From Promethearchaeota archaeon (GTDB lineage Archaea; Asgardarchaeota; Lokiarchaeia; Sigyniarchaeales; SOKP01): a stretch of DNA of 64,000 nucleotides. The position numbers and the translations under genes were made by a program. Location: the NCBI GenBank assembly GCA_016840165.1, contig JAEOSU010000080.1, positions 1-64,000 of the forward strand, in the 5' to 3' direction. Shown piece after piece: positions 1 to 64,000 of the stretch (positions within the stretch are counted from its first letter, which is position 1; every line of letters starts with the position of its first letter). Under the pieces are notes generated by a model. It ran no database searches and had not been told where the DNA came from. It saw nothing but the letters and a program-made list of their open reading frames with translations.

Positions 1-426
1 GGCCCTGCTGTTGGACCTACAGGTATTAACATAAAAGATGTTGTCGATGAGGTCAATGCAAAAACAATGGTATTCAAAGGATTAACTGTTCCTGTGAGAA
101 TCGAGTGTGATCCTGAAACGAAGCAATTTGAAATTTACATTGAAACCCCAAGCACAGCATCACTTCTTCTTAAAGAATTGGGAGCAGAGAAAGGTAGTGC
201 CGCGAATTTGGAGGAAAAAATCGGAGATCTTACATTAGAACAGGTAATGAGTGTTGTAAAGGCAAAAAGAGAGAAATATATGGACCAAACGTTCAAAAAG
301 TCTATAAAATCAGTATTAGGGACCGCATTGTCTATTGGTGCGACCGTTGAGGGTTTAGATCCACGAGTTATCCAGAAGAAAGTTGAGGAAGGAGAATATG
401 ATGATAGAATTAAAGAGGAGGCGTAA
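1..426 (+). CDS. rpl11: 50S ribosomal protein uL11 (5'-truncated by window edge)
   Basis: Frame is open from base 1 (GPAVGPTGINIKDVV...NAKT...F.GLTVPV...TPSTASLL..ELG.EKGS); precedes uL1. Confidence 0.96.
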   Translation, partial: GPAVGPTGINIKDVVDEVNAKTMVFKGLTVPVRIECDPETKQFEIYIETPSTASLLLKELGAEKGSAANLEEKIGDLTLEQVMSVVKAKREKYMDQTFKKSIKSVLGTALSIGATVEGLDPRVIQKKVEEGEYDDRIKEEA

Positions 427-429
427 GTA

Positions 430-1158
430 TTGAAGGTTGATGACAAATTACTTAAAAGATCACTTAATGTCGCTATAGATCTTTCAATCATAAGAAAAGA
501 AGGACATAAAGAAAAAACCCGAAATTTTGATGAGAGCATCGATTTAATTATCAATATTAAAGATGTTAATCTAAATGATCCTAAGCAGAGAATTGATAAA
601 GAACTTATTCTACCGAATAAAATCATTACCTCAGATACGCCTAATGCATGTGTCGTGGCAAGTGATGAAATCCTACTTGAGGCAAAAAATATAGGTCTTG
701 ACACTCTTGGTAATGATGATTTAGTTAAGCTTAACAATGAAGAGAAAAAAGTGAAAAAAAAATTTGTAAAAAAATATGACTTTTTCATCGTAGAGGACAA
801 AATGATGCCTAATATTGCCCGTTATCTTGCAAGATTTCTTGGGCCATTGGGTAAAATGCCAAAACCATTTCCAAGTGGGTATGGAATTGTGTCAAATCCC
901 GATGACTTAAAAGTTGCCGTTGATAGATACCTTAAGACCATTCGGGTACAGCTTAAAAAGCAACCAATAATTCAAGTTAAAGTTGGAAAAAAATCTATGG
1001 CGCAAGAAAAAGTTTTTGAAAACGTTAAAGCTGTTGTAAATTATATTGCTGATCAGATGCCTCACAAATACAATAATCTAAAATCAATGTTTTTAAAGAC
1101 CACGATGGGAAAACCAGTAAAAATTGACGAGGAATTTTTGGAATCTATGGAGGTATAA
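430..1158 (+). CDS. rpl1: 50S ribosomal protein uL1
   Basis: RNFDESIDLIINIKD, FLGPLGKMPKP and KTTMGKPVKI motifs; TTG start; operon context. Confidence 0.96.
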   Translation: MKVDDKLLKRSLNVAIDLSIIRKEGHKEKTRNFDESIDLIINIKDVNLNDPKQRIDKELILPNKIITSDTPNACVVASDEILLEAKNIGLDTLGNDDLVKLNNEEKKVKKKFVKKYDFFIVEDKMMPNIARYLARFLGPLGKMPKPFPSGYGIVSNPDDLKVAVDRYLKTIRVQLKKQPIIQVKVGKKSMAQEKVFENVKAVVNYIADQMPHKYNNLKSMFLKTTMGKPVKIDEEFLESMEV

Positions 1159-1162
1159 AAAG

Positions 1163-2134
1163 ATGATAGGCAAGAAAGAAACTCAACATTGGAAATTAGA
1201 GGAAGTAGATCAATTAGTTGATCTATTTAAATCCTATGAAAATATCGCAGTTATCGAATTAGCACATTTAAATGATAGACAAATGCAAGAAATGAGAAAG
1301 ATCTTGAGAGGAAAAGCTATCATTCGCATGTCAAAAAAGAATTTACAATTACGGGCGATTGAAAAATACAAGGATATTACTAATGACGAAAATCTATTGG
1401 ATTTAGCGAACAAAATACCTGGACAAGCCGTTTTGTGTTTTACGAACATGGATATTTATGAATTGAAAAAGATTTTTAATGAGAATGAATGGATGGTTCC
1501 AGCGAAACCAAATGAGATAACACCAGTAGATATTTGGGTGCCTGCTGGAGACACGGGACTTCCAACGGGACAAGTTATCAGTGAATTAAACATGACACTT
1601 AAATTACCTACAAGACTTCAAAATGATACCATTTGGATTAGAGAAGATACTAGAACTCATAAAGCGGGTGATTTAGTCGATGTCAAAGAAGCGGCTGTGC
1701 TGAAAAAATTAGGTATTAAGCCTATCGAATCATTAGTAAAAATAAAGTATGCTTGGAGTGAAGGAGAACTTCTCAATGAAGACGTTATTTATATGGATAT
1801 AGAGAAATTCAAGCAAGATATCATTGCAGCATTTATTCCTGCTCAGAAATTGGCAATCGAAATGGGAATTATTGATAAAGAAACATCTAAACCATTATTA
1901 CAGAAAGCATATAGAGAAGGTTTAGCTCTATTATTTGAACTGCCCATGTTTATTGATGAAATGCAAGATGAATACGTTAAAAAAGCTATTAGAGAAGCGA
2001 ATACAATTAATTCCGTTATTTTTGGAGAGACTATAATAAGGAAACCACATGAACCAGAAGAAAAAGAGGAGAAAGACAAGGGAAAAGAAGAAGATAAGGA
2101 AGAAGAAGTTGGAATTGGAGGATTATTTGGATAA
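1163..2134 (+). CDS. rpl10: 50S ribosomal protein uL10 (P0)
   Basis: MQEMRKILRGKA.IRMSK, VPAGDTGLPTG, acidic tail ending GIGGLFG; ATG at 1163 preferred over the overlapping 1124 start. Confidence 0.96.
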   Translation: MIGKKETQHWKLEEVDQLVDLFKSYENIAVIELAHLNDRQMQEMRKILRGKAIIRMSKKNLQLRAIEKYKDITNDENLLDLANKIPGQAVLCFTNMDIYELKKIFNENEWMVPAKPNEITPVDIWVPAGDTGLPTGQVISELNMTLKLPTRLQNDTIWIREDTRTHKAGDLVDVKEAAVLKKLGIKPIESLVKIKYAWSEGELLNEDVIYMDIEKFKQDIIAAFIPAQKLAIEMGIIDKETSKPLLQKAYREGLALLFELPMFIDEMQDEYVKKAIREANTINSVIFGETIIRKPHEPEEKEEKDKGKEEDKEEEVGIGGLFG

Positions 2135-2204
2135 AGTAAACAGTTTTTTTATAAACAATATATAGATTAATTAAAAGTATACAAAATACAAAAAGGTAAA
2201 GAAA

Positions 2205-2507
2205 ATGGAAAGTATATATGCCGCACTCTTACTTCATAAAGCTTCGAAAGATATTACTGAGGCAAATATCGAAAAAATATTAAAAGCTGCAGGAGTTGAT
2301 GCCGATAAAGCTCAACTATCTAAATTAGTCGCTGGATTAAAAGAAACCAATATTGAAGATATTATTAGTTCAGCAGCAGCAGTAGCCCCAGTCATGGCAA
2401 CTCCGGTCGTATCTGAAAAGTCGGCGGGAGCCACTCCAAAAGAAGAGAAGAAGGAAGCTGAGGAGGAAGAAGAGGAGGAACCCACGGGTATTGGTTCACT
2501 TTTTTAA
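2205..2507 (+). CDS. rpl12: Ribosomal stalk protein P1 (archaeal L12)
   Basis: MESIYAALLLH...ITEANIEKILKAAG; Ala-rich hinge; acidic tail ending GIGSLF. Confidence 0.96.
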   Translation: MESIYAALLLHKASKDITEANIEKILKAAGVDADKAQLSKLVAGLKETNIEDIISSAAAVAPVMATPVVSEKSAGATPKEEKKEAEEEEEEEPTGIGSLF

Positions 2508-2734
2508 ACCTATACTCCCTAATTGATACAAAAAGAGTATCATATAATTTTTTTTTTATTATTCTTTTTTATAATTTGCTTTGATTTCTGCAGAAATAGT
2601 TTAATAAAGAGCAAAATCAAATCAAAAACTTTTTTTAAAATTCATATTTTATCTTTTTATTATATTAACCATTAATTTGGAATTAATAATAGAAATAAAT
2701 TTATTATTTAACTAAAAATTAGAATTGATGAAGC

Positions 2735-4195
2735 ATGGGCGGTAAATTCTTAAAGTTCTTCTCTCCATTCGTGCGGATAATGCCTGAAATTAAACAGCCG
2801 CAAAGAGAGGTTAGCTTTAAAGAAAAATTTATTTGGACAGCAGTAGTTTTAATAATCTATCTTATTCTTTCAAACATTCCCTTATATGGAGTTGATTTAC
2901 AGGATACTACAGATTATTACTATTGGTTACGCGTTATTTTAGCCAGTCAAAGAGGAACATTGACTGAGTTAGGAATTGGACCAATAGTAACTGCTGGGTT
3001 AATAATGCAGCTACTTTTAGGATCTAAAATCATCAATGTTAATATGGCAGATCCCTATGATAGAGCAATGTTTAGTGGTGCTCAGAAAGTCTTGTCCATG
3101 ATATTAACAATATTTAATGCCGTAGCATATCTTATTGGTGGAGCTTTTGGCGAACCTTCAGAATTGGGAATTGCGAATATTACATTTGTTTTTCTACAAT
3201 TACTCTTTGCAGGAGTAATTATTATCCTTTTGGACGAGTTATTACAGAAAGGATGGGGATTAGGTAGTGGAATTTCATTATTCATAGCAGCAGGAGTCGC
3301 TGGTCAAGTATTTTGGAATGTATTTAGTATTATTGAAGGTCCAGACGGAAGTCCTCGAGGTTTGCTTTTCGCCTTTATCCAAGCACTGGCTGATCCTACT
3401 GTTGAGGTCGGAGATTTATTCCTACGACAGCAAGCATTACCATCAATATTAGGAGGAATTACTACTATAGTTATTTTCGTTATTGTTATATGGTTTGAAT
3501 CTACTCGAGTAGAGATACCGCTAGCATATAGGGGCCATCGAGGCTTTAAAGGGAAATATCCTATGAAATTATTGTATGTTTCAAATATTCCAGTGATATT
3601 AGTCAATGCTTTATATGCGAACTTTTTATTTATTGGACAACTTATCGCAGGACCTAATTCAGGTTTGAGGAATCAAGGCTTTGATTGGATATTAAATTTG
3701 ATCGGTGAGTTTGATCCATCAACAGAAGGACCTGCTTTTGGTAATTATCTAATTCCAAAAAGTGGTTTGATTTACTTTTTATCCCCACCTCAAGGAATTG
3801 ATGCATTATTAAGCGATCCGCTTAGAGGAATCATATACTTAGCGATATTTATATTCTTGTGTGTAATGCTCGGCCGTGTATGGGTGGAAGTAAGTGGACT
3901 TGCACCAAGAGATATAGCTGGGCAAATTATTGATTCAGGAATGCAGATCCCGGGGTTTAGAAGCTCTGAACGGATTATTGAACGGATCTTAAAGAGATAT
4001 ATTCCAACGCTAGTCATACTTAATGGATTTATCATTGCTACTATGAGCTTTTTCGCTGATTCCTTAGGGGCATTGACTTCAGGTACGGGACTGTTAATAG
4101 CTATAGGCATTATTCATCAATATGGTGAAACAATTGCAAAAGAGGCAGCTGCAAGTCAGTATCCAGGAATGCGAGGCTTTCTTGGACTCGATTAA
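2735..4195 (+). CDS. secY: Preprotein translocase SecY/Sec61-alpha
   Basis: GTLTELGIGPIVTAG, KGWGLGSGISLFI, YPMKLLYVSNIPVIL, GMQIPGFR, LKRYIP, SGTGLLI motifs. Confidence 0.98.
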   Translation: MGGKFLKFFSPFVRIMPEIKQPQREVSFKEKFIWTAVVLIIYLILSNIPLYGVDLQDTTDYYYWLRVILASQRGTLTELGIGPIVTAGLIMQLLLGSKIINVNMADPYDRAMFSGAQKVLSMILTIFNAVAYLIGGAFGEPSELGIANITFVFLQLLFAGVIIILLDELLQKGWGLGSGISLFIAAGVAGQVFWNVFSIIEGPDGSPRGLLFAFIQALADPTVEVGDLFLRQQALPSILGGITTIVIFVIVIWFESTRVEIPLAYRGHRGFKGKYPMKLLYVSNIPVILVNALYANFLFIGQLIAGPNSGLRNQGFDWILNLIGEFDPSTEGPAFGNYLIPKSGLIYFLSPPQGIDALLSDPLRGIIYLAIFIFLCVMLGRVWVEVSGLAPRDIAGQIIDSGMQIPGFRSSERIIERILKRYIPTLVILNGFIIATMSFFADSLGALTSGTGLLIAIGIIHQYGETIAKEAAASQYPGMRGFLGLD

Positions 4196-4356
4196 TATGG
4201 ATATATTTGAAGTATATTTGTTCTTTAATTAAAACTTAGGAATCAAATTTGACCCAAAAAAACCAATAAGATATTATTATATGTTTTCTCCCATAAGATC
4301 TATTTATCCAATTATATAATAACTTTTAAAATGCTGAAGTATTATAGACAATTAAG

Positions 4357-5040
4357 ATGATCTTTCTATTAATTCAAGAATCGAATCCATTTGTCAATTG
4401 GATTAGCACTCCACCTGGGTCGATGTTTTTTATTTTGATAATAGCTATTATTACAGCCCTAATTAGTATTGGGTTAACCCGATGGCTCGTTGATACTGAA
4501 GCAATAAATCGTAAACAAGTACAAATGAAAGCACATAATGAAGAAAAGGAAAAGATCATAGAATCAGCTGAAATAGATGTGGAGCGCTATAGGAAAGCGC
4601 GAAAGAGATGGGAACGAAAGGAAGAGATGTTCAAAAAATCGCAACAAAAAATGTCACTCCAGAGATTAAAACCTACATGCATAACCTTTTTGCCGATGCT
4701 TGTGATATTTGGTTTCATAAGAGCCTTATACTATGTTGGTGATGTAGCCCTTCCTGTGGCATTATCTCCTATGAATGCTAATGATGTTCCTTTAATCGGC
4801 AACTTATTAGCAGCATGGACATCAGGACCTGTGGACTGGAGTTACTTCGTTTATAATACTATCCGAGCAATTAGCTTAGAGCAAGGTTGGATAAACTTTA
4901 CCGCTTGGTATTTTCTTTGTAGTTTTGGGATAAACACTCTTCTTCAGAGAACATTTAAGATGCAAACTCAAGCTACTGGTGGTATGGAACAGATGATGGG
5001 AGGATCTAAAGCGAAGGCATTAGATTTTCCTGATGTTTAA
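4357..5040 (+). CDS. EMC3/TMCO1 (DUF106, Oxa1-superfamily) membrane insertase
   Basis: TM-coiled coil-KP..ITFLP TM-WYFLCS signature; usual neighbour of secY. Confidence 0.88.
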   Translation: MIFLLIQESNPFVNWISTPPGSMFFILIIAIITALISIGLTRWLVDTEAINRKQVQMKAHNEEKEKIIESAEIDVERYRKARKRWERKEEMFKKSQQKMSLQRLKPTCITFLPMLVIFGFIRALYYVGDVALPVALSPMNANDVPLIGNLLAAWTSGPVDWSYFVYNTIRAISLEQGWINFTAWYFLCSFGINTLLQRTFKMQTQATGGMEQMMGGSKAKALDFPDV

Positions 5041-5084
5041 ATCTCAAAAATATTATTAAATCTGTTAAATTAAAAAAAGAAATT

Positions 5085-5465
5085 TTAAGAAGAGTGGGGA
5101 TGAGCAGTACCGCCACTACAGCTTGGTCCATTTAAAGGTTTTAATTTGCCTTCTAGTAATAACTTTATATTTTCATCGACAGTTTTACCCTGTATTCCGA
5201 GATGTAAACTAATTCCTACTTGATTAAATCCCATGAACGGTCTTCCACCGATTCCACCAATTATCATATCAGTTACCTCGCGATTTTTCATAATCATCAC
5301 AGGCTCCATACAACTTGAATGACCTTTATTTGGTAATGAAAATATTTTTTCATAGTTATGATCCTTAAATCTTATTCCTACAAAATAGCTTGCATGTCCA
5401 AAGTGTTCGGATATTTGATCTGATAATTCTGGACCATTCGAAGGAACACCAATTACTCTTGACAT
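5085..5465 (-). CDS. NifB/NifX-family (dinitrogenase FeMo-cofactor-like) protein
   Basis: ISEHFGHASYF and IIGGIGGRP motifs; His/Cys tail. Confidence 0.88.
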   Translation of the reverse strand: MSRVIGVPSNGPELSDQISEHFGHASYFVGIRFKDHNYEKIFSLPNKGHSSCMEPVMIMKNREVTDMIIGGIGGRPFMGFNQVGISLHLGIQGKTVDENIKLLLEGKLKPLNGPSCSGGTAHPHSS

Positions 5466-5570
5466 CTTTTCAGTAACACCTTTAATATTTAGGATTATAT
5501 TATGTAGACTTAAAGTTACAAAAATAAGGTATTTTTAATATTTTTAGTTTATATTATAAAACCGATTAAA

Positions 5571-5671
5571 CGCAGTTGAGGGGATTTGAACCCCTGAGTG
5601 CTTACGCACACTGGCTTTATGGGTAAATAACCACTCCAAGCCAGCGCCGTACCAGGCTAGGCAACAACTGC
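5571..5671 (-). tRNA. tRNA-Ser(GGA) with a 17-nt canonical 37/38 intron (5617-5633)
   Basis: Acceptor GCAGTTG/CAACTGC, discriminator G, anticodon arm CTGGC-TT-GGA-G|A-GCCAG, long variable arm, T arm AGGGG-TTCAAAT-CCCCT. Confidence 0.93.
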
Positions 5672-5715
5672 AAATATAAATAAAAATATTTTAAAAAAAT
5701 ATTGTGGGAAATTGA

Positions 5716-5988
5716 TTAATAAAGAGGTATCTTTATCGTTTCTTTGAATTTCTTTTCGAGTTTAGCTTTTTTTATTGCTTCCTCAACTTCTTTTTTCTTA
5801 GCACCTTTCTTAATCTCAATCATATCAGTCGTAGGCTCGATATGGTTATAATTTACCCTTCGTCGTTTCACTTTCAATCCGTCAATTAATAGATAATTCT
5901 TATCAATGATATCTACTATAACACAGTAATTTCCCGCTTCTCTTCCCATAGTTTTTACACATACTCTTCCTATATCATAAACACTCAT
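5716..5988 (-). CDS. rpl14e: 50S ribosomal protein eL14
   Basis: IGRVCVKTMGREAG..CVIVDIIDKN...VKRRRVN..HIEPT; ATG at 5988 is the likely start. Confidence 0.95.
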   Translation of the reverse strand: MSVYDIGRVCVKTMGREAGNYCVIVDIIDKNYLLIDGLKVKRRRVNYNHIEPTTDMIEIKKGAKKKEVEEAIKKAKLEKKFKETIKIPLY

Positions 5989-6116
5989 ATAATTCGTCAC
6001 CAAATTATTTTTATTGCTTGATTAATACTGGATCTTCCAATTGTCAGTAAAAATTAAGCATCCTAAGTTTGTAAGTAAGTTGAAGAATACGTATTAGAAT
6101 AAAATTTTTCCGATTT

Positions 6117-6668
6117 TTAATGAAAACTCTGCCCAAATTTCTCTTTAATTTCTGTGAGAATCTTGTCAACTACTTCGAGAATAGTTAGTTTCTCAGTGTC
6201 AATTATAAGATCAAAGATTTGGCTATTCTTTTTAGAATCTATTAGATTAATTTTATATAATTTCTTGAAGCGTTCCAATTCTGATTTTTCTCTTACAGTA
6301 GTCTCATTTAACTTCTCTTCAAAAGACGATTTATCCCTATCTACCATTCTTTTAATTCTAGCTTTAATGGGGCAGATGAGTAAAATTTTAAAATCTGCTA
6401 TATCCTTGAGGAGATGACCACTTAGTTGGCTATCAATAAGCATATTTCCTTGCTTAGCAACATCAATAATTTTTTTATCCAATTCTATATCAATCTCTGG
6501 ATGTGCTTCGACATAATCGGTGAATTGCTCCAGAGTCATATTCTTCATTTGTGCAAGATCTCTGAATGCTTGACCCGTGGAATAATATTTAATACCTAAT
6601 TTTTTAGAAAGATTTTTTCCAACAGTCGATTTCCCAGTTCCATGAAGTCCTGAAATCGTAATAATCAT
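6117..6668 (-). CDS. cmk: Cytidylate kinase (archaeal type)
   Basis: IITISGLHGTGKST P-loop, STGQAFR, PEID.ELD; lies between eL34 and eL14. Confidence 0.93.
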   Translation of the reverse strand: MIITISGLHGTGKSTVGKNLSKKLGIKYYSTGQAFRDLAQMKNMTLEQFTDYVEAHPEIDIELDKKIIDVAKQGNMLIDSQLSGHLLKDIADFKILLICPIKARIKRMVDRDKSSFEEKLNETTVREKSELERFKKLYKINLIDSKKNSQIFDLIIDTEKLTILEVVDKILTEIKEKFGQSFH

Positions 6669-6739
6669 TGAATTTTCACAGATTATTTTAATAATGGTAA
6701 GGAGATACGATTTTTATTTTGATATATGTCAATTAGTAT

Positions 6740-7009
6740 TTATCCTTGCCTTACTGATTCTTTTATTAAATTTTGTAAGCATGTTGAACAATATCTTCCA
6801 CTTGCAATCCTATTGGCTCTTCTTGCACTTCTATATGTTTTTTTCATTTTCGATGTTCTTAATCGAGGTATGGATTGAAGAGGTTTATTACAAATACTAC
6901 AATGAGCTCTTTTAGGTTTGGTTCTCCAATAGTGTATATTGTTTTGACTTCCTGGCAGCTTAACCTTTTTACGAGCTTGAGATTTTGATCTTAAAGCTGG
7001 TCTAGGCAA
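6740..7009 (-). CDS. rpl34e: 50S ribosomal protein eL34
   Basis: MPRPALRS...KLPG...CSIC.KPL...RRANR..SGRYCSTC. Confidence 0.95.
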   Translation of the reverse strand: MPRPALRSKSQARKKVKLPGSQNNIHYWRTKPKRAHCSICNKPLQSIPRLRTSKMKKTYRSARRANRIASGRYCSTCLQNLIKESVRQG

Positions 7010-7100
7010 TTATTTCACCATTATTTCAACTTAATTAAATGAGAATTATAATTTGATATTAATTAAAAGTTCAAAAACTTAATTAATTTTGTGTTTTCAG

Positions 7101-7733
7101 CTAAGTTTGAATATTTAATGTATTTTGAAACTCTTTAAAAAGAGTATAAAGATCCTCTTCCATTAAAGTCCTAAAATTTTTGTTATTTAAAAATCTGTTT
7201 TTATTTTTTAAAAGATATTCACGTATCTTATTTATTTTTATTTCTAATCTTTCTAATCCTGGAAATTTTCTAATATTCAATATTAATTCATCGAAAAATT
7301 TATTCAATAAGTTAATATCCTCAAAAGCTTCTAATTTAAATACATCCAATATTGTGATAAAAGATGCTGTTATTTTGGAGGTTATCCCAGGTAATTCTAA
7401 AACAGAAGATCTTGTTTTCTCGGAATATTTAGAACCATTTTGAGATGATATATCAGCAAAGTTAAGAGATGATACTTTATTAATGATATCTAGAGCTTGA
7501 TAATATTTTTTTGTAAGATTGGTTCGTTCTAATAAGTCAGAAAGGAGAAGATTTTGCTCTCTTAATTTGATATGAATTTTTAAGAGATCATTCATAATTT
7601 TTTTTAGTGACTTTTGAAAGTAACTTTCTTTAACATCTCCTTCTTGGTATCTTTCAGATAAATTAATAATAGTATGTGTTGTAGCATATAGTTCTGACTC
7701 AATTTCAGTATTTTGGGTTTTATCTTCTGGCAT
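7101..7733 (-). CDS. vps28: Vps28-like ESCRT-I subunit
   Basis: N-terminal SELYATTHTIINLSERY..GDV; C-terminal ITASFITILDVFKLE and R...EEDLYTLFKEF match the Vps28 pattern. Confidence 0.75.
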   Translation of the reverse strand: MPEDKTQNTEIESELYATTHTIINLSERYQEGDVKESYFQKSLKKIMNDLLKIHIKLREQNLLLSDLLERTNLTKKYYQALDIINKVSSLNFADISSQNGSKYSEKTRSSVLELPGITSKITASFITILDVFKLEAFEDINLLNKFFDELILNIRKFPGLERLEIKINKIREYLLKNKNRFLNNKNFRTLMEEDLYTLFKEFQNTLNIQT

Positions 7734-7780
7734 AATTCGATTACTGAAAATTATCTTTAAATAATTTGTTGGTTTTCTAA

Positions 7781-8689
7781 CTAAATGCTAAAGGTGGGTC
7801 TTAAAAAGTAAAAAAGAATTGCAATTATTATTCCAATAGTAAATGAAGACAGTAGAACTCGAGTAGTTGATGAATTAGATAACTCTCGTATTGCTATGGA
7901 TATCAATATCGGTACCCACACTGCGATTACTAATGCGTCTATCAAATGAAGCACCATCCAAGTTGGAGAGTTAAAAATTAAGTTGAAAATGTTTGGATCA
8001 AAAGGTCCAACTACATCAAGGAATACAGTAGGGAATCCAACTAACACAATAAAAATTTGAATTAAATTAGTTAATAGAAATGGAGCGAAAGCACAAAACA
8101 TCATTTTATATTTATATGCATGTTGTTGATGTAATGTTCCTCCTTTATAGATGCTAAATGGACTCATTTCTGCTTCATTAAATTGTTCCTTTTCATCCTC
8201 TACTCCTCCAAATCGACTTTCTAACCTTTCAGAAAAATCGACAGCGTAATTTGCTCCTTTTCCGAATAACCATATTAGTACAAATCCAAACAGAAAGTAA
8301 TAAACTAATCCAAACAAGAGGAAGGCAACGAATACACTCATACTATATAGAAAGGCTAGGGGAGAATTTATAGTAAAATGGCTAAAAAATGCTAAACCCA
8401 TTAAACCAAATAATAATGAATTAAAAATCAGAATATAATATCCCGGAGCTCTTTTTCTTCGATGGTTGATACTCCAAAACGCTTTATTCGGTTTATAAAA
8501 CAGCCAAAGTAGTTGCACATACCATTTATCGGGAGTTTGCCATTCTGCTTCTATCCTTTTAAATATCCAGAAATTCTCTATTCGTTCAAATCGTAATCGT
8601 TTACCACAGAACGCACACACATATGAGTCTTCTCGATTATCATTTCCACATCGAGGGCACCTATTTAGGGCTGTTGTTGCCATTGCCAT
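7781..8689 (-). CDS. Zn-ribbon + Yip1-domain membrane protein
   Basis: CPRCG...CAFCG ribbon; LFYKPNKAFWSI Yip1-like motif; about 5 TM segments. Confidence 0.65.
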   Translation of the reverse strand: MAMATTALNRCPRCGNDNREDSYVCAFCGKRLRFERIENFWIFKRIEAEWQTPDKWYVQLLWLFYKPNKAFWSINHRRKRAPGYYILIFNSLLFGLMGLAFFSHFTINSPLAFLYSMSVFVAFLLFGLVYYFLFGFVLIWLFGKGANYAVDFSERLESRFGGVEDEKEQFNEAEMSPFSIYKGGTLHQQHAYKYKMMFCAFAPFLLTNLIQIFIVLVGFPTVFLDVVGPFDPNIFNLIFNSPTWMVLHLIDALVIAVWVPILISIAIRELSNSSTTRVLLSSFTIGIIIAILFYFLRPTFSI

Positions 8690-8761
8690 TACGCACTTTT
8701 TAAATTTTTATATTAAACATATAATTGTAATTATTTATAAACTTCTACTAATACGATTTCT

Positions 8762-9832
8762 TCAATAAAATTCAATAAAAAAAGCATTTTCCTCTTTTCT
8801 GATTTTATATGCTCTCTTTGTAAATCTTTTTATTAATTCTAAGTTTGTTTTAGTATGATTAGTTAGTTCTAAAACTTTAATTGTAGATGGTTTTTCAATA
8901 TAGGTAATTAAAGGGATAAGTTGATCACTTAGATAATTATCAACGGGAACATCATTATCAATATATTCCAAAATGCTTCTAATCGCCATTTTTCCTAATC
9001 GTTCTGAAGAAAGTTTACGTTCTCCTAATATCGTGCCAGAAGATATATAAGCATCATTATATGATTTAGCCCATAAGCATAAACCTACCCCTGGACTTAA
9101 TGAATCAACCCATTTTTCTGTTAGAACCAAATCATATTCATTTTTCCCTTTCAATGATGATCTGATAGAACTTTTTATTCTTTGTGGGATATTACTTTTA
9201 TTTTGTTTCAATTGATTGGTTATGATAATTTCTCCATAGATTAATTCAATTTCACCTAAAGTAGTCAAATTTAGACTATCTAAATTTCTCTCTGGTGGTG
9301 TTATTGAACATTGTATCTGAGCACCACCTTTAGGATAAAATCCTTGCTTTAACGTATTTATTTCAATATTCAATCCTGACTTTTTAAATAGACGGTAGGT
9401 TACGTTTTCTAAATAATTAATACTTGGTGCCCATTTACCAAATGTTGCACCACCTTTAACTTTTAAAATGATTTTTTCATGAGATTTCAAACCAAGAGAA
9501 GCTATCTGGATAGGCTGGAGTAATAATCCTATACTTGCTGCTGTAGGTATATCGATTTTTATATCTTTTTTTATTACCTTGGTTTCAGGATGGAATAGTA
9601 GTTCAGTTGATCCTACATCACACTTACTTAATCTACTACCAGTCAATTCAGCAAGAAGTCTTAATCCCAGTAAATGTTGCATTCTTAAGCCAGGTTTAGG
9701 ACGATTAGCACGTATGTTTTTAATGCGAATTGGAGTGTTGTAGAGTATAGAATATGCTGCGCTTAATCTAAGGATTGCTCCTCCTCCTTCCCCGATTGCA
9801 CCATCGATTTCTATTTCATTTTTATTACTCAC
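8762..9832 (-). CDS. rtcA: RNA 3'-terminal phosphate cyclase
   Basis: IDGAIGEGGGAILR, IRANRPKPGLRMQHL, GFYPKGG, LSDQL, TNHTKTN. Confidence 0.95.
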   Translation of the reverse strand: MSNKNEIEIDGAIGEGGGAILRLSAAYSILYNTPIRIKNIRANRPKPGLRMQHLLGLRLLAELTGSRLSKCDVGSTELLFHPETKVIKKDIKIDIPTAASIGLLLQPIQIASLGLKSHEKIILKVKGGATFGKWAPSINYLENVTYRLFKKSGLNIEINTLKQGFYPKGGAQIQCSITPPERNLDSLNLTTLGEIELIYGEIIITNQLKQNKSNIPQRIKSSIRSSLKGKNEYDLVLTEKWVDSLSPGVGLCLWAKSYNDAYISSGTILGERKLSSERLGKMAIRSILEYIDNDVPVDNYLSDQLIPLITYIEKPSTIKVLELTNHTKTNLELIKRFTKRAYKIRKEENAFFIEFY

Positions 9833-9838
9833 AGAAAT

Positions 9839-10981
9839 CTACTCTTCTTGATATAAGGATCTAATTCTTTTAAGACCATCAAAATTTTTTATTAGAATGG
9901 ATATTTCTTTTGGAACTAATTGTGTCCAAGAATTATCCTCTTTACTTATAAGATGTCGAATATTAGTGCTATTGTATTTTTTTTTGAAAATTCCTAATTT
10001 ATTTGCAACCATATAACCTTTATTTTTGAATAATTCTCTTACCCATTCGCTATTAGAATATACAATATTTATATTTCCGACGATAGTTATTACGTGATCA
10101 ACCCATTTCTGGGCGTTAAATATATCGGGAATTTGATAAATAGTATATCGATTTGGATTAACGTTTCTGGTTTCCATTGCTTTTTTAATAAAACTAACGC
10201 GTTCTTGACCTGTGAAAGGATCATTTTTCTTGTAAGAAAGCTGAGAACTACCAACGCCAATTTTTAATTTATTATGTCTTTTTAAAATATAATTTATGAT
10301 ATAGATATGGCCATGATGCATTGGTTGAAATCGACCAATAAAAAAAGCAATGTCGCTTTCAGGTTTATTGATTTTTATAGGGGAAGCAGTTCCATTAAAA
10401 ATTTCATTTATATTTTTAGTGATAAGTTTACTCCATATTTTCTTTGAATAATCGACAGTATCTTCATCTTTTAAAATGGATTTCAATTCCTCTTCCGTAT
10501 AAAACCTACTTTTATTAGTATCCAGCTCTTCCTCATTGGGAGAAAGCTTTATATCTGAATCTACTGTTCCTAAAAATATGTAAGCAATTTCAGTGACATT
10601 CTTATTCTTTTCTGGTGATAAGGAATAAAAACGTACATTTTTTACATTCTTTGGATTTATTCCAAATTCTTCTTCTAGTTCTCTCAGTGCATCATATTTA
10701 ATATCTTTTAAACTTAAATTTGGCCGATATCTTACATGTCCAGAAGCAGAGTCAGTATAATATCCGGGAAAGGTCTCTTTTGATTGACTTCGCTTTTGTA
10801 CTAAATAAAGTTTATCAGAATCCTTTGATTTAGCAATTATGAAAAATCTAATTATTAAATGACTTACTCCCTGCTGATGTGCTTGTCTTCTATCTAAAGG
10901 AAATATATATTTTGAAATTTGTCCTGAGTGTAAAAACTTTATATGCTCCTCTGCAATACAAGCAATAATCTCCTCTTCCAT
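9839..10981 (-). CDS. Nudix (IDI/YfcD-like) + nicotinamide-nucleotide adenylyltransferase (NadM) fusion
   Basis: N-terminal QKRS..K.TFPG...SASGHV...ALRELEEEFGI; C-terminal FIGRFQPMHHGH, GSSQ, NDPFTGQER, YNSTNIR. Confidence 0.88.
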   Translation of the reverse strand: MEEEIIACIAEEHIKFLHSGQISKYIFPLDRRQAHQQGVSHLIIRFFIIAKSKDSDKLYLVQKRSQSKETFPGYYTDSASGHVRYRPNLSLKDIKYDALRELEEEFGINPKNVKNVRFYSLSPEKNKNVTEIAYIFLGTVDSDIKLSPNEEELDTNKSRFYTEEELKSILKDEDTVDYSKKIWSKLITKNINEIFNGTASPIKINKPESDIAFFIGRFQPMHHGHIYIINYILKRHNKLKIGVGSSQLSYKKNDPFTGQERVSFIKKAMETRNVNPNRYTIYQIPDIFNAQKWVDHVITIVGNINIVYSNSEWVRELFKNKGYMVANKLGIFKKKYNSTNIRHLISKEDNSWTQLVPKEISILIKNFDGLKRIRSLYQEE

Positions 10982-10993
10982 ATTATCCCCTTT

Positions 10994-11827
10994 TTATAAT
11001 TTAAATCGAATAGTATCTCCTATGTTTAAATTAAGCTTCACTGCAGCATTGCTTTGATTCATTGAAATTTCAAGATAATCTGAAGATCCTTTAAGAAAAA
11101 TTAATTCATTAGTATCTGTAGCTCTATAATGGGATTGAATGATTCCCTGATATTCATTTTCATTGATTTGCACGGTTAATGGTGAGCCTTCATGAAGTTT
11201 GAAATTAGTATCTTTAATTTGATCTTTCATAATTGGAATATTAGTTACTAGATTACCAAAGTTATCTATATATTGTATAGTACAGTCTATGGTTTTATCT
11301 TGTAGTGAGATTTTATATGTGATGGGAAATGGGAATAGATTCTTCGGATTAAAATTAGGTCCAAATTTATTAAGTGGAATATTTTTAGAAAGGTAAGCAC
11401 TGACAGGAGCCATTATATCACGTCCGTGGAATGTATTTGAAACTGGCATATGGTAAAAGTTTTCATTTTGAATATGAATACAATCTTTAATTTCATTTTC
11501 ATTAAAAGCGAGCCAAAAAATTCCATTATCAGGACCAATAAAATAATGATTTGAACTTGTTTTAATTGCTAAAATCTTTCTTGAACTTCCAACCCCCGGA
11601 TCTACAACTACAACAAAAATAGAATTTTGTGGGAATAGCCTATAAACGGTTTTGATGATGAAAGATGTCTCGATTATTGAATAGGAAGAAATTTGATGGT
11701 GTATATCAATGATTCTTGCTTTAGGATTGATTCCAATCATCACCGCTTTCATAGCGGCAATATAATGCGATCCTTTTGGTCCAAAATCGGTAATTAAACC
11801 AATAATTCCATTGTGAGTAGTGTCCAT
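10994..11827 (-). CDS. SAM hydroxide adenosyltransferase / SAM-dependent halogenase family (DUF62)
   Basis: LITDFG, VVDPGVGS.R, GPDNG, SNTFHGRDI.APV, YIDNFGNLVTN. Confidence 0.93.
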   Translation of the reverse strand: MDTTHNGIIGLITDFGPKGSHYIAAMKAVMIGINPKARIIDIHHQISSYSIIETSFIIKTVYRLFPQNSIFVVVVDPGVGSSRKILAIKTSSNHYFIGPDNGIFWLAFNENEIKDCIHIQNENFYHMPVSNTFHGRDIMAPVSAYLSKNIPLNKFGPNFNPKNLFPFPITYKISLQDKTIDCTIQYIDNFGNLVTNIPIMKDQIKDTNFKLHEGSPLTVQINENEYQGIIQSHYRATDTNELIFLKGSSDYLEISMNQSNAAVKLNLNIGDTIRFKL

Positions 11828-11880
11828 CTTTTAATTGTTAGGACTGAAAAATAAAATTAGATACTTAATCTTTGAAAAGA

Positions 11881-12783
11881 TTATGAAGACTTATATTTTT
11901 CATCAACTTTATAGAACTCTTCCAATGCTTTTGATTTCAAGCGATATTCCTCCTCTTTTTCAAAATCAACCAATTTTTTTGATAATTCGCTCGCCTCTTT
12001 ATAGGCAGTATAAGCAGAATGAAAATCTTCATTTCTTAGGAAGTTCCTTGCCTCTTGGATTACTTGTTCTCTTTTTTTTGAGAGATCAGGAATTTTCTTA
12101 GAATAATTAGCCTTCTCCTTTAATGATTCTGCAATATCCACGATATACATTTCTTCAGCTATCTCTGATGCTTTATTAAAAAATTTTGTTGCTTTTTCAT
12201 AATCCAATTCTTTTAAAGCATTATTAGCAATATCATAGTGTTCACTAATTTTCTCATGAACGCCCTCTTCGACTTGCTTTAATAATTCCTGAGCAATTCT
12301 TCTTTCTTTTTTACCTCCACTAAGCATAAATTTTGTAATATTAATTATACTATTTTTAAGTGCTTCTGGTTTCAAAAGATCTATTAACGGCTCCAGATGT
12401 TCTATATAAATATCTTTTAAAATTGATTCAAACTCTTCCTGGGATAATTTTAAGAGTTCTGGTCCAAGTATCTCTAAAGCTTCCGCTCCTTCCTTCAAAG
12501 AGGCCCTAAATTTCTCTGGCTTGTCATTTTCATCAAGTAAAAGACCTATTATTACCCCCGATGCTTTTCGCCTTAATTTTCCTTTAAATTTATATAAATG
12601 TGAGAAAATAATATGATCTTTTAGTTTTAATAAATTATATTCATCTTTGGAATGATCTAAGTTAAGTCGCAAAAATAAATCATTGGTAATTTGAAAATCT
12701 GATTTCCCTTCTTTACGAAAATACCCCAATACTTTATAATCTTTATCTAAGGGCAATATTATAACAAAACTTCCTACTGGCAT
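11881..12783 (-). CDS. Hypothetical protein: longin/uDENN-like N-terminal domain + TPR-like helical repeats
   Basis: N-terminal MPVGSFVIIL...IIGLLLDENDKPE.F beta/alpha pattern; two C-terminal A...DY/F.A...Y/F..AS helical hairpins; fold call is inference. Confidence 0.5.
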   Translation of the reverse strand: MPVGSFVIILPLDKDYKVLGYFRKEGKSDFQITNDLFLRLNLDHSKDEYNLLKLKDHIIFSHLYKFKGKLRRKASGVIIGLLLDENDKPEKFRASLKEGAEALEILGPELLKLSQEEFESILKDIYIEHLEPLIDLLKPEALKNSIINITKFMLSGGKKERRIAQELLKQVEEGVHEKISEHYDIANNALKELDYEKATKFFNKASEIAEEMYIVDIAESLKEKANYSKKIPDLSKKREQVIQEARNFLRNEDFHSAYTAYKEASELSKKLVDFEKEEEYRLKSKALEEFYKVDEKYKSS

Positions 12784-12851
12784 TATTAATTACTCTCTAT
12801 TAATTCTTTCTTTTTCAATTAAAGGTTCTAATATTAGAAAAATATGATCAT

Positions 12852-13280
12852 TTATTCTTTACAACTAATGATTCTATTAGTTTCTTCACGAATGGATTGA
12901 ATAATATTTAGTAATTGAGCATAATATAAATTATTCGACACGACCTGTTCTGCCTGTTTTATCATCTCTATTGCTTTTTTCTCTTCTTCCGTGATAGATT
13001 CAATTGATTTTTTTTCGTATAATTCCTTAATCTTAGAATTGAAATCATCTGCAATTTCTTGAAGATTTTCACTCGACTTCATTCGGAATTGTTTTAAGAC
13101 TTCTACTATAAGGCGAATATTCTCATTTACTGAAATAGTTTCTTCTGAGAATTTTTGGGACATTGACTGTATAGCAGTACTCATTTGATTAATTTGAGCG
13201 ATAGTCCCATCTAAAGATGCAGTAATTTGATTTATTTTATTAATCATTTCATCTAATAATCTTTCAGCCAAACTTTTCAC
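12852..13280 (-). CDS. Coiled-coil protein
   Basis: 142-aa ORF with continuous heptad pattern and no TM segment; co-oriented with neighbours. Confidence 0.7.
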   Translation of the reverse strand: MKSLAERLLDEMINKINQITASLDGTIAQINQMSTAIQSMSQKFSEETISVNENIRLIVEVLKQFRMKSSENLQEIADDFNSKIKELYEKKSIESITEEEKKAIEMIKQAEQVVSNNLYYAQLLNIIQSIREETNRIISCKE

Positions 13281-13313
13281 CTTTGTTAATTAAGTTTGTT
13301 ATATACATTTATT

Positions 13314-13730
13314 TTATACTTTATTTGGCATTTGTTCTTTCAAGTTTTTCACAGAGCTAATAGCTTCTGCAAGAATTAAATTGACGGTATCTTGATTTAA
13401 TACTTCACTTGAGAGTTTTTCAAATTCTTCTAATTTCTTTATTAAATTTGTGAGAGCATCTAATCCAAGTCCTTCTTGTATTTTTTTCAACTCCTCCTTA
13501 GTACCCTCTCCTATATTTTTTAGGACATTTAAATGCTTATCTTGTGTAAGATTAATTTCATGTGAGAATTCCTTTAGTTTTTCATTTAAATTAGTAATTT
13601 TTTGTTCTATGTTTTGATTAAGTCCATCTAATGAAGTTTTTAACCCTTGAATAGCTTGACCTAACTGAGCAATTCTCTTATAAATATTTTGGAGAAGATC
13701 TGTCAACATTTCTGCCAATTGAAAGTACAC
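13314..13730 (-). CDS. Coiled-coil protein (probable paralog of 12852-13280)
   Basis: Heptad pattern; shared SLDG motif and similar length; true start is probably the TTG at 13718 after the GAGGTG SD-like site. Confidence 0.7.
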   Translation of the reverse strand: MYFQLAEMLTDLLQNIYKRIAQLGQAIQGLKTSLDGLNQNIEQKITNLNEKLKEFSHEINLTQDKHLNVLKNIGEGTKEELKKIQEGLGLDALTNLIKKLEEFEKLSSEVLNQDTVNLILAEAISSVKNLKEQMPNKV

Positions 13731-13895
13731 CTCAAATATTTTATTTAAAGATAAAAAATTATGTAATATTTGCTTCGATTATTAATATAGTAGATTAATA
13801 GAATAAAAAAATTTTTATGTTTTTATTCTTTTTGACTTTATAAGATTGAGTCCCTAGTAAAAGTACATAATAGGAGCGCAATCAAATAATATTAT

Positions 13896-14105
13896 GGGCC
13901 ATTAGCTCAGATATCTACGAGAGTTTATCTCGTTAACTAAAATGGTTAACAAGGTTTAATAGAAGCTTGGTCAACAAGCGCAGGTCTTATAAATGACACA
14001 CAGACATACAAAAGCAAGCAATTGTCTGTATTTAGTAAAAACCTGAGATCCGGGGTTCAAAATGATTAATCATAACCATTATTCATGAAATTCCCCGATG
14101 GCCCA
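13896..14105 (+). tRNA. tRNA-Ile(UAU) interrupted by four BHB-type introns (about 13913-13942, 13949-13975, 13993-14040, 14062-14091)
   Basis: Acceptor GGGCCAT/ATGGCCC+A; anticodon arm CAGGT-CT-TAT-AA-ACCTG; 5-nt variable loop; T arm CGGGG-TTCAAAT-CCCCG; spliced product is 75 nt. Confidence 0.85.
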
Positions 14106-14109
14106 TCTT

Positions 14110-14790
14110 TTATTTATCCAATACAGTATCAACTAAATTCAAAACCCATTTCTTAATCTGCATTAAATTTTTTAACAATCCAGGTACCAGATTGTCTGGG
14201 AATGGTTTTTCTTGATCCAAAGTTTGGACATTGGTCATCCATTTATTTAATGCTAATTGAACCAAACTTGAACCTTCAGCTTCCATAAACATCGGAACAA
14301 CCGCAGCACTTTCTCTAGCATCCCCTATTGTGAAATAAACTTTCCTATTTATTTCATTTAGCATAACATAATTTGCACATTCATCTAATTTTCTTTCAAC
14401 TAATATAATTTTAAGAATTTGACTCTTTAATTCATTATCTTGAGAAGAGAAAGAGATTTTTCGTTTTTCAAGTTTTGGTTTAACCTCATTTAATAACTTG
14501 TCTCCCGTAGTTCCTTCAGGAAAATATTTTGTTAAACGTAATCCATCATCTAATGCTTCAATAAATGTAAACTTTTTTGTGTTTGAATAGAAAATAGTCT
14601 GAGAACCCTCTTTGGTTTCATTTGCCGATTGCTTTAAAAAAATATTTCTCATACCTACAGAATTGGTGGTATGGTATGCTAATTCAAATAATTGCTTTGG
14701 AATTAAAGGTTCATAAGGTATTTTTGTTTGAGTAAATGCCCATTGAGTCCGAATAACGTTATTAAACTGAGTTAAAAGTCGATTTTCCAT
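14110..14790 (-). CDS. Hypothetical protein
   Basis: 226-aa ORF with normal composition; no family confidently recognised. Confidence 0.7.
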   Translation of the reverse strand: MENRLLTQFNNVIRTQWAFTQTKIPYEPLIPKQLFELAYHTTNSVGMRNIFLKQSANETKEGSQTIFYSNTKKFTFIEALDDGLRLTKYFPEGTTGDKLLNEVKPKLEKRKISFSSQDNELKSQILKIILVERKLDECANYVMLNEINRKVYFTIGDARESAAVVPMFMEAEGSSLVQLALNKWMTNVQTLDQEKPFPDNLVPGLLKNLMQIKKWVLNLVDTVLDK

Positions 14791-14930
14791 CGTTTCAAAA
14801 TTCCTATCGTTATTATTATATTATTCTACTAGTTTTTATTTTTATTTTTTTTTATTGTCAATTAAATAAAAATTAAGGAGGAATTTATGATAAGATTTAA
14901 TAGAAAAATTAAGGATATGTAATATTAATC

Positions 14931-16307
14931 TCATTTTTTGCGTATTTGAGAATAAGCTTTTTCAAGACGCTCAATTGCTAATAGTATATCTTTAGATTGA
15001 GCTCCAATTGCCGCATTCATTACAATATAGGGTTGACTATAATCTTCACAGCAGGTACCAAATGCTTTCTCTCTTGAATTATATACTCGTGGCCCAGTAA
15101 CTCTCAAATTATACAGAGCACCTCCTAATGCAGTTAATTGTTCTTTTTTTAAATTATTTAATGACATCGCTACTGCTACCGGATTAAATATTTTTAGGAT
15201 CCTTTCATCAAGTTTTTGTGCAAGAGTTTGGAGTTTCTCTTCAAGTAATTTACGATTTTGTTGCTGCTCTAACAACATTCTTTCATAGCCTTTAACTCCT
15301 AAAGATAACATAGAGATGAGAAAATTCACTATAGGTGTTGCAGAAGCTCTGCCAGCGTATGCTTGACTTATTTGTGTAATAATTTCTTCCCTTGGTGAGG
15401 CAATTACCGCTCCCCCTATTGGAGTAAGTATGTTTTTATCAGTTGATTGAATTACAGCATCTACACGGCCAGCATCTATACCTGCACGTATCAATTTCAT
15501 CCATTCTGGACTTTGAACACCATATGCGTTAATTACAATATGGACCAAATTCTTATCTTTTGCAAATTTACTTATCTCTTTAATATCATCATGCTCTCGA
15601 GGTGGGAAAAAACTTGTGACGGACAGCACAGCAAAACAATCATCATCATAATTTTTTATAATATCCTCAATTGGAATCCTTACAGCATCATCAAAAATTT
15701 TTCCCTTAATAATTTTAGAGCGAATTCCCATCAAATCTAAAGCTTTCAAGAGTGATTTATGATCTACTTGAGGTACTAAAACTTTCCTTTTTCGCAGAAA
15801 TTTCTCCTCATTCCAATCTGGCTTAAGAGCGCCTAAACATAATGCTAAGGACATCCCAGTACAGAGTGGAATGACTATTGCTTTTTGAATATTGGGCAAA
15901 CCGAACTTTCTAAGAAAATCTCTGGCTAAATAATTAGAAATTTCATACATAATTGACCCACCTGGAGCTTTTGGCTGAGGTGCGGTTAAGAATCCACTTC
16001 TACCCACACCATGACAGAATCCTGAGGAAGTAAGCAGATGCAGTCGAGAAGCAATTCTAGCCTCTCTTTCTCCCACCCTTGATGCTTTATCATCTTTATC
16101 AGTATCCATATTTGAGAGAGTTTGTAAGAAAAAGTTTATTTGTTCCTCACTCCAAGGATCAATAGGCATGCTCTTTTGTTCGAATAAGATTCGCATCGGA
16201 TTAAGAAAGTTATTTAAAACCAAGTTGCCTCGATTAAGCATATTCTGAGGGATGGAAGTGTTTTCAAAATATCTAATAATGTTATCAAAATCAACCAAAA
16301 ATATCAC
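14931..16307 (-). CDS. spcS: O-phosphoseryl-tRNA(Sec) selenium transferase (SepSecS)
   Basis: GEREARI, HGVGRSG, PQPKAPG, CTGMSL, DHKS, NAYGVQS, GRVDAVIQSTDKN (PLP lysine); true start may be the TTG at 16298. Confidence 0.97.
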   Translation of the reverse strand: MIFLVDFDNIIRYFENTSIPQNMLNRGNLVLNNFLNPMRILFEQKSMPIDPWSEEQINFFLQTLSNMDTDKDDKASRVGEREARIASRLHLLTSSGFCHGVGRSGFLTAPQPKAPGGSIMYEISNYLARDFLRKFGLPNIQKAIVIPLCTGMSLALCLGALKPDWNEEKFLRKRKVLVPQVDHKSLLKALDLMGIRSKIIKGKIFDDAVRIPIEDIIKNYDDDCFAVLSVTSFFPPREHDDIKEISKFAKDKNLVHIVINAYGVQSPEWMKLIRAGIDAGRVDAVIQSTDKNILTPIGGAVIASPREEIITQISQAYAGRASATPIVNFLISMLSLGVKGYERMLLEQQQNRKLLEEKLQTLAQKLDERILKIFNPVAVAMSLNNLKKEQLTALGGALYNLRVTGPRVYNSREKAFGTCCEDYSQPYIVMNAAIGAQSKDILLAIERLEKAYSQIRKK

Positions 16308-16329
16308 CTTATACTATCTTTTAAAAAAT

Positions 16330-16482
16330 TGGCGGCCCTCGAGGAGAGTTTCGAAAGTTAGGAAAATCCTAGCTATTATCGAACTCCTATCCCTCCGCAG
16401 GATAACTAGGTTTGAAGCCTAGCGTCAGAGACCACTTATCGTAAAAAACCGATGAGGTTTTTAATTCCGACCGTCAAGGGCC
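16330..16482 (-). tRNA. selC: tRNA-Sec(UCA), 9/4 fold, two introns (D arm 16436-16465; T loop 16348-16377), genome-encoded CCA
   Basis: 9-bp acceptor GGCCCTTGA/TCGAGGGCC, G73+CCA, anticodon loop CT-TCA-AA, long variable arm, 4-bp T stem GGAG/CTCC, 7-bp D stem after splicing; both introns have good BHB motifs. Confidence 0.93.
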
Positions 16483-16566
16483 ACTAAATAATGAACTATG
16501 TACAAGTACATTATATTGTTTGATTTAAATGAACTTTATGGTTTAATTTTAAATATTTATCATTCA

Positions 16567-17589
16567 TTAATATTGGAAAGATAAATGTTCCTCAAGAAAT
16601 TTGCCATCCTTTATAATCTGGATGTCATCGAACCACAGAGAACATTTCCTCATGATTCCATCTACATGACCTGAAGATTGCCAATTTGCTCCAGTTTCCT
16701 GGGGATATGGACTTCCAAAAGCTATATGAACCCCTGGAAATTTCTCATCTTGTAAGAGATTACTAATTAAGTCAACAAGTGCAATATTTGTACCACATGC
16801 GAATTCTCCTACCCTATTACTATTTTCGTCGTTTCTTAAATATTCTTTGAATTCTGATAATAGATCTTTGTTTTCACAAGAGATATCTTCTACGATTGCT
16901 CTTGAGTTAGCGATTGGGATTGAAATAGGCGTGTCTTTCAGATCACCATACTTTTCATTGAAAAAATCACCTAGTGTACCATCCACCACCATTACTCCTT
17001 CAATAGATTTCGGGCACGTAAAAACCTCTCCCGCTGGTAGATTCCCCCACATTCCTTTATGCCATAGTAATCCTGTATCAGGAACCCATCTTATTTTATT
17101 AGAAAAACTTGCTTGAATATTTGTACCATTCGGAGTGGTCACTCTTGCCTTTTTAGTTTTTACTGCAAATCTCATTATCGCAAAAGTTAAACTCGCAATT
17201 TTATAATAATCTGCTTGCATTCCAGTCATCATAATTTTGTCATTGATATTTGGCATATGGATTTCCCGTCCCGAATTTTTAGCAAGCAATAGAAGTGGCC
17301 CTCTAAACTTTTGGAGCTCTCCTGGTTTAGCTTGAGCCGCATAATATGTTACATCACTTTTCTTTACATCAACTTTCACTTCTTTAGGCACATTATTTAA
17401 TGGTCTTTGCCCATACTGCTCTAAAACATGAAATTTAATCTTAGAGGTTATCTTCTCAGCGAATTCTCTAATTACTGATCCAATCTTAATGGTTTCATTA
17501 TCAGTAATAATGGTTGCTTGTTCATGTGGTAGTAACTTAGAACATGTCTCAACAATAGTCTTTCCTGCATTTTTAAATAATTCTTCCAT
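16567..17589 (-). CDS. M29-family (AmpS/aminopeptidase T-like) metallo-aminopeptidase
   Basis: NLPAGEVFTCP, VGEFACGTN, QDEKFPGVHIAFG, HVD. Confidence 0.88.
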   Translation of the reverse strand: MEELFKNAGKTIVETCSKLLPHEQATIITDNETIKIGSVIREFAEKITSKIKFHVLEQYGQRPLNNVPKEVKVDVKKSDVTYYAAQAKPGELQKFRGPLLLLAKNSGREIHMPNINDKIMMTGMQADYYKIASLTFAIMRFAVKTKKARVTTPNGTNIQASFSNKIRWVPDTGLLWHKGMWGNLPAGEVFTCPKSIEGVMVVDGTLGDFFNEKYGDLKDTPISIPIANSRAIVEDISCENKDLLSEFKEYLRNDENSNRVGEFACGTNIALVDLISNLLQDEKFPGVHIAFGSPYPQETGANWQSSGHVDGIMRKCSLWFDDIQIIKDGKFLEEHLSFQY

Positions 17590-17601
17590 TCTAATATCCT
17601 C

Positions 17602-18279
17602 TTATTGAATAATTCTGTCTTTAATATCCTCACATCTTATCCTTCTACATCCCGGAGTCATAATACCTAAGTCATAGACCCTATCTAAATAATTAACGAT
17701 AATATGACTCGTTGCTCCAAAAATTACATATACCTTATTATCTAGGGGTTTGTATTTAAATTTCCCTACTCCAATTAATTCATTTTTAAGTTTATAAGTT
17801 CTTTCCTTAAAGTTACGCTTATTGGCAAAAAAAGTAATTGGAATTTTCACAATTTCTTTTACTTCCTCGTCCTGCTTTATTAATTTCTGGTTCTCATTGA
17901 TAATAGCAACAAAGGTAGTAATAATGAAACCTTTAGGAGTGAGATGATCATCAATGCAACCTAAAATTTCCACATTCTGTCGCGGTACGCCTAACTCCTC
18001 TTCTAATTCTCTTAGCGCAGTATCAAGGTAAGATCTATCATAATTAGGATCGAATTTTCCTCCTGGAAAAGACATCTCTCCGGAATGTTTATCGTTTTCT
18101 TGTTTAGTTCTTCGGATTAAAACAAGATCATAGGGCTTATTTTTGTAAGGAACAATCAAGAAAATAACAGCAGAGTTAATAAAATTTTCATGATGCATAG
18201 TTAATCGTTCAGGATCGTCTAGATCAGACAGTTGCTTTCGAATAAAATCTTTCTTGAATAAAAAATTCATAAGTTCCAT
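17602..18279 (-). CDS. CoA pyrophosphatase (NudL/NUDT7-type Nudix)
   Basis: HSGEMSFPGGK, TALRELEEELG, IFGAT. Confidence 0.88.
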   Translation of the reverse strand: MELMNFLFKKDFIRKQLSDLDDPERLTMHHENFINSAVIFLIVPYKNKPYDLVLIRRTKQENDKHSGEMSFPGGKFDPNYDRSYLDTALRELEEELGVPRQNVEILGCIDDHLTPKGFIITTFVAIINENQKLIKQDEEVKEIVKIPITFFANKRNFKERTYKLKNELIGVGKFKYKPLDNKVYVIFGATSHIIVNYLDRVYDLGIMTPGCRRIRCEDIKDRIIQ

Positions 18280-18282
18280 CTA

Positions 18283-18993
18283 TTAAAATTTTTTTTTAAT
18301 TTGATCCCTATATTTTATATACTCCTTGAGATCCTTAATCTTTTCTAATTTAAATCGTTTTAATCCTAAATTGGACATAGTGATGCCATAAACAGTCTCA
18401 ATAAAATTAGAAATCATATACGCTGTAGCACCCCAAATTGTATACTTTTCATTCGACTCATTATCAATATAATTAAAATAGAAAATTGGGAATTGATTTC
18501 CTCCTATATCTATTGCTTGCTCTCGGAAATTCTGCTTTTCAATGAAAAAATCAATTGGCACTTTTAAAATTCTTCTTACTTCTCCGTCTTCCTTTACTAA
18601 TTTTTGATCCTTGTCTATAATGGCGATGAAGGGTTTTATAATATATTTTGTCATTGTAGGAAAATCATCCAAACAACCAATTAATTCAATTTTATTTTTT
18701 GGAACTCCAATTTCTTCCTCAGTCTCTCTTAATGCTGTATCTAATAATGTTTTATCGATTTCAGACTCAAATTTACCACCCGGAAATGAAATCTCTCCTC
18801 GATGTCGAGTTCCTCTGTCTGTGCGATGGATTAAAATTAGATCATATGGTTTATTATTATAGGGAATAATAGAGAACAAGATAGCGGAGCTAGTGAAAAA
18901 CTCATCCCTAAGAGAGATTCTCAATGGTGAATTGCATGGAATTAATTTGTCTCTAATCAAAGTTTTGTTAAAAATTAGGTTAGACGAATTCAT
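18283..18993 (-). CDS. CoA pyrophosphatase (NudL/NUDT7-type Nudix), tandem paralog
   Basis: HRGEISFPGGK, TALRETEEEIG, IWGATA. Confidence 0.9.
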   Translation of the reverse strand: MNSSNLIFNKTLIRDKLIPCNSPLRISLRDEFFTSSAILFSIIPYNNKPYDLILIHRTDRGTRHRGEISFPGGKFESEIDKTLLDTALRETEEEIGVPKNKIELIGCLDDFPTMTKYIIKPFIAIIDKDQKLVKEDGEVRRILKVPIDFFIEKQNFREQAIDIGGNQFPIFYFNYIDNESNEKYTIWGATAYMISNFIETVYGITMSNLGLKRFKLEKIKDLKEYIKYRDQIKKKF

Positions 18994-19078
18994 TAAGTTA
19001 AGGTAAAATTTTAAGATGTTAAATAATTACATTTCATAATATTATATTGTAATAAAATTTTTAGAAAGCTGATAAAAG

Positions 19079-19381
19079 TTGAAACTCCCTAAAGAGCTTA
19101 GAGAAAAAAGAGAACTCAAAACTACAGTAGGAAAAGAAAAAAAATGTTCTATCAAAGGTTGCGGTGAAACTGCAATTCGCTCACTTTCAGAAAATAAGTG
19201 GAAAGATTATGTAGAAAAAGCGGATTTAATATATATCGAAAATAAGCAACAGAAAATTTATTTATGTAAAAATCATTACAAGGAAGCTAATAAATTCCGA
19301 AAATCACAAGAGAAAATGTATCAGAAGAAGGGCTTTTTAGAAGATTCTGAAAAAACAAGTCCTGGACGAAGATATGATTAA
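19079..19381 (+). CDS. Small basic putative Zn-binding protein
   Basis: CSIKGC...RSLS...YLCKNHYK motif. Confidence 0.65.
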   Translation: MKLPKELREKRELKTTVGKEKKCSIKGCGETAIRSLSENKWKDYVEKADLIYIENKQQKIYLCKNHYKEANKFRKSQEKMYQKKGFLEDSEKTSPGRRYD

Positions 19382-19398
19382 TCTTTATTCTATCATTA

Positions 19399-19524
19399 TT
19401 ATGGAACTAGAATCATTTGATCATAGAGCATTGTGAAATCTGCAAACTGCTGTTCAATTATTCCTATAGTCAAAAAAGACAACGCTAAAAGTAGTATGAT
19501 GAAACCGATTAACTTTTTTCTCAT
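19399..19524 (-). CDS. Small single-TM protein (41 aa, below ORF-track cutoff)
   Basis: MRKKLIGFIILLLALSFLTIGIIEQQFADFTMLYDQMILVP*; fills the gap 46 nt downstream of 19571-20470. Confidence 0.5.
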   Translation of the reverse strand: MRKKLIGFIILLLALSFLTIGIIEQQFADFTMLYDQMILVP

Positions 19525-19570
19525 GTTCTATCGATCCTTAAAATATTCTAAATTAATTAAAAGTTTAGTT

Positions 19571-20470
19571 TTATTTAGTTAATTCTACTAAAGTAGCAAT
19601 TTTCGAATCTATCTTCTTTAATTTTAATTCAAAGTCTTTATTATTCTTATTATATTCGTCTTCTGAGATCTCTTTAGCCGAATACCGTCCTTTATTAAGG
19701 TTTTTCTCAGTTGCTAATTCAGCTTTTTCCATCTTTAACTCCTTTATCCATAATTTCATACCGGTTATGAGATCTTCTTTTTCCTTTTCTAAATCCGATT
19801 TTTCTTTTTTATATTTCTCTCTTAAGGTCTCAAAAGTATCTTGGTCAATCTTATGTAATTTATATTCCCTTGATAGATTTTTTAATTGGAAGATTTTTGT
19901 TTCAATATCATTAGTAATTCTTTGGACTATGAAGGGTTTATCTCTTTTTTTATCAATTTCTGCTTCTTTTTCTTTATATTCATTAATGAGTGATTTTATT
20001 GCATTGACTTTCATATTCACCGTATTTTTATACTCTTCATCGACATCATAACGCGGATCCTTTAGAGATTTTTGGATCTCTTTCAATTTTTCAGAAAGTA
20101 CTTGCTTATTCACCTGAATATCATTATAGTCTATATATAATATCATTTGCTCCTTAACCTCAAATGGTAGAGGTTTTTCAATTGATTTCTTCTCTTTTCT
20201 ACGCTTTTTACCCTTTTTCTTTGTCTCTTCTTCACCAAACTGCTCTTCGATAACATCACTCTCAATTTCTTCTTCCTCTAAGATATCCTGTACCGTAACT
20301 TGTTTCTTTGGTTGTGTTACTGATCTTCTCTTTTCTTCTATCCTAACTTTGTCATCCTTGCTGGATTTTGGTAAATCTCCGAGAACAGGCTTTCCACAAA
20401 TGATACAGAATTTGTCAGAAGATTTCAAGGGATTCCCGCAATATACACAGTACTTCGACATGATTTTCAC
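19571..20470 (-). CDS. Zn-ribbon + CdvA-like coiled-coil protein
   Basis: CVYCG...CIICG ribbon; C-terminal EY.LHKIDQDTF..L and RYSAKEISEDEY hairpins resemble the CdvA helical domain. Confidence 0.6.
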   Translation of the reverse strand: MKIMSKYCVYCGNPLKSSDKFCIICGKPVLGDLPKSSKDDKVRIEEKRRSVTQPKKQVTVQDILEEEEIESDVIEEQFGEEETKKKGKKRRKEKKSIEKPLPFEVKEQMILYIDYNDIQVNKQVLSEKLKEIQKSLKDPRYDVDEEYKNTVNMKVNAIKSLINEYKEKEAEIDKKRDKPFIVQRITNDIETKIFQLKNLSREYKLHKIDQDTFETLREKYKKEKSDLEKEKEDLITGMKLWIKELKMEKAELATEKNLNKGRYSAKEISEDEYNKNNKDFELKLKKIDSKIATLVELTK

Positions 20471-20628
20471 TTTTTTATATAATTAACCATAATCTGTATT
20501 ATTTATCTATAAAATTAGACTTAATAAAAATATTATATAGTCCAATACTTAGAATTCAAATGATTGATTTATAATAATTTTGTTCTAAAGCTGGATCAAT
20601 AAAAAACATTCAATAATTGGAAGGGTTG

Positions 20629-21573
20629 TCATTTATTAATAATATCTATGAACCGTTCTATAAAGAAACGCAATTCTTTTTTTACAAAATATAAATCATA
20701 AGGTTGATGAGCTTTTATTATTGAAAGATGATAAGAACTAGAGCTTTCTTTCAATATTATTGTTTTGAATAAGAAATGATGTCCTAGTTTCTGAACGAGA
20801 ATTTGATCATCTTCATTTAAATTTCCCAGATTAAGAAAACAATCATTTAAAGTTAAGAAATACTGAATACTTTCCTGAAGTAAAAATTTAGCAGATTTAT
20901 TTTCAAAATATGATCCCACAATGAGGGAATTATCATCAATAATCATTAATCCATCGCAATTTAACTTTTTAGCAAACTCTTCAATTGATCTTTGAATAAT
21001 TTGCGTTTTAGGGTAAAGTTGTAATAATATTTCCGAAACTGCATTCATTAGTGAATATAAGTTATAAATAGAAGTTTGAAAGAAACGTATTTTATTATTT
21101 TTTGCGATATCTTTTATTTGTTTAGTAAGATTAGTGATTATCTCTTCGACCTCATTTGGTTTACATTTAAGTAGTTCAGGATCACATTTATGAAAGAGAA
21201 TATTAATAGGTGGATTTATTTTTAACCTCTCGAATTGATAGACTACATCTTTAAAATAACTTAAGGATTCAGGTATTCTAGCATGATTAAGGATATCAAT
21301 AACATAAATGGCTACTTCAGTTCCATCAAAATAGAGATTTGGGTTTTTAATGTAAGAGATTCGATATTTCTGTTGCCCTCCTAAGTCCCATTCACTTATA
21401 TCTTTATCAAAAAGTTTAAAAATTCTTCTAGAAATTCCTTTTGTTGGTTCAATGTTAATAATTTGTGAAAATTCTCGTTTAAGTGCGTGGATAATGCTTG
21501 TCTTTCCTGCCATATCGAGACCAGTGAACAAGATTTTATGCATCCCTATTGATTGGTCCTTTAGATATTCCAA
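20629..21573 (-). CDS. Arf/Rag-like small GTPase with C-terminal roadblock/longin-like domain
   Basis: G1 GLDMAGKTS, G2 PT, G3 WDLGGQ, G4 HKCD, G5 TSI; about 125-aa C-terminal alpha/beta domain. Confidence 0.88.
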   Translation of the reverse strand: MEYLKDQSIGMHKILFTGLDMAGKTSIIHALKREFSQIINIEPTKGISRRIFKLFDKDISEWDLGGQQKYRISYIKNPNLYFDGTEVAIYVIDILNHARIPESLSYFKDVVYQFERLKINPPINILFHKCDPELLKCKPNEVEEIITNLTKQIKDIAKNNKIRFFQTSIYNLYSLMNAVSEILLQLYPKTQIIQRSIEEFAKKLNCDGLMIIDDNSLIVGSYFENKSAKFLLQESIQYFLTLNDCFLNLGNLNEDDQILVQKLGHHFLFKTIILKESSSSYHLSIIKAHQPYDLYFVKKELRFFIERFIDIINK

Positions 21574-21772
21574 ATGAATTTTATCTCCTCTTAAATGATT
21601 TACATAGATAACTACTAAATTAAATATATTAACTTTAGGGCTAAAATTATTAACATAAAGATAGTAAATAAACTGACTTTTTAAAAATTAAACCTTTAGC
21701 CTTTAAAATCTTAATGAATTTAAGTTTTGAAAGTATAATTTAACATAGGATAAAATAGTAATAATTTCTGAA

Positions 21773-23227
21773 GTGATTGCTATAAGTAAAATAGAGAATA
21801 AAACCTCTGTTCATATTGGTTTATTTGGACATATTGATTCAGGTAAAACGGCTATCGCAGCCCGCTTAAGTGAGATCATATCTACTGCCGGAATAGATGC
21901 CCATCCACAGAGTAAAGAACGTGGTATCACTATAGATTTAGGTTTTACTAGCTTTATCTTAGAAGATTTCTTAATAACTCTAGTTGATGGTCCAGGTCAC
22001 GCAGATCTGATCAAAATAAGCGCCTCATCAATTGAAATTATTGATTGTGCAATAGTTGTGATTGATATAAATAAAGGGGCACAAGTTCAAACGGGCGAGC
22101 ACATAATTATGATTGAGTCACTCAATATCAGAGATATAATAGTGGTATTAAATAAAATAGATCTATTCAGGGGAAATATTGATGATGAAATCAAAAAAAT
22201 AAGAGTTTTTTTTAAGTCTACTTCATTCGGTCCTAATATCCCAATTTATGCTGTTTCTGCCAAAGAAAATAATGGATTCAATGAACTAAAGAAGGGAATT
22301 CTAGATAAGATAAAAGATTTGAAAATTGAAAGAGATTTTAATGATCCAATAATTATACCTATTGATCATCATTTTTCTATCAAAGGCAGAGGAGCTGTTA
22401 TAACCGGTACAATATTGAAGGGTCAAGTAAAATTAAACCAAAAATTAGATATTATTCCAGTTAACATCTCGGGTCGAGTTAAATCGATTCAAATTTTTCA
22501 CTACAATGTAGAATCTGCAAAAGCAGGTGATAGAGTAGGATTAAACTTAAAAGGAATAGAGGTTAAGAAAATATACCGTGGATGTTATGCTACGAATGAT
22601 ACTAGCCAATTTGATCAGAGCAATATTTTAGAAATTGAGGTAAACTCCAATACACTTTTTAAAAAAGAGATATATTTTGGTACTCAAGTGCATGTTACTT
22701 TGGGAATGTATACAACCGTGGGAAATATATATCCTTATTACGAAATTGATGGGAAAAAAATTCAATTAGACTCAAAAGCGAATAAAAAGAATTTTAGGGC
22801 TTTCTTATGGTTAAATGAAAGTGTTGTAATAAGTAAAGAAAAATCTGTTTTATTATTAAGTAGATTAGACCTCCCACCCACCACTTTACGTATAATAGGT
22901 TCTGCAAATCTTATTACTATTCCAAAGGAGACCCCAACATTGTATAAATTTAAAATCAAAAAAGGAATTATTCAAACTCCCGAGCATAGTCAAGGAGTTA
23001 TATGTAAAGGATTAGCAAAATCTCTTGAGGGAGCAAAAAAAATTATAGGACGGAGACTAGAAAGTCCTTTTACGAAAATCATAAGCCCATTTGGAACAAA
23101 AGGGGCTGTTATCATCGGCGTGGAGAAAGATGCTAAGTTAGATATTAAAAAGGGAGATCCGGTAATTTTAAAAGAAATAAGAAGTTTTAGACTCAAACCC
23201 AAAAAAGATTTATATTTGCAGAATTAA
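21773..23227 (+). CDS. selB: Selenocysteine-specific elongation factor (archaeal SelB / eEFSec type)
   Basis: GHIDSGKT, STAGIDAHPQSKERGITIDLGFTSF, DGPGHADLI, DHHFSIKGRG, short domain IV with FG.KG. Confidence 0.95.
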   Translation: MIAISKIENKTSVHIGLFGHIDSGKTAIAARLSEIISTAGIDAHPQSKERGITIDLGFTSFILEDFLITLVDGPGHADLIKISASSIEIIDCAIVVIDINKGAQVQTGEHIIMIESLNIRDIIVVLNKIDLFRGNIDDEIKKIRVFFKSTSFGPNIPIYAVSAKENNGFNELKKGILDKIKDLKIERDFNDPIIIPIDHHFSIKGRGAVITGTILKGQVKLNQKLDIIPVNISGRVKSIQIFHYNVESAKAGDRVGLNLKGIEVKKIYRGCYATNDTSQFDQSNILEIEVNSNTLFKKEIYFGTQVHVTLGMYTTVGNIYPYYEIDGKKIQLDSKANKKNFRAFLWLNESVVISKEKSVLLLSRLDLPPTTLRIIGSANLITIPKETPTLYKFKIKKGIIQTPEHSQGVICKGLAKSLEGAKKIIGRRLESPFTKIISPFGTKGAVIIGVEKDAKLDIKKGDPVILKEIRSFRLKPKKDLYLQN

Positions 23228-23254
23228 TTTATAATAATAAGTGAGGTACCAAAA

Positions 23255-23689
23255 ATGGAAAGAATAGAAGCGACTGAAATTGAGATTAATAAAGATGTTT
23301 TAGCAGAGTTAATGAAATTCTTAGAGAATTTAGAAAGTTCTACAGATTTAGAGGGAACCGCAATTGTGTCTAAGACAGGATTACGAATAGCAAGCTCAGA
23401 AACCGCAGATATTGTCGCTGATATTTATAGTGCCAGCCCAGCAACTTTAATCTCTTTGGGCGAAAAAATAAGCAGCGGATTAGGTCAAGGAGATCTAAAA
23501 GAAATCGTTATTAGAGGCGTGAAGGGATATACAATTATCTTAGTAGGGGATGCGGATAATAATTTCATGCTTTTTACCAATTGTAAAAAAGGATATAAAT
23601 TAGGATATTATTTCCATAAAATTAGAAAAGCATTCAAAGAAATGGAACCTTTTCTCAAGAAAATTGAGCAAAAAGGAATGAAAGGTTAA
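23255..23689 (+). CDS. Roadblock/LC7 domain protein
   Basis: AIVSKTGLRIAS, LGQGDLKEIVIRGVKGYTII, KLGYYF. Confidence 0.88.
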   Translation: MERIEATEIEINKDVLAELMKFLENLESSTDLEGTAIVSKTGLRIASSETADIVADIYSASPATLISLGEKISSGLGQGDLKEIVIRGVKGYTIILVGDADNNFMLFTNCKKGYKLGYYFHKIRKAFKEMEPFLKKIEQKGMKG

Positions 23690-23719
23690 TTTTGAATCTT
23701 TTGCAGGAAATACTAAATT

Positions 23720-24139
23720 TTATATATTAACATGTTTCCAGTGTATATTATCTCCATGATTTAAATAGTAGTCCGCTGCTCCAACTCCAGCGAACAATCC
23801 ATTTACATAATATACCCAATCACCAGTTACACCATTAATACCAACAACCAACGCTCCGTTACTGAAGAATGAAAATTGGACATCACATTTCTCTTCAAGA
23901 GCATCTAAAACAGATGTTTGATATCCAAAAAGAGAAATATTTTCCCAAGAATCTATAGGTTGGCTTACATATTCAACAATTAATGTGATATTATATACTT
24001 CTGAGAGAGGACTAGATCTTCCTGTGACATTATCACCGGGATTAAAAAATGGAAGATAAAAAAGACTAAATATAACTAGACCTGTAAAGCTAGAAACTGC
24101 TATTATGGCTACTAATATTATTTTAAATTTTTTCTTCAT
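23720..24139 (-). CDS. Membrane-anchored DUF4430 (transcobalamin-like beta-grasp) protein
   Basis: N-terminal TM; SVLDAL, GALVVGINGV, WVYYVNG.FA.VGAADY.L.HGD.I.W. Confidence 0.8.
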   Translation of the reverse strand: MKKKFKIILVAIIAVSSFTGLVIFSLFYLPFFNPGDNVTGRSSPLSEVYNITLIVEYVSQPIDSWENISLFGYQTSVLDALEEKCDVQFSFFSNGALVVGINGVTGDWVYYVNGLFAGVGAADYYLNHGDNIHWKHVNI

Positions 24140-24165
24140 AATAATTGCTATAAATTGAAAAAATA

Positions 24166-25569
24166 TTATAAATTAATTTTCATCTTCCTTCTAAGACTAA
24201 ATATCGCGATGGTCATTGTAATTAAACCAATACCCACGGTAAGAATAAACGGAAAAGAGGGAATTGCTGGTTGAGGCTGAGAGTTTTCATTGCCTAAATC
24301 TAGATGATAATTCTCTATCGTCATCTCTAAATGATAATTTTGTCCAACAGTATTAACATACAATAGTAATCCTGTATATTTTTCGTAGATTAAATGGGTA
24401 TTTTGAGGAAAGGACCCTCCACATTGAAAGTGCATGTCAACTGTTAGATCCGTTTCTTCATAAGTAAATTCACGATCAACAGTAAACCACGATGCGGCCA
24501 ATACTTCAGCTTCAATATCATATGTATCATTATCCATCATAGGTAAAAGAAATCCAGAAAGGAACCCTGGGAAAGAAATTAGTAGTGCATTAGCACTTTC
24601 GGTATTTGAAATATTAGTCATCTGCATAGTAATATCAGTCCTAACATCTCCTTCGTATACAACCTTAATATCCAACCAAGGTCTTCCCGTTGCGTACTTG
24701 AACGGATCAGGATCCCATAATAACGGATCTCGATGATATAGTCCAGTGAAGTCGACTAATATATAACCTCTTTCCGATCCAGTGGCAAATATATCTTTAT
24801 AATTTCCCCATAGATCGGTCCATATTGCCCATCCAAGGGGTTCAAAAGTATTAACCTGGTATTTGTATTCGGTTTCAAAGTCAAGTGAATAATTGTTTAA
24901 TGATATCCCGAGTTTATAATCCCCTCTTGTTGTGTTAGCTTTGATTAATATTCCAGATTTCGTATCATAAGTCAATTCAGTCATCTGATTTTGAGTAGTT
25001 CCGTACTCTTCAAAACGAAAATAGAGAAAATTATAGGTCTCCTCTATCGTAATATGTGCGGTTTGACCCGATGCACCTTCAGCTTCCAATGTAGCGTTTG
25101 CTTTTATCCATTCTGTTTGATTATTCGGTATGATAAAACCAGATTGAAATTTGGCGAATCCTAAGCCTAGATTTCTAGCAATTTCACTATTTGACACGTT
25201 AGATAGAGAGAAATTGAGGATAGCTTCTTTGTAGATTTCTATATCAAACCATGGCATATGAATATCTGAAAATACATCCCCGGATATATCGTCAGGATCT
25301 CGATTATAAAAACCAGAGATATTGACTAAAATCTCATCATTTGTAGTAGATGCCCATTCACCTTCAGCTCCACCAGAAAAATTTAACCAAGTTGCCTCCT
25401 TTCCAAATCCAGTAACATTGTAACTATAAATCCCATCTAAATTCAATTTATCTGAATATTCTGGAGGGATAACTCCATTAGCTCTACAAGTTGGGATGAC
25501 GAAGCTAAATATTCCAAATAGTAAAAAACTGATGTAAATAAGTCCAATGACTTTCTTAGTTACTTTCAT
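24166..25569 (-). CDS. Secreted surface protein with two ~185-aa repeats and a C-terminal Loki-CTERM/PGF-CTERM-like anchor
   Basis: Signal peptide; duplicated G.Y.RDP...PW.DI...N.SN.E.A..L....F.SGF..P...Y...GLL; IPSFP + TM + RRK tail. Confidence 0.75.
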   Translation of the reverse strand: MKVTKKVIGLIYISFLLFGIFSFVIPTCRANGVIPPEYSDKLNLDGIYSYNVTGFGKEATWLNFSGGAEGEWASTTNDEILVNISGFYNRDPDDISGDVFSDIHMPWFDIEIYKEAILNFSLSNVSNSEIARNLGLGFAKFQSGFIIPNNQTEWIKANATLEAEGASGQTAHITIEETYNFLYFRFEEYGTTQNQMTELTYDTKSGILIKANTTRGDYKLGISLNNYSLDFETEYKYQVNTFEPLGWAIWTDLWGNYKDIFATGSERGYILVDFTGLYHRDPLLWDPDPFKYATGRPWLDIKVVYEGDVRTDITMQMTNISNTESANALLISFPGFLSGFLLPMMDNDTYDIEAEVLAASWFTVDREFTYEETDLTVDMHFQCGGSFPQNTHLIYEKYTGLLLYVNTVGQNYHLEMTIENYHLDLGNENSQPQPAIPSFPFILTVGIGLITMTIAIFSLRRKMKINL

Positions 25570-25745
25570 AGTAGTTTGATTTATTAGTATTTTTGATTAT
25601 AGGATAGGTTTCCTATATTCTATATTATGAAATATCATTTATTATGCTATTTAAATGTTTTTTATTACATTATATGGTTTTTTTATTAGCTTAAAAAAAT
25701 AGGAAAAATCGCCTTATTTTTAAATGTTCTAACATTGAATATTAT

Positions 25746-26459
25746 ATGGTATTTCATTTTAAAACAATATCTTCCAAGCTAAATTCATCTCGAGAAACAT
25801 CTAAAGTGAGAGAATTAACTCAAAAGGAAAATGATAAAAGAGGATATGAAGAATTTAATGTTTCTACTACTGAAATAGAAATAGGAAATCATTCAATTTG
25901 GCGTCAAAAGAAATCATTTCGAATTGCGCTAATTAGCAACTTTTCTGCCTTAGCTGTTGTATTAGGCTATACACTTGCTTACTTACCTAACATTGAGTTA
26001 TTTACATTATTCATATTTTTATCAGGTTTTATATTAAGTAAAAAGGAGGGCTTGCTGGTTGGATTATTGAGCGCACTAATTTTTACTTTCTTTAACCCAT
26101 TGGGTACCTCTCCTCCTCCTTTATTTATATATCAACTAATCCACTATTCGTTTACAGGTTTTTTGGGAGGCTTAGTTAATGATTATTTAAAAGCTAAGAC
26201 ATTTTACAAGCCATATGATGATCTATATACATTTCGGATCATGGTGATTTTAGGGTTAACTGGGGGTGTTATTACTTTTTTTTATGATATTTTGAGCACC
26301 TTAATTGGTGGAGTTTTAGTTTCATTGAAAATTGAATATTTTATTACCTCATATTTAACTGGAATAGTCTTTACCTCAGTCCATCTTGTTGGAAACATCC
26401 TAGGATTTGTTTTTTTACTGCCCGGATTAATTCAATTAATTATAAAATTTATTGATTAA
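25746..26459 (+). CDS. ECF transporter S component
   Basis: LAYLPNIEL.T..IFLSG...G..VG, FNPLG; about 6 TM segments; true start may be downstream. Confidence 0.75.
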   Translation: MVFHFKTISSKLNSSRETSKVRELTQKENDKRGYEEFNVSTTEIEIGNHSIWRQKKSFRIALISNFSALAVVLGYTLAYLPNIELFTLFIFLSGFILSKKEGLLVGLLSALIFTFFNPLGTSPPPLFIYQLIHYSFTGFLGGLVNDYLKAKTFYKPYDDLYTFRIMVILGLTGGVITFFYDILSTLIGGVLVSLKIEYFITSYLTGIVFTSVHLVGNILGFVFLLPGLIQLIIKFID

Positions 26460-26492
26460 TTAATTATAAATTAGATAGATTTAAAATTAGAT

Positions 26493-26981
26493 TTATTCTG
26501 CTTCAGAAAGAAGGGTGACCTTTCCGCCGGCGGCCTCAATCTTTTCAATTGCTCGTTTAGAGGCTTTTTTGACGGATAAATTGACTTTTTTATTAATTTC
26601 TCCCCGACCGAGTATTTTCTGGATGTTTAGATCGTCTAAATTAATGGTATATGTAGTACCTGATTTAGTAGCTTTATTATATTCGGTAAAACTATCAATT
26701 TTTATATCTAAATCTTTCACATTTAAAGTATTAACTTGATAGATCCTGTTTATATCTTGAGGGCGTTTAAATCCTTTTTTACCTAAACGCCATTCTGGAT
26801 CGGGAAATCCTAACTTTTTCTGCTTTAAATAATAAGACTTCATGGCTTTTTTTAGTTGGGTCGTTTTTCCACGTCCTACTCTTTGTCCTGTTTTTCGATG
26901 TTGTCCGACTCTCCCGTATCCAATTGTTCGAGTTCCTCTTTTTTTTTGTTTTTTACTTTTAAATTTTCTCATTTTCTTCAC
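26493..26981 (-). CDS. rpl15: 50S ribosomal protein uL15
   Basis: RGTRTIGYGRVGQHRKTG, KILGRG, AIEKIEAAGG. Confidence 0.96.
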   Translation of the reverse strand: MKKMRKFKSKKQKKRGTRTIGYGRVGQHRKTGQRVGRGKTTQLKKAMKSYYLKQKKLGFPDPEWRLGKKGFKRPQDINRIYQVNTLNVKDLDIKIDSFTEYNKATKSGTTYTINLDDLNIQKILGRGEINKKVNLSVKKASKRAIEKIEAAGGKVTLLSEAE

Positions 26982-26992
26982 TCACCTATTTC

Positions 26993-27538
26993 TTAGAGCA
27001 TTTTATAGATTAATTCATTGATATAATTTTCAACGTAACCAAGAGTTCCTCCTTCTTTATAGTGCTTTTTTATATTTCCTTTATGGCCTCTCTTCGGAGG
27101 ATGCAATCTAAAAATTGGTTTTATTTTATTGAGATCCTTGGAATTATAGTGAAGTTCTCCCTTAAATAACGCTTTTGCGAGTGCTTTAATATTATTATAC
27201 CTTGTTAAATTTTTGACTTGTTCATCTGTGAGTGGATTATTACCTTCAACTCTCCCTCTGACTCGTAATAGCCTAACTAATGTTTTTTCATCTATCTCTC
27301 CGTATGCAATGTAATCCTTACATTTATTAAGCATACCAATATAACTCGGTTTACCCCAAACAAGAACACCATGGTTTATTTTATGCATTCTTAGCATTTT
27401 CAGTGTATCAAGGATTTTCCTATTCATCCCAGGGGATCCTCTGATACGTACTGCAAACATTAACTTTGGAATTTCTTCTTGATTTATTTTAGCTTTCTTC
27501 TTAATAATAACTTCATTTTCTGCCATCATATACACCAC
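26993..27538 (-). CDS. rpl30: 50S ribosomal protein uL30
   Basis: AVRIRG, DTLKMLR, DYIAYGEID, FRLHPPKRG, EGGTLG. Confidence 0.95.
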   Translation of the reverse strand: MVYMMAENEVIIKKKAKINQEEIPKLMFAVRIRGSPGMNRKILDTLKMLRMHKINHGVLVWGKPSYIGMLNKCKDYIAYGEIDEKTLVRLLRVRGRVEGNNPLTDEQVKNLTRYNNIKALAKALFKGELHYNSKDLNKIKPIFRLHPPKRGHKGNIKKHYKEGGTLGYVENYINELIYKML

Positions 27539-27545
27539 TCATTTT

Positions 27546-28160
27546 TTAGAGATTAAAATTATACTTGTGAGCATTCTTTAGAGCAGCAAATGTTGCTTTA
27601 ACTAGATTTTCACTCGTTCTTGTGTCTCCAAAACTTTTACTCCAGATATCTTCTATTCCTGCTAATTTTAAAACTTGTTTCACTTTATCTGCACATGCTA
27701 AGCCGACTCCTGCTGGTGCGGGGATCAACCTAATTCTCACTGATCCACATTTACCCTCGACTTTGAATGGTATACTGTGGGTATGACCACAACCACACTC
27801 ACCACTTCCACATCCTCTTAGCACTGGAATTACAGATAATTTTGCTCGGTCAATAGCTTTTCTTATAGCAGGTCCTACTTCTCGACTTTTTGCTGAACCT
27901 ACTCCAATAAATCCATCTGCTCCAACAAGTACTACTGCCTTAAATTTAGATCTTTGACCACTGGCAGTCATTTGTTGGACCATTTTAATGGTTACTACAT
28001 CTTCTCTGAGTTGTGGTAAAAGAACATCAATGATTTCTTTTTCTTTAACAACCAAATTGTTAGCAAATATTTTATCAAGCGTAATCAGTCCTTGTTGCAC
28101 TAATTCACCTAGCCTTGTTCTTGGAACCCATATCTCTTCTATACTTCTACTTCGACTCAT
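27546..28160 (-). CDS. rps5: 30S ribosomal protein uS5
   Basis: WVPRTRLG, RGCGS.ECGCG..HSIPFKVEGKCGSV, PAPAGVGL. Confidence 0.97.
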   Translation of the reverse strand: MSRSRSIEEIWVPRTRLGELVQQGLITLDKIFANNLVVKEKEIIDVLLPQLREDVVTIKMVQQMTASGQRSKFKAVVLVGADGFIGVGSAKSREVGPAIRKAIDRAKLSVIPVLRGCGSGECGCGHTHSIPFKVEGKCGSVRIRLIPAPAGVGLACADKVKQVLKLAGIEDIWSKSFGDTRTSENLVKATFAALKNAHKYNFNL

Positions 28161-28173
28161 TTAGATTCATCTT

Positions 28174-28767
28174 TTAAACATTATTATCGATAATTTTTAG
28201 CGTATTTGAAAATAGTTGTCCCATTTTTAATGGATCTATTTTCTTCTTTTTTAAATATCCTGAGAATCTCTGCTGATATGTTTCAGGATCTTCATTTTTT
28301 AAATATTTCGCATAATTTTCAATATGAGAACCGCTGATTCTCTCTTCAAAATTATCTGGAAAAAATTCTTCACGATAGGGAATATCCATACCAGCTTTTA
28401 ATAATCCTTTAAATGCTGCCAATACTCGATTATGATGGTAAAAAATTCCTAGATCTAAGATTGCATCAGTAATATTTTGCTTTTTTGCACGTAATCCAGC
28501 TAAATATCCAGTTAAATATGCCGCTGGAATATTTCCTGTGTTAGCCTTCCAATCAAAATTCTTTGATAATTCCTTAGAAAAGGCGGAAACTAATATTTTA
28601 TCTCCACCTGGTTTTGATTCAATTAATTGGACTATTATATTATTATTGGATGCTCTAATGACGGCTCTTATTGACTTTGATCTTATGAGTTTCAATCTAC
28701 GATGATAATCTGTTTTTCCTTCATACCTTCTTCGTAATGGTCTCCTATATCGCGGGCCTTTCGCCAT
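28174..28767 (-). CDS. rpl18: 50S ribosomal protein uL18
   Basis: RRRYEGKTDY..RL, GNIPAAYLTG. Confidence 0.96.
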   Translation of the reverse strand: MAKGPRYRRPLRRRYEGKTDYHRRLKLIRSKSIRAVIRASNNNIIVQLIESKPGGDKILVSAFSKELSKNFDWKANTGNIPAAYLTGYLAGLRAKKQNITDAILDLGIFYHHNRVLAAFKGLLKAGMDIPYREEFFPDNFEERISGSHIENYAKYLKNEDPETYQQRFSGYLKKKKIDPLKMGQLFSNTLKIIDNNV

Positions 28768-28769
28768 TT

Positions 28770-29243
28770 TTATCGTCCTCTTTTTAATAATCCTTTTTCT
28801 TTTATATATCTATTCATTTGAGCAACGCTGTTAAACATTCCACCTTTTACATTCATATATAATTTCCTATAATTGGCAATAGTAATTTGTTTTCGGCCTC
28901 TAAGCTTCTTTAATTCATGTCTTTGGGCTCGAACTCTTTTCATCCATGCTTCTTTCTTTGGAGTTCTCGCCGTCTTTTTCCCTTTTCTTTTACCTAATCC
29001 TCTCGCAAGACCTCTTTTCTTTCTTTGATGAAGTAAATTCTTTCTATAATTAGATATTCCTTTCTTATACTTTTTCTTAATTATACCATCTTTAATTAAG
29101 CTCCGAATGTCATCACGGGTTATTGCCATTTTGATCTCTTCAATTAAGTAGGGATCAAAATAGACTCTATTCTCCCCACACTTTAATATTTCAGCTGCCA
29201 TTCTTCTCTGTGCATTTAAACTCATAATTATCCCCATATCCAT
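28770..29243 (-). CDS. rpl19e: 50S ribosomal protein eL19
   Basis: QRRMAAEILKCGENRV, RKG.KTARTPKKEAWM, KGGMF. Confidence 0.96.
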   Translation of the reverse strand: MDMGIIMSLNAQRRMAAEILKCGENRVYFDPYLIEEIKMAITRDDIRSLIKDGIIKKKYKKGISNYRKNLLHQRKKRGLARGLGKRKGKKTARTPKKEAWMKRVRAQRHELKKLRGRKQITIANYRKLYMNVKGGMFNSVAQMNRYIKEKGLLKRGR

Positions 29244-29252
29244 TAATTATTT

Positions 29253-29741
29253 TTAATCCTCATAATCTAGAGAGTTTTCCAAATCTTCTCCTTCTAGGAA
29301 ATCATCTTCTAATTCTTCTATTGGTGATTGGAGCATTGATTCAAAACTTTCTAATTCTCGTTGAGATATCCCCATATTTAATATTCTAAATCCTCTATTT
29401 TGAGCATATTCAACCAATGAAATTCTCTTTTTAGTGCCTAATTTTCCAGATATCTTTATTGCGTGTTTTCTATTACTTAAACCTTTAAGATCATCAATTG
29501 ATGAAACTCTAACTTCTTCATATCCTGATGGATGAAGACCTCTCACTTTCTTAGGGCTCCTATATCCAACATTTGGTGATTTTACTCCTGATTTGGTTTT
29601 CTTTCTTGTTTGGGAGTCTATACCCCTAGCTTTCCTCCAAGATTCTTTTACTCTTTTATATCTCCAAGACTCAACCCGGCGAAATTTTGGATTTTTTCTT
29701 TTCTTGTTTTTCCTGAGTTCCATTAATCTATTCTTTTCCAT
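29253..29741 (-). CDS. rpl32e: 50S ribosomal protein eL32 with acidic C-terminal tail
   Basis: PKFRR.ESWRYKR...WRKARGIDS, GYRSPKKVRGLHPSG. Confidence 0.96.
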   Translation of the reverse strand: MEKNRLMELRKNKKRKNPKFRRVESWRYKRVKESWRKARGIDSQTRKKTKSGVKSPNVGYRSPKKVRGLHPSGYEEVRVSSIDDLKGLSNRKHAIKISGKLGTKKRISLVEYAQNRGFRILNMGISQRELESFESMLQSPIEELEDDFLEGEDLENSLDYED

Positions 29742-29757
29742 TAGCTTTGACCTTTTA

Positions 29758-30336
29758 TTATTTTATTTTCCAGATGATGTGATCTCCTATCTGTTTTTTA
29801 TAGAGATAGACTCCATCTTGAAATACTCGGGGATCTTTTTTTTTAATTCTACAGCATCTCTTAAGGTTAGCTGCGGTTTGCCCTAACATTTCTTTATCGG
29901 GGCCAATCAGGATTACATCATCGCCTTCTATTTTTACATCAACATTATCTAAATAGTTAGTTACTCTTGGGGCTCTTTCACCCAGAAAATTAACTACATG
30001 AAGTTCTTTCTTTTCTGGTTTGGCCTCCACATTACATGGAAAGTGAGAATAACAAACTTTACAAAAGTATTGATAATTGGTTTGGACACCAATGATTAAG
30101 TTCTTGATAATGTTTAAAATCGTACTTGCTAACGCTAGAGTTTCACCTTTAGGAAAGTTAGTTGAGATGATAAATTTTTTATCTTCGAGTGTCATATTAA
30201 TCCCTCTAGCATGTGAGAAGTCCTTAGTTATAGTCCCATTCGGACCCTTAACTGTGATTTGGTGATTTTCTGTTAATATCACCTCAACATCTTCCGGGAT
30301 GTCTAATTTTTCCTTATAAAATGCTGTTTTAACCAT
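29758..30336 (-). CDS. rpl6: 50S ribosomal protein uL6
   Basis: VKGPNG, YSHFP, NFLGERAPR, DPRVFQDGVY. Confidence 0.97.
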   Translation of the reverse strand: MVKTAFYKEKLDIPEDVEVILTENHQITVKGPNGTITKDFSHARGINMTLEDKKFIISTNFPKGETLALASTILNIIKNLIIGVQTNYQYFCKVCYSHFPCNVEAKPEKKELHVVNFLGERAPRVTNYLDNVDVKIEGDDVILIGPDKEMLGQTAANLKRCCRIKKKDPRVFQDGVYLYKKQIGDHIIWKIK

Positions 30337-30357
30337 TAAAATCTACCAGAATATCTA

Positions 30358-30741
30358 CTAATATACATAACATAACGTTTGTCCACCAATATTCCTCTCT
30401 TCTGCTTCTTTCATTGACATAACACCTTGATTTGTGGACAAAATGATAATGCCTAATCCTGGAGCAGGCAATAATCTCCTTTCTAAAGCTTCAAATTGAG
30501 AAACATAATAACTATTTCGGATCAATCCTTTAGCCTCATTAATTTTCCCAAGTAATGCAATCTTAAATTTTCCTTGCCGTCCATCATCATATCGTTCAAA
30601 TTCACCAATATAAGCTTTGCTTTGTAAAATTCGGAGAACTCTTTGAAGCAAATTCGATGCTGGACTTATTATTACCTCTTTTTTCCTTGCCATTTCAGCA
30701 TTCTTTAACATATTCATGCTGTTTGCGATCGTTTTAGTCAT
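30358..30741 (-). CDS. rps8: 30S ribosomal protein uS8
   Basis: YIGEFE..DDGRQG, LLPAPG.GI.ILST.QGVMS. Confidence 0.96.
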   Translation of the reverse strand: MTKTIANSMNMLKNAEMARKKEVIISPASNLLQRVLRILQSKAYIGEFERYDDGRQGKFKIALLGKINEAKGLIRNSYYVSQFEALERRLLPAPGLGIIILSTNQGVMSMKEAEERNIGGQTLCYVY

Positions 30742-30804
30742 TTTATTTTTCCTCTTATAACATTCATTTAAGCTTAATTTTATTGAGTTTTTTATTTATT
30801 ATTA

Positions 30805-30954
30805 TTAATCATATCTATGGAATCCTATATCTTTACCAATTTCATAGAAACATCTACGACAGATATAGAGACCATATCTTCTAATAACTCCTCTATGAGT
30901 TCCACATCTCCTGCAGACTCTCTGTCCTTTTCCTATATTTTTACCTTGAGGCAT
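30805..30954 (-). CDS. rps14: 30S ribosomal protein uS14 (49 aa, absent from ORF track)
   Basis: MPQGKNIGKGQRVCRRCGTHRGVIRRYGLYICRRCFYEIGKDIGFHRYD*; expected position between uL5 and uS8. Confidence 0.96.
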   Translation of the reverse strand: MPQGKNIGKGQRVCRRCGTHRGVIRRYGLYICRRCFYEIGKDIGFHRYD

Positions 30955-30971
30955 AATTATCATCATTCTTT

Positions 30972-31565
30972 TTAAGCATAATCCAGCTCTATTTTTTCTA
31001 CAATATCTACTCCAAAATTTTTTTTAAGAAAATACTGTGCTTCATCTCGAGATACATAATGATGAGATGGTACCTTAGTTTTTTTCTTTCTACGATATCT
31101 TACTCTCATTCCAGGTCTAACGATTCTTCCAACAACATTTAACCCCCAGATTCCAATTTCTGTTTCATAATCGATTCCAGGAATAGTGATATGTTCCGTT
31201 ATTCCGAAACCAAAATTTCCATAGTTATCAAAGCTCTTCCGTAATATTTTATTATTTGTCACAATGAGGAGTCTTTTCAATAATTTCTCTGCTTCTGCTC
31301 CTCTTACGGTCACCATTGTTCCTATTGGTCTACCCTTACGCAAATTGAATTCTTTAACATTCTTCCTCGATAATGTTTTCACAGAGCTTTTTCCTGATAT
31401 AGTTTCTAATACTGTTGAAGCTCTTTCTAATTCCTCTCCACCTGATCCTACTCCAATGTTTAATACAATTTTCTCTAAAAAAGGCTTCTTCATAGGATTT
31501 TTCCATATCGTAGCATATTCTTTTTCTTGAAGCTTTAAAGCCTTCTTTTTAGCCTTAATAGACAT
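30972..31565 (-). CDS. rpl5: 50S ribosomal protein uL5
   Basis: NPM, KIVLNIGVG.GGE, FD..GNFGFGI.EHI.IPG. Confidence 0.96.
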   Translation of the reverse strand: MSIKAKKKALKLQEKEYATIWKNPMKKPFLEKIVLNIGVGSGGEELERASTVLETISGKSSVKTLSRKNVKEFNLRKGRPIGTMVTVRGAEAEKLLKRLLIVTNNKILRKSFDNYGNFGFGITEHITIPGIDYETEIGIWGLNVVGRIVRPGMRVRYRRKKKTKVPSHHYVSRDEAQYFLKKNFGVDIVEKIELDYA

Positions 31566-31592
31566 TTCTTTATCACATTTTTTCTTTTTTTA

Positions 31593-32345
31593 TTATTCTA
31601 GACTAGGAATACTGATCTCGTAATTTTCCTCTCCAATAATAAAGGTATAATCATATAATGTTTCGGTGTGTTCCGAATTATGTTGAATAGATACTGTGCT
31701 TGCGTTTGGTCCAAAACGTTTCAATATTTTGGTTATTTTTCCTACCTGTCCTATATTTTTCCCAGACATAATCAATGCTAAATTCCCTTCTTTAAATTCT
31801 AATGATTTGACAATCTCCTGTTCTGGTACAGTAATTTTTAACACATCCATACGTTTATAGATATCTTCTTTGGGATTTTTAGGATTGCTAACCTTTATCA
31901 AAATATTTCTTCCATCATGTAAATTTAATTGAATATGACCCCCCTTTAATGTTGTTTTAGCTGAAATCCTACATAATTTGAAGTTACTTTCGTCTTCTTT
32001 CATTTCATGTAAAATTAAACCATAATGGGAATCAGGTAATATTCGATAATATTTTTTTATTTTTGGTATACTAAGCACATCCATTAATCCTACTGGATAG
32101 CCTGTATCTCTAACTACCTTCCCGTCAACCATAAAATATCCTTGACCAATTAATTTTTTTGCCTCGCGGTGTGTTGTGACGATTTTTAATAGGTCTCTTA
32201 CAATATGGAGTAAAGGAAGGCAAAATCGACTTGGGTGTGGTCCTGGAGATGGTTTAGCAAAAAATTTTCCATGTTTTCTCTTAATCTGTAGAAATTTTGG
32301 GGTATTTAATCTTTTAAGAGACTTAGTTCCACCATGGCGCGTCAT
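31593..32345 (-). CDS. rps4e: 30S ribosomal protein eS4
   Basis: LKRLNTP, PSPGPH, VDGKV.RD..YPVGLMDV, LHDGRN. Confidence 0.97.
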   Translation of the reverse strand: MTRHGGTKSLKRLNTPKFLQIKRKHGKFFAKPSPGPHPSRFCLPLLHIVRDLLKIVTTHREAKKLIGQGYFMVDGKVVRDTGYPVGLMDVLSIPKIKKYYRILPDSHYGLILHEMKEDESNFKLCRISAKTTLKGGHIQLNLHDGRNILIKVSNPKNPKEDIYKRMDVLKITVPEQEIVKSLEFKEGNLALIMSGKNIGQVGKITKILKRFGPNASTVSIQHNSEHTETLYDYTFIIGEENYEISIPSLE

Positions 32346-32780
32346 TTATTTCTCAACCTCCTCCTTCTGTTTCTTAGGGCCAGCTAATAATTCTTCTTTA
32401 GAAAAGCCAAATACTGCTTTCCTTTCTATTAGACTTGCTCTCCAAGGATCCATCTTTTTTTCTTTTATGAATTTGGTAATAATTAAATTCGAAATATGAA
32501 TTGAGGGATTAAATTCAGTGCCATCTGATTTTTCAAATTTAGCTTCTTTGATTTTTGCTCTTTGATTTTTTGTGATTTCAATTACCTCACCTTCGAAATC
32601 TTTAAACTCTCCTTTTATAATTCGTACATCATCTCCCACTCTTAGTGGAAGAGTTTTAATTCCATATTCTTCTCGGATAAAATCAGCTACCCGGGTGGAT
32701 AATAATTTTGACCGTTGATGACTCTTATAATTGAAAAGCGCTTTTCTTTGTTTTCTTGGTTTTTTTGATTTTATTTTCAT
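32346..32780 (-). CDS. rpl24: 50S ribosomal protein uL24
   Basis: SKKPRKQRKALF, LRVGDDVRIIKGEFK, IHISNLII. Confidence 0.96.
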   Translation of the reverse strand: MKIKSKKPRKQRKALFNYKSHQRSKLLSTRVADFIREEYGIKTLPLRVGDDVRIIKGEFKDFEGEVIEITKNQRAKIKEAKFEKSDGTEFNPSIHISNLIITKFIKEKKMDPWRASLIERKAVFGFSKEELLAGPKKQKEEVEK

Positions 32781-32802
32781 AATTTATCATTTTGATTTAT
32801 AA

Positions 32803-33228
32803 TTAAATGATTAATGAGGATATTGAAGCCAATCTTGGATATAGTTCTGCTGCTTCCCTAGCAATTGGGCCTCTTATCTCTGTGCCTTTGGGTTCTCCTT
32901 CTTTAGTAATTAACACTCCCGCATTATCTTCGAAGCATAAACGTGTTCCATCAACACGTTTATAAATCATCTTCTGCCGAACTATAACTGCCTTCATTAT
33001 ATTACCACGATATTCTGGTTTCCCTTTTTTTACGGTAACTGAACACACAGAACCTACTGTTGCTTTGGGTAATCTCCGTAATCGAGTTTTAGAATGGTCA
33101 ACATTGATTATTTGAGCAATTTTAGCACCTGAGTTATCTGTAATCAAAATTTTAGAACCGTTCTGTAGTCCATAACTCGTTCGCGACTTAGCAAGGGTCT
33201 TGCGACCCAGTTTTCTCCTTGTTCCCAT
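32803..33228 (-). CDS. rpl14: 50S ribosomal protein uL14
   Basis: DNSGAK, VKKGKPE, FEDNAGV, GPIAREAA. Confidence 0.97.
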   Translation of the reverse strand: MGTRRKLGRKTLAKSRTSYGLQNGSKILITDNSGAKIAQIINVDHSKTRLRRLPKATVGSVCSVTVKKGKPEYRGNIMKAVIVRQKMIYKRVDGTRLCFEDNAGVLITKEGEPKGTEIRGPIAREAAELYPRLASISSLII

Positions 33229-33579
33229 TTAAATGGCACCACTTACAATTTTTTCTAATACTATAAATGATTTAGTTTTGGAAAGTTTTCTACTTTCCCC
33301 TACTCTCACCATATCTCCAACATTGATTTCATCTTTTAAACATTCAGGCAAATGACATGAGAGACGAGAATTCCGACGCTCATATCGCTGATATTTTCTT
33401 ATAAATTGAACATAATCTTGTCTTATCACAACTGTGTTTCTTGATTTTTTACTTACCACTAAACCTTGGGTAATTTTACCTCTTATTCGTGTAGAGCCAT
33501 GGAAAGGACAATCCTTATCATTACATTCTCTACTTTTTGGAGGATTTACGCCGGGTATACCAATATTTCGAACACTCAT
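33229..33579 (-). CDS. rps17: 30S ribosomal protein uS17
   Basis: C.DKDCPFHG..RIRG, KYQRYERR, GESRKLSKTKSF. Confidence 0.96.
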   Translation of the reverse strand: MSVRNIGIPGVNPPKSRECNDKDCPFHGSTRIRGKITQGLVVSKKSRNTVVIRQDYVQFIRKYQRYERRNSRLSCHLPECLKDEINVGDMVRVGESRKLSKTKSFIVLEKIVSGAI

Positions 33580-33583
33580 AATA

Positions 33584-33874
33584 TTACTTCAACCACTTTT
33601 TCTTTTTCAGACTTCTTAATCTATTTTCAGGTTTACCTACAATCATAGAACCATCAACTTCCAAAAGATCATTATCAACTTTAAACCTGAATATGTAATC
33701 TTTTTTAATATATTTCTTAATTTGATTATTTTTTTGTAATATGACTAAATTTTTTGTTTCGTCTATTATAATACCATTTATTGGATATTCTGATTCTTTT
33801 ATTTTTGATTTACGCTTCAAAAATACTTCAAAACCGATTAAATCATGATATATTAAATAATTAGGACTAATCAT
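33584..33874 (-). CDS. rnp1: Ribonuclease P protein subunit Rpp29
   Basis: HDLIG, GIIIDETKN, VDG..IVGKPENR; canonical position in the operon. Confidence 0.92.
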   Translation of the reverse strand: MISPNYLIYHDLIGFEVFLKRKSKIKESEYPINGIIIDETKNLVILQKNNQIKKYIKKDYIFRFKVDNDLLEVDGSMIVGKPENRLRSLKKKKWLK

Positions 33875-34071
33875 CGCCTTTCCTCATTCTTAACAGTTAA
33901 TATTCTTGCAATTTGCTTTCTAAGCATTTTTGCTTTCGCAGGATTATCAGAAATACCCCCACCTGTTTGTTGGCTATAAAGCATCATTAATTCCTCTCTT
34001 AAGGTCAGCAATGTGCGTTCTCTCTCTCGCTTATCCATCTCTCGAATTTTTTTTGCGGTTAATATATCCAT
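33871..34071 (-). CDS. rpl29: 50S ribosomal protein uL29
   Basis: KIREM...ER...L.EL...NPAK...LRKQIARILTV.NE. Confidence 0.94.
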   Translation of the reverse strand: MDILTAKKIREMDKRERERTLLTLREELMMLYSQQTGGGISDNPAKAKMLRKQIARILTVKNEERR

Positions 34072-34092
34072 TTTCTAATCCCCTCTTTTCGT

Positions 34093-34866
34093 TTACTTCT
34101 CAATCTCTTCATTTTCCGGTTCTAAAGATATTTCAGAAACGTCTTCCTCATCGACCTCATCAAGTATCTCTTTATCCTCTTCACTTATTTCTCCTTCTTC
34201 CTCCTCTATGACATATTCTGCTCTGGTTTTTGCCATCTTTGCTTCAGCTTTTTTTTGTGCTTGATTAAGTAATTCATCCTTAAGTATTACTTCATCTCCC
34301 ATTTTAGTATCTGCACGCATAATTTTCACTATTATCCCTAATGTCCCACTTTTTTGAATACATTGGGCTATACCTTTATCCACCCCTTCTTGTGCGGGCT
34401 GTCCACTCTTTGACATTGTTCCTGCTCTAAAAATCTGTGTTCTAGCTCTTTGAGAGGTTACTTTTCCCGATATAATAATTTCGACGCCTTTAGCTCCAGC
34501 ATCCATAACTTTTCTTAAAATGTAATATCCTGCTCTTCTATAATGACGCCCGCGATCTAATGAATATGCTAACCGTTCGGCCATAATCTGGGCATCTAAG
34601 TCGGGATTAGGAACCTCTTCGACCTCTATTTGAGGCATTTCAAGACCAAATTTTTCTTGTAATACATCAGTTATCTCTTGTATCCTTTTTCCCCCTTTTC
34701 CTATTACGAGTCCAGGTCGACTCGTTTTAAGGGTAATTCTTACTCCAAGGGGTGTTTTTTGAATGTCAACACCTGCAAAACCTGCTCTAACTAATTCTGA
34801 ACGTAAATATTCATTAATCTGCATTAATTTTATACCATTTTCTATGAAAATTTTGGCTAGTGGCAA
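34093..34866 (-). CDS. rps3: 30S ribosomal protein uS3 with acidic C-terminal tail
   Basis: TPLG.RI...RPGLVIGKGG, PDLDA, GAKGVEIIISGK, G.LGIIVKIM. Confidence 0.97.
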   Translation of the reverse strand: MPLAKIFIENGIKLMQINEYLRSELVRAGFAGVDIQKTPLGVRITLKTSRPGLVIGKGGKRIQEITDVLQEKFGLEMPQIEVEEVPNPDLDAQIMAERLAYSLDRGRHYRRAGYYILRKVMDAGAKGVEIIISGKVTSQRARTQIFRAGTMSKSGQPAQEGVDKGIAQCIQKSGTLGIIVKIMRADTKMGDEVILKDELLNQAQKKAEAKMAKTRAEYVIEEEEGEISEEDKEILDEVDEEDVSEISLEPENEEIEK

Positions 34867-34906
34867 TTATCTCATCCTAATTTGTTTTTTTTTACTTTAA
34901 GATTTT

Positions 34907-35386
34907 TTAACTTGGAACTTCATAAATAACAATTTCAACATGACTTAAATGATGATATTTTGCCGTGGATCTACCATGAGCACGTTGGATATAGCGCTTG
35001 ATAATTCTTCCCCTATGGGTTGCTGAATGAATAATTCTACAGAGTTCAATATCTAGTCCTTTATATTCTGCATTAGATTCCACTGCTGAGAGTACTTCAT
35101 AAATACGTGCTGCAGCTTTTTGTGGATATTTCCCGGCATACCATTTGAATTGCTTTAAATCTTTTTTGTGTGCTTGCTTTTTTTTGTGTCTCCTATAAGG
35201 AACTGATTGTTTTAGCTGAATTACCTTTTCTAAAAAGCTTTTAGCTTCCTCTACCTTCATTCCTTTAATTACCGCACAGATTTCTCTTGAATCTTTAGGT
35301 TTAATCCTCAAATCCCTACCTGATGCTTTTGCGATTCTATCTGCATCATATTTCTGCTCAATAAAAGAATATCCCCAGTGTGGCAT
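34907..35386 (-). CDS. rpl22: 50S ribosomal protein uL22
   Basis: GKYPQKAA, NAEYKGL, RAHGRST, HVEIV. Confidence 0.96.
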   Translation of the reverse strand: MPHWGYSFIEQKYDADRIAKASGRDLRIKPKDSREICAVIKGMKVEEAKSFLEKVIQLKQSVPYRRHKKKQAHKKDLKQFKWYAGKYPQKAAARIYEVLSAVESNAEYKGLDIELCRIIHSATHRGRIIKRYIQRAHGRSTAKYHHLSHVEIVIYEVPS

Positions 35387-35422
35387 TTTTCATCATTTTT
35401 TTTATTCTAATTATAATAATCA

Positions 35423-35974
35423 TTATTTTAATGGAACATATTTACTACTTCTTGTGGCTCCGATACCAGGAGAACCATGTTGAACGCGTTTACGGGTTGA
35501 GGAAAACTCACCAAGATAATGTCCTATCATTTCTGGCATAATTTCTACCACTTCGAAACTTCTTCCATTGTATACTCCGATCTTTAATCCCACCATCTCT
35601 GGAAAAATAATCATATCCCTTACATGAGTGCGGGTAAGAAGATCTTTTCCTCTTTTCTTTGCTCTATAAGCTCTTCTTAATCTCTCCAGTAATTTCTTTT
35701 GTCTGGGAGGCAATCCTCTCTTTAAAGACCGTCTTGCTCTTGCGGGAAGGAGTTGAATAAACTCGTCCATATTCATTTTCTTTAAGTCTTCTAATGTATG
35801 GCCCCGAAAATGGAATCTTAAGCGATCTCTTTCTTTGTCAAGGTCTATTTCCTCTTCTTCTTCCTCTTCTTCTTCCTCGAGTTCTTCCTCCATCTCTTCT
35901 TCAATTTCTTCCTCTATTTCTTCTGATTCAAGTTCTTCTTGTTCATCTTCTTTAGGCTCTTCATTCGGAGACAT
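35423..35974 (-). CDS. rps19: 30S ribosomal protein uS19 with poly-Glu N-terminal extension
   Basis: [51 protein letters not shown]. Confidence 0.97.
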
Positions 35975-36108
35975 CTTTGCACCAATCTATTTGTTCCGTT
36001 TAATATATTTTGTTATTTTTTTCAATTATATTTATTACGTGTAATGATATTAGTCATCAATTAAATTTTAATTTTATTAAAACAAGGGGGGGAAAAAACA
36101 TAAACTTT

Positions 36109-36178
36109 AAAAGGTTAGATAATGGGCAACGAAGATTTACCTTAAGATCTCCTATTTGCCAATTTTATCGTTTCTTTT
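36109..36178. promoter_or_regulatory. Imperfect long stem-loop upstream of the uS19 operon
   Basis: Nested complementary blocks AAAAG/CTTTT, GATAA/TTATC, GGCAA/TTGCC, AGATTT/AGATCT around loop ACCTTA. Confidence 0.4.
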
Positions 36179-36207
36179 GACCAATATTTTTGACGGATTA
36201 AAAAATA

Positions 36208-36897
36208 TCATTGATAATTATTGGGATTGTATATTCGTTTAATATCTTCCTCATCAAAAGAACCACTCCATCGTTCCTTAATAGAAACGAAGTCATTAGG
36301 ATTCTTATTTGGATTAATGATGGAGTGATATTTCAGCTTTTCGTTAGTGAACTTTGTACCATCCTCCACAAAATAATATACTCGGTTATTATTCATAATT
36401 ATTGGCTTTCCACCTAATATTTCCCATTCTTCAGATCGATGGGTGTGTACTTGAATCGAAATTCCCATTTCAGGTTTAATGAAAATGATATTATATTCTG
36501 GATAAGTAAACTTAATACTATACCATTTAGATAAAATATCAATATAACCCGAGTGTACAGAAAATTGCTTTACAAATTCATTAGGATCAAAATTTACTTT
36601 TTCAGAGTGTTCATATTTATAGGGATCATAGATAATTTCATGGTCTGATACATCATGGTTATATTTGATATTAGCGAGTTCTTCTCCAATATTAATTATC
36701 ATATAATAATCTTGAGATTTGATATCAAAGGTCAGCTGTTGCGCATGCTTAGTGATAAGTGAGGTTCCATTAATGATCATAAAGTCATTTGCGCTATCAC
36801 AGTTAATTGATGAGCTTAACTTTTTAGAATTAGTTTTTCTCAAACATGTGCCTCTTCCAGGCAATAATTTTTCTTCTATCATAAGATTTGAATTCAC
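36208..36897 (-). CDS. Cupin-domain protein (type II mannose-6-phosphate isomerase C-terminal-like)
   Basis: ISIQVHTHRSEEWEI...H.I.N...E.....FDEEDI.R; overlaps the ribokinase stop. Confidence 0.7.
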   Translation of the reverse strand: MNSNLMIEEKLLPGRGTCLRKTNSKKLSSSINCDSANDFMIINGTSLITKHAQQLTFDIKSQDYYMIINIGEELANIKYNHDVSDHEIIYDPYKYEHSEKVNFDPNEFVKQFSVHSGYIDILSKWYSIKFTYPEYNIIFIKPEMGISIQVHTHRSEEWEILGGKPIIMNNNRVYYFVEDGTKFTNEKLKYHSIINPNKNPNDFVSIKERWSGSFDEEDIKRIYNPNNYQ

Positions 36898-37865
36898 TTA
36901 ATTGTATGATGAGTGATTTCATTATATTTCTCTTGAATTTCCATGGCGCTAGGCATGGATTTCTGGGCGCCTTTTCTAGTTACTGCAATTGAGGCTGCCG
37001 CAGTCGCATATTTCACTGCACTGATTATATTTTCTCCTTGGGTTAATTTACTCGCTAAAACACCATTAAAACAATCCCCGGCTCCAACAGTATCAATTGC
37101 TTTAACCTTAAGTGCTGGTACTTTAATTGCTTCTGCCACTTCTGATTTATAAATCAAGGATCCCTTTTTCCCTAAAGTTGTTATTATGGTTTTTAGACCT
37201 AAATTTGCTAGATTTTGTGAAGCTTGAATAATTTTGTTGTCTTGAGTTTCTGTGAGTTTGTTTAAATTAAGTAAGGAATGAAGTCTTATCAACTCACCTT
37301 CATTAGGAACAATAATGTCGATCTGGGCCAATAAATCCTGAGGAATAGGTTTGAGGGGAGCTGGATTTAATATTTTTATTACTTTTCCTTTTGATGCGAT
37401 TTGAAATATCTTTTTTATAGTTTCCATTGGAATCTCCATTTGGACTATGAGTGAAGTGGCATTTTTAATGATTGTTTCATTTTTTTCTATTTCACTAGGT
37501 TTTAATTTGACATTTGCTCCTGGCGCAACGCTTATCATATTCTCTCCATTCTCATCAATCATTATAAATGCAATTCCGCTTGCTTCTTTTTCATCTCTTA
37601 TTATGTAATTTACGTTAATGCCTTCTTTTTCTAATTGAGAAAGCATACTATCTCCAAATAAATCTTTCCCAATTTTTGCAATAAATATTGTTTTAGAACC
37701 CGATCTTGCTGATGCGACTGCTTGATTCGCGCCTTTTCCTCCTAAAAACTGTTTAAAAGTTCCACCGGTGACTGTTTCCCCCTTTTTAGGTAAACGCTCT
37801 GAATAAATATTCATGTCAATATTACTGGAACCGATTATTAATACATAAGGCTCTTTAGTTGACAT
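36894..37865 (-). CDS. rbsK: Ribokinase
   Basis: GSSNID, GGKGANQAVA, NPAP, PNEGE, DTVGAGDCFNG. Confidence 0.94.
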   Translation of the reverse strand: MSTKEPYVLIIGSSNIDMNIYSERLPKKGETVTGGTFKQFLGGKGANQAVASARSGSKTIFIAKIGKDLFGDSMLSQLEKEGINVNYIIRDEKEASGIAFIMIDENGENMISVAPGANVKLKPSEIEKNETIIKNATSLIVQMEIPMETIKKIFQIASKGKVIKILNPAPLKPIPQDLLAQIDIIVPNEGELIRLHSLLNLNKLTETQDNKIIQASQNLANLGLKTIITTLGKKGSLIYKSEVAEAIKVPALKVKAIDTVGAGDCFNGVLASKLTQGENIISAVKYATAAASIAVTRKGAQKSMPSAMEIQEKYNEITHHTIK

Positions 37866-38107
37866 ATTAAATAGTATAATGAATTAATTATAAAAATTAA
37901 TAATCTAGACACTAATTATGAATCATTTTACTTAAAAGCAATTAATACCTTTAATTTAAATTTTAAGCGTTTTTAAGCGAAATTATTTATTTTTAGACCT
38001 TTGGTTAGCATGTACAAAAGCAAATGGTTTTAATTCAATATTATTTTAACAAAAAATATTAGATATATTCTTTTTTTTTTGAAAATAAATCTACAAAAAA
38101 ATTTAAA

Positions 38108-38446
38108 ATGGTAATTATTATGGCTAAAGATAAAATTATCGGATTTATAGTCATGATTCTCGGCATCTTAATCGCCATTGTCTACACCATGGGAAGCGTT
38201 ATAGACCTTTGGTTCTCAACGTGGGGTGGTGACCCTCTTTGGGCTCATAATGTGTTCGGAGAATTTATTGGTAGCATTCTAAGCTGGGAACTCTTTGTTG
38301 TATTACCTTTATGGCTAATTGTAATCCTTATTTCCATCATCGCTATCTGGATTGGTTACAGCATGCTCACTACCCCAGCACCAGTTCCTCTCGAGGAGCT
38401 AGAAGAGGAATTAGCCGCAGAAGAGGAAGCCGAGGAAACTTCATAA
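38108..38446 (+). CDS. Conserved archaeal 2-TM protein
   Basis: Two TM segments then WIGYSMLTTPAPVPLEELEEE motif. Confidence 0.7.
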   Translation: MVIIMAKDKIIGFIVMILGILIAIVYTMGSVIDLWFSTWGGDPLWAHNVFGEFIGSILSWELFVVLPLWLIVILISIIAIWIGYSMLTTPAPVPLEELEEELAAEEEAEETS

Positions 38447-38490
38447 ATATTTAATATCTTTTTTTTATTTTTTCATTTATCCACAATATT

Positions 38491-39609
38491 TCAATTATCT
38501 GCTATATGAAATGAGTTAATTAGTCCATCTTCGTAACAAATTATCAACATTTTAGTTGCTGGTTCATACTGTATCGCATTTACACATGATTTATAATTAA
38601 TACTAGATCTTATGGTGCCATTTTTCTCATCTAAGATTAGTAGTTCACCTTGTGTTGTTCCAATAGCAATAAAACTTTGACCTGTTATTTGAAATCTTAA
38701 TATTGCTTCGACATTCTTATTTTGTAATTCCCAAATAGGCTCTAAATTTTGATGAATGCATAGCAGCTTTGAAGTGAAATTAATTTCTTGAATTGGTTTA
38801 GAGTGATCCAGATACTCGAATGAGTAAGAACTTACTAATAATGAATCTTTAATTGAACTTGGAAACGAGAGACATTTCCAGACATAATCATCAAACTCAA
38901 TAGTCTTAATCTCTTCTTGAGATTCCTTATCGATAAGGTGAAGTTGTTTATCATCTCCTCCACATATTATCAGTATTCCCTTATTAGAATTAATATAATC
39001 AACAAACCGAACTTTATCTGAAAACCGTTTAAACCATAATAAATTTCCATTAATGGCTTCAAATACTCTTATAGTTCCATCATTTGCGCATGCAAACACT
39101 TCTTTTTTATTGCTATTTTTACGATCTGCCCAGATTTTGGCATCTTCAATACCATCTTCGAAAAGTTGACCCCATACTAATGATCCATCATTACTGTTCA
39201 AAATTCTGAGACTTCTGTCAAGAGAATAAGCAATGATTTCAAGAAGTTCATCATTAGTTATATCCCCAATTCTAAAGCCGCTAACAGAAGAGCCAAACTG
39301 ATGTGCCCATAAAGGTTCTAACGTAGTTTGAGATGATATTTGAAAGATTCTTAGAAGCCCATCCATTCCCCCAAGTATTAATTCCTCGATCCCATCATTA
39401 TTTAAATCATAAATTTCTATATTCCAGATTGGTGAATTTTCAGTGATTTCTTCTTCAATTAACAATTTACCATTTAAATCTAAGGCTAAAATTTTTCCCG
39501 ATTTCGTGGATAAATATAGCTTTATAGTTTGTTCTTTTGTAGGACTACTCAATTTTGCTCCGAGAATCGACTCCTTATATTTGAAAGTCCATTTTTTTTT
39601 CAACTGCAT
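38491..39609 (-). CDS. Beta-propeller (FG-GAP/WD40/PQQ-like) protein
   Basis: Repeated D.NNDG..EL..G..DG.LRIF....G.L.W blades. Confidence 0.8.
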   Translation of the reverse strand: MQLKKKWTFKYKESILGAKLSSPTKEQTIKLYLSTKSGKILALDLNGKLLIEEEITENSPIWNIEIYDLNNDGIEELILGGMDGLLRIFQISSQTTLEPLWAHQFGSSVSGFRIGDITNDELLEIIAYSLDRSLRILNSNDGSLVWGQLFEDGIEDAKIWADRKNSNKKEVFACANDGTIRVFEAINGNLLWFKRFSDKVRFVDYINSNKGILIICGGDDKQLHLIDKESQEEIKTIEFDDYVWKCLSFPSSIKDSLLVSSYSFEYLDHSKPIQEINFTSKLLCIHQNLEPIWELQNKNVEAILRFQITGQSFIAIGTTQGELLILDEKNGTIRSSINYKSCVNAIQYEPATKMLIICYEDGLINSFHIADN

Positions 39610-39754
39610 TTTATTAAATTATAAATATATCATGATTTCTATATTTCTTTTCATGATTAATTGAAGATTATAATTGACATAATATTATATAATAAGTTGA
39701 TTTAGTTACGTTTAATATCTTAATTTATTCAAAATTAATAAATGGGGATAAAAT

Positions 39755-40216
39755 ATGTCTGAAGAGAGAAGAATCGATTATTTTTCTGCAATCGTGCTTA
39801 TCTTGAGTATTATCGCACTAGTAATGCTCTTGATTGGTCCATTTGGAGGTTTAGATATTCCACTTTACTCTTGGAATGGATTTTCTTGTCTTTACTGCGA
39901 ATATTCTACAATTTTAGATTATATCATGCAAGTTTTCATAGTAATTTTATTAATCCTCCAAATAGTAATGGCGATTAATAATTTAATTCCACAGCCATTC
40001 ATTCGGGAAGATTCACCGGTTGGTTTCCTTGGAACCTCAATGTTTGGTATTATATCATCAATTTTAATTTGGGGTTTTGCAATTATTGGACTTATCTCTT
40101 TCGGAGTAACGTATGAATATACTGATTGGTGGATGGATATTGGTTTTTATGGACCTGTTGTCGCAGGATTAATAAGTATGATTTTGTATATCCTAAAACA
40201 TCTAAATAAAATATAA
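39755..40216 (+). CDS. 4-TM membrane protein
   Basis: Four hydrophobic segments; CxxC in the first loop; W..IGFYG before TM4. Confidence 0.7.
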   Translation: MSEERRIDYFSAIVLILSIIALVMLLIGPFGGLDIPLYSWNGFSCLYCEYSTILDYIMQVFIVILLILQIVMAINNLIPQPFIREDSPVGFLGTSMFGIISSILIWGFAIIGLISFGVTYEYTDWWMDIGFYGPVVAGLISMILYILKHLNKI

Positions 40217-40349
40217 TTCCTTTTTTTTCTATTTATTAAAAAGATATTAAAATGAATCAAGATAAGAACGAAATTTATATTTTTTATTTTATTCTCTTTA
40301 TCAAAGATAATTTTTTTATCATTATATCATAAAAAAAGGAGAAATTAAA

Positions 40350-40547
40350 ATGAGCTTTGGAATCGAAATTGATATGGATGCTTGTACTGGATGTGGAACT
40401 TGCTATGAAGTTTGCCCAAGCGAATGTTTTGGGGAACCTGAGGGCGGTAAAGTAAATATTATTGAAGAAAATAGAGAAGATTGTGTGGGCTGTAGAGCCT
40501 GCGAAACCCAATGTCCAGAAGAAGCAATTACCATAACAGAAGACTAA
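40350..40547 (+). CDS. 2x[4Fe-4S] ferredoxin
   Basis: CTGCGTCYEVCP and CVGCRACETQCP. Confidence 0.95.
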   Translation: MSFGIEIDMDACTGCGTCYEVCPSECFGEPEGGKVNIIEENREDCVGCRACETQCPEEAITITED

Positions 40548-40676
40548 AATCTGTCACTTTTTTTTGACTACTTTTTTTTAATTTTTTTTTATTATTGTTC
40601 GTGAAATCTGCCTTTTACGAATGTTCCGATATATCTCTATATTGTGCTAATATATATGAGAAAAAGATAAAATCAT

Positions 40677-41789
40677 TTACCATAACAATATTTTGCCACA
40701 ATTTTTACAAGTTCCTTCATTGATTTGCTGATTTAAACACTGGTCATGGTATTGAGTTCCACATGCTTGACATTTAAAAATTTGGCCGCTATATTCTGCA
40801 AAATCATATCCACAATATCCACACTTCTTCCCATATGAAAAATCAGCACTATTAACGTCTAATTTAATAATTTGGGAAGTTCCTGTAAGTCCTACATTGG
40901 TAGTTGTTGGATCGACATATGTATTTTGATTACTAGAAAGACTGTATTGCTGGTTTGAATCAACTGATGGAGTCTCCCAGTCAGAAACATAACCTTGATT
41001 AGGAGTTTTCTTAATTCCCATTTTTAATGATATTCTTTCATCAAGAATATTAGTTAAAATTAATGCTGAAGCATATTTACCTTTTACGTTCCCTTTCTGT
41101 AAATGAGTGTGTGAAATTAGGTGAATAATACGACCTCCTGTTTTTCCATAATCGAAATAGCATAAAACTGGAGCCTCTCCCCATTTTGTTTTTATTTCCC
41201 ATGATGCAATTAAAACTTTTACAGCAACTGGATTAAGCACCTGAATTGGAAAGCTACGATTTTCGAGCCACCATCGAAATTCGGTTTTTTTTGTATTTTT
41301 TGCTGAAGGTTTATGCCATTTATCGAGCTGTATTTCTGTTAATACACCCTCTAGAAAGGGATGTTGAGGTTCAAGAATCTGACAAGCAACTACCGCATCA
41401 GCGGTACGATTTCCATTCCATCTTATAAATCCGGGAAAAATTACTTCAATAATATATTTTATTGCCCAGTCAGTAGTTATTATCCATCCTCCATGATTAT
41501 TTACATAATCACTTATTTTTGAATATGCGGAATGAGGTATCTGATCTCCAGGGCATCCAATTAGAACTACATCATAATCAGTAAGATTTTTTTTCATAAT
41601 ATGCTTTGGCTTAATTGTTTCATGGACAGCTGCATACATATGATTGACTACTTTCTCAGGTTTTTCATACCGACCTTCTACAGCAAGAATTTTTCCATGA
41701 CTTTCAACTGCTTTCACAACATCTTTTTTATCCAGAGCTTCCATTTTTCTACGTTTAACTTCTGAATAGAGATCCTTCCAACTACTCAT
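40677..41789 (-). CDS. Class-I glutamine amidotransferase-like domain + C-terminal C4HC3 (RING/PHD-like) finger
   Basis: DYDVVLIGCPG...YV.NHGG.I.TTDWA; C-x2-C-x13-C-x2-C-x4-H-x2-C-x9-C-x2-C after a Ser/Thr/Gln linker. Confidence 0.65.
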   Translation of the reverse strand: MSSWKDLYSEVKRRKMEALDKKDVVKAVESHGKILAVEGRYEKPEKVVNHMYAAVHETIKPKHIMKKNLTDYDVVLIGCPGDQIPHSAYSKISDYVNNHGGWIITTDWAIKYIIEVIFPGFIRWNGNRTADAVVACQILEPQHPFLEGVLTEIQLDKWHKPSAKNTKKTEFRWWLENRSFPIQVLNPVAVKVLIASWEIKTKWGEAPVLCYFDYGKTGGRIIHLISHTHLQKGNVKGKYASALILTNILDERISLKMGIKKTPNQGYVSDWETPSVDSNQQYSLSSNQNTYVDPTTTNVGLTGTSQIIKLDVNSADFSYGKKCGYCGYDFAEYSGQIFKCQACGTQYHDQCLNQQINEGTCKNCGKILLW

Positions 41790-41885
41790 TTTGATGTCAA
41801 CCTTAAAGATTTTAAATTATAATTTGTTAGTTTTATAAGTAATAAAAGATAATTCCTATATATATTTTCATTTAAAGCGAGAATC

Positions 41886-43376
41886 ATGGAAGAATTAAAA
41901 CAATTAGGCAGTCCCACCGAATTCTGGGAGTATTTTTATGAAATTTCTAAAATTCCACGTTGTTCGGGCAAGGAAGAAAAAGTAAGGGAATATATTAACA
42001 ATGAAGCTAAGAAGCTTGGATTTAAAACAGAAATTGATGATGTTAAGAATCTCCTAATTAAAATTCCCGGCAAAAATGATGATACGATAACGGTAGTACT
42101 CCAAAGTCACATGGATATTGTATGTGAAAAAAATAAGGATAGTGATCATGATTTTGCGCATGATCCATTAGATTTAGAACTTATTGAATTTGAAAATGAG
42201 AAATGGGTTACTGCAAAGGGAACTACTTTAGGAGCTGATAATGGGGTTGGAATTGGGTACCAATTAGCGATCATGAAACAGATCTCTGAGAAAAAATTAA
42301 ATTTGGATAAAATTAATCTAAAACTTCTTTTTACTGTTGACGAAGAGATGGGATTAAAAGGAGCAAGTCAATTAAATCGTGAATTTGCTAAGGGAGATTA
42401 TTTAATTAATCTTGATTCTGAGGATGATAAATCTTTTACTGTAGGATGTGCAGGTGGTATCCAATTTAGAACAAGGTTTAAACTTTATTCTCGAAACTTC
42501 GTAGATGAAGAATATGTTCCATTAAAAATTCAAATAAAAGGCCTTTTAGGAGGCCATTCTGGAGTAGATATTGATAAAGGAAGAGGCCATTCTGTTAAAA
42601 TTATAACTCAAATTCTTTGGAATGTAAATAATGAATTTGAAATTAAGATAAATTCAATAAATGGAGGTAACTTATCTAATGCCATTCCAAGAGAAGCTCA
42701 AGCGATTATTCTTATAAAAAGAAACAAAAAGAAAGATTTGACTGAGTTTGTTGAACAACATTTTACGGAGATAAAAAAATTATATGATGGAATCGAACCA
42801 AACATGAAATTAGAAATTGACGAAGTAGATTTGGGTCACAATTTCAAAGTAATGGAAGAAGATTTCCAAAATAAGCTTTTAAATCTTTTTTATATGATAC
42901 CTACTGGCCCAATTTATTTTCATCCACGAATAGAAGGACTAGTTCATACATCTATGAATTTTGCAACAATAAAAAGCCAAGAGCAAGTAATAAAGATTCG
43001 TATCAGTATTAGGAGTATCAGTAATTACGATAAAGAAATTTTACATAATAAATTATTAACTCTAATGAATTTATCAAATTTGGAATATGAGACATATAAA
43101 TATGTAAAATATCCTAGTTGGCCTCCTAAATTTGATTCAAAACTAAATTCAATAGCTAAAGAAATTTATATGAATTTATATAACGAAGAGGTCGAAATAG
43201 AAGCAATTCATGCAGGTTTAGAATGCGCATACTTCAGTGATTATTTTCCTGAAATGGAGGTTATATCGTTTGGACCCGATATAAAAGGAGGGCACTCACC
43301 CGATGAAAAATTACGCGTAAAAAGTGTTCCAAAAATATGGAATATTTTAATTAATTTGCTAAATAAATTGGATTAA
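41886..43376 (+). CDS. pepD: Aminoacyl-histidine dipeptidase (M20C)
   Basis: QSHMDIVCEK, GTTLGADNG, FTVDEEMG, NLDSE, GGHSG, IHAGLEC, HSPDE. Confidence 0.94.
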   Translation: MEELKQLGSPTEFWEYFYEISKIPRCSGKEEKVREYINNEAKKLGFKTEIDDVKNLLIKIPGKNDDTITVVLQSHMDIVCEKNKDSDHDFAHDPLDLELIEFENEKWVTAKGTTLGADNGVGIGYQLAIMKQISEKKLNLDKINLKLLFTVDEEMGLKGASQLNREFAKGDYLINLDSEDDKSFTVGCAGGIQFRTRFKLYSRNFVDEEYVPLKIQIKGLLGGHSGVDIDKGRGHSVKIITQILWNVNNEFEIKINSINGGNLSNAIPREAQAIILIKRNKKKDLTEFVEQHFTEIKKLYDGIEPNMKLEIDEVDLGHNFKVMEEDFQNKLLNLFYMIPTGPIYFHPRIEGLVHTSMNFATIKSQEQVIKIRISIRSISNYDKEILHNKLLTLMNLSNLEYETYKYVKYPSWPPKFDSKLNSIAKEIYMNLYNEEVEIEAIHAGLECAYFSDYFPEMEVISFGPDIKGGHSPDEKLRVKSVPKIWNILINLLNKLD

Positions 43377-43426
43377 ATTTTCTGAAAATTCTGATAAGGC
43401 GTTTTAATGAAGAATAAAATTTTAAA

Positions 43427-43999
43427 GTGAAAAATATTTATAAAATTAAGAGATATAAAATTGTTGTTATCATGGAAAAAGAATCGAAGCTTAAAATTAA
43501 ATCGGAAACTGATGAAATTCTCGGATCAGAAACTATATTTGAAAAATTAAAAGGGAAAACTCCTTGGATTTTTGGAAAAAAAATAAGAAAACCTAAACTG
43601 GTATATCCAAAGATCAAGTTACCTCGAATGGATATGCCCTTACCAGCGAGATCCTTAGTTATAATTATCGTTTATATAGCACTGTTTTTACTTCAAACCG
43701 GAATAGTATACATTGTATTTAAGGAGCCATTAGCCATCGGGGCGGATTCAAGTGGTAATCCAGTAATTCTTTATCCAAGTATTCAAGATGCTTTTATTAT
43801 TGAAAGTATTGTTGCCTCAGTATTCATATTCTTGTGCTCTGTAGGATTTGTTATGCTATATCAGGCTTCGAAATATGTCTATAATAAAAAGATTGCCATT
43901 AGAATCCTTGTATTAGGAATTCTCCTCATAATCTCTACATTTTTCGCTTTACAAGCGATGATTACCGTTAAATTAGGAGAATCTTTATTTAATGTGTAA
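43427..43999 (+). CDS. Oligosaccharyltransferase OSTC/DC2 (OST3/OST6 family)-like subunit
   Basis: PKIKLP...P....V....FLL..GIVY....EP.AIG...FIIES..AS..F...GF..L; 3 TM segments ending VKLG; ATG at 43472 is a likelier start. Confidence 0.78.
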   Translation: MKNIYKIKRYKIVVIMEKESKLKIKSETDEILGSETIFEKLKGKTPWIFGKKIRKPKLVYPKIKLPRMDMPLPARSLVIIIVYIALFLLQTGIVYIVFKEPLAIGADSSGNPVILYPSIQDAFIIESIVASVFIFLCSVGFVMLYQASKYVYNKKIAIRILVLGILLIISTFFALQAMITVKLGESLFNV

Positions 44000-44016
44000 T
44001 AATAATTAAATTGGAG

Positions 44017-45168
44017 TTATTTTAATTCAATTATTTTTACTTCATCATAATCCGTTATAATTTTGTATAATCCTCTCATTTCCTTATCCAAATCAGAATC
44101 TCTTGAATCAATCCAAAGAAACTTATTGGGAATACTTAGGAGTTTAGCTTTGGTTGCAATAATTATGATATTACTTAAAGATATACGTTTGAGGATTTTT
44201 GGTGTAAATTGAAGATTTCCTCTTCCAAATAAAAATCCTTGTCTCCCGATAATCGAGACAATAATCTTAATTGGTCGATTTTTCACATAGTTTAAAATCT
44301 GGTTTTCGTTTAAGTCATATGCAATTATTTTTTTGTTATAAAGTAAATCTACTCCTAATAATGTTTTTTGAACACCCAATTTATCTGTTATTGCCTTAAC
44401 AGTTGTTCCAGGTCCTAATAAATAATATGTTTCTTTTTCAAGATCTTCAATAATTTTATCAGCAATTCTTTCTTGATTATTTTGGTCAGTATCTGGTGAG
44501 CCCAATTTCGAATATTGGCAAAATTCGGGTGAGTGTGGCGTAAGGAGATACCCATATAATATGGAGACAAGTTCTCCCTTTCTATATGCTTCTTCATCTA
44601 TATCTAAGACTTCAGATTTAGTTAATGATAATTGATCCCATAAAAATTGTACTACTATATTAGCAGCAGCAGTAGGATTTATTGCAAAAACACTAGAATA
44701 GATTTTCACCCCCGATGGTATACCTAAACAAGGTCTATTGTCCCCAATTACATCCAAAATGTCTCGCGCTGTACCATCTCCTCCTACAAACAGAATAAGG
44801 TTCACATCTTTCATTGTTTTTATTATTTTGGTCGCTCTCTTAGTATGCTCTGAATTTGTGTCATAAATTCCATTTCCTTTATTAAAAATGGAATCAGATA
44901 TAAGTTCATAAGCGAAATTAAACTTTTTGATTGAATTCTCACCCATATATCCAGGGCAAGTTATAAATTTAATTTTCGATTCAAAACCCTCGAGAGCTTG
45001 TAAGAATATATCTGTTCTCTTGTAAGCATTAGGTTTTCCCCCTAGTTCTATTGCTTTTTTGAGAATATCCTTACCATCAGTTCCTTTTAAACCTACTGAG
45101 CCACCCATTCCTGAAATCGGGTTGACTATCAATCCTAAGATGAATTTATTTGGATTTGACATTTTCAT
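44017..45168 (-). CDS. ATP-NAD kinase / AcoX-like family protein
   Basis: NPISGMGGSVGLKGTDG, GGDGTARD, GIPSGVKIYSSVFA, GFLFGRGNLQ. Confidence 0.88.
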   Translation of the reverse strand: MKMSNPNKFILGLIVNPISGMGGSVGLKGTDGKDILKKAIELGGKPNAYKRTDIFLQALEGFESKIKFITCPGYMGENSIKKFNFAYELISDSIFNKGNGIYDTNSEHTKRATKIIKTMKDVNLILFVGGDGTARDILDVIGDNRPCLGIPSGVKIYSSVFAINPTAAANIVVQFLWDQLSLTKSEVLDIDEEAYRKGELVSILYGYLLTPHSPEFCQYSKLGSPDTDQNNQERIADKIIEDLEKETYYLLGPGTTVKAITDKLGVQKTLLGVDLLYNKKIIAYDLNENQILNYVKNRPIKIIVSIIGRQGFLFGRGNLQFTPKILKRISLSNIIIIATKAKLLSIPNKFLWIDSRDSDLDKEMRGLYKIITDYDEVKIIELK

Positions 45169-45211
45169 TAAAAATAAAAAAAAGAAAAATTTGTGAAAAG
45201 ATTAAGTAGCC

Positions 45212-45625
45212 TTACTTTTGCGTTTCACAAAAAGCATCATAATCGGCTGCGTTATGTAAATTAGCTTTTTCTGCGTCCCAATTTGAAGGTTCAATTATAT
45301 ATAACCAAGTTTCAAAGGGAGCTTCATTGAGCTTTTCTGGTTCATCCATTAAATCACTATTAACTTCTTTTACCGTTCCAGACACAGGACTATAAATATC
45401 GCCAACGGCTTTACTGGATTCAACAGTTGCATCAATTGGATCAGATGATGGCTCATCGCCGTCCATCTTAACTTGAGTTAATTCCGCTCCTTCAAGAGCA
45501 TCAACATCAACAAATGAAATTTCACCGAGTGCTTCAGCCGCAAATGCGGTAATTCCAACTTTACCCGATGAAGGGTCAAACCATTGATGAGTTTTAGTAT
45601 AGAAATAATTTCCAGGTGATCCCAT
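45212..45625 (-). CDS. gcvH: Glycine cleavage system H protein
   Basis: THQW, GITAFA...LGEISFV, VESSKAV (lipoyl lysine), YSPVSG. Confidence 0.93.
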   Translation of the reverse strand: MGSPGNYFYTKTHQWFDPSSGKVGITAFAAEALGEISFVDVDALEGAELTQVKMDGDEPSSDPIDATVESSKAVGDIYSPVSGTVKEVNSDLMDEPEKLNEAPFETWLYIIEPSNWDAEKANLHNAADYDAFCETQK

Positions 45626-45759
45626 TCTTTTTTCACTTCTTAGATTTTAATTTTTTTAAAATTTAATAATAATTGAATTAATTGATAATTTTAATTAATT
45701 ATATAATAGATTTAAAATTTTTTTATTGAAGAATAATTTTCATAGAAAAAAGGAGTCAA

Positions 45760-46590
45760 TTGGTTATATTGATAAGAAGAAAGGTAAATTTCTATGATGA
45801 GTTTAAGGGATGGTACAATACTATTAGCAAAGATTTTAATTATGATGCTCAAAAAGATAGTTTTGCTCGAGATTATTTATCTAATATGATTATGAAAAAA
45901 AATAATTGGAACCTAGAAACTGTCCTCTCATCATTTCAAGACGATTTATTAAAAAAAGAATTTATTTTAGTTTATGGATGTGGACCATCACTTGAAATGA
46001 CATTAGATTTTCTTTTAAGAAATAATGTAGACCTGAATAGTGAAAAAATTTTTAATATTGCCGCAGATGGAGCATCTAGATTATTAAAAGAAAGATATAT
46101 AAAGATAGAGGCAATATTTAGTGATTTAGATGGAATAACGACAAATGAATTTATTTATCCAAATTTCATTGTAGTACATGCGCATGGAGATAATATAGAA
46201 AAGCTTAAAAGATTTGAAAATGAAATACTTGAATTCGAAAAAATTATCTTTACTTGTCAAGTTGAGCCTAATGACTATGTAATCAATCATGGAGGTTTTA
46301 CTGATGGTGATAGAATACTTTTTTTCTTGCGCTCATTGTTAATACCTTTTCATAGAATCTTCCTGATTGGTATGGACTTTATGAACAAAGTGGGAAAGTA
46401 TAGTAAAGTTGGATTTCAAAAAAGTCAAAAAGCAAGTAAGAGTAAACAAAAAAAGCTCAGATATGCAGCTAAACTTATTGATTGGTTAGATGAGTATATT
46501 GAGAATGAAATTTGTTATGTAAATTCACAAAAAACTTCTAAGAGATATAAAAATTTAGATTTAGTACAATTTTTAAAAGAGTTTAAATAG
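45760..46590 (+). CDS. mptE: 6-hydroxymethyl-7,8-dihydropterin pyrophosphokinase MptE-like (DUF115)
   Basis: GCGPSL, AADGA, SDLDG, HAHGDN, GGFTDGDR, GMDF. Confidence 0.85.
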   Translation: MVILIRRKVNFYDEFKGWYNTISKDFNYDAQKDSFARDYLSNMIMKKNNWNLETVLSSFQDDLLKKEFILVYGCGPSLEMTLDFLLRNNVDLNSEKIFNIAADGASRLLKERYIKIEAIFSDLDGITTNEFIYPNFIVVHAHGDNIEKLKRFENEILEFEKIIFTCQVEPNDYVINHGGFTDGDRILFFLRSLLIPFHRIFLIGMDFMNKVGKYSKVGFQKSQKASKSKQKKLRYAAKLIDWLDEYIENEICYVNSQKTSKRYKNLDLVQFLKEFK

Positions 46591-46599
46591 ATAGGATAT

Positions 46600-47394
46600 T
46601 CAAATTTTATAATCTACTATACCATTATCCGTTAATCTATAAAGTACCTTCTTTTCTGGAAGATATAACGAATTTACTACATGAATATAACCGAAATCTT
46701 TTTCTTTATAGCTTAAGTAAAGATATTCCGAAAAATAATGATTTAGAAATTGATTACCAACGGGTTTTTCTTTAATTAGCGCATTTTTATTAAATATTGG
46801 AGATATTTGAGCAGTAGCTATGGTAATTAAATTGAACTCTCTAGTAAGTGAATTTAATTTCTCTATAATCTTTAAAAAGTTAGATTTTGCCTTTTGAAAA
46901 GAGGTAAGGTCGTTCCCTTGTTCTAAACGATAATAATTGTTAATTGAGTCAATAAGAAGTACTTTAATATCTGATTTATGAATAGTTTTTCTGAGGCTAT
47001 TGAGTTTTAATAAGAAGACATCATTGCTCATTATTTTTGATACTAAAATCGTCTTTAATATTTTATTAAAATTTAAACCTTGGGAATTTGCTAATTGTTT
47101 TATCCTTTCTGGTCTAAAGGTATTTTCTGTATCAAAATAAATGACGTTAAAATTATTTCTATACGCTTGAATACATAATTGGTGGCATAATTGTGTTTTT
47201 CCTGTCTTATATGATCCAAAAATTAAATACAAAGTTTTTGAATGAAATCCCTTATCTAAGATATTATCTATGTTTTTTGAGCCAGTATTTAAAAAAAAGG
47301 AATTTTTCTCTTCCTTTCGAATTTCTTCACCAATTTTATCAAGGATAAAAAGTTGATTTTTATTGATCTTAGATGAGTTGATAAATTCTCTCAT
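46600..47394 (-). CDS. RadA/Rad51 paralog lacking the N-terminal HhH domain
   Basis: TGS..ID.IL..G, G...TGKTQLCHQL, DTENTFRPERI, IDSI...R. Confidence 0.85.
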   Translation of the reverse strand: MREFINSSKINKNQLFILDKIGEEIRKEEKNSFFLNTGSKNIDNILDKGFHSKTLYLIFGSYKTGKTQLCHQLCIQAYRNNFNVIYFDTENTFRPERIKQLANSQGLNFNKILKTILVSKIMSNDVFLLKLNSLRKTIHKSDIKVLLIDSINNYYRLEQGNDLTSFQKAKSNFLKIIEKLNSLTREFNLITIATAQISPIFNKNALIKEKPVGNQFLNHYFSEYLYLSYKEKDFGYIHVVNSLYLPEKKVLYRLTDNGIVDYKI

Positions 47395-47561
47395 TGTATA
47401 AAAATAATAATCTTATTAACTAATAAAAAGAAACTCACAATAATATATTTATATTAAATTGACCCATAAATCGAAAAATTAATTTGAAATTAAACATAAT
47501 TTTGAAATTGTATTGGTTTTCATAAACCCTAGAATTTTAGAAAAAAATAAACTTTTTAACG

Positions 47562-48173
47562 ATGGCTAAGAAAAAAAAAGAAGTGTGTCAATATTGCGGT
47601 AAATCGTTTGTATATCTCAGCCGCCATAAATGTAAAGTAAAAGATAGAATCGAAGGTAGTGAAGAATCGGATAAATCAGAATCGGAGAGAAGAATTGAGA
47701 GAATTGAAGAGTGGAAAAAAGATTTCAGCCGGAATCTTAAGAAAGATGAGAAAAAGATATTAGATATTATCAGAAAACATAAAAAAATATTTTTTAAAGA
47801 TTTAATGGCAATATCGGGTAAAAATCGTAATGAATTAGATAATATAATTGATATTTTATCACTTCAGTCTAAAATAAAAGTAACACGAGAATTAGTGGAT
47901 GCATCATGGACAAAACATATTTCTTATATTGAGGAGATCGATGTTCAGGTAAAAGATATAAAAATTGACAAATCAGATAAAAATTTTATCATTGAGATGT
48001 TCTCTTATCAACCATGTTTGATATGTCCTTTTGCAAATAAATGTAATGAAACCAATATGGATAATCTAAATCCACATCAATGTATTTGGTTAACTGAATG
48101 GATTTATGCATTAATGAAAGGAGAGAAGTATCGTATTAATTTTGATGAGATTGAAACTGAATCTTATGAATGA
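47562..48173 (+). CDS. TFE-beta/Rpc34-like protein (wHTH + FeS motif) with N-terminal C2HC finger
   Basis: C-terminal PCLICP...C......NPHQCIWLTEW; central E..IL..I wHTH; N-terminal CQYCGKSF..L.RH.C. Confidence 0.72.
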   Translation: MAKKKKEVCQYCGKSFVYLSRHKCKVKDRIEGSEESDKSESERRIERIEEWKKDFSRNLKKDEKKILDIIRKHKKIFFKDLMAISGKNRNELDNIIDILSLQSKIKVTRELVDASWTKHISYIEEIDVQVKDIKIDKSDKNFIIEMFSYQPCLICPFANKCNETNMDNLNPHQCIWLTEWIYALMKGEKYRINFDEIETESYE

Positions 48174-48174
48174 T

Positions 48175-48819
48175 TCATTTTTTATTTAATCCAATGATAT
48201 AAATTTCGTTACTTTTCTTACTAGAAGCTGTTGGTTTATAGCTTTTAATAAAATGAAATTTATCTTTCATAGATCGATGTACTCGTTTAAAATCTTCACC
48301 TTGAAAAATTTTAATGACAAAATTTCCCTTGCTTTTCAATAAATATATGGTGTCAAGAATCTTTAAACATAAATTGGCTTGTTTTACTTGATCACTAAAC
48401 TTATTACCGGATTTTTTGATACTGGCATCTGAGAGTATCAGATCAAATTTATCTCCAGCAAGATAATTTTGAATAGCCTCTATAGCTGAAATTTTTGTAA
48501 TTTCTAATCTCATAATGTCGACATGTTCAATTGGACTAATTTTTTTAAGATCGACCCCCAATATCTTATAATCCTTACGATGATAATGGTTATCTTGATA
48601 CTTTATGAGGTTTTCTTCGGCAAATTTCTTTGCAACTTGTAACCATGAACCAGGAGCACTTCCAATATCTAAGATATAAAAGGCTCTTTTGAAGATATTA
48701 TATTTTTTTTGAATATCAAAGAGTTTATAAGCAGAACGGGCTCTATAGCCTTGCTTTTTCGCTTTTGTATAAAATTGTTCGTTTTTATGATTTGTTGTAT
48801 TCTTATCCATCTGCAACAC
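48175..48819 (-). CDS. rlmE: 23S rRNA 2'-O-methyltransferase RlmE/FtsJ
   Basis: AKKQGYRARSAYKL, DIGSAPGSWLQV, LSDA, F..KIFQG, KP.AS...S.E.Y. Confidence 0.93.
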   Translation of the reverse strand: MLQMDKNTTNHKNEQFYTKAKKQGYRARSAYKLFDIQKKYNIFKRAFYILDIGSAPGSWLQVAKKFAEENLIKYQDNHYHRKDYKILGVDLKKISPIEHVDIMRLEITKISAIEAIQNYLAGDKFDLILSDASIKKSGNKFSDQVKQANLCLKILDTIYLLKSKGNFVIKIFQGEDFKRVHRSMKDKFHFIKSYKPTASSKKSNEIYIIGLNKK

Positions 48820-48827
48820 TTAATTGT

Positions 48828-50048
48828 TTATTTTTTTGATAAGTCAAATAAAAGATTTTTTAATTCGGATAAATTAATATTACTCTTGATGGCTAAATTA
48901 TCAAAATGTGTTCTTGATGCCGTAAATTTCTTTTTATCAATAGCCTTAATGATTTCATCTAGTTTCGGAACAAAAGGTAATTTTAATTCTTGACATAACT
49001 TATGAATATTATAATAAAATGGGGGCATTTTTACCTCTTCTAAAGCATAACTGAGCTTTTTATCGATTACTTTTTTATTAATATAATTTTGTTGTTTATT
49101 TAAAGAAAGGAGGAGTCTAAGAAAGTCCTCATTATGTAATTCTCCAATCCAGAGGGGTCCTGCATATTTTAATGCTTTAGATCCTTTACATGATGGACAA
49201 TATTTAGGTATCTGTAAAATGTCGTCTGAAAAAGAAGACCGATACCCACACGACGTGCAATGGAGAATATATCCATAATTGGAGAAGTTATGTATGATTT
49301 CTTTTTTCTTTTTTACAGTAGAAATAAAAACTCTTAAAAAGTGATTTGAATAAAAGCTAAGGAGTGGAATTATACCTAGATTGTTAATATTTGCTAACCG
49401 AGAAATGAAATAAACTAAGATTCGCGCTCCAATTTCTTTACAATATTCAGTATGGAGAGGTTTTGACATATATTTTCGTATACAAACGTTTGGTTTTACT
49501 CCAAATAACACAGCGGTATCTGTAGCGGTTAAGCACAACAAGCCATCTTTTTTTTTAATAGCTTTAAACGCCATATCAATATATGAATTAGGTGTTCCAA
49601 ATGGATCAATGGATATTATGTCTGCCCTTTTAAACGTATTATTAGAATGATCTTGATTGTGAAATTCGGAAAATAAAGAATTTGCATCCTTTTGAGAAAC
49701 ATTTACCTTTGAAGCATCAATTGCATTTAATTTAATGTTTCTTTTAATGAGATCAATTGCCAAAGGATTAATATCATTGATATACACTTTGCTTAATTCT
49801 TCATGCTCTTTTAGCAATCTTATAGATGTGATTCCAGAAGCTGCCATTGAGTCGATAAAATTGAAAGTGAGTAAATTATATATATTCTTGTATGCCCCTA
49901 CTACTAAACTCGTGATATCCCGATTTAAAATCATTTTTTCATTATAAAAAACATTCATGGATTTTGAAGGTATTTTAACTGAATCTTGTTTGTAAATGAA
50001 AAATTCTACAGATGCTTCTCTCTTCTTAATTAGCTTATTTTCTATCAT
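48828..50048 (-). CDS. trm1: tRNA (guanine26-N2)-dimethyltransferase
   Basis: VFYN..M.LNRD, IDPFGTP, LCLTATDTAVL, GPLWIGELH, SRTHF. Confidence 0.94.
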   Translation of the reverse strand: MIENKLIKKREASVEFFIYKQDSVKIPSKSMNVFYNEKMILNRDITSLVVGAYKNIYNLLTFNFIDSMAASGITSIRLLKEHEELSKVYINDINPLAIDLIKRNIKLNAIDASKVNVSQKDANSLFSEFHNQDHSNNTFKRADIISIDPFGTPNSYIDMAFKAIKKKDGLLCLTATDTAVLFGVKPNVCIRKYMSKPLHTEYCKEIGARILVYFISRLANINNLGIIPLLSFYSNHFLRVFISTVKKKKEIIHNFSNYGYILHCTSCGYRSSFSDDILQIPKYCPSCKGSKALKYAGPLWIGELHNEDFLRLLLSLNKQQNYINKKVIDKKLSYALEEVKMPPFYYNIHKLCQELKLPFVPKLDEIIKAIDKKKFTASRTHFDNLAIKSNINLSELKNLLFDLSKK

Positions 50049-50072
50049 ACTAATATATAATTAAGTGCTATT

Positions 50073-51071
50073 TTACAACGAGCGAAATAATTCAACTAAC
50101 ATTTTACTCCCAACTAAACCCCCAGATTCAAGAGCATGAACTTTTTTTACATTTTCTTTGGTTAATGGCCAAAAATCTTCTAAAATCCGTATCTTATCAA
50201 TATTTTGCTCATTACCAATAGCTAAAAATTCACCTCCTAAGGTTTTTATAATAAAAGCTAATGGAGCCCATTCATAATAAATCCGAATTTTAGGTTTAGG
50301 TGATGGGAAGTAAGCATATACACCTCCATAATGAATAATGGCATGCAAATCCCCAACAAAACTTCCACTGTAGCGATCTTTTACTTGGTTTTCGATAAGA
50401 AGCTTTTCAAAAGAGCAACATTTCTCTGACCAGCTGTTAGAATCACCTCCTAGACATCTAATTCCTCCTCTTCGATTATTAGGCAATTTCTTTAACTCAT
50501 AGAAGATGTAATGATAAAATGTCATACTATAAGGAGAAGTGTCTAAAATGAATTCCGCTGCGATCCCATTAACTGCTAAAACCAGATTTGTGAAAATCCC
50601 ATATAAGACATAAAAACTACATATGATGTGTCCTTCCTCATTATATACTCCAATTATCGTCCCCACAGTTCTATTTACGGCAACATTAGAGGATCCATCA
50701 ACAGGATCTATAGTTATACCAAACTTACCATTTCCTATGACGGGATCGGCCTCCTCAGAGGCGATAAATAAGAAGCTAGCATCTCTCTCCTGAAGAGCTT
50801 TTAGAATTATACTGTGAGTTAAAATATCTTCATGAATCTGTAATTCATCATAAATGTTCTTACTTTCATTTATTGGAGTTTCAATGTTCAATCTCTCCTC
50901 AAGCTCCCTCGAAGTTATACCTCTTTCTAATAAACCTCTAATTGGAATTGTTGCTTCAGCAATAATATCAATGATTTCTATTAAAGCTTGCTTATTCGGA
51001 AAATAATGAGGTAAATTCTTTTCAAGCCAACGTGTTAATTTCATTTTTTCAATTTTAGTATTTTTTGGCAA
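50073..51071 (-). CDS. fbp: Class I fructose-1,6-bisphosphatase
   Basis: ASEE, DPVDGSSN..VN.TVGTI, RYSGSFVGD.H....GG...Y, KIRIYYE.AP. Confidence 0.85.
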   Translation of the reverse strand: MPKNTKIEKMKLTRWLEKNLPHYFPNKQALIEIIDIIAEATIPIRGLLERGITSRELEERLNIETPINESKNIYDELQIHEDILTHSIILKALQERDASFLFIASEEADPVIGNGKFGITIDPVDGSSNVAVNRTVGTIIGVYNEEGHIICSFYVLYGIFTNLVLAVNGIAAEFILDTSPYSMTFYHYIFYELKKLPNNRRGGIRCLGGDSNSWSEKCCSFEKLLIENQVKDRYSGSFVGDLHAIIHYGGVYAYFPSPKPKIRIYYEWAPLAFIIKTLGGEFLAIGNEQNIDKIRILEDFWPLTKENVKKVHALESGGLVGSKMLVELFRSL

Positions 51072-51218
51072 GGATTACAAAACCTGTGGTCTTTTCATTA
51101 TTTTTAATTGTGAGCTTATTTATAATAATTAAGGCTTTATAATTTACAAATTTTTTGTCTATGAGATTATTTAGTAGAAGTATTAAAAAATCGAAATTAC
51201 ATAGAATTTTGGGCAATT

Positions 51219-51926
51219 TTATTCTAATTCAAATCCAAATTTAGTCAATTTTGATTGGTAAATTATGAGGTTTTTTTCAGGATGCGCAGAAATAACAAAA
51301 TTTCGATAATTAAGCTTTTTATGTCTATCGATTTTAATTGACAGATCTATCCAGTAATCCATCACCTTTCCTCCACTTTGAATCTCAATAGTTTGATTTT
51401 CTTGTTTTAATCTTCTCAGATAATTTACGATCAACACATCAACAGGATAATTAATGTTTAAATGGCTTAGTGTTGCTAAAATCTGATTTAATTGGTAATT
51501 TAAAGCCACATTTTTATTTTTATTATTTTTCCTTAATTCCATTTGATAAAGATTAGTTATAGAATCTATAATAACAAGAATATTTGCTTTTTCTCTCTCA
51601 TTTTTAAGGTTAATGATTATTTGTTCAAGTTCTAAAATAAAATCAAACAATTCAGAGAAATTTAAAATTCTGTAAATGACAAAATTATTTTTTACTATAT
51701 TATTATCAAATTTTTGAATTAAGGTTTTTAGTTTTTTTAAAGGTAAATTTTGCTTAGTGTAGATATAAATAACCGAATTTGCTAATGAACTATTTAATAA
51801 AGCTGTTTGAAGTGAAAAGGTAGTTTTACCAACTCCAATTTCCCCCCAAACAGACACCAAACCGATCTTTTGATCATATGATTGAATCTGATTATTAAGT
51901 TCCTTTAATGGAAAAATCATTATCAA
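51219..51926 (-). CDS. RadB-like RecA-family ATPase
   Basis: GEIGVGKTT, IIDSITNLY, GGKVMDYW. Confidence 0.75.
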   Translation of the reverse strand: MIMIFPLKELNNQIQSYDQKIGLVSVWGEIGVGKTTFSLQTALLNSSLANSVIYIYTKQNLPLKKLKTLIQKFDNNIVKNNFVIYRILNFSELFDFILELEQIIINLKNEREKANILVIIDSITNLYQMELRKNNKNKNVALNYQLNQILATLSHLNINYPVDVLIVNYLRRLKQENQTIEIQSGGKVMDYWIDLSIKIDRHKKLNYRNFVISAHPEKNLIIYQSKLTKFGFELE

Positions 51927-51942
51927 AAATTTTAATTTTATT

Positions 51943-52818
51943 ATGAATTATAATATTAAATTGAGAAGCTCACCTTTATATATATTAACTGAGGATTTAT
52001 CTTTTTTTTATCGAATTAATAAAGAATTAAATAAGCTGAAAATTCCTTTCAAAATATTGAATCTAAACAAGATCAATTCAAGTTATCATAGCGTTATACT
52101 CACGACGACTAAAGAAGCATTATTAATGGAAGAAAAAGGGAGCAAAGCAAAGATTTTAGCCTATTCGGATGAGGAAGATTTTGAAAATTATATTATTAAA
52201 ATAATAGCTGCAGTAAAGATAGGATATAAGGACTATTATTCTGAAATTCTTTTTTCAGTAGATCCAGGAAAAAGAACGGGTCTAATGATCTTTTTAGATG
52301 GATATTATTTATATTCATATTGTTGTTTTAAAATGAATGAAGTGGTTGGCAAAATAACGAAATATATCCAATTTTTCCAGAGCGAGAATAAAAATGATTT
52401 CATAATTACCTTCAAACTAGGAAATGGTGTATTACGATTAACGCTCAATTTAATTAAGCAAATTTTTTCAATATATAATGGAAGGAAAAACGTGAGGATC
52501 TTTTTAATTGATGAATTTAAATCTTCTAAGATTAAAATAAACCAAAAGAATAAACTCCATCATGTTTCTAAAGATGAATTATCTGCTTTAATATTAGCTT
52601 TAAGAGATGGTATTGAAATCAATGAAAATGAATACTTTAGTCTTGTGAAACATTCTTATAAAAATAGGAAAATTGAAGTTGATAAGGGAGGAATGAAAAA
52701 TGTGGAAGGCGTATTTGATAAATCAGCCGTAGCAGAGATAGTTATAAAAGTAATTGATGGAGAACTAACTCTAAAAGATGCCTCTAAAGAGCTCAAGTTA
52801 CTGAATCGAAAAAAATAA
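51943..52818 (+). CDS. RNase H-fold (YqgF/RuvC-like) domain protein
   Basis: SVDPGKRTGL, KLGNG, IDEFKSS, DELSA..LA. Confidence 0.65.
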   Translation: MNYNIKLRSSPLYILTEDLSFFYRINKELNKLKIPFKILNLNKINSSYHSVILTTTKEALLMEEKGSKAKILAYSDEEDFENYIIKIIAAVKIGYKDYYSEILFSVDPGKRTGLMIFLDGYYLYSYCCFKMNEVVGKITKYIQFFQSENKNDFIITFKLGNGVLRLTLNLIKQIFSIYNGRKNVRIFLIDEFKSSKIKINQKNKLHHVSKDELSALILALRDGIEINENEYFSLVKHSYKNRKIEVDKGGMKNVEGVFDKSAVAEIVIKVIDGELTLKDASKELKLLNRKK

Positions 52819-52877
52819 TAAAGTTTAATTTTTTCTGATAATTTCTGTTCTTATTAAATAAGGGGATAAAAGGTTCT

Positions 52878-53948
52878 ATGAGAAGGATTCAAGCTATTGA
52901 TATTTTTCGAGGACTATGTATCTTTTATATGACCTTTGGTCATATGATGTATTGGTATTCGGCAAAATCTAGTTTCTGGTTATATGAGATAGTTTGGAAT
53001 TTAGGAGCTCCAATAGGAGGGGGAGGATTTTTACTTGTATCAGGAATGAGTGCGATGATTTCTTATAAGGTCAACTTAGAAAAAGCTAAACTATCTGGTG
53101 ATTTCAGCATGAAAAATAGCAGAAATCAATATATAATTCGAGCTTTAATTATTTTGGTAATATCCTTCATCTGGAACTTTTTTGGAACGTTATTTATGGG
53201 TGTACCGGGAATTTGGATATGGTTTGTTATCCAAACAATATCCATCTCACTTTTATTGGCTTGGCCTCTACTAAAGACATCCCGTTTATTTAGGTTATTT
53301 ATTTGTTTTGCTTTTTGGATCGGAAATGAATTTATTATTGTATTGCTAAAGCCTTTTGAAGGCCAATTTAATTTCTTTGGAATCTTACATTTTATACTTT
53401 ATAATGTCCCAGAACAGAATGTTATCTTGGCTTACTTTCCTTTTTTACTCGCGGGAACAGTAATCGGAGATATCCTACATGAAGCATTTAATTCTGAAAA
53501 TATTGACACTAAAGCATATTTAAAGAGACATCTAACGATACCTAGCTTGATTGGGGGTTTAGTACTCATCATTTTCGGAGTTTTATTTCAATTTCCTAAT
53601 TTTCTAGATAAGAGAGCATTCTCTTCACATATGTTTATTTTTGGAATAGAATTGTTACTAATCATCTTATTAGTATATATTAAAGATTTAGGCGATCTTA
53701 AATTAAAACGGAGTTATTCGGTTCTTAAATACTATTCATATTATTCTTTTACTATATTTCTTGCTCATAATATCCTCTATTTCCTCTTTCCTCCTATATT
53801 GAATGCCTTGGAGATCATACTCTTAATTATACCGATTATAACTTTATGGACTTATTTATTTCGGATAATTTATAGAAAATTAGGAAAATATGCATCTCTA
53901 AAATTTTTTATTAGTAAATCCGCTGAATATTTAGCAAATAAAATCTAA
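52878..53948 (+). CDS. DUF1624 / HGSNAT-like membrane acyltransferase
   Basis: RIQAIDIFRGLCI..M..GH, FL.VSG.S; about 10 TM segments. Confidence 0.82.
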   Translation: MRRIQAIDIFRGLCIFYMTFGHMMYWYSAKSSFWLYEIVWNLGAPIGGGGFLLVSGMSAMISYKVNLEKAKLSGDFSMKNSRNQYIIRALIILVISFIWNFFGTLFMGVPGIWIWFVIQTISISLLLAWPLLKTSRLFRLFICFAFWIGNEFIIVLLKPFEGQFNFFGILHFILYNVPEQNVILAYFPFLLAGTVIGDILHEAFNSENIDTKAYLKRHLTIPSLIGGLVLIIFGVLFQFPNFLDKRAFSSHMFIFGIELLLIILLVYIKDLGDLKLKRSYSVLKYYSYYSFTIFLAHNILYFLFPPILNALEIILLIIPIITLWTYLFRIIYRKLGKYASLKFFISKSAEYLANKI

Positions 53949-53965
53949 TTATTTAGTATAAAGAT

Positions 53966-55060
53966 TTGTGTTTAGAAATGAAACGTTTAAATAGCATCGA
54001 TATATTCAGAGGGCTTTCTATATTATGGATGTTTTTAGGCCATCTATTACATTGGTGGTTAATTGAACAGGAAGTTTGGCTATACGATATCGTTTTTATT
54101 ATTTTTGATCCTATCGGTTCTTCTGCATTTATTTTTATCGCAGGATTATCAACAGCCATTTCATTGAGATCACGATACTTAAAAGCAGAAAAATCTGAAA
54201 ATTATAATGATAACGTAATTAAACGGGAATATCTCTTTAGAGCATTATTAATCTTCATCGTTGCTTTAATATATAATGCAAGTATAGCATTAAGTTTATT
54301 AAATCCTGGGTATATTTGGACTTGGTTTGTGTTATTAACAATTTCAATTTCACAATTTATGGCATGGCCATTATTTAAATTAAAAATTTTCTATAGAATT
54401 ATCATTGGAATAGCTATTTGGATTCTAAACCAATTTTTACTAGTTTCATTATTACCATATCAAGGAAAAGCGAATATATTTGGGTTTTTATTTCATATCT
54501 TTTATCATTCTTTAGATCTTGATGTGATCCTTTCATTTTTTCCCTTTTTTTTATTTGGGGGTGTCCTAGGGGAACTTATCTTCAAAATTTATCAAAAAAA
54601 GGATACTGATCTAATAAAGAAATCATTAAAAAAGAAAGTAATCTATCCGGGTTTAATATTTGGTATTGTTTTAATCATTTTAGGAATATTGATAAGATTT
54701 CCACAATTCCTCGTTAACAGAAGTTTCTCATGGATGATATATACTCTTGGAATAGATATTTGTTTACTAATTATTTTTTTAATATTTGAGGAGTATATTT
54801 ATTTCAAAAAAAGAACGAAAAATGGCTTTCTTTATTACTTTTCATATTACTCTCTCACAGTGTACCTAGCACATAATATATTATATTTTCTTTTCTATCA
54901 GCAATTAACAATAGCAACTATCTGGTTTTTCATTATAGGAGTATATATAGGAGTCGGATATTTGTTAAAAGTGCTATATAATAAATTTGGATCTAAAATT
55001 TCTTTAAAATATCAATTAGGTCGAATGGCCAGCACCCTTGCTAAAGGAAAGGTCGCATAA
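53966..55060 (+). CDS. DUF1624 / HGSNAT-like membrane acyltransferase, tandem paralog
   Basis: RLNSIDIFRGL.I..M..GH, F.FIAG.S, SYYSLTVYLAH; true start is probably ATG at 53978. Confidence 0.82.
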   Translation: MCLEMKRLNSIDIFRGLSILWMFLGHLLHWWLIEQEVWLYDIVFIIFDPIGSSAFIFIAGLSTAISLRSRYLKAEKSENYNDNVIKREYLFRALLIFIVALIYNASIALSLLNPGYIWTWFVLLTISISQFMAWPLFKLKIFYRIIIGIAIWILNQFLLVSLLPYQGKANIFGFLFHIFYHSLDLDVILSFFPFFLFGGVLGELIFKIYQKKDTDLIKKSLKKKVIYPGLIFGIVLIILGILIRFPQFLVNRSFSWMIYTLGIDICLLIIFLIFEEYIYFKKRTKNGFLYYFSYYSLTVYLAHNILYFLFYQQLTIATIWFFIIGVYIGVGYLLKVLYNKFGSKISLKYQLGRMASTLAKGKVA

Positions 55061-55076
55061 AAACTTGATATGATTT

Positions 55077-55580
55077 TTATAAAAATATTCTTTTACATTG
55101 GATTTTAATCTTGTATTTGATATTTCTTTGAAAATTCACAGAGTTATTAAAAATATAATTTATGGTGTTTATATAAACTCCGTTATTTCCCACAGCAATG
55201 CCTCGATCCATATCAAATATGAAATAAAGAGTAATTATTACATTTTTAGAAAATTTTTCTCGTTCTAAATGAATATCATGAATGTAGGTATCTGGGAAGA
55301 ATGAAAAGATTAATCTAAGTAAAGTTGGTACTTCACGAATGACAAGTACTTTAAAATTTTTCAATCGTTGTCGCAATCGGTTTAAATTTTCCCTGGCATT
55401 AAAAAAATCTTCATTCTTCACTAGGAAAAGAAGATAATTGTTTTTTATTATGATGCTAACGGGTTCAATTCGAGTAATTTTAAAAAAATAAGAGAGGTAA
55501 TATAATTCTTTATTGTAAAATTTCCTTTTTAGAGTTACAATTTGAGAAAAAAAAATCTTACTATTAAGAATACTCATCAT
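55077..55580 (-). CDS. Divergent archaeal NusA-like KH protein
   Basis: DRGIAVGNNG.YI resembles the NusA KH GxAIGxxG motif; first KH motif looks degenerate. Confidence 0.55.
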   Translation of the reverse strand: MMSILNSKIFFSQIVTLKRKFYNKELYYLSYFFKITRIEPVSIIIKNNYLLFLVKNEDFFNARENLNRLRQRLKNFKVLVIREVPTLLRLIFSFFPDTYIHDIHLEREKFSKNVIITLYFIFDMDRGIAVGNNGVYINTINYIFNNSVNFQRNIKYKIKIQCKRIFL

Positions 55581-55702
55581 TACACTTCTAATTTTTATTT
55601 TTAAATTTAAAATTCGAGAAAAAATATTGAAATTAGCAAAAAAAAGTATTTATTATACAAAGATTTGCACATAAATAGAAATCATCTCTATAATTTAAAG
55701 CA

Positions 55703-56476
55703 ATGAAAGAGCGTTTGGATATCTTATTAGTTGAACGACGTTTAGTAGAAAGCAGAATGAAGGCAAAATGGTTAATAAAAAATGGTTATGTTTTAGTTAA
55801 TAAACGAATAATTAGAAAACCGAGCAAGAAAGTAGAAAATTCTCTTAAGATTTCTCTCAAAGCTCCATTTCCATATGTTGGAAGGGGGGGTTTAAAATTA
55901 GACGTAGCCTTAAGTGAGTTTTCAATTATAGTAAGAGAAAAAGCATGTGCCGATATAGGAGCGTCAATAGGTGGGTTTACAGATTGTCTTCTCAAGCATG
56001 GAGCCACAAAAGTCTATGCAATCGATACTGCCACAGATCTTTTACATCCATCGCTAATTTGTAATAAAAAACAGGTGGTTGCTCTTTTAGGAGTGGATGC
56101 TCGAAAAATAACTACGCTTGGAGAATTGGTAGACATTATGACTGTGGATGTTACGTTTTCTTCATTAAAAGATCTATTACCAAATGTTATAAAATATGTC
56201 AAATTAGGAGGCGATATAATAGTTCTAGTAAAACCGATTTTTGAAACAAATTTCTATAATAAAAAAAAATTCAGAATTATTAAAGATAATAAAATTCTTT
56301 TTGAAATTTTAAAAGATCTCCTTAGTTGGAGCACGAAAAATAACCTAATTCCTAAAGCCATCATGAAATCTCCTATTTTAGGAAAGGGGGGATCAATTGA
56401 ATTTTTTGTGTATTTTAAAGTTGGTAAAGAGAACAATAATAGAAATTACGAAGATATAATTAGAAAATTATTATGA
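55703..56476 (+). CDS. tlyA: TlyA-family rRNA methyltransferase (S4 + FtsJ-like)
   Basis: RLDILLV.R.L.ESR, YVGRGGLKL, DIGASIGGFTDCLL..GA, LVKP.FE. Confidence 0.92.
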   Translation: MKERLDILLVERRLVESRMKAKWLIKNGYVLVNKRIIRKPSKKVENSLKISLKAPFPYVGRGGLKLDVALSEFSIIVREKACADIGASIGGFTDCLLKHGATKVYAIDTATDLLHPSLICNKKQVVALLGVDARKITTLGELVDIMTVDVTFSSLKDLLPNVIKYVKLGGDIIVLVKPIFETNFYNKKKFRIIKDNKILFEILKDLLSWSTKNNLIPKAIMKSPILGKGGSIEFFVYFKVGKENNNRNYEDIIRKLL

Positions 56477-56498
56477 TTCTTCTTCTAGAAAACTCAGT

Positions 56499-57677
56499 TT
56501 AATTTATTGGATATGATTGAAAAAGTTTACCCCACTCGGTTTTATTAAACTCCTTTATTCTTTTTTTACCGATAGTAGGATACCATATCATATCATGATA
56601 AATTTTCGAAGCTAAGGTGGGACCTAAAAAGAAGAGTTCATTTTTGAATAATGGATAAATGAATTGTAATGGCCCTTTCCTTACCATCTGATCACCCCAA
56701 ATCACCAAACTTCGTTTTACTTTAAAATGCCAATTAATATTCGATATATCTTCTCCAACAATTTCAATTTGATCTATATCACCGCATCCTAATCCTTCAT
56801 CGTGCGCTAACTTAATAGCAGGCAGCTTGAGAGGGTCAAATCCCATCATTTTAGCCACAACTGCATCCACTGCTACTTGATCATATCCTGCGAGAAGATA
56901 ATTTTTAATACGCGGAATCATAACCCTTGGTCCTGCACCATCGCCACAGACCGTACCATCTACAACGGCTAAGATTTTTGGATGAATCTGTTTCTGAATA
57001 ATCAATAAATCTACTAAAACTTCAGACATAAATTGGTGTGAGAAATGTCTTCTTTTAGTTAATAAGCCACCAAATGCGTTTTTCATAGCACAAGTAATTC
57101 CCCCATTTTTCATCTCTCCTTGAGTTTTTTGAAGACTTCCCCCTTCTGCTCCTGTATGGCCATGAGTTTTCATAGTAGGAAGGTGAATGATTGGTTTTCC
57201 AACATAAAATTTCGGTATTTTAAATCCTTCTGGAAAAATTTTAGAATCTAAGGCAAACAATTGCTTATTTTTAAACCGCAGGAATTTGGGTCGTAAAGAT
57301 TTATAGGATACAAACGGGATACGTGTAAGTGGAACAAACCATACTCCATACTTTTTAATAATTGGATTCCATTTATTTCCTTTTAGTCCTCTTTCAATAT
57401 TTGTCACCACAGTTCTATTTTCCGCTGTGAATAAGTTCTTTGAGTTATAACCGTCCTCAACCATTGTTTTTAAAATACCTTCTAACTGCCAAGGAGGTGT
57501 AGAGCATGCAGGAAAGAATTTAGACCAACTTAAATTTAATTTAATTAAAATTTGTTGATCTTTATTAAAATACTCTTGATATTTAATCAGATGCATTAAT
57601 CTTTTGTAATCTTCCAAGATATTCTTAGAACTAGTTTTTGTTATGAATATTTTAGCATCAGTGTCAGACATAATCAC
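56499..57677 (-). CDS. DUF362 domain protein
   Basis: IKLNLSW, TPPWQLEG, LPTMKTH, TCAMKNAFGG, DQVAVDA. Confidence 0.88.
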   Translation of the reverse strand: MIMSDTDAKIFITKTSSKNILEDYKRLMHLIKYQEYFNKDQQILIKLNLSWSKFFPACSTPPWQLEGILKTMVEDGYNSKNLFTAENRTVVTNIERGLKGNKWNPIIKKYGVWFVPLTRIPFVSYKSLRPKFLRFKNKQLFALDSKIFPEGFKIPKFYVGKPIIHLPTMKTHGHTGAEGGSLQKTQGEMKNGGITCAMKNAFGGLLTKRRHFSHQFMSEVLVDLLIIQKQIHPKILAVVDGTVCGDGAGPRVMIPRIKNYLLAGYDQVAVDAVVAKMMGFDPLKLPAIKLAHDEGLGCGDIDQIEIVGEDISNINWHFKVKRSLVIWGDQMVRKGPLQFIYPLFKNELFFLGPTLASKIYHDMIWYPTIGKKRIKEFNKTEWGKLFQSYPIN

Positions 57678-57765
57678 TAAAAAGAAAAATGATTTAATAT
57701 TTTTACTCTAAATTCTTCTTAGAGATAATAGTAAAAATGAAAAATTAAGATAGGAAAATTAAAAT

Positions 57766-58818
57766 TTAATCGGAAATATATTCCATTCCTTCATAAGATT
57801 TTTTAGTTTCAGTATTAAGGGGACGACAATAAAAATAGTGATCTCCACCTAAATCTACTCGAACAGGATCCTCAATACCGCATCTATCATGCTCATCCTT
57901 TTCGAAACATCTTGGATGGAATGCACAACCAGATGGAGGGTTGATTGGACTTGGAACATCTCCATCTAAAATAATACGGTCTGTTTTTGATGATGGATCA
58001 AAAGTTGGTCGCGCTGACAATAAGGCTTTTGTGTATGGATGTACAGGGTTGTAAAAAACTTCATCAACTGTTCCGCCCTCAACGAATTTTCCTAGATACA
58101 TAACTTGGATTTTATCTCCAATGTGTTGAATGACACTAAGATCATGGGTGATAAATAGATAAGAAAGGTCAAATTCTTTTTGAAGTGATTTTAAGAGATT
58201 TAGAATTTGAGCTTGTACGGATACATCGAGGGCAGAAGTTGGCTCATCTAAGATCATAATTTCCGGATCACATGCTAGAGCTCTTGCAATTACGATTCTT
58301 TGCTTTTGACCTCCTGAAAATTCATGAGGGTATCTATCTAAATGTTCATTCTTCATTGAAACTGTTTCAAGAAGTTCTAAAACGCGTCCTCTTATTTCAC
58401 GTCTTTTTTTCATCCCCATTAGAAGCCTTAATGGTTCACCAATGATATTCACAATTTTCCATCTTGGATTAAGTGAGGAATCTGGATCTTGAAATACCAT
58501 CTGAATTTTTTTTCTATACTCTTTATTGAAATTATCATCTATTCGAGTGTTTTTATACCATATTTCTCCTTCTGTTGGTTGAACGAGATTTAGAATTGTA
58601 TTTCCAATGGTTGTTTTACCACATCCACTCTCTCCAACTAATCCTAAGGTCTCACGTTTATACATATCAAAACTAACGCCATCAACAGCTTGAACCACTC
58701 CAACTTTACGTTTTAATAACCCACCATAAATTGGATAATAGGTCTTCAAATTTTTAACAGATAGAATTATATCCTCTGATTGCTTTGATTCAGTTACTTT
58801 TTCTTGACTAACTGTCAT
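57766..58818 (-). CDS. oppF: Oligopeptide/dipeptide ABC transporter ATPase (OppF/DppF)
   Basis: GESGCGKT, FSGGQKQR, LDEPTSALD, HPYT, PPSGCAFHPRC. Confidence 0.93.
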   Translation of the reverse strand: MTVSQEKVTESKQSEDIILSVKNLKTYYPIYGGLLKRKVGVVQAVDGVSFDMYKRETLGLVGESGCGKTTIGNTILNLVQPTEGEIWYKNTRIDDNFNKEYRKKIQMVFQDPDSSLNPRWKIVNIIGEPLRLLMGMKKRREIRGRVLELLETVSMKNEHLDRYPHEFSGGQKQRIVIARALACDPEIMILDEPTSALDVSVQAQILNLLKSLQKEFDLSYLFITHDLSVIQHIGDKIQVMYLGKFVEGGTVDEVFYNPVHPYTKALLSARPTFDPSSKTDRIILDGDVPSPINPPSGCAFHPRCFEKDEHDRCGIEDPVRVDLGGDHYFYCRPLNTETKKSYEGMEYISD

Positions 58819-58845
58819 TTTCTCAACTTATTTTTTTTATTGAAA

Positions 58846-60096
58846 TTATACACGTTTTGATAATTTAAATTCATCAGTTTCCCAGTCATATTTGGGAGAA
58901 TCTTTATATTTTGGATCAAATAAATGACACGCCACAAAATATCTATCTTCGATTTCGAGAAATCTTGGTCTAATCTTATCGCAAACTTCTAATCGCGCGT
59001 CACATCTAGGATGGAACCTACATCCTGAAGGGGGATAAATCAAATTTGGAACCATCCCACGAATCGTTAACAGTTTTTGATCTCTCTTCTCGATGCTAGG
59101 AATTGCCCCGATTAATCCTTTAGTATAAGGATGCCTAGGTTTCTTAAATAATTCATTCGCTGTCGCATATTCTACAATATTGCCACTATACATTACGGCA
59201 ACTCTATCACAAAGCTCAGCAATAATACCTAAATCATGAGTAATTAATAGGATTGAAGTTCTATACTTATCTTTTAATGTTTTCATTAGTTCCATAATCT
59301 GAGCTTGAATGGTTACATCAAGAGCGGTAGTGGGTTCATCTGCTATTAGCAGGCCAGGATTACAAGACAATGCCATCGCAATCATTACTCTCTGTCTCAT
59401 GCCTCCGCTTAATTCATGCGGATATCTTTTTAAAATTCCCCTTGCATCTGCAATTCCAACTTCTGTAATAATATTTGCTGACCAATCTAAGATAACATCC
59501 TTAATTACAGGAGTGTGTACATTTTGTTCTTTTATTTTTTTAATTTCGCTTTTAAGTTCGGCTATTTCATCTTCATCCGTTAAAGTTTTTAACCGCTGCT
59601 TTAAATCTTTAACTTCTGCGAGATTTTCTTTTCGTTTTAATATTCTTTCATCCAATTCTTTTTTCAAATCATCTTTTTGATGTAAAATAAAGACTTCGGA
59701 AACTTGGTCTCCCACTGAAAAGACGGGATTTAAGGAATTTAAGGGATCTTGAAAGATCATGGTAATTTCTTTACCCCTAAACTCTCTCATTTCTGTTTCT
59801 GTTAAATCAAGTAGGCTTTCTCCTTTGTAAATAATCTCACCATCAACTATTTTCCCGGGTTCTCTCACTAATCGTAAAATAGAGAGCGCAGTTACTGATT
59901 TTCCACAACCAGTTTCACCGACTAATCCTAAAACTTCGTCTTTAAAAATGTTAAAAGTAACTCCATCAACGGCTTTCACAATTCCTTCTTCAGTATAGAA
60001 GTAAGTCTTAAGTTTCGTTACTTTTAATAACTTATCAGAGTCATCACTTTTAGCTTGTGAGTCATCTACAACATCATTTTTGATTGTTGAATTCAA
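58846..60096 (-). CDS. oppD: Oligopeptide/dipeptide ABC transporter ATPase (OppD/DppD) with coiled-coil insertion
   Basis: GETGCGKS, LSGGMRQR, ADEPTTALD, HPYT, GCRFHPRC. Confidence 0.93.
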   Translation of the reverse strand: MNSTIKNDVVDDSQAKSDDSDKLLKVTKLKTYFYTEEGIVKAVDGVTFNIFKDEVLGLVGETGCGKSVTALSILRLVREPGKIVDGEIIYKGESLLDLTETEMREFRGKEITMIFQDPLNSLNPVFSVGDQVSEVFILHQKDDLKKELDERILKRKENLAEVKDLKQRLKTLTDEDEIAELKSEIKKIKEQNVHTPVIKDVILDWSANIITEVGIADARGILKRYPHELSGGMRQRVMIAMALSCNPGLLIADEPTTALDVTIQAQIMELMKTLKDKYRTSILLITHDLGIIAELCDRVAVMYSGNIVEYATANELFKKPRHPYTKGLIGAIPSIEKRDQKLLTIRGMVPNLIYPPSGCRFHPRCDARLEVCDKIRPRFLEIEDRYFVACHLFDPKYKDSPKYDWETDEFKLSKRV

Positions 60097-60128
60097 TTAT
60101 ATCCCCTTTTTTAAACCAAATATTTATT

Positions 60129-61139
60129 TTATAAGTTTTTCAATCTTGGATCTAAAGCATCCCTTAAGCCATCCCCAAGTAACATAAAACCGAGGACCGT
60201 AATAATTATCATAATTCCAGGCCAAACAGATGCCCATGGAGCATTTACTAAATGGCCGCGTCCGATATCGATATCTCGACCCCATTCAATCAAATGTGGA
60301 TCACTATAACCTAGAAAAGCAAGCCCTGCAAAACTTAATATTACTCCTCCAATATCAAATGTAAACGAGATGATTATTGGTTGGATAGTGTTTGGTATTA
60401 GGTGTCTGAACATAATACGCCAATTTCCTGCACCTGAGACTCTTGCCGCTTCTACATAGGGGAGTTCTTTTGCTTGAAGAACACTTGATCTGATTAAACG
60501 CGAATAATAGGGAATTCCTAAAATTCCGTATGCTAAAATGATATATTCCATTTTACGCCCTAAAATTCCTACTAATACTATAGCAAAAATTAATCCGGGA
60601 AATGCAAAGAATATATCCGCTATTCGCATTATCAGGGTGTCAACCCAACCCCCAAAATAAGCTGCAATAACTCCAAACATAACACCTACGACCACACTCA
60701 ATGTAATTGAGGGTAATGCAATGGTTAATGAGGATCTAGCACCCCATATTATACGTGCTAAAATGTCTCGTCCGAAATTAGTTTGACCTAAAGGATGCGC
60801 CGGAGAAGGTGGGTCCCAGGATCCTGTGATTTTAGCATCCGCTTCAGCGAATGTGTATGGTGATATCCAAGGTGCAAATACAGCAAGGGTAGCAATAAAG
60901 AGAATAATTACTATCCCAATTATCGTGAGAGTGGATTTTAATCTCCTAATAAATTTTCGTTTACTTATTGTTCTTTCATATAAATCTTGACGGAGAGTTA
61001 ATTCCTCAATTCGATAACCCGGCATAAATAAAAATTTTAGGTTGTTTTTAACCCAAAAAAGAACTTTCTTTACTGCACTTGGTTCTTCTTCCTGGAACAG
61101 TTCTTTCTCAAGGATTTGTTCTTGTGTCATTATTTTCAC
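60129..61139 (-). CDS. oppC: Oligopeptide/dipeptide ABC permease (OppC/DppC)
   Basis: HPLGQTNFGRDILAR, YVEAARVSGA, FRHLIPN, GDGLRDALDP. Confidence 0.93.
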   Translation of the reverse strand: MKIMTQEQILEKELFQEEEPSAVKKVLFWVKNNLKFLFMPGYRIEELTLRQDLYERTISKRKFIRRLKSTLTIIGIVIILFIATLAVFAPWISPYTFAEADAKITGSWDPPSPAHPLGQTNFGRDILARIIWGARSSLTIALPSITLSVVVGVMFGVIAAYFGGWVDTLIMRIADIFFAFPGLIFAIVLVGILGRKMEYIILAYGILGIPYYSRLIRSSVLQAKELPYVEAARVSGAGNWRIMFRHLIPNTIQPIIISFTFDIGGVILSFAGLAFLGYSDPHLIEWGRDIDIGRGHLVNAPWASVWPGIMIIITVLGFMLLGDGLRDALDPRLKNL

Positions 61140-61181
61140 ATTTTATTTGATATTTTTCTTATTTTTCACATTATAAATAAA

Positions 61182-62198
61182 TTAATATTTAATACGAGGA
61201 TCTAAATAGGCATAAATTAAATCCGCAAATAAATTAACTACAATAAATATTACGGTTATCATAAATACAAATGCATTGATTACATAATAATCTCGATCTA
61301 CAATAGCACGCAATAAAAGCTCTCCCATTCCATGTAAATTAAAGGTCGTCTCTGTTAAAATTGCACCTCCAAGAAGGCCTCCGACATTTAATCCAATAAT
61401 TGTTACGGTAGGGATAAGAGCATTCCTTCGTGCATGCTTATTGATAACTACTTTTTCTTTACAACCTTTTGCCCTTGCGGTACGTATATAATCTTGTTGC
61501 AAAACTTCTAACATACTCGAACGTGTTTGTCTTGTTATAGATGCGAGAGTAATAAACGATAAGCAGAATACTGGAAGCGCTAGATGATATAAATAATCTG
61601 TTATCATGTACCATTGACCTGAAAATAAAGCATCTATTATCCTAAAACCGGTTATAAAGTTTGGTTCAGGATAATTTAAGGTTTTATATCCGATAGCCGG
61701 GAATAAGCCTGCTCTATAGGCTAAAGTTAATTGTAAAATAAGACCAAGCCAGAAGACAGGTATAGACACGCCAACCAACGCAAAACCCCTTAGGATGGTG
61801 TCTCTTGATTTATTACGATGGGTTGCAGATATTACACCAGTTTTAATACCTATGAATGAAGCGATAATCATCGAAAAAATCGTTATATCTAGAGTTCGTG
61901 GAAATCGCTGCCAGATTAAATCCCATACTTCTTGTCCCTTATTTATGGAGACAGAAACACCCCAGTTGCCCGTAAATAGATTCCCTAAATATATAAAGAA
62001 TTGTTGCCAGAGTGGAAGGTCAAATCCAAGACGATGCATCTCAGCTAAATATTGCTCTTCTGTAAAAACTTGCGGAAGATGCGCGGTAACTGGATCGCCC
62101 GGCATCATTCGTGATAATATAAATGTTATTAATAAAACCCCAAATAACACAGGAATCATAACAATTAATCTTCTAATTACGTATTTTATCATACTCAT
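61182..62198 (-). CDS. oppB: Oligopeptide/dipeptide ABC permease (OppB/DppB)
   Basis: MPGDP, DYIRTARAKG, HARRNALIP, DLIYAYLDPRI. Confidence 0.94.
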   Translation of the reverse strand: MSMIKYVIRRLIVMIPVLFGVLLITFILSRMMPGDPVTAHLPQVFTEEQYLAEMHRLGFDLPLWQQFFIYLGNLFTGNWGVSVSINKGQEVWDLIWQRFPRTLDITIFSMIIASFIGIKTGVISATHRNKSRDTILRGFALVGVSIPVFWLGLILQLTLAYRAGLFPAIGYKTLNYPEPNFITGFRIIDALFSGQWYMITDYLYHLALPVFCLSFITLASITRQTRSSMLEVLQQDYIRTARAKGCKEKVVINKHARRNALIPTVTIIGLNVGGLLGGAILTETTFNLHGMGELLLRAIVDRDYYVINAFVFMITVIFIVVNLFADLIYAYLDPRIKY

Positions 62199-62253
62199 TT
62201 TTTATCACATCTCTTAAATATCATCCTAACATTCTTATTTATTTTGAAATTTA

Positions 62254-62718
62254 TTAAATAGGCTCAACAATCTTTATTTTTTTCTTATATTCCTTATATT
62301 TTTCTTTGAGCATAGAGGCAAATAGTGCAGTACCGAAGTTAATACCTAAAAGCACGAGAATTGTCAAATATCCCTCTAAACTCGCAAAGAACAAGGGTAT
62401 TATTATGAGATTAAATCCATTAATAAACCATGACCACATCCAAGACATCCCAATAATTATGGGAACTAGCATTATACTATTTCTTATGCCATATTCAAAA
62501 AATGCTTCTCTGAATACCACGAAAAAAACGATAGCAATAAGAATTATAATTGAAAAGTATGAGTTGGGATTAAAAAACACTTTATTTAAAAAAATTATAT
62601 CCAAGCCAATCGTTTTTTCAAAAACGTTAGCAATGTAACCGAAAAAAACAAAATGTACGAGAAGAATTGCAACGATAAAATTACCTTGACGAGCTATTTC
62701 TATTTTTATATTTTTCAT
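62254..62718 (-). CDS. Hypothetical 4-TM membrane protein within the opp locus
   Basis: 154-aa hydrophobic ORF, co-oriented, 55 nt upstream of oppB. Confidence 0.65.
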   Translation of the reverse strand: MKNIKIEIARQGNFIVAILLVHFVFFGYIANVFEKTIGLDIIFLNKVFFNPNSYFSIIILIAIVFFVVFREAFFEYGIRNSIMLVPIIIGMSWMWSWFINGFNLIIIPLFFASLEGYLTILVLLGINFGTALFASMLKEKYKEYKKKIKIVEPI

Positions 62719-62723
62719 AATAA

Positions 62724-63599
62724 TTACTTTATATTAATATCGTTTAAATTAATCGTGTTGGGAGCCAATTTCTTTACTTTAAATTTATCAATGATTGGTT
62801 CTTTATTAATTATTCGATTCTTTATCCAGAGACTCATAGGCAATATCCTTTCTGGATGTTCTATGAGAATTTGTTTATTATAAGAAAAGCATTCAAATAG
62901 ATCATCATAGATAAGGTAGGGTACAAAATACTTTTTCAGATGTTTATTTATAGAGAAATCAAATGTTTTAACTTTTATGATTTCTGGGTGGTATGTATTC
63001 TTTTTCTCTTTGTATAACTTGACATTTTCTTCAGAGTTATCTTTTTTAATAAAAAAAATGTTATCCTCGATTATATCTTGAGAATGCTTAATCATTTTCG
63101 TACAATATTCTAAAATCAGATTCAAATAATCATCATCTTCAATTTGAATACCTTTAGAGAGTATTTTGTTTGCAACTTTTAAAAATTCTGAAAGAATATA
63201 TGAAAAAGTTTCTTTTAAACTATAGATTTCTGCATTTAGAGATGTTGATTTTTCAAACCATTTGATTATTGTTGTTTCTTTAAGAGTGCGATTAGTCATT
63301 TCTTTATACTTACTTTTAGAATAAGAGATTAAATTATGTAATCCTATTGAAACGAATCTTTTCAAATCAATATTGAATTTATTATTCTCGGTATTAGCAT
63401 TCTCAATACTTATATCAGGTAAAATAAAGAAATTTGATTGTCCATTTGATAATTTATCTATCCTCATTGGAATTGGCATAATTGGTATTTTAAAATAATC
63501 ATTTGGTATTAAATCAAAAAAGAATCCAATAGGAGCCAAATCAGATTTGAATGTTTTTAATTTTATCTTATTAGGAAGAACGGAGGATCTTGAACTCAT
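62724..63599 (-). CDS. Hypothetical soluble protein within the opp locus
   Basis: 291-aa ORF; PIMPIPMRIDKL and FVPYLIYDDL motifs; no family recognised. Confidence 0.65.
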   Translation of the reverse strand: MSSRSSVLPNKIKLKTFKSDLAPIGFFFDLIPNDYFKIPIMPIPMRIDKLSNGQSNFFILPDISIENANTENNKFNIDLKRFVSIGLHNLISYSKSKYKEMTNRTLKETTIIKWFEKSTSLNAEIYSLKETFSYILSEFLKVANKILSKGIQIEDDDYLNLILEYCTKMIKHSQDIIEDNIFFIKKDNSEENVKLYKEKKNTYHPEIIKVKTFDFSINKHLKKYFVPYLIYDDLFECFSYNKQILIEHPERILPMSLWIKNRIINKEPIIDKFKVKKLAPNTINLNDINIK

Positions 63600-63802
63600 T
63601 AATAATTAATCCTTTTAATAAACCAATTTTATTTCTATAAATTATTCGTAAATTATTAAATATTATGATTTGGCCTATGAGATTTTTTAAAGATCTAAAT
63701 ATTTTACTTTTATATTACAAAAACTGAAGTATAGAAACGCTATATATTATCTTGAAGTATTATAAAAAAAATCAAAAAAAAAAAAATTAAATTAAATTTA
63801 TT

Positions 63803-63829
63803 GTGCTATTTTAAGCACTAAAATAGCAC
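63803..63829 (-). terminator. Perfect 11-bp hairpin over the oppA stop, followed by a U-tract on the minus strand
   Basis: GTGCTATTTTA-AGCAC-TAAAATAGCAC; A-run at about 63774-63786 on the + strand. Confidence 0.55.
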
Positions 63830-64000
63830 GGATAGAAGTAGTTGTAGCCCATTCCATTGCTTGGATAACCTTCTAACGTGAAGAACCAAGCGTCATGGTT
63901 TCTACCGACATAACCGAATGCCCAGGGCTGTAGGTCTTCCACAACATATTGTTGTAGATTCTTGTAGATCAGTTCTCGTGCTGTTTGGTCGGTTTCTTCA
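63811..64000 (-). CDS. oppA: C-terminus of peptide ABC transporter substrate-binding protein (OppA/DppA), truncated by window edge
   Basis: EETDQTARELIYKNLQQYVVEDLQPWAFGY...GYPSNGMGYNYFYPCYFSA*; the D...R...Y...Q......P motif is typical of family-5 binding proteins. Confidence 0.82.
   Translation of the reverse strand, partial: EETDQTARELIYKNLQQYVVEDLQPWAFGYVGRNHDAWFFTLEGYPSNGMGYNYFYPCYFSA

Follow-up and report, generated by a model that had tools for sequence, protein, structure and literature searches.

The interrupted gene and its surroundings

The window, by which we mean the whole 64,000-nt stretch of DNA analysed, carries at 13896-14105 of the forward strand a 210-nt tRNA-Ile(UAU) gene, whose sequence is as described in the initial annotation. 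Five exons of 17, 6, 17, 21 and 14 nt alternate with four introns of 30, 27, 48 and 30 nt, and the gene is flanked by a promoter-like box and a T-rich tract:

13810..13844, +: putative promoter box; TATA-like TTTATAA (13837-13843) some 55 nt ahead of the mature 5' end
13896..13912, +: exon 1; acceptor 5' strand, U8 and A9, D-stem 5' strand, D-loop 14-17
13913..13942, +: intron 1, D-loop position 17/17a, 30 nt; central helix TCAG/CTAA pairing at 3/4, with one C.A; inner 6-bp hairpin ACGAGA/TCTCGT
13943..13948, +: exon 2; 6-nt micro-exon TGGTTA (U17a G18 G19 U20 U20a A21)
13949..13975, +: intron 2, position 21/22, 27 nt; central helix TGGT/GTCA, adjacent inner helix CAAG/CTTG
13976..13992, +: exon 3; D-stem 3' strand, G26, anticodon-stem 5' strand, loop CTTATAA
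13988-13990, +: anticodon TAT, within exon 3
13993..14040, +: intron 3, anticodon loop, 48 nt; central helix of U33-U36, TTAT/GTAA; inner TGA/TTA; 7-bp hairpin ACAGACA/TGTCTGT
14041..14061, +: exon 4; anticodon-stem 3' strand, variable loop AGATC, T-stem 5' strand, T-loop 54-59
14062..14091, +: intron 4, T-loop position 59/60, 30 nt; T stem (5 bp) as outer helix, TTCA/TGAA central, bulges AA-A and AT-T (hyphen at the cut), inner TGA/TCA
14092..14105, +: exon 5; U60, T-stem 3' strand, acceptor 3' strand, discriminator A73; CCA not encoded
14106..14115, +: T-rich tract TCTTTTATTT, likely a transcription stop

Removal of 13913-13942, 13949-13975, 13993-14040 and 14062-14091 leaves a 75-nt string identical to the cloverleaf that the initial annotation had derived by taking out four inserts. 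ARAGORN reads this spliced sequence as tRNA-Ile(tat) with a 7/4/5/5 cloverleaf, in which the acceptor stem has 7 bp, the D stem contains a single C13.A22 mismatch, and the anticodon and T stems have 5 bp each. By direct reading, the 75-mer contains the invariant U8, A14, G18G19, A21, U33, A37, G53-T54-T55-C56, A58 and C61, and the G15:C48 pair. Intron removal restores the cloverleaf and its invariant nucleotides in this gene, as judged by ARAGORN, and all 53 distinct orthologous genes described below likewise collapse to 75 nt. We conclude, with a probability of about 0.93, that 13896-14105 (+) is a four-intron tRNA-Ile(UAU) gene of a Promethearchaeota (Lokiarchaeal) archaeon.

Many orthologues are preceded, mostly at a distance of 25-30 nt, by a promoter-like box of some 35 nt (tttttatg...ctttttgactttataa), and in nearly all orthologues A73 is followed by a T-rich tail. 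The box at 13810-13844, with its TATA-like motif, is a putative promoter and would give a 5' leader some 30 nt long. Immediately past the tRNA gene, on the opposite strand, lies a 226-aa open reading frame (14110-14790, -) with no Pfam match, followed by the gene for SepSecS (14931-16307, -). The latter is adjoined by a weak tRNA-Sec match (16346-16450, -; RF01852, 20.6 bits, E=0.8, under the 47-bit threshold), which fits an intron-interrupted tRNA-Sec beside its own SepSecS. A Lokiarchaeal tRNA-Sec with a T-arm intron has been published (cited in PMC5330540).

Intron presence and absence among orthologues

Orthologues were collected by BLAST of the locus against 40 relatives and by a search for the neighbouring SepSecS gene. 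The resulting 63 orthologous loci, syntenic with SepSecS, represent 53 distinct genes, and come mostly from metagenome-assembled genomes labelled Promethearchaeota/Promethearchaeia (formerly Lokiarchaeota), with a few labelled Hod- or Hermodarchaeota or uncultured archaeon. Introns occupy five positions across the family:

Anticodon loop: intron present in 53/53; central helix 4/4 in 53/53
Position 21/22: intron present in 50/53; central helix 4/4 in 49/50
D-loop 17/17a: intron present in 18-19/53; central helix 4/4 in 16/18 scored
Variable loop 45/46: intron present in about 12/53
T-loop 59/60: intron present in about 12/53; central helix 4/4 in 10/12

The maximum in one gene is four, reached by seven distinct orthologues in three combinations, and none of the 53 genes has five. 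Alignment with Lokiarchaeia orthologues, proposed in the initial annotation as a check, reveals that each non-canonical intron is absent somewhere at exactly the predicted junction: relatives without the intron read GCTCAGAT directly into TGGTTA, TGGTTA into AAGC, or TTCAAA into TCCCCG. Intron 1 is missing, for example, in L080, whose GCTCAGATTGGTTA equals the predicted junction; intron 2 is missing in L018, L037 and L039, which read TGGTTAAAGC or TGGTTACAGC; and intron 4 is missing in most orthologues, which read TTCAAATCCCCG or TTCGAATCCCCG. Exon 2, TGGTTA, shows little or no variation across the orthologues, and is joined to exon 1, to exon 3 or to both wherever the flanking introns are absent.

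These junctions also bear on a model with three introns, in which one long D insert (about 13913-13968) replaces introns 1 and 2 and a second TGGT, within TGGTCAAC at 13968-13975, supplies G18G19. The model draws on the near repetition of exon 2 plus one base, TGGTTAAC, at the 3' end of intron 2, TGGTCAAC. It would, however, produce a 12-nt D loop with C instead of A before the stem. In L018, L037 and L039, where there is no insert, TGGTTA is followed by AAGC or CAGC; many orthologues that have intron 2 and lack intron 1 keep TGGTTA beside exon 1; and the pairing partner of TGGT varies between GTCA and GCCA. We therefore rejected the single long insert using the second TGGT, which the intron-less orthologues rule out and to which we give a very low probability, and retain the four-intron gene model.

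Exons average 94% pairwise identity and the anticodon-loop intron 70%. In a comparison with the nearest species, 75/75 exon positions agree, as do 29/30, 26/27, 41/48 and 23/30 positions in introns 1 to 4. The anticodon TAT is invariant in all 53 orthologues and in two genomes of a sister family. Among the 26 distinct mature sequences, stem changes are compensatory: G3:C70 becomes U3:A70 in the acceptor stem, the anticodon stem occurs as CAGGU/ACCUG, CCGGU/ACCGG and CGGGU/GCCCG, and the T stem as CGGGG/CCCCG and GGGGG/CCCCC. Covariation extends to the central helices, with TCAG/CTGA against TTAG/CTAA at intron 1 and TTCA/TGAA against TTCG/CGAA at intron 4. The mature sequence is under purifying selection, and its stems change in a compensatory way. 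Together with the exact exon-exon junctions of the intron-less orthologues, this bears out the proposal of a functional tRNA with four BHB (bulge-helix-bulge) introns. The C13-A22 mismatch of the D stem, pointed out earlier, is present as described and is not a defect; it occurs in roughly half of the orthologues, with U13-A22 in the others.

On a tree of the single SepSecS gene, the same four introns are common to the window and its two nearest species. On this single-gene tree, close sister taxa often differ in their intron set, and intron turnover looks fast. L075 and L039/L076 have near-identical SepSecS proteins and differ in both the exon sequence and the intron set of tRNA-Ile(UAU), with introns at 17/17a, 21/22 and the anticodon loop in L075, and at the anticodon loop, the variable region and the T-loop in L039/L076. 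This discrepancy implies very fast turnover or recombination, or else mixed bins. The 53 orthologues amount to a natural series of gains and losses at five positions, which could help in studying the substrate rules of the splicing endonuclease (EndA) and the arrival of introns.

BHB motifs and splicing machinery

We applied the archaeal cutting rule, which calls for a 4-bp central helix with 3-nt bulges on both strands and puts each cut two nucleotides to the 3' side of that helix. Under this rule introns 2, 3 and 4 have central helices paired at 4/4 and intron 1 at 3/4, and all helices named in the initial annotation, TCAG/CTAA (3/4), TGGT/GTCA with CAAG/CTTG, TTAT/GTAA and TTCA/TGAA, are found in their assigned places. 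When each intron is shuffled, a central plus inner helix at least as good arises with a frequency of 0.07 at intron 1, and with one of about 0.002 at introns 2, 3 and 4 alike. De novo enumeration was uninformative as a test: the A/T-rich 210 nt accommodate 35 BHB-like motifs whose helix pairs at 4/4, which provides no discrimination. Since the motif is this common by chance, a BHB-like motif by itself is weak evidence, and it is the comparative data that settle the gene model.

The four motifs differ in regularity. Only intron 4 has the strict hBHBh' form, with the T stem as the outer helix and TGA/TCA as the inner helix, in agreement with its earlier description as a perfect BHB with helix TTCA/TGAA. 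Intron 2 lacks an outer helix, which makes it an HBh'-type motif. At intron 3 the inner helix h' is present; the 3' side forms an internal loop and not a clean 3-nt bulge, and C32 and U31 are unpaired opposite the bulge. At intron 1 the inner hairpin is set off from the central helix by a small loop, the central helix shares positions 12-13 with the D stem, and the 3' bulge lies directly against the intron 2 helix. We class introns 1-3 with the relaxed HBh'-type motifs that L1-loop EndAs accept (PMC5829648). The assignment of intron 3 to position 38/39 holds by the cutting rule, and gives the same product as the canonical 37/38; because runs of A stand at both ends of this intron, sequence cannot distinguish the two. 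No C or D boxes, as in a C/D-box guide, were seen by eye in intron 3.

Folding with ViennaRNA, of the whole precursor and of each intron with its flanks, places none of the four A/U-rich central helices in the minimum free energy (MFE) structure, and the BHB-type structure of the precursor has -38.7 kcal/mol versus -60.4 for the MFE fold. We take this outcome as a caveat and not as evidence that refutes the gene model.

The genome of the window encodes two PF01974 paralogues, of 201 and 205 aa. The first, EndA alpha, can be aligned over its full length to the Aeropyrum pernix EndA catalytic subunit (3P1Z_B, E=3e-38), keeps the Tyr, His and Lys positions, and contains a KPR stretch that corresponds to the Crenarchaea-specific (L1) loop. 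The second paralogue, beta, has Ser where Methanocaldococcus jannaschii EndA has the catalytic His. Two such proteins fit an (alpha-beta)2 EndA with an L1 loop, the architecture reported for Asgard EndA, which has broad specificity and accepts relaxed HBh' motifs (PMC5829648). The ligase RtcB is also present (556 bits).

With these components, a precursor of at least 210 nt, probably transcribed from the TATA box about 55 nt upstream and ending in the T tract, would be cut by (alpha-beta)2 EndA at each intron, each time two nucleotides to the 3' side of the central 4-bp helix. Ligation of the 17-, 6-, 17-, 21- and 14-nt exons by RtcB, followed by CCA addition, would give a canonical 75-nt class-I tRNA. 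The exon/intron map and its conservation, the enzyme genes, and the lack of TiaS and of a second copy are directly demonstrated; we infer the transcription signals, the cleavage and ligation, the charging with isoleucine and any order of intron removal. Because exon 2 is only 6 nt long, sequential cutting and joining is more plausible than simultaneous cutting, and the overlap of the intron 1 helix with the D stem and the abutting motifs of introns 1 and 2 likewise make a stepwise course plausible.

The initial annotation took an outer pair of the 21/22 motif, which forms only once intron 1 is gone, as a sign of ordered splicing. This particular argument is not supported, as the outer helix has zero length (h=0) in 35 of the 50 orthologues with a 21/22 intron, a count taken irrespective of intron 1. 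A more general possibility is that the gene is real and that one or more of its weak motifs (intron 1, the 3' site of intron 3) are cut only after rearrangement of the precursor, after loss of another intron, or with the help of another factor. The 3/4 helix of intron 1 and its crowded position, the preference of MFE folding for other pairings, and the precedent of Cyanidioschyzon merolae pre-tRNA-Ile(UAU), from which non-canonical introns are removed before the canonical one (PMC3728597), all speak for it. On the other side, the outer pair invoked for such an order is not conserved, and the broad-specificity L1-loop EndA of Asgard archaea takes relaxed HBh' motifs (PMC5829648). On balance we consider such conditional cutting a real though lesser possibility.

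Detection by standard programs and the tRNA census of the genome

The expectation that standard tRNA finders would probably miss this gene proved right for ARAGORN and Rfam. On the raw DNA of the locus, neither ARAGORN nor Rfam at its gathering threshold returns anything, and Rfam gives nothing even at E<=1. The problem extends to the whole genome (G000; 3.6 Mb, 31.6% G+C, 99.7% complete), in which the same programs find only about 20-23 tRNAs. Our own scans recover about 30 of the roughly 45 tRNA genes expected, and an initiator-like gene is the only one with a CAU anticodon among them. A scan for pairs of acceptor and T arms, run without prior bias, recovers the locus, which at 210 nt is the longest candidate. 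Two other searches yielded nothing of use: a loose anticodon-stem scan for GAT, CAT and TAT tRNAs gave hundreds of chance matches, and a D-arm BLAST match at C54:249937-249949 is not a tRNA. Lokiarchaeal genomes are under-annotated for tRNAs, as this one shows.

Several other interrupted genes were encountered in the census. A tRNA-Ser(GGA) gene with an intron in the window itself (5570-5672, -) scores 42 bits with RF00005, and is reported by ARAGORN only when introns are allowed, which is not the default. The tRNA-Ile(GAU) gene (G000:C63:165021-165137, +) is interrupted once, around positions 8-13, by an intron of some 42 nt with the direct repeat TGGCTT on its flanks; ARAGORN miscalls the gene as tRNA-Ala(AGC), and the acceptor stems of the GAU and UAU isoacceptors are unrelated. 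An intron of 30-34 nt at T-loop 59/60 occurs in seven tRNA genes of the genome (on C30, C49 (two), C54, C58 and C63 (two)), that is, in six besides the UAU gene. These introns share a perfect TTCR/YGAA helix with the T stem as the outer helix, and are otherwise unrelated in sequence. An imperfect 8-nt direct repeat, TGGTTAAC (13943-13950) and TGGTCAAC (13968-13975), spans both boundaries of intron 2 of the UAU gene. This repeat and the TGGCTT repeat of tRNA-Ile(GAU) may have a bearing on the origin of such introns.

AUA decoding and the probable need for the gene

In archaea AUA is usually read by tRNA-Ile2(CAU), on which TiaS makes agmatidine. The TiaS domain PF08489 was found in none of the window's genome, its 41 relatives and the 51 genomes of its family, in a search that matched all four archaeal control genomes and 120 of the 201 genomes of the phylum. 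Nor did the domain turn up in several further families of that phylum. Two genomes of the sister family, which have no TiaS, encode a UAU tRNA with the anticodon-loop intron alone. A TiaS-positive genome, G046, contains a one-mismatch match to the UAU anticodon arm.

The loss of TiaS coincides with a single-copy tRNA-Ile(UAU) in the window's family. The anticodon-arm 17-mer AAGCGCAGGTCTTATAA occurs once per genome in 49 of the 51 family genomes, and no second copy of any exon combination was found in the genome of the window. In long open reading frames, AUA accounts for 31 per 1000 codons (3.1%) and 31% of isoleucine codons, and is the ninth most used codon. The absence of a second copy and of TiaS, combined with this usage, makes the gene probably essential, and these genomic data, taken with the roughly 30 tRNA genes recovered, point to it as most likely the sole AUA decoder.

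The same observations weigh against a decaying pseudogene or non-functional remnant, with AUA read by another tRNA. One could take the C13.A22 mismatch, the mismatch in the intron 1 helix and the silence of the standard finders as signs of decay. Yet the exons are 100% identical to those of the nearest species, with diverged introns between them; the stems change in a compensatory manner; the gene is kept once per genome across nearly the whole family; and a widely used codon would be left with neither another gene copy nor TiaS in the genome. The mismatch itself is replaced by U13-A22 in the other half of the orthologues. The initial annotation had named an intact copy elsewhere, beside a decaying locus, as the finding that would speak against it, and we see the opposite: no other copy, and exons preserved at 75/75. 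Pseudogene decay is accordingly highly improbable. The four-intron tRNA-Ile(UAU) gene is a single-copy and probably essential gene divided into five exons, one of 6 nt, and its four introns place it near the top of the known range of interruption.

The anticodon-loop intron is found in all 55 genes examined, and U33-U36 pair with GUAA or AUAA in 53/53 orthologues. Its retention, paired to the anticodon and never lost, may be a new observation, as may the family-wide loss of TiaS with an isoleucine tRNA of anticodon UAU; a literature search returned no paper mentioning TiaS jointly with Asgard archaea.

Comparison with known interrupted tRNA genes

A published counterpart with the same isoacceptor is the nuclear tRNA-Ile(UAU) gene of the red alga C. 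merolae, which has three introns with BHB motifs and splicing intermediates detected by RT-PCR (PMC3728597). Like the present gene, it carries introns in the D arm, the anticodon loop (37/38) and the T loop; unlike it, it is eukaryotic, has three introns instead of four, carries its D-arm intron in the stem, and has no 6-nt micro-exon (PMC3728597). The initial annotation mentions, as a point to be verified, a multiply interrupted tRNA-Ile(UAU) from Korarchaeum, where the gene has one intron (PMC6000648); the published multi-intron case is that of C. merolae (PMC3728597). The tRNA-Ile3(UAU) genes of Korarchaeum cryptofilum and Nanoarchaeum equitans are comparable as archaeal AUA decoders in genomes reported to be without tRNA-Ile2(CAU) (PMC6000648; 10.1101/614032). 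The Korarchaeum tRNA, with its single intron, resembles the tRNA-Ile(GAU) of its own genome (PMC6000648), whereas here the acceptor stem of tRNA-Ile(GAU) is unrelated and the UAU gene has four introns.

[quoted passage not shown] As in the Lokiarchaeal family, the anticodon-loop intron of the yeast gene is always present and is paired to the anticodon in the precursor (PMC11408192; PMC4090602). The parallel is speculative, because a BHB motif at the anticodon loop requires the same pairing anyway. By this analogy, a whole Lokiarchaeal order might have dropped TiaS and agmatidine and come to read AUA in the eukaryotic manner by tRNA-Ile(UAU), the intron being kept for modification of U34 and U36 in the way of Pus1 pseudouridylation; we regard this as doubtful. 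If true, intron-dependent AUA decoding would be older than eukaryotes.

Among archaea, the Thermoproteales are the classical comparison (Sugahara 2008; Marck and Grosjean 2003, as cited in PMC4090602 and 10.1101/614032). Their tRNA genes also have BHB and HBh' introns in the D arm, the anticodon loop and the T loop, and their (alpha-beta)2 EndA has the Crenarchaea-specific (L1) loop. By the same accounts, their usual maximum is three introns, and they are thermophilic and G+C-rich, with stable helices, whereas the helices described here are A/U-rich and not predicted by folding.

Genes of this kind are already described in Asgard archaea. According to PMC11291895 (Valentin-Alvarado et al. 2024), 92-95% of the tRNA genes in complete Atabey- and Freyarchaeial genomes contain introns, many of them non-canonical and multiple. 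A preprint (Goswami et al. 2026, bioRxiv 10.64898/2026.10.13.758758) describes as many as five intervening sequences within a single Asgard tRNA gene, introns in the D arm that tRNAscan-SE overlooks, recurrent intron gain, and a two-subunit EndA that is widespread. The view of the initial annotation that multi-intron tRNAs usually have up to three introns is superseded by these accounts (10.64898/2026.10.13.758758; PMC11291895). The present gene agrees with them in D-arm introns that escape annotation, in recurrent gain and loss, and in an (alpha-beta)2 EndA. In the text consulted, these studies stress Freyr-, Jordi- and Atabeyarchaeia as the heavily interrupted lineages and do not name the Lokiarchaeal family that is followed here through 53 orthologues. 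In sum, four introns, a bias to the D arm and fast turnover were already known in Asgard archaea, and the Lokiarchaeal gene is a further, well-documented example.

Follow-up and report, generated by a model that had tools for sequence, protein, structure and literature searches.

A four-times interrupted tRNA-Ile(UAU) gene as the probable AUA decoder of a TiaS-less Loki-type Asgard archaeon

Introduction

Our results suggest that a Loki-type Asgard archaeon reads the codon AUA with a tRNA-Ile whose anticodon is UAU. The gene for this tRNA lies on the + strand of the window (by which we mean the whole stretch of 64,000 nucleotides that was analysed), and its product would be the sole AUA decoder of the organism, replacing both tRNA-Ile2(CAU) and the enzyme TiaS; on the genomic evidence we give this reading a probability of roughly 0.87. 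An earlier note on this DNA had proposed, as its main inference, that this lineage may decode AUA with a UAU tRNA and may do without TiaS, and at the genomic level this proposal is now well supported.

How AUA can be read without AUG being misread is a classic question about the genetic code. The known solutions differ between the domains of life: lysidine in bacteria, agmatidine in archaea, and inosine or pseudouridine in eukaryotes. In the case described here, one of the commonest codons of a whole Asgard order without TiaS would be served by a UAU tRNA, and UAU decoding in this group would be a data point on the origin of eukaryotic AUA decoding. Moreover, since the standard tRNA finders miss the gene, automated annotation of these genomes will wrongly report AUA as a codon without a decoder.

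Results

The tRNA-Ile(UAU) gene has five exons

The stretch originally flagged (13981-14045, + strand) corresponds to the anticodon arm only: CAGGT-CTTATAA, a 48-nt intron and then ACCTG. To delimit the complete gene we combined a structure scan of the whole assembly (acceptor helix plus T arm plus anticodon arm, with introns allowed in the loops), the orthologues, and ARAGORN on the spliced product. The resulting layout is as follows.

13896-14105, + strand: complete tRNA-Ile(UAU) gene, 210 nt, five exons and four intervening sequences
13896-13910, + strand: exon 1, with the acceptor 5' strand, U8, A9, the D-stem 5' strand GCTC, A14 and G15; near-identical or identical in same-genus orthologues
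13911-13940, + strand: intervening sequence 1, about 30 nt, in the D loop; placed by homology, junctions uncertain by 1-2 nt
13941-13948, + strand: exon 2, the remainder of the D loop, AATGGTTA, with G18 and G19; compared with the uninterrupted D loops of orthologues
13949-13975, + strand: intervening sequence 2, 27 nt, between positions 21 and 22; from the BHB scan (x=13948, y=13976, H=4, h'=4)
13976-13992, + strand: exon 3, with the D-stem 3' strand AAGC, G26, the anticodon-stem 5' strand CAGGT and the loop CTTATAA; supported by conservation of the 15-mer GCGCAGGTCTTATAA
13988-13990, + strand: anticodon TAT (U34 A35 U36); T34 in every match of the 15-mer, and called by ARAGORN on the spliced product
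13993-14040, + strand: intervening sequence 3, 48 nt, in the anticodon loop, register 38/39 being equivalent to 37/38; from the BHB scan
14041-14061, + strand: exon 4, with the anticodon-stem 3' strand ACCTG, the variable loop AGATC, the T-stem 5' strand CGGGG and T-loop positions 54-59, TTCAAA; from orthologues and the BHB scan
14062-14091, + strand: intervening sequence 4, 30 nt, in the T loop between positions 59 and 60; from the BHB scan (score 11, H=4, h'=3, h=5)
14092-14105, + strand: exon 5, with U60, the T-stem 3' strand CCCCG, the acceptor 3' strand ATGGCCC and A73; from orthologues

The acceptor stem, GGGCCAT/ATGGCCC, is 7 bp long and the discriminator A73 stands at 14105, so that the GGGCC acceptor with A73 described earlier is present in the complete gene. 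The structure scan gave a T arm of CGGGG/CCCCG, split by 30 nt. Note that the gene has no encoded CCA; TCTTTT follows directly after A73.

The junctions in the D region depend on comparison with orthologues. The 3' junction of exon 1 was inferred from orthologues without the first D-loop insertion (L013, L016, L024); this insertion is missing in G010, G016, G024 and others and found in G007, G009, G017, G005 and G014. Exon 2 agrees with the unbroken D loops of two other genomes, in which the whole D region reads GCTT-AGCCTGGTTA-AAGC (G024, L024) and GCTC-AGTTTGGTCA-AAGC (G258, L100). Intervening sequence 2 is also missing in both. Because these two orthologues have no D-region insertion at all, the window gene can be said to carry two of them. 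The D stem of the window tRNA has a C13.A22 mismatch; since this becomes a U13-A22 pair in orthologues (G024, G011, G002, G008), the assignment of AAGC as the D-stem 3' strand is supported. An alternative model of the D arm, with TTGGTCAAC as the D loop, was ruled out by intron-free orthologues reading AG..TGGTYA and then AAGC. As for intervening sequence 4, it is missing in most same-genus genomes, where the T loop is TTCAAAT or TTCAAGT.

One feature of the D-arm intron deserves a separate remark. At 13963-13979 this 27-nt intron terminates in AAGC-TTGGTCAAC and is followed by the exon sequence AAGC, an arrangement that resembles a second copy of the D loop and D-stem strand and that is present in most orthologues too. 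This suggests that the intron came from, or holds, a local duplication.

In the raw DNA of the locus no tRNA was reported by ARAGORN, nor by Rfam (RF00005, at the gathering threshold and at E<=10). Both are blind to the unspliced gene because the four intervening sequences interrupt it. In-silico splicing changed the outcome: with the anticodon intron removed and the D-region and T-loop junctions varied, 4576 distinct trial combinations produced 1724 ARAGORN calls, 1723 of which were tRNA-Ile(tat). The homology-guided product of 75 nt was likewise folded by ARAGORN into a cloverleaf and called tRNA-Ile(tat), and it contains the acceptor stem, a D arm with G18/G19, an anticodon arm with U33, a T arm and the discriminator.

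Other interrupted tRNA genes were observed nearby and elsewhere in the genome. The - strand of the window encodes a tRNA-Sec (16334-16482) with a long variable arm, the anticodon loop CTTCAAA and a 30-nt intron in the T loop. It immediately precedes a SepSecS gene (14931-16307, - strand; PF05889, E=8e-111), and the pair is located about 0.8-2.2 kb from the tRNA-Ile(UAU) gene. Outside the window, a tRNA-Lys(UUU) (G000:C64:25402-25506) has an acceptor stem identical to that of tRNA-Ile(UAU), GGGCCAT/ATGGCCC, but G73, and it also carries a 31-nt T-loop intron. The tRNA-Ile(GAU) of the genome (G000:C63:165021-165137, outside the window) has a large insertion in the D arm and is miscalled by ARAGORN as tRNA-Ala(agc).

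TiaS is absent from the sampled genomes of the order

The window's genome is a metagenome assembly of 105 contigs, 99.71% complete with an estimated contamination of 6.3%. TiaS was not found in it by PF08489 (FLD), PF22641 (TCKD) or NF040849 (the full-length NCBIfam model), and all three profiles were positive in the four reference archaea that served as controls. A tblastn search of the genome with an Asgard TiaS (L001:1075-2400, a confirmed TiaS) gave no match better than E=1.5, and the TilS-specific domain PF09179 was not found in the genome either. Moreover, PF08489 was detected in 0 of the 41 sampled genomes of the order, three of which are single-contig. The suspicion that this lineage may lack tiaS is thereby borne out, by three profiles and tblastn in the genome itself and by PF08489 in the order.

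Among the phylum genomes that are at least 80% complete, 115 of 201 contain PF08489, and the distribution splits cleanly by family. The domain was seen in 0/45 genomes of f1, 0/4 of f2, 0/4 of f5, 0/14 of f14, 0/3 of f15, 0/2 of f18 and 0/2 of f22; elsewhere in the phylum the family counts are 21/24, 44/48, 12/12, 6/6 and so on, with f7 among the TiaS-positive families. Note that five of the families without TiaS in their sampled genomes (f5, f14, f15, f18 and f22) lie outside the window's order. This pattern implies either several losses of TiaS or a single loss in a larger clade.

CAU tRNAs in the window's genome and in closed genomes

The only CAU tRNA that we located in the window's genome is the initiator (G000:C49:11031-11168). 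Neither the elongator tRNA-Met nor a third CAU tRNA was located there by a T-arm-anchored scan, a relaxed scan with introns in the V region, anticodon-arm lists (which were too noisy), acceptor-pair lists, orphan T-arm modules, or fuzzy matches to the Met genes of two closed genomes (G066 and G038). Since the essential elongator tRNA-Met also escaped, a hidden and heavily interrupted tRNA(CAU) is possible by the scan alone. Our claim that Ile2(CAU) is probably missing from this genome rests on the absence of TiaS, not on the count of genes.

Two closed genomes illustrate the two situations. In G038, which belongs to the sister family, we saw the UAU tRNA and, as CAU tRNAs, no more than the initiator and a single elongator-type gene. 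Its elongator-type gene (L121:7130-7312, G038:C1, - strand) has the T loop TCCAAAT, with TCC and not TTC, and introns in both the anticodon loop and the T loop; it reaches only E=0.1 with Infernal and is missed by ARAGORN. The odd T loop and the two introns show why such genes escape the scans. Infernal gave 42 tRNA hits in the TiaS-positive genome G066; two of them are CAU genes and none is a UAU gene. The first of these, GGCTCGG..., matches the elongator-type gene of the sister family. The second reads GGGGCAT-TAGCTCAG... and has A73, the T loop TTCAAAT and a 47-nt intron in the anticodon loop. It resembles the window tRNA and is its best pairwise match among the spliced tRNAs, with 75% identity. 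This gene is plausibly the Ile2(CAU) counterpart. The pairwise identities (61-75%) are too flat to decide whether the UAU tRNA originated from Ile2(CAU) or from Ile(GAU). We also observed that all three G066 tRNA genes for which the sequence was printed (within L141-L164) encode the 3' CCA, which the window tRNA-Ile(UAU) does not.

These data bear on the best-surviving alternative, in which AUA is read mainly by a hidden tRNA(CAU) whose C34 is modified by an enzyme other than TiaS or TilS, the UAU tRNA being minor or supplementary. The incompleteness of the CAU census, from which even the elongator tRNA-Met is missing, would allow for it, as would the low yield of standard tools, which recover just 23-27 tRNAs from a genome that is 99.7% complete. 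Against it, five tests gave no TiaS or TilS signal, the UAU gene is kept, mostly as a single copy, in more than 100 genomes, and in the closed genome G038, which has the UAU tRNA, no CAU gene was seen beyond the initiator and the one elongator-type tRNA. In addition, the published archaea without TiaS carry UAU in place of Ile2 (PMC8450103). We consider a hidden decoder of this kind very unlikely, and a UAU tRNA acting alone remains our preferred reading.

AUA is frequent and aligns as isoleucine

In 1409 long ORFs, ATA accounts for 30.5% of the Ile codons; its frequency is 31 per 1000 codons, versus 21 for ATG, in line with the remark in the earlier note that ATA codons are frequent. We examined which residues stand opposite these codons in 57 tblastn alignments with other Asgard proteins, mostly from TiaS-positive families. 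Opposite ATA the residues were I in 42%, V in 20%, L in 13% and M in 4% of cases. For ATT the corresponding profile was 37/22/13/4, and ATC was alike; ATG differed, with M in 34%. Because ATA aligns as ATT and ATC do, and unlike ATG, AUA can be taken to mean isoleucine.

The same alignments address a second alternative, namely that the tRNA decodes AUG as well as AUA, or receives Met, with the result that the AUR box is ambiguous or reassigned. Wobble to G is within reach of a U34 that is unmodified or carries an xm5 modification (discussed in PMC8879553). Nevertheless, the residues facing ATA (Ile, Val and Leu) are the ones that face ATT and ATC, while ATG faces Met, and both A73 and the GGGCC-type acceptor stem are Ile-like; we consider an ambiguous or reassigned box very unlikely. 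As indirect signs of charging with isoleucine, the tRNA has A73, A37 and an acceptor stem of the GGGCC type, which other archaeal Ile tRNAs share.

The exons are conserved and the introns come and go

By similarity search the gene was found in 17 of the 24 same-genus genomes, with the loop CTTATAA in every extracted copy. On a wider scale, the exact 15-mer GCGCAGGTCTTATAA (also written GCGCAGGTCTYATAA), which covers G26, the anticodon stem and the loop, occurs in 102 of the 151 genomes of the order, and the reversed-pattern control gave 0 matches in every genome. All matches fall in the window's family, where they cover 101 of the 131 other genomes and 11 of the 13 genera, mostly as a single copy. 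Position 34 is always T in these matches and never C.

The rest of the gene varies in an informative way. Acceptor stems differ among genera (GGGCCAT, GGTCCAT, GGTCCAG, GGTCCAC and GCTCCCG), always with an exactly complementary 3' strand and A73, and so do the T stems (CGGGG, GGGGG and GTGGG, each with its complement). The presence of introns in the D loop, D arm, variable loop and T loop varies from genome to genome, and the exons are unaffected. The anticodon-loop intron measured 45-51 nt in every same-genus orthologue in which it was measured, and was seen by eye in other genera and in the sister family.

In that sister family (f2), which includes single-contig genomes of 4.4 and 6.04 Mb, an orthologous tRNA-Ile(UAU) was found in G038, G228 and G025, with an intron of 49 nt in the closed genome G038. 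Read by hand, the introns of G038 and G228 have a canonical BHB at 37/38. The arm GCGCTGGTCTTATA[A/T] occurs in 5 of the 14 genomes of this family.

Surveys of the phylum with short patterns (a 16-mer with 2 mismatches, and a 13-mer) did no better than their reversed controls outside the window's own family, and the sampled hits from outside it were all coding sequence or otherwise not tRNA-like. The suggested comparison of UAU with tiaS across Asgard genomes was answered in part: the order lacks TiaS and UAU occurs in the family and in its sister family, but elsewhere the short patterns are at the level of chance. One ARAGORN call of tRNA-Ile(tat), in the 1.4-Mb genome G041 (L081:1-140; G041:C1:634661-634800, - strand), proved by hand to be a tRNA-Thr(GGU); it has U73, and its variable region is interrupted by a hairpin intron, CTTATA...TATAAG. 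The Infernal hits of this genome contain not one CAU tRNA of any kind, so its census is uninformative, and the miscall is a warning about automated UAU calls in intron-rich archaea.

Could the locus be a decaying pseudogene or an unspliceable relic, from which no functional tRNA is made because of its four insertions, including one that lacks a clean BHB? The raw DNA does score nothing in Rfam or ARAGORN, and the first D-loop insertion has no canonical BHB. On the other side, the exons are kept and the stems compensate across at least 11 genera while the introns vary, and AUA is used 31 times per 1000 codons in a genome with no other decoder or TiaS found. Multi-intron tRNA genes are, besides, the rule in the window's genome and have been described for other Asgard lineages (bioRxiv 10.64898/2026.10.13.758758; PMC11291895). 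A relic is accordingly hard to credit. Conserved exons, compensating stem changes and variable introns are, at the level of sequence comparison, the mark of a gene selected for its mature fold.

Intron motifs and assignment of the anticodon

As BHB criterion we used a helix of 4 bp with two 3-nt bulges on opposite strands, the cut falling after the second nucleotide of the bulge. The T-loop intron (14062-14091) is a strict hBHBh', with the helix TTCA:TGAA, the bulges AAA and ATT, an inner helix of 3 bp and the T stem as outer helix. The D-arm intron (13949-13975) has a full BHB core, in which the 4-bp helix TGGT:GTCA includes two G-U pairs, the 3-nt bulges are TAA and ACA, and the inner helix is CAAG/CTTG. 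The anticodon intron is a relaxed BHB. Its helix pairs TTAT (13987-90) with GTAA (14035-38), next to the bulge AAA (3 nt) and an inner helix of 3 bp, and its 3' side is a 1x2 internal loop; in the 38/39 register there is no proper outer helix, and a 7-bp hairpin, ACAGACA/TGTCTGT, lies inside the intron. For the first D-loop insertion (about 13911-13940) the BHB scan found no canonical BHB at the junctions inferred from homology. The only strict BHB close to it (13908/13938) was rejected, as it would give a D loop without A14. This insertion is the weakest point of the gene model.

BHB geometry sets the cuts in the anticodon loop after 13992 and before 14041, which gives TAT, and a cut at 37/38 gives the identical loop, CTTATAA. 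The earlier note had read CT-TAT-AA at either placement of the intron, and had stated that other junctions yield only TAA; both statements hold, since by hand reading and by the structure scanner the two stem strands admit no more than two loops of 7 nt, CTTATAA (TAT) and CTTAAAA (TAA). The latter would make a tRNA-Leu(UAA), and although a cut at or before position 35 would produce it and the structure scanner lists it too, this has next to no chance of being correct: the cut would put the central BHB helix within the anticodon stem, the variable loop of 5 nt misfits a Leu tRNA (as had been argued) when the Leu tRNAs of the same genome have 14-15 nt between anticodon and T stems, a separate tRNA-Leu(TAA) exists at G000:C4:21510-21657, and the sister-family orthologues, read by hand, have a canonical 37/38 BHB giving UAU. 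At the level of DNA, BHB geometry and all orthologues give the anticodon TAT.

Discussion

A proposed route of AUA decoding

In the mechanism that we propose, the precursor would be transcribed with its four intervening sequences, and the archaeal splicing endonuclease and ligase would excise the introns at BHB motifs, of the strict type in the T loop and of the relaxed type at the other sites. The predicted product is a tRNA of 75 nt with anticodon UAU, A37 and A73, which IleRS would charge with Ile. U34 would then pair with the A of AUA, and some modification of U34 or some structural feature presumably prevents the reading of AUG. In this way the UAU tRNA would stand in for the usual archaeal tRNA-Ile2(CAU) and its agmatidine synthetase TiaS, both of which we take to be missing from the order.

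All UAU genes seen in the two families have an anticodon-loop intron with a 3' part that pairs with U33-U36, whereas all other introns come and go. To our knowledge, eukaryotic tRNA-Ile(UAU) genes always bear an intron. That intron is needed for the formation of pseudouridine 34/36. By analogy, the archaeal intron might be retained for a modification of U34 and/or U36 at the precursor stage (e.g. pseudouridylation) that blocks the reading of AUG, an idea that we regard as speculative and rather unlikely. If it were true, the eukaryotic way of reading AUA, with a UAU tRNA, an obligatory intron and an intron-dependent modification of the anticodon, would have an Asgard counterpart or root.

Comparison with known systems

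The likeness to eukaryotes is partial. As in the eukaryotic cytosolic tRNA-Ile(UAU), which has a pseudouridine-A-pseudouridine anticodon, the genomic anticodon is TAT and AUA would be read without a modified cytidine (PMC3575796), and an anticodon-loop intron is present in every orthologue seen here. Unlike in eukaryotes, the partner tRNA-Ile (G000:C63:165021-165137) is GAU and not AAU/IAU: eukaryote-type AUA decoding includes an A34 (inosine) partner, and here the partner gene reads GAT. The term 'eukaryote-like' used in the earlier note therefore fits the UAU anticodon and the ever-present intron and does not extend to the partner tRNA. Because most other sampled Asgard families keep TiaS, inheritance of the UAU trait by eukaryotes is not implied.

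The canonical archaeal system of tRNA-Ile2(CAU), agmatidine and TiaS performs the same task, and the CAU tRNA of G066 that we compare with it is similar to the window tRNA in acceptor stem, D arm, A73 and anticodon-loop intron. The differences are that the window tRNA encodes T34 and that its genome was found to be without TiaS. The tRNA-Ile(UAU) of Mycoplasma mobile, a bacterium without TilS, is a parallel in which the cytidine-modifying enzyme was also lost and a UAU tRNA is used instead; it differs in being bacterial and in having been examined as a case of AUA decoding without wobble modification (PMC3575796).

In its architecture the gene is like the multi-intron tRNAs of Thermoproteales and of the Asgard groups Atabeyarchaeia and Freyarchaeia, which have BHB-type introns at non-canonical sites (D arm, T loop 59/60) and are missed by standard tools (PMC11291895; bioRxiv 10.64898/2026.10.13.758758). 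Atabeyarchaeia and Freyarchaeia are a different lineage from the Loki-type one of the window, and these papers on interrupted Asgard tRNA genes make no mention of Ile, UAU or TiaS. In a full-text literature search, no paper paired TiaS with a Lokiarchae- term, and the paper that combines agmatidine with Asgard contains no such report. Within the searchable literature, clade-wide UAU decoding in Asgard archaea is unreported.

The closest relatives of the system are the tRNA-Ile(UAU) ('tRNA-Ile3') genes of Nanoarchaeum equitans and Korarchaeum cryptofilum. Archaea without tiaS are known to carry a tDNA-Ile with TAT (Taniguchi et al. 2013, PMC3575796). As stated in the earlier note, UAU is known from few archaea, and the published surveys name only these two species: tRNA-UAU was found in no others among 167 archaeal genomes, the Korarchaeum gene having an intron (PMC6000648), and in the tRNAscan-SE 2.0 paper, which covers 217 archaea, these two species are again the ones listed (PMC8450103). 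Like in our case, UAU there replaces tRNA-Ile2(CAU), TiaS is lacking and the Korarchaeum gene is intron-bearing (PMC6000648, PMC8450103, PMC3575796). Unlike in those two isolated species, the trait is seen here across a whole Asgard order that is rich in species (more than 100 genomes), in a large AT-rich genome in which AUA is a major codon and the gene for its probable decoder carries four intervening sequences.

Follow-up and report, generated by a model that had tools for sequence, protein, structure and literature searches.

Interrupted tRNA-Sec genes in Archaea

The closest described counterpart of the gene reported here is the tRNA-Sec gene of Lokiarchaeota, which contains a single 31-nt intron in its T loop (Mariotti et al. 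2016, PMC4989117; Santesmasses et al. 2017, PMC5330540) and is presented in a 2022 review as the only intron-bearing archaeal tRNA-Sec (PMC9499178). Further cases are found in the supplement of Valentin-Alvarado et al. (2024, PMC11291895, Supplementary Data 4): the SeC genes of Atabeyarchaeia-1 and -2 are listed with three introns after curation and none by tRNAscan-SE, and that of Freyarchaeia with one intron. These Atabeyarchaeia and Freyarchaeia genes were missed by tRNAscan-SE and 'identified via Secmarker' with low scores of 46.6, 36.3 and 35.5, the first two being those of the three-intron Atabeyarchaeia genes. The table gives intron counts only, without positions or discussion. Apart from this source, the searchable literature describes the single T-loop intron only (PMC4989117, PMC5330540, PMC9499178). 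Sun et al. (2021) note that some Lokiarchaeia tRNAsec have 'unusual insertions and deletions', and introns go unmentioned in a 2024 Asgard selenoproteome paper and in a 2026 review.

In heavily interrupted Asgard tRNA genes, the introns are short (median 22-23 nt) and lie at bulge-helix-bulge (BHB) motifs, and those in the D arm are both common and systematically missed by software (bioRxiv 10.64898/2026.10.13.758758). The tRNAs of Thermoproteales/Crenarchaeota resemble the case described below in their non-canonical or multiple BHB introns, in their relaxed HBh' motifs at D-arm and T-loop sites and in an (alpha-beta)2 EndA with a specific loop (PMC5829648; PMC4090602), but they belong to another phylum, and we found no report in the literature of such introns in their tRNA-Sec.

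A selC gene with two introns

We analysed a window of 64,000 nt (positions 1 to 64,000 of contig JAEOSU010000080.1, GenBank assembly GCA_016840165.1) from an Asgard archaeon of the Promethearchaeota/Lokiarchaeia type. We estimate at about 93% the probability that positions 16330-16482, on the minus strand, are the sole functional selC of this organism (anticodon UCA), split by two protein-spliced BHB introns. The two-intron gene is genuine and well supported, and the same layout is common in related genomes. It shares with the Lokiarchaeota tRNA-Sec, from the same phylum, the UCA anticodon, G73, the 9/4 fold, a 7-bp D stem, a 4-nt D loop, a long variable arm, a T-loop intron of about 30 nt and a SelB gene a few kb away on the opposite strand (PMC4989117). 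The source genome differs in adding an intron in the D stem and in having SepSecS directly adjacent. The features of the locus are as follows.

16330..16482, minus strand: selC precursor, 153 nt, with three exons, two introns and encoded CCA; unique in the genome according to a BLAST search with its exons
16466..16482, minus strand: exon 1, 17 nt; acceptor 5' strand GGCCCTTGA, then CG, then GTCGGA (first 6 nt of the D-stem 5' strand)
16436..16465, minus strand: intron 1, 30 nt; between nt 6 and 7 of the D-stem 5' strand (mature nt 17/18)
16378..16435, minus strand: exon 2, 58 nt; D-stem G, TGGT, CTCTGAC, anticodon arm (TCA), variable arm, GGAG TTCGAT
16348..16377, minus strand: intron 2, 30 nt; inside the T loop, separating loop nt 6 from nt 7 (Sprinzl 59/60; mature nt 75/76)
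16330..16347, minus strand: exon 3, 18 nt; last T-loop nt (T), CTCC, TCGAGGGCC, G73, CCA
14931..16307, minus strand (same strand as selC): SepSecS, GTG start 23 nt past the CCA (Pfam PF05889, E 7.8e-111)
21773..23227, plus strand: SelB/EFsec, about 5.3 kb from selC and on the opposite strand (TIGR00475, 246 bits, above cut-off)

Excision of both introns leaves a mature tRNA of 93 nt. Its acceptor stem has 9 bp (GGCCCTTGA/TCGAGGGCC) and its T stem 4 bp (GGAG/CTCC), which together give the 9/4 fold and a 13-bp domain. The TCA anticodon lies in a 7-nt loop closed by a 6-bp stem, as drawn by ARAGORN for the spliced 93-mer; the variable arm counts 17 nt; exon 2 ends with the T-stem 5' strand and T-loop nt 1-6; and the 3' end is G73 followed by the encoded CCA. 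The D stem GTCGGAG/CTCTGAC (7 bp, one G.U) with its 4-nt loop TGGT is formed only once intron 1 is removed. A 7-bp D stem, a 4-nt loop and a long variable arm are the archaeal tRNA-Sec criteria of Fig. 2 in PMC4989117. A first-pass annotation of this DNA had proposed the 9/4 fold, the UCA anticodon, the long variable arm and the encoded CCA, all of which hold on the minus strand; it had also proposed the two introns, whose exact coordinates and helices we confirm, together with the 7-bp D stem and 4-nt loop restored by excision of the D-arm insert. Its description of the long D stem as an established recognition element for PSTK and SepSecS fares less well: recognition in archaea is determined chiefly by the 13-bp acceptor/T domain, with only a minor part for binding of the D arm by the C-terminal domain of PSTK (PMC9499178).

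When ARAGORN was run on in-silico products, a tRNA-SeC(tca) of 93 nt was called only with both inserts removed; neither the precursor nor either singly spliced form produced a call. The spliced 93-mer is identical, letter for letter, to the uninterrupted selC of a same-genus genome (G007, locus L015), in which exon 1 joins exon 2 without a gap. Exon 2 is 90-100% identical to its counterparts in genus relatives. Against the Rfam tRNA-Sec model RF01852, the L015 gene scores 57.7 bits (E 8.4e-10, cut-off 47), so that the spliced sequence passes the covariance-model check that had been suggested for it; the interrupted selC genes of two other relatives go unreported at the threshold that L015 passes. 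We also built a covariance model, R1, from 29 distinct uninterrupted Asgard selC genes. It matches the window end to end, from 16333 to 16482 (model positions 1-90), with 74.7 bits and an E-value of 1.8e-12. BLAST of the exons revealed no second selC in this 99.7%-complete assembly.

Bulge-helix-bulge structure of the introns

The cut rule was taken from the anticodon-loop introns of sister genes, which display an outer stem, a 4-bp helix CTTC/GAAG and two 3-nt bulges, with cleavage after bulge nt 2 in 11 of 11 cases (CTTC AA|N ... GAAG AN|A, the bar marking the cut). The same rule applies to both introns of the window. Our search for BHB registers was limited to product-preserving ones, that is, those reproducing the tRNA; an unconstrained search for the best BHB register was discarded because the junctions it chose failed to reproduce it. 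In both introns all four central-helix pairs are formed, and cutting after bulge nt 2 yields exactly the orthologue sequence. Intron 2 presents a strict BHB, GGAG [TTCG] AT|A ... [CGAA] AC|T CTCC, in which the T stem serves as the outer helix (outer helix 4-5 bp, inner helix at least 3 bp), and its site is that of the T-loop insert in 43 distinct relatives. Intron 1, with [GTCG] GA|A ... [CGAT] AA|G and an inner hairpin paired at 8 of 9 positions, has an outer exon helix of just 2 bp (G.U and C-G) and therefore belongs to the relaxed HBh' type; its cleavage is predicted to depend on a broad-specificity EndA.

In 300,000 random 30-nt spans of the same genome, the D-type geometry arises at a rate of about 1e-5 and the T-type at about 8e-5, and a chance origin of both junction motifs is excluded. 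The D-arm inserts of public relatives have a complete central helix (4/4 pairs) in 36 of 42 distinct cases; its third pair is C-G in 29 distinct genes, U.G in three and U-A in three. Over the 12 distinct sequences of the 30-nt class, 97.8% of the cells in the intron 1 fold are paired, versus 32-45% with the partners slid by one to three columns, and seven of the 15 pairs have changed on both sides; none of 500 shuffles reached these values. The D-stem BHB is kept by compensatory change. The predicted minimum-energy fold of the whole precursor differs from the BHB conformer, which lies 5 kcal/mol above it (-48.2 vs -53.4).

BLAST of both introns against the whole genome returned only chance matches of 13-15 nt, and hence no sign of further copies of the introns or of copying between tRNA genes. 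Inspection by eye found no C/D-box motifs in the 30-nt introns, which are also too short for such guide RNAs.

Intron length varies little among the loci compared (L009, L056-L168): T-loop introns measure 30 nt in 35 of 43 distinct genes, and D-stem introns 30, 33 or 34 nt in 34 of 42. Three loci (L122, L123 and L116) have their D-stem intron at a second site, 1 nt further upstream (it follows mature nt 16), where the central helix is shifted and reads GGTT/AACC or GGTT/GACT; the site reflects either a separate insertion or a junction that has slid.

Splicing and Sec machinery

The genome encodes two EndA paralogues. The nearest match to EndA alpha (G000 C14, L039, 1168-1770; 201 aa) is the catalytic subunit of the heterotetramer from Aeropyrum pernix (3p1z_B, E 3e-38). 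Its gapless alignment with 3p1z_B covers the segment that we take to be the Crenarchaea-specific loop. The second paralogue (C4, L040, 1210-1824; 205 aa) has a Ser at the position of the catalytic His of Methanocaldococcus EndA and so looks like a structural beta subunit. Asgard archaea have an (alpha-beta)2 EndA with the L1 loop, and non-canonical introns are cut only by such broad-specificity (alpha-beta)2 enzymes (PMC5829648). The RtcB ligase is encoded as well (556 bits).

As to Sec synthesis and decoding, the SepSecS gene next to selC is shared by most relatives, a SepSecS of at least 380 aa being present on the selC locus in 89 of 107, and PSTK is encoded on another contig. The selD gene (G000 C40, L051, about 1501-2343) contains a single in-frame TGA within 'HG*SCKLGP'. 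This TGA occupies the Sec/Cys position of the SelD family motif, so that selenophosphate synthetase is itself a selenoprotein here. With the full Sec machinery and a TGA-containing selD, the organism needs a working tRNA-Sec, for which 16330-16482 is the only candidate.

From these elements the following pathway may be proposed. A 153-nt precursor would be transcribed, in which each intron would pair with the neighbouring exon into a 4-bp helix flanked by two 3-nt bulges. The heteromeric (alpha-beta)2 EndA would cut past nt 2 of each bulge and RtcB would ligate the three exons. The resulting 93-nt tRNA of 9/4 fold, its CCA already encoded, would be serylated, phosphorylated by PSTK and converted by the adjacent SepSecS, after which SelB would deliver Sec-tRNA to UGA codons such as that in selD. 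That both introns are actually excised from the precursor is what the gene's sequence and that of its relatives lead us to expect. Splicing should precede any use of the tRNA, since both introns disrupt core stems or loops. The two-intron selC leaves the understanding of Sec biosynthesis unchanged.

A further gene between selC and selB, at 20629-21573 on the minus strand, encodes a small GTPase of the Gtr1/RagA family, a eukaryote-signature protein (Pfam E 1.8e-27).

Distribution of introns among relatives

A DNA search of 40 relatives recovered selC in 22 of 24 same-genus genomes. [quoted passage not shown] A public survey of species-representative genomes, using a pattern derived from the uninterrupted variable-arm/T-arm stretch, returned 113 contigs, nearly all labelled Promethearchaeota or Promethearchaeia. 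Among the 106 complete public selC genes of this type, 50 have no intron, 29 carry D and T introns, 13 a D intron only, 11 anticodon and T introns, and three a T intron only. Three mature tRNA-Sec sequences exist in both intron-bearing and intronless form.

Model R1, searched over 151 genomes of the phylum, matched in 67. One large family has uninterrupted selC genes of 88-89 nt and another has T-loop introns only; one genome contains inserts in the D loop, anticodon loop and T loop, and two complete 2.8-Mb genomes have selC genes of 175-176 nt with inserts in the D loop, variable arm and T loop. The matches in these two complete genomes (196286-196460 and 208757-208932) coincide with the 'SeC UCA' coordinates of PMC11291895 Supplementary Data 4. 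Given the intron counts of that table, multiply interrupted tRNA-Sec genes, D-region intron included, are therefore already on record. The Atabeyarchaeia SeC genes are like ours in being multiply interrupted Asgard tRNA-Sec genes with one insert in the D arm and one in the T loop. They differ in belonging to another class, in having their D-arm insert (40 nt) in the D loop rather than the D stem, and in an extra variable-arm insert, as aligned by R1. The doubly interrupted tRNA-Sec, of which the earlier reader of this sequence professed to know no example, has precedents in these three-intron genes and company in the 29 D + T and 11 anticodon + T genes among the 106. What is new here is the D-stem site among documented tRNA-Sec intron positions, along with the marked presence/absence polymorphism, which we regard as a modest gain.

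The encoded 3' CCA (16330-16332 in the window) is common to essentially all complete relatives of the family (L056-L168), whereas archaeal tRNA-Sec genes are said not to encode CCA (review PMC9499178). The selC of a single-contig 4.4-Mb genome from another family (L032) has no encoded CCA.

Some submitters' labels depart from the Promethearchaeota. A contig labelled 'Chlamydiae bacterium SM23_39' (LJUH01000039.1, L086) contains a Loki-type selC interrupted in the D and T arms, and is probably of archaeal origin, placed in a bacterial MAG by a binning error. Likewise, selC genes near-identical to those of Promethearchaeota MAGs occur on contigs labelled Hodarchaeota, Hermodarchaeota, Thorarchaeota or Odinarchaeota (isolates DZ*, H3B*, TM1M* and QM1B*; loci L063, L078, L082, L096-L098, L100, L108, L116, L119 and L126), for which the phylum labels may be unreliable.

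Intron turnover

To follow intron state through the family, we built a quick maximum-likelihood tree from the SepSecS proteins encoded beside selC at 89 loci. On this midpoint-rooted tree, a single-gene proxy for the species, at least 22 changes of architecture are required (D at least 17, T at least 14, anticodon 2). The nearest relative on the tree has an identical D intron and a different T intron, and the next-nearest has no introns. The D introns are visibly homologous across clades, from which inheritance with repeated precise loss can be inferred; loss thus appears favoured over gain by intron homology, on a tree that is single-gene and midpoint-rooted.

Do the two sites change independently? 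Among 12 independent pairs differing in D state, the T site changed in the same way in about seven, in the opposite way in about none, and was unchanged in about five (median p about 0.016). This suggests that a single event often removes or replaces the D and T introns together. One could go further and see in the Loki-type selC a live case of concerted turnover, with two sites that switch at least 14-17 times while the mature tRNA is unchanged. Such a pattern would point to an active replacement route, e.g. recombination with reverse-transcribed spliced tRNA, or whole-allele exchange between species. We put this forward tentatively and consider it possible but rather doubtful. If true, the selC locus would offer a tractable natural setting in which to study how introns of archaeal tRNAs appear and disappear, a question left open by the 2026 Asgard intron preprint (bioRxiv 10.64898/2026.10.13.758758). 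That preprint also found repeated intron-state changes on a tree; it deals, however, with Freyrarchaeaceae, Jordiarchaeaceae and Atabeyarchaeaceae, describes gains and refers to tRNA-Sec in its methods only, whereas in the Loki-type family studied here intron homology favours repeated, often concerted, loss.

Retained inserts, control point or passengers?

Could the inserts remain in the RNA, either in a decaying pseudogene or as arm expansions persisting in a non-standard RNA? Standard finders do reject the unspliced sequence, as this would predict, but the 7-bp D stem would be lost if it contained a 30-nt hairpin, and the gene is the only selC in a genome whose Sec machinery and TGA-containing selD are intact. 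Its exons match an intronless orthologue of functional appearance at 100% identity, and a covarying BHB lies exactly at the junctions, for which a decaying or retained insert would provide no cause. We find retention scarcely credible.

Assuming that the introns are spliced, are they there for a reason? The first-pass annotation raised the idea that splicing could act as a control point. On such a reading, an intron in the D stem and/or the T loop would be kept because its regulated removal, for instance in answer to selenium supply, gates the formation of Sec-tRNA-Sec. The anatomy lends itself to such a scheme, with both introns disrupting the tRNA core, the 5' strand of the D stem tied up in the BHB helix before cleavage, and selC immediately upstream of SepSecS. 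The junction sequences and the BHB fold are conserved too, but this is no pointer to regulation, because any spliceable intron needs them. Against it, 50 of the 106 relatives are intronless, an identical mature tRNA exists without either intron, and intron state has changed at least 22 times within the family, which indicates that the introns are dispensable. Nor is selC singled out in a genome that is intron-rich overall (13 of the 23 tRNAs reported by ARAGORN), and we saw no regulator or selenium-responsive element. The control-point idea is thus unsupported, and we hold it to be very improbable. The five gene architectures that relatives show around one mature tRNA amount to a natural experiment in which the introns prove dispensable and turn over fast. 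We infer that they are selectively near-neutral passengers rather than regulators, inherited and repeatedly lost, often both at once.

Detection by tRNA finders

On the raw window, neither ARAGORN (default or with -i) nor Rfam at gathering thresholds calls a selC; a permissive Rfam scan gives a misaligned tRNA-Sec match of 20.6 bits, against a cut-off of 47. The prediction that Sec-tRNA finders would overlook such a gene thus proves right in the case of ARAGORN and Rfam. The Secmarker scores published for SeC genes with several introns, 35-47 bits (PMC11291895, Supplementary Data 4), are near the thresholds of Asgard Sec surveys. As surveys of Sec use in Asgard archaea often demand a detected tRNA-Sec, the ARAGORN and Rfam misses together with these borderline Secmarker scores mean that some genomes may be wrongly scored as lacking selC. 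With a covariance model specific to the lineage, such genes are recovered over their full length, as R1 shows here with its 74.7 bits.

The effect may extend to other tRNAs. A tRNA-Ser(gga) at 5570-5672 of the window, on the minus strand, is found in the intron mode of ARAGORN and missed by its default run. Genome-wide, ARAGORN with intron mode reports only 23 tRNAs in this 99.7%-complete genome, 13 of them intron-bearing; the majority of its tRNA genes probably carry several interruptions and escape standard finders.
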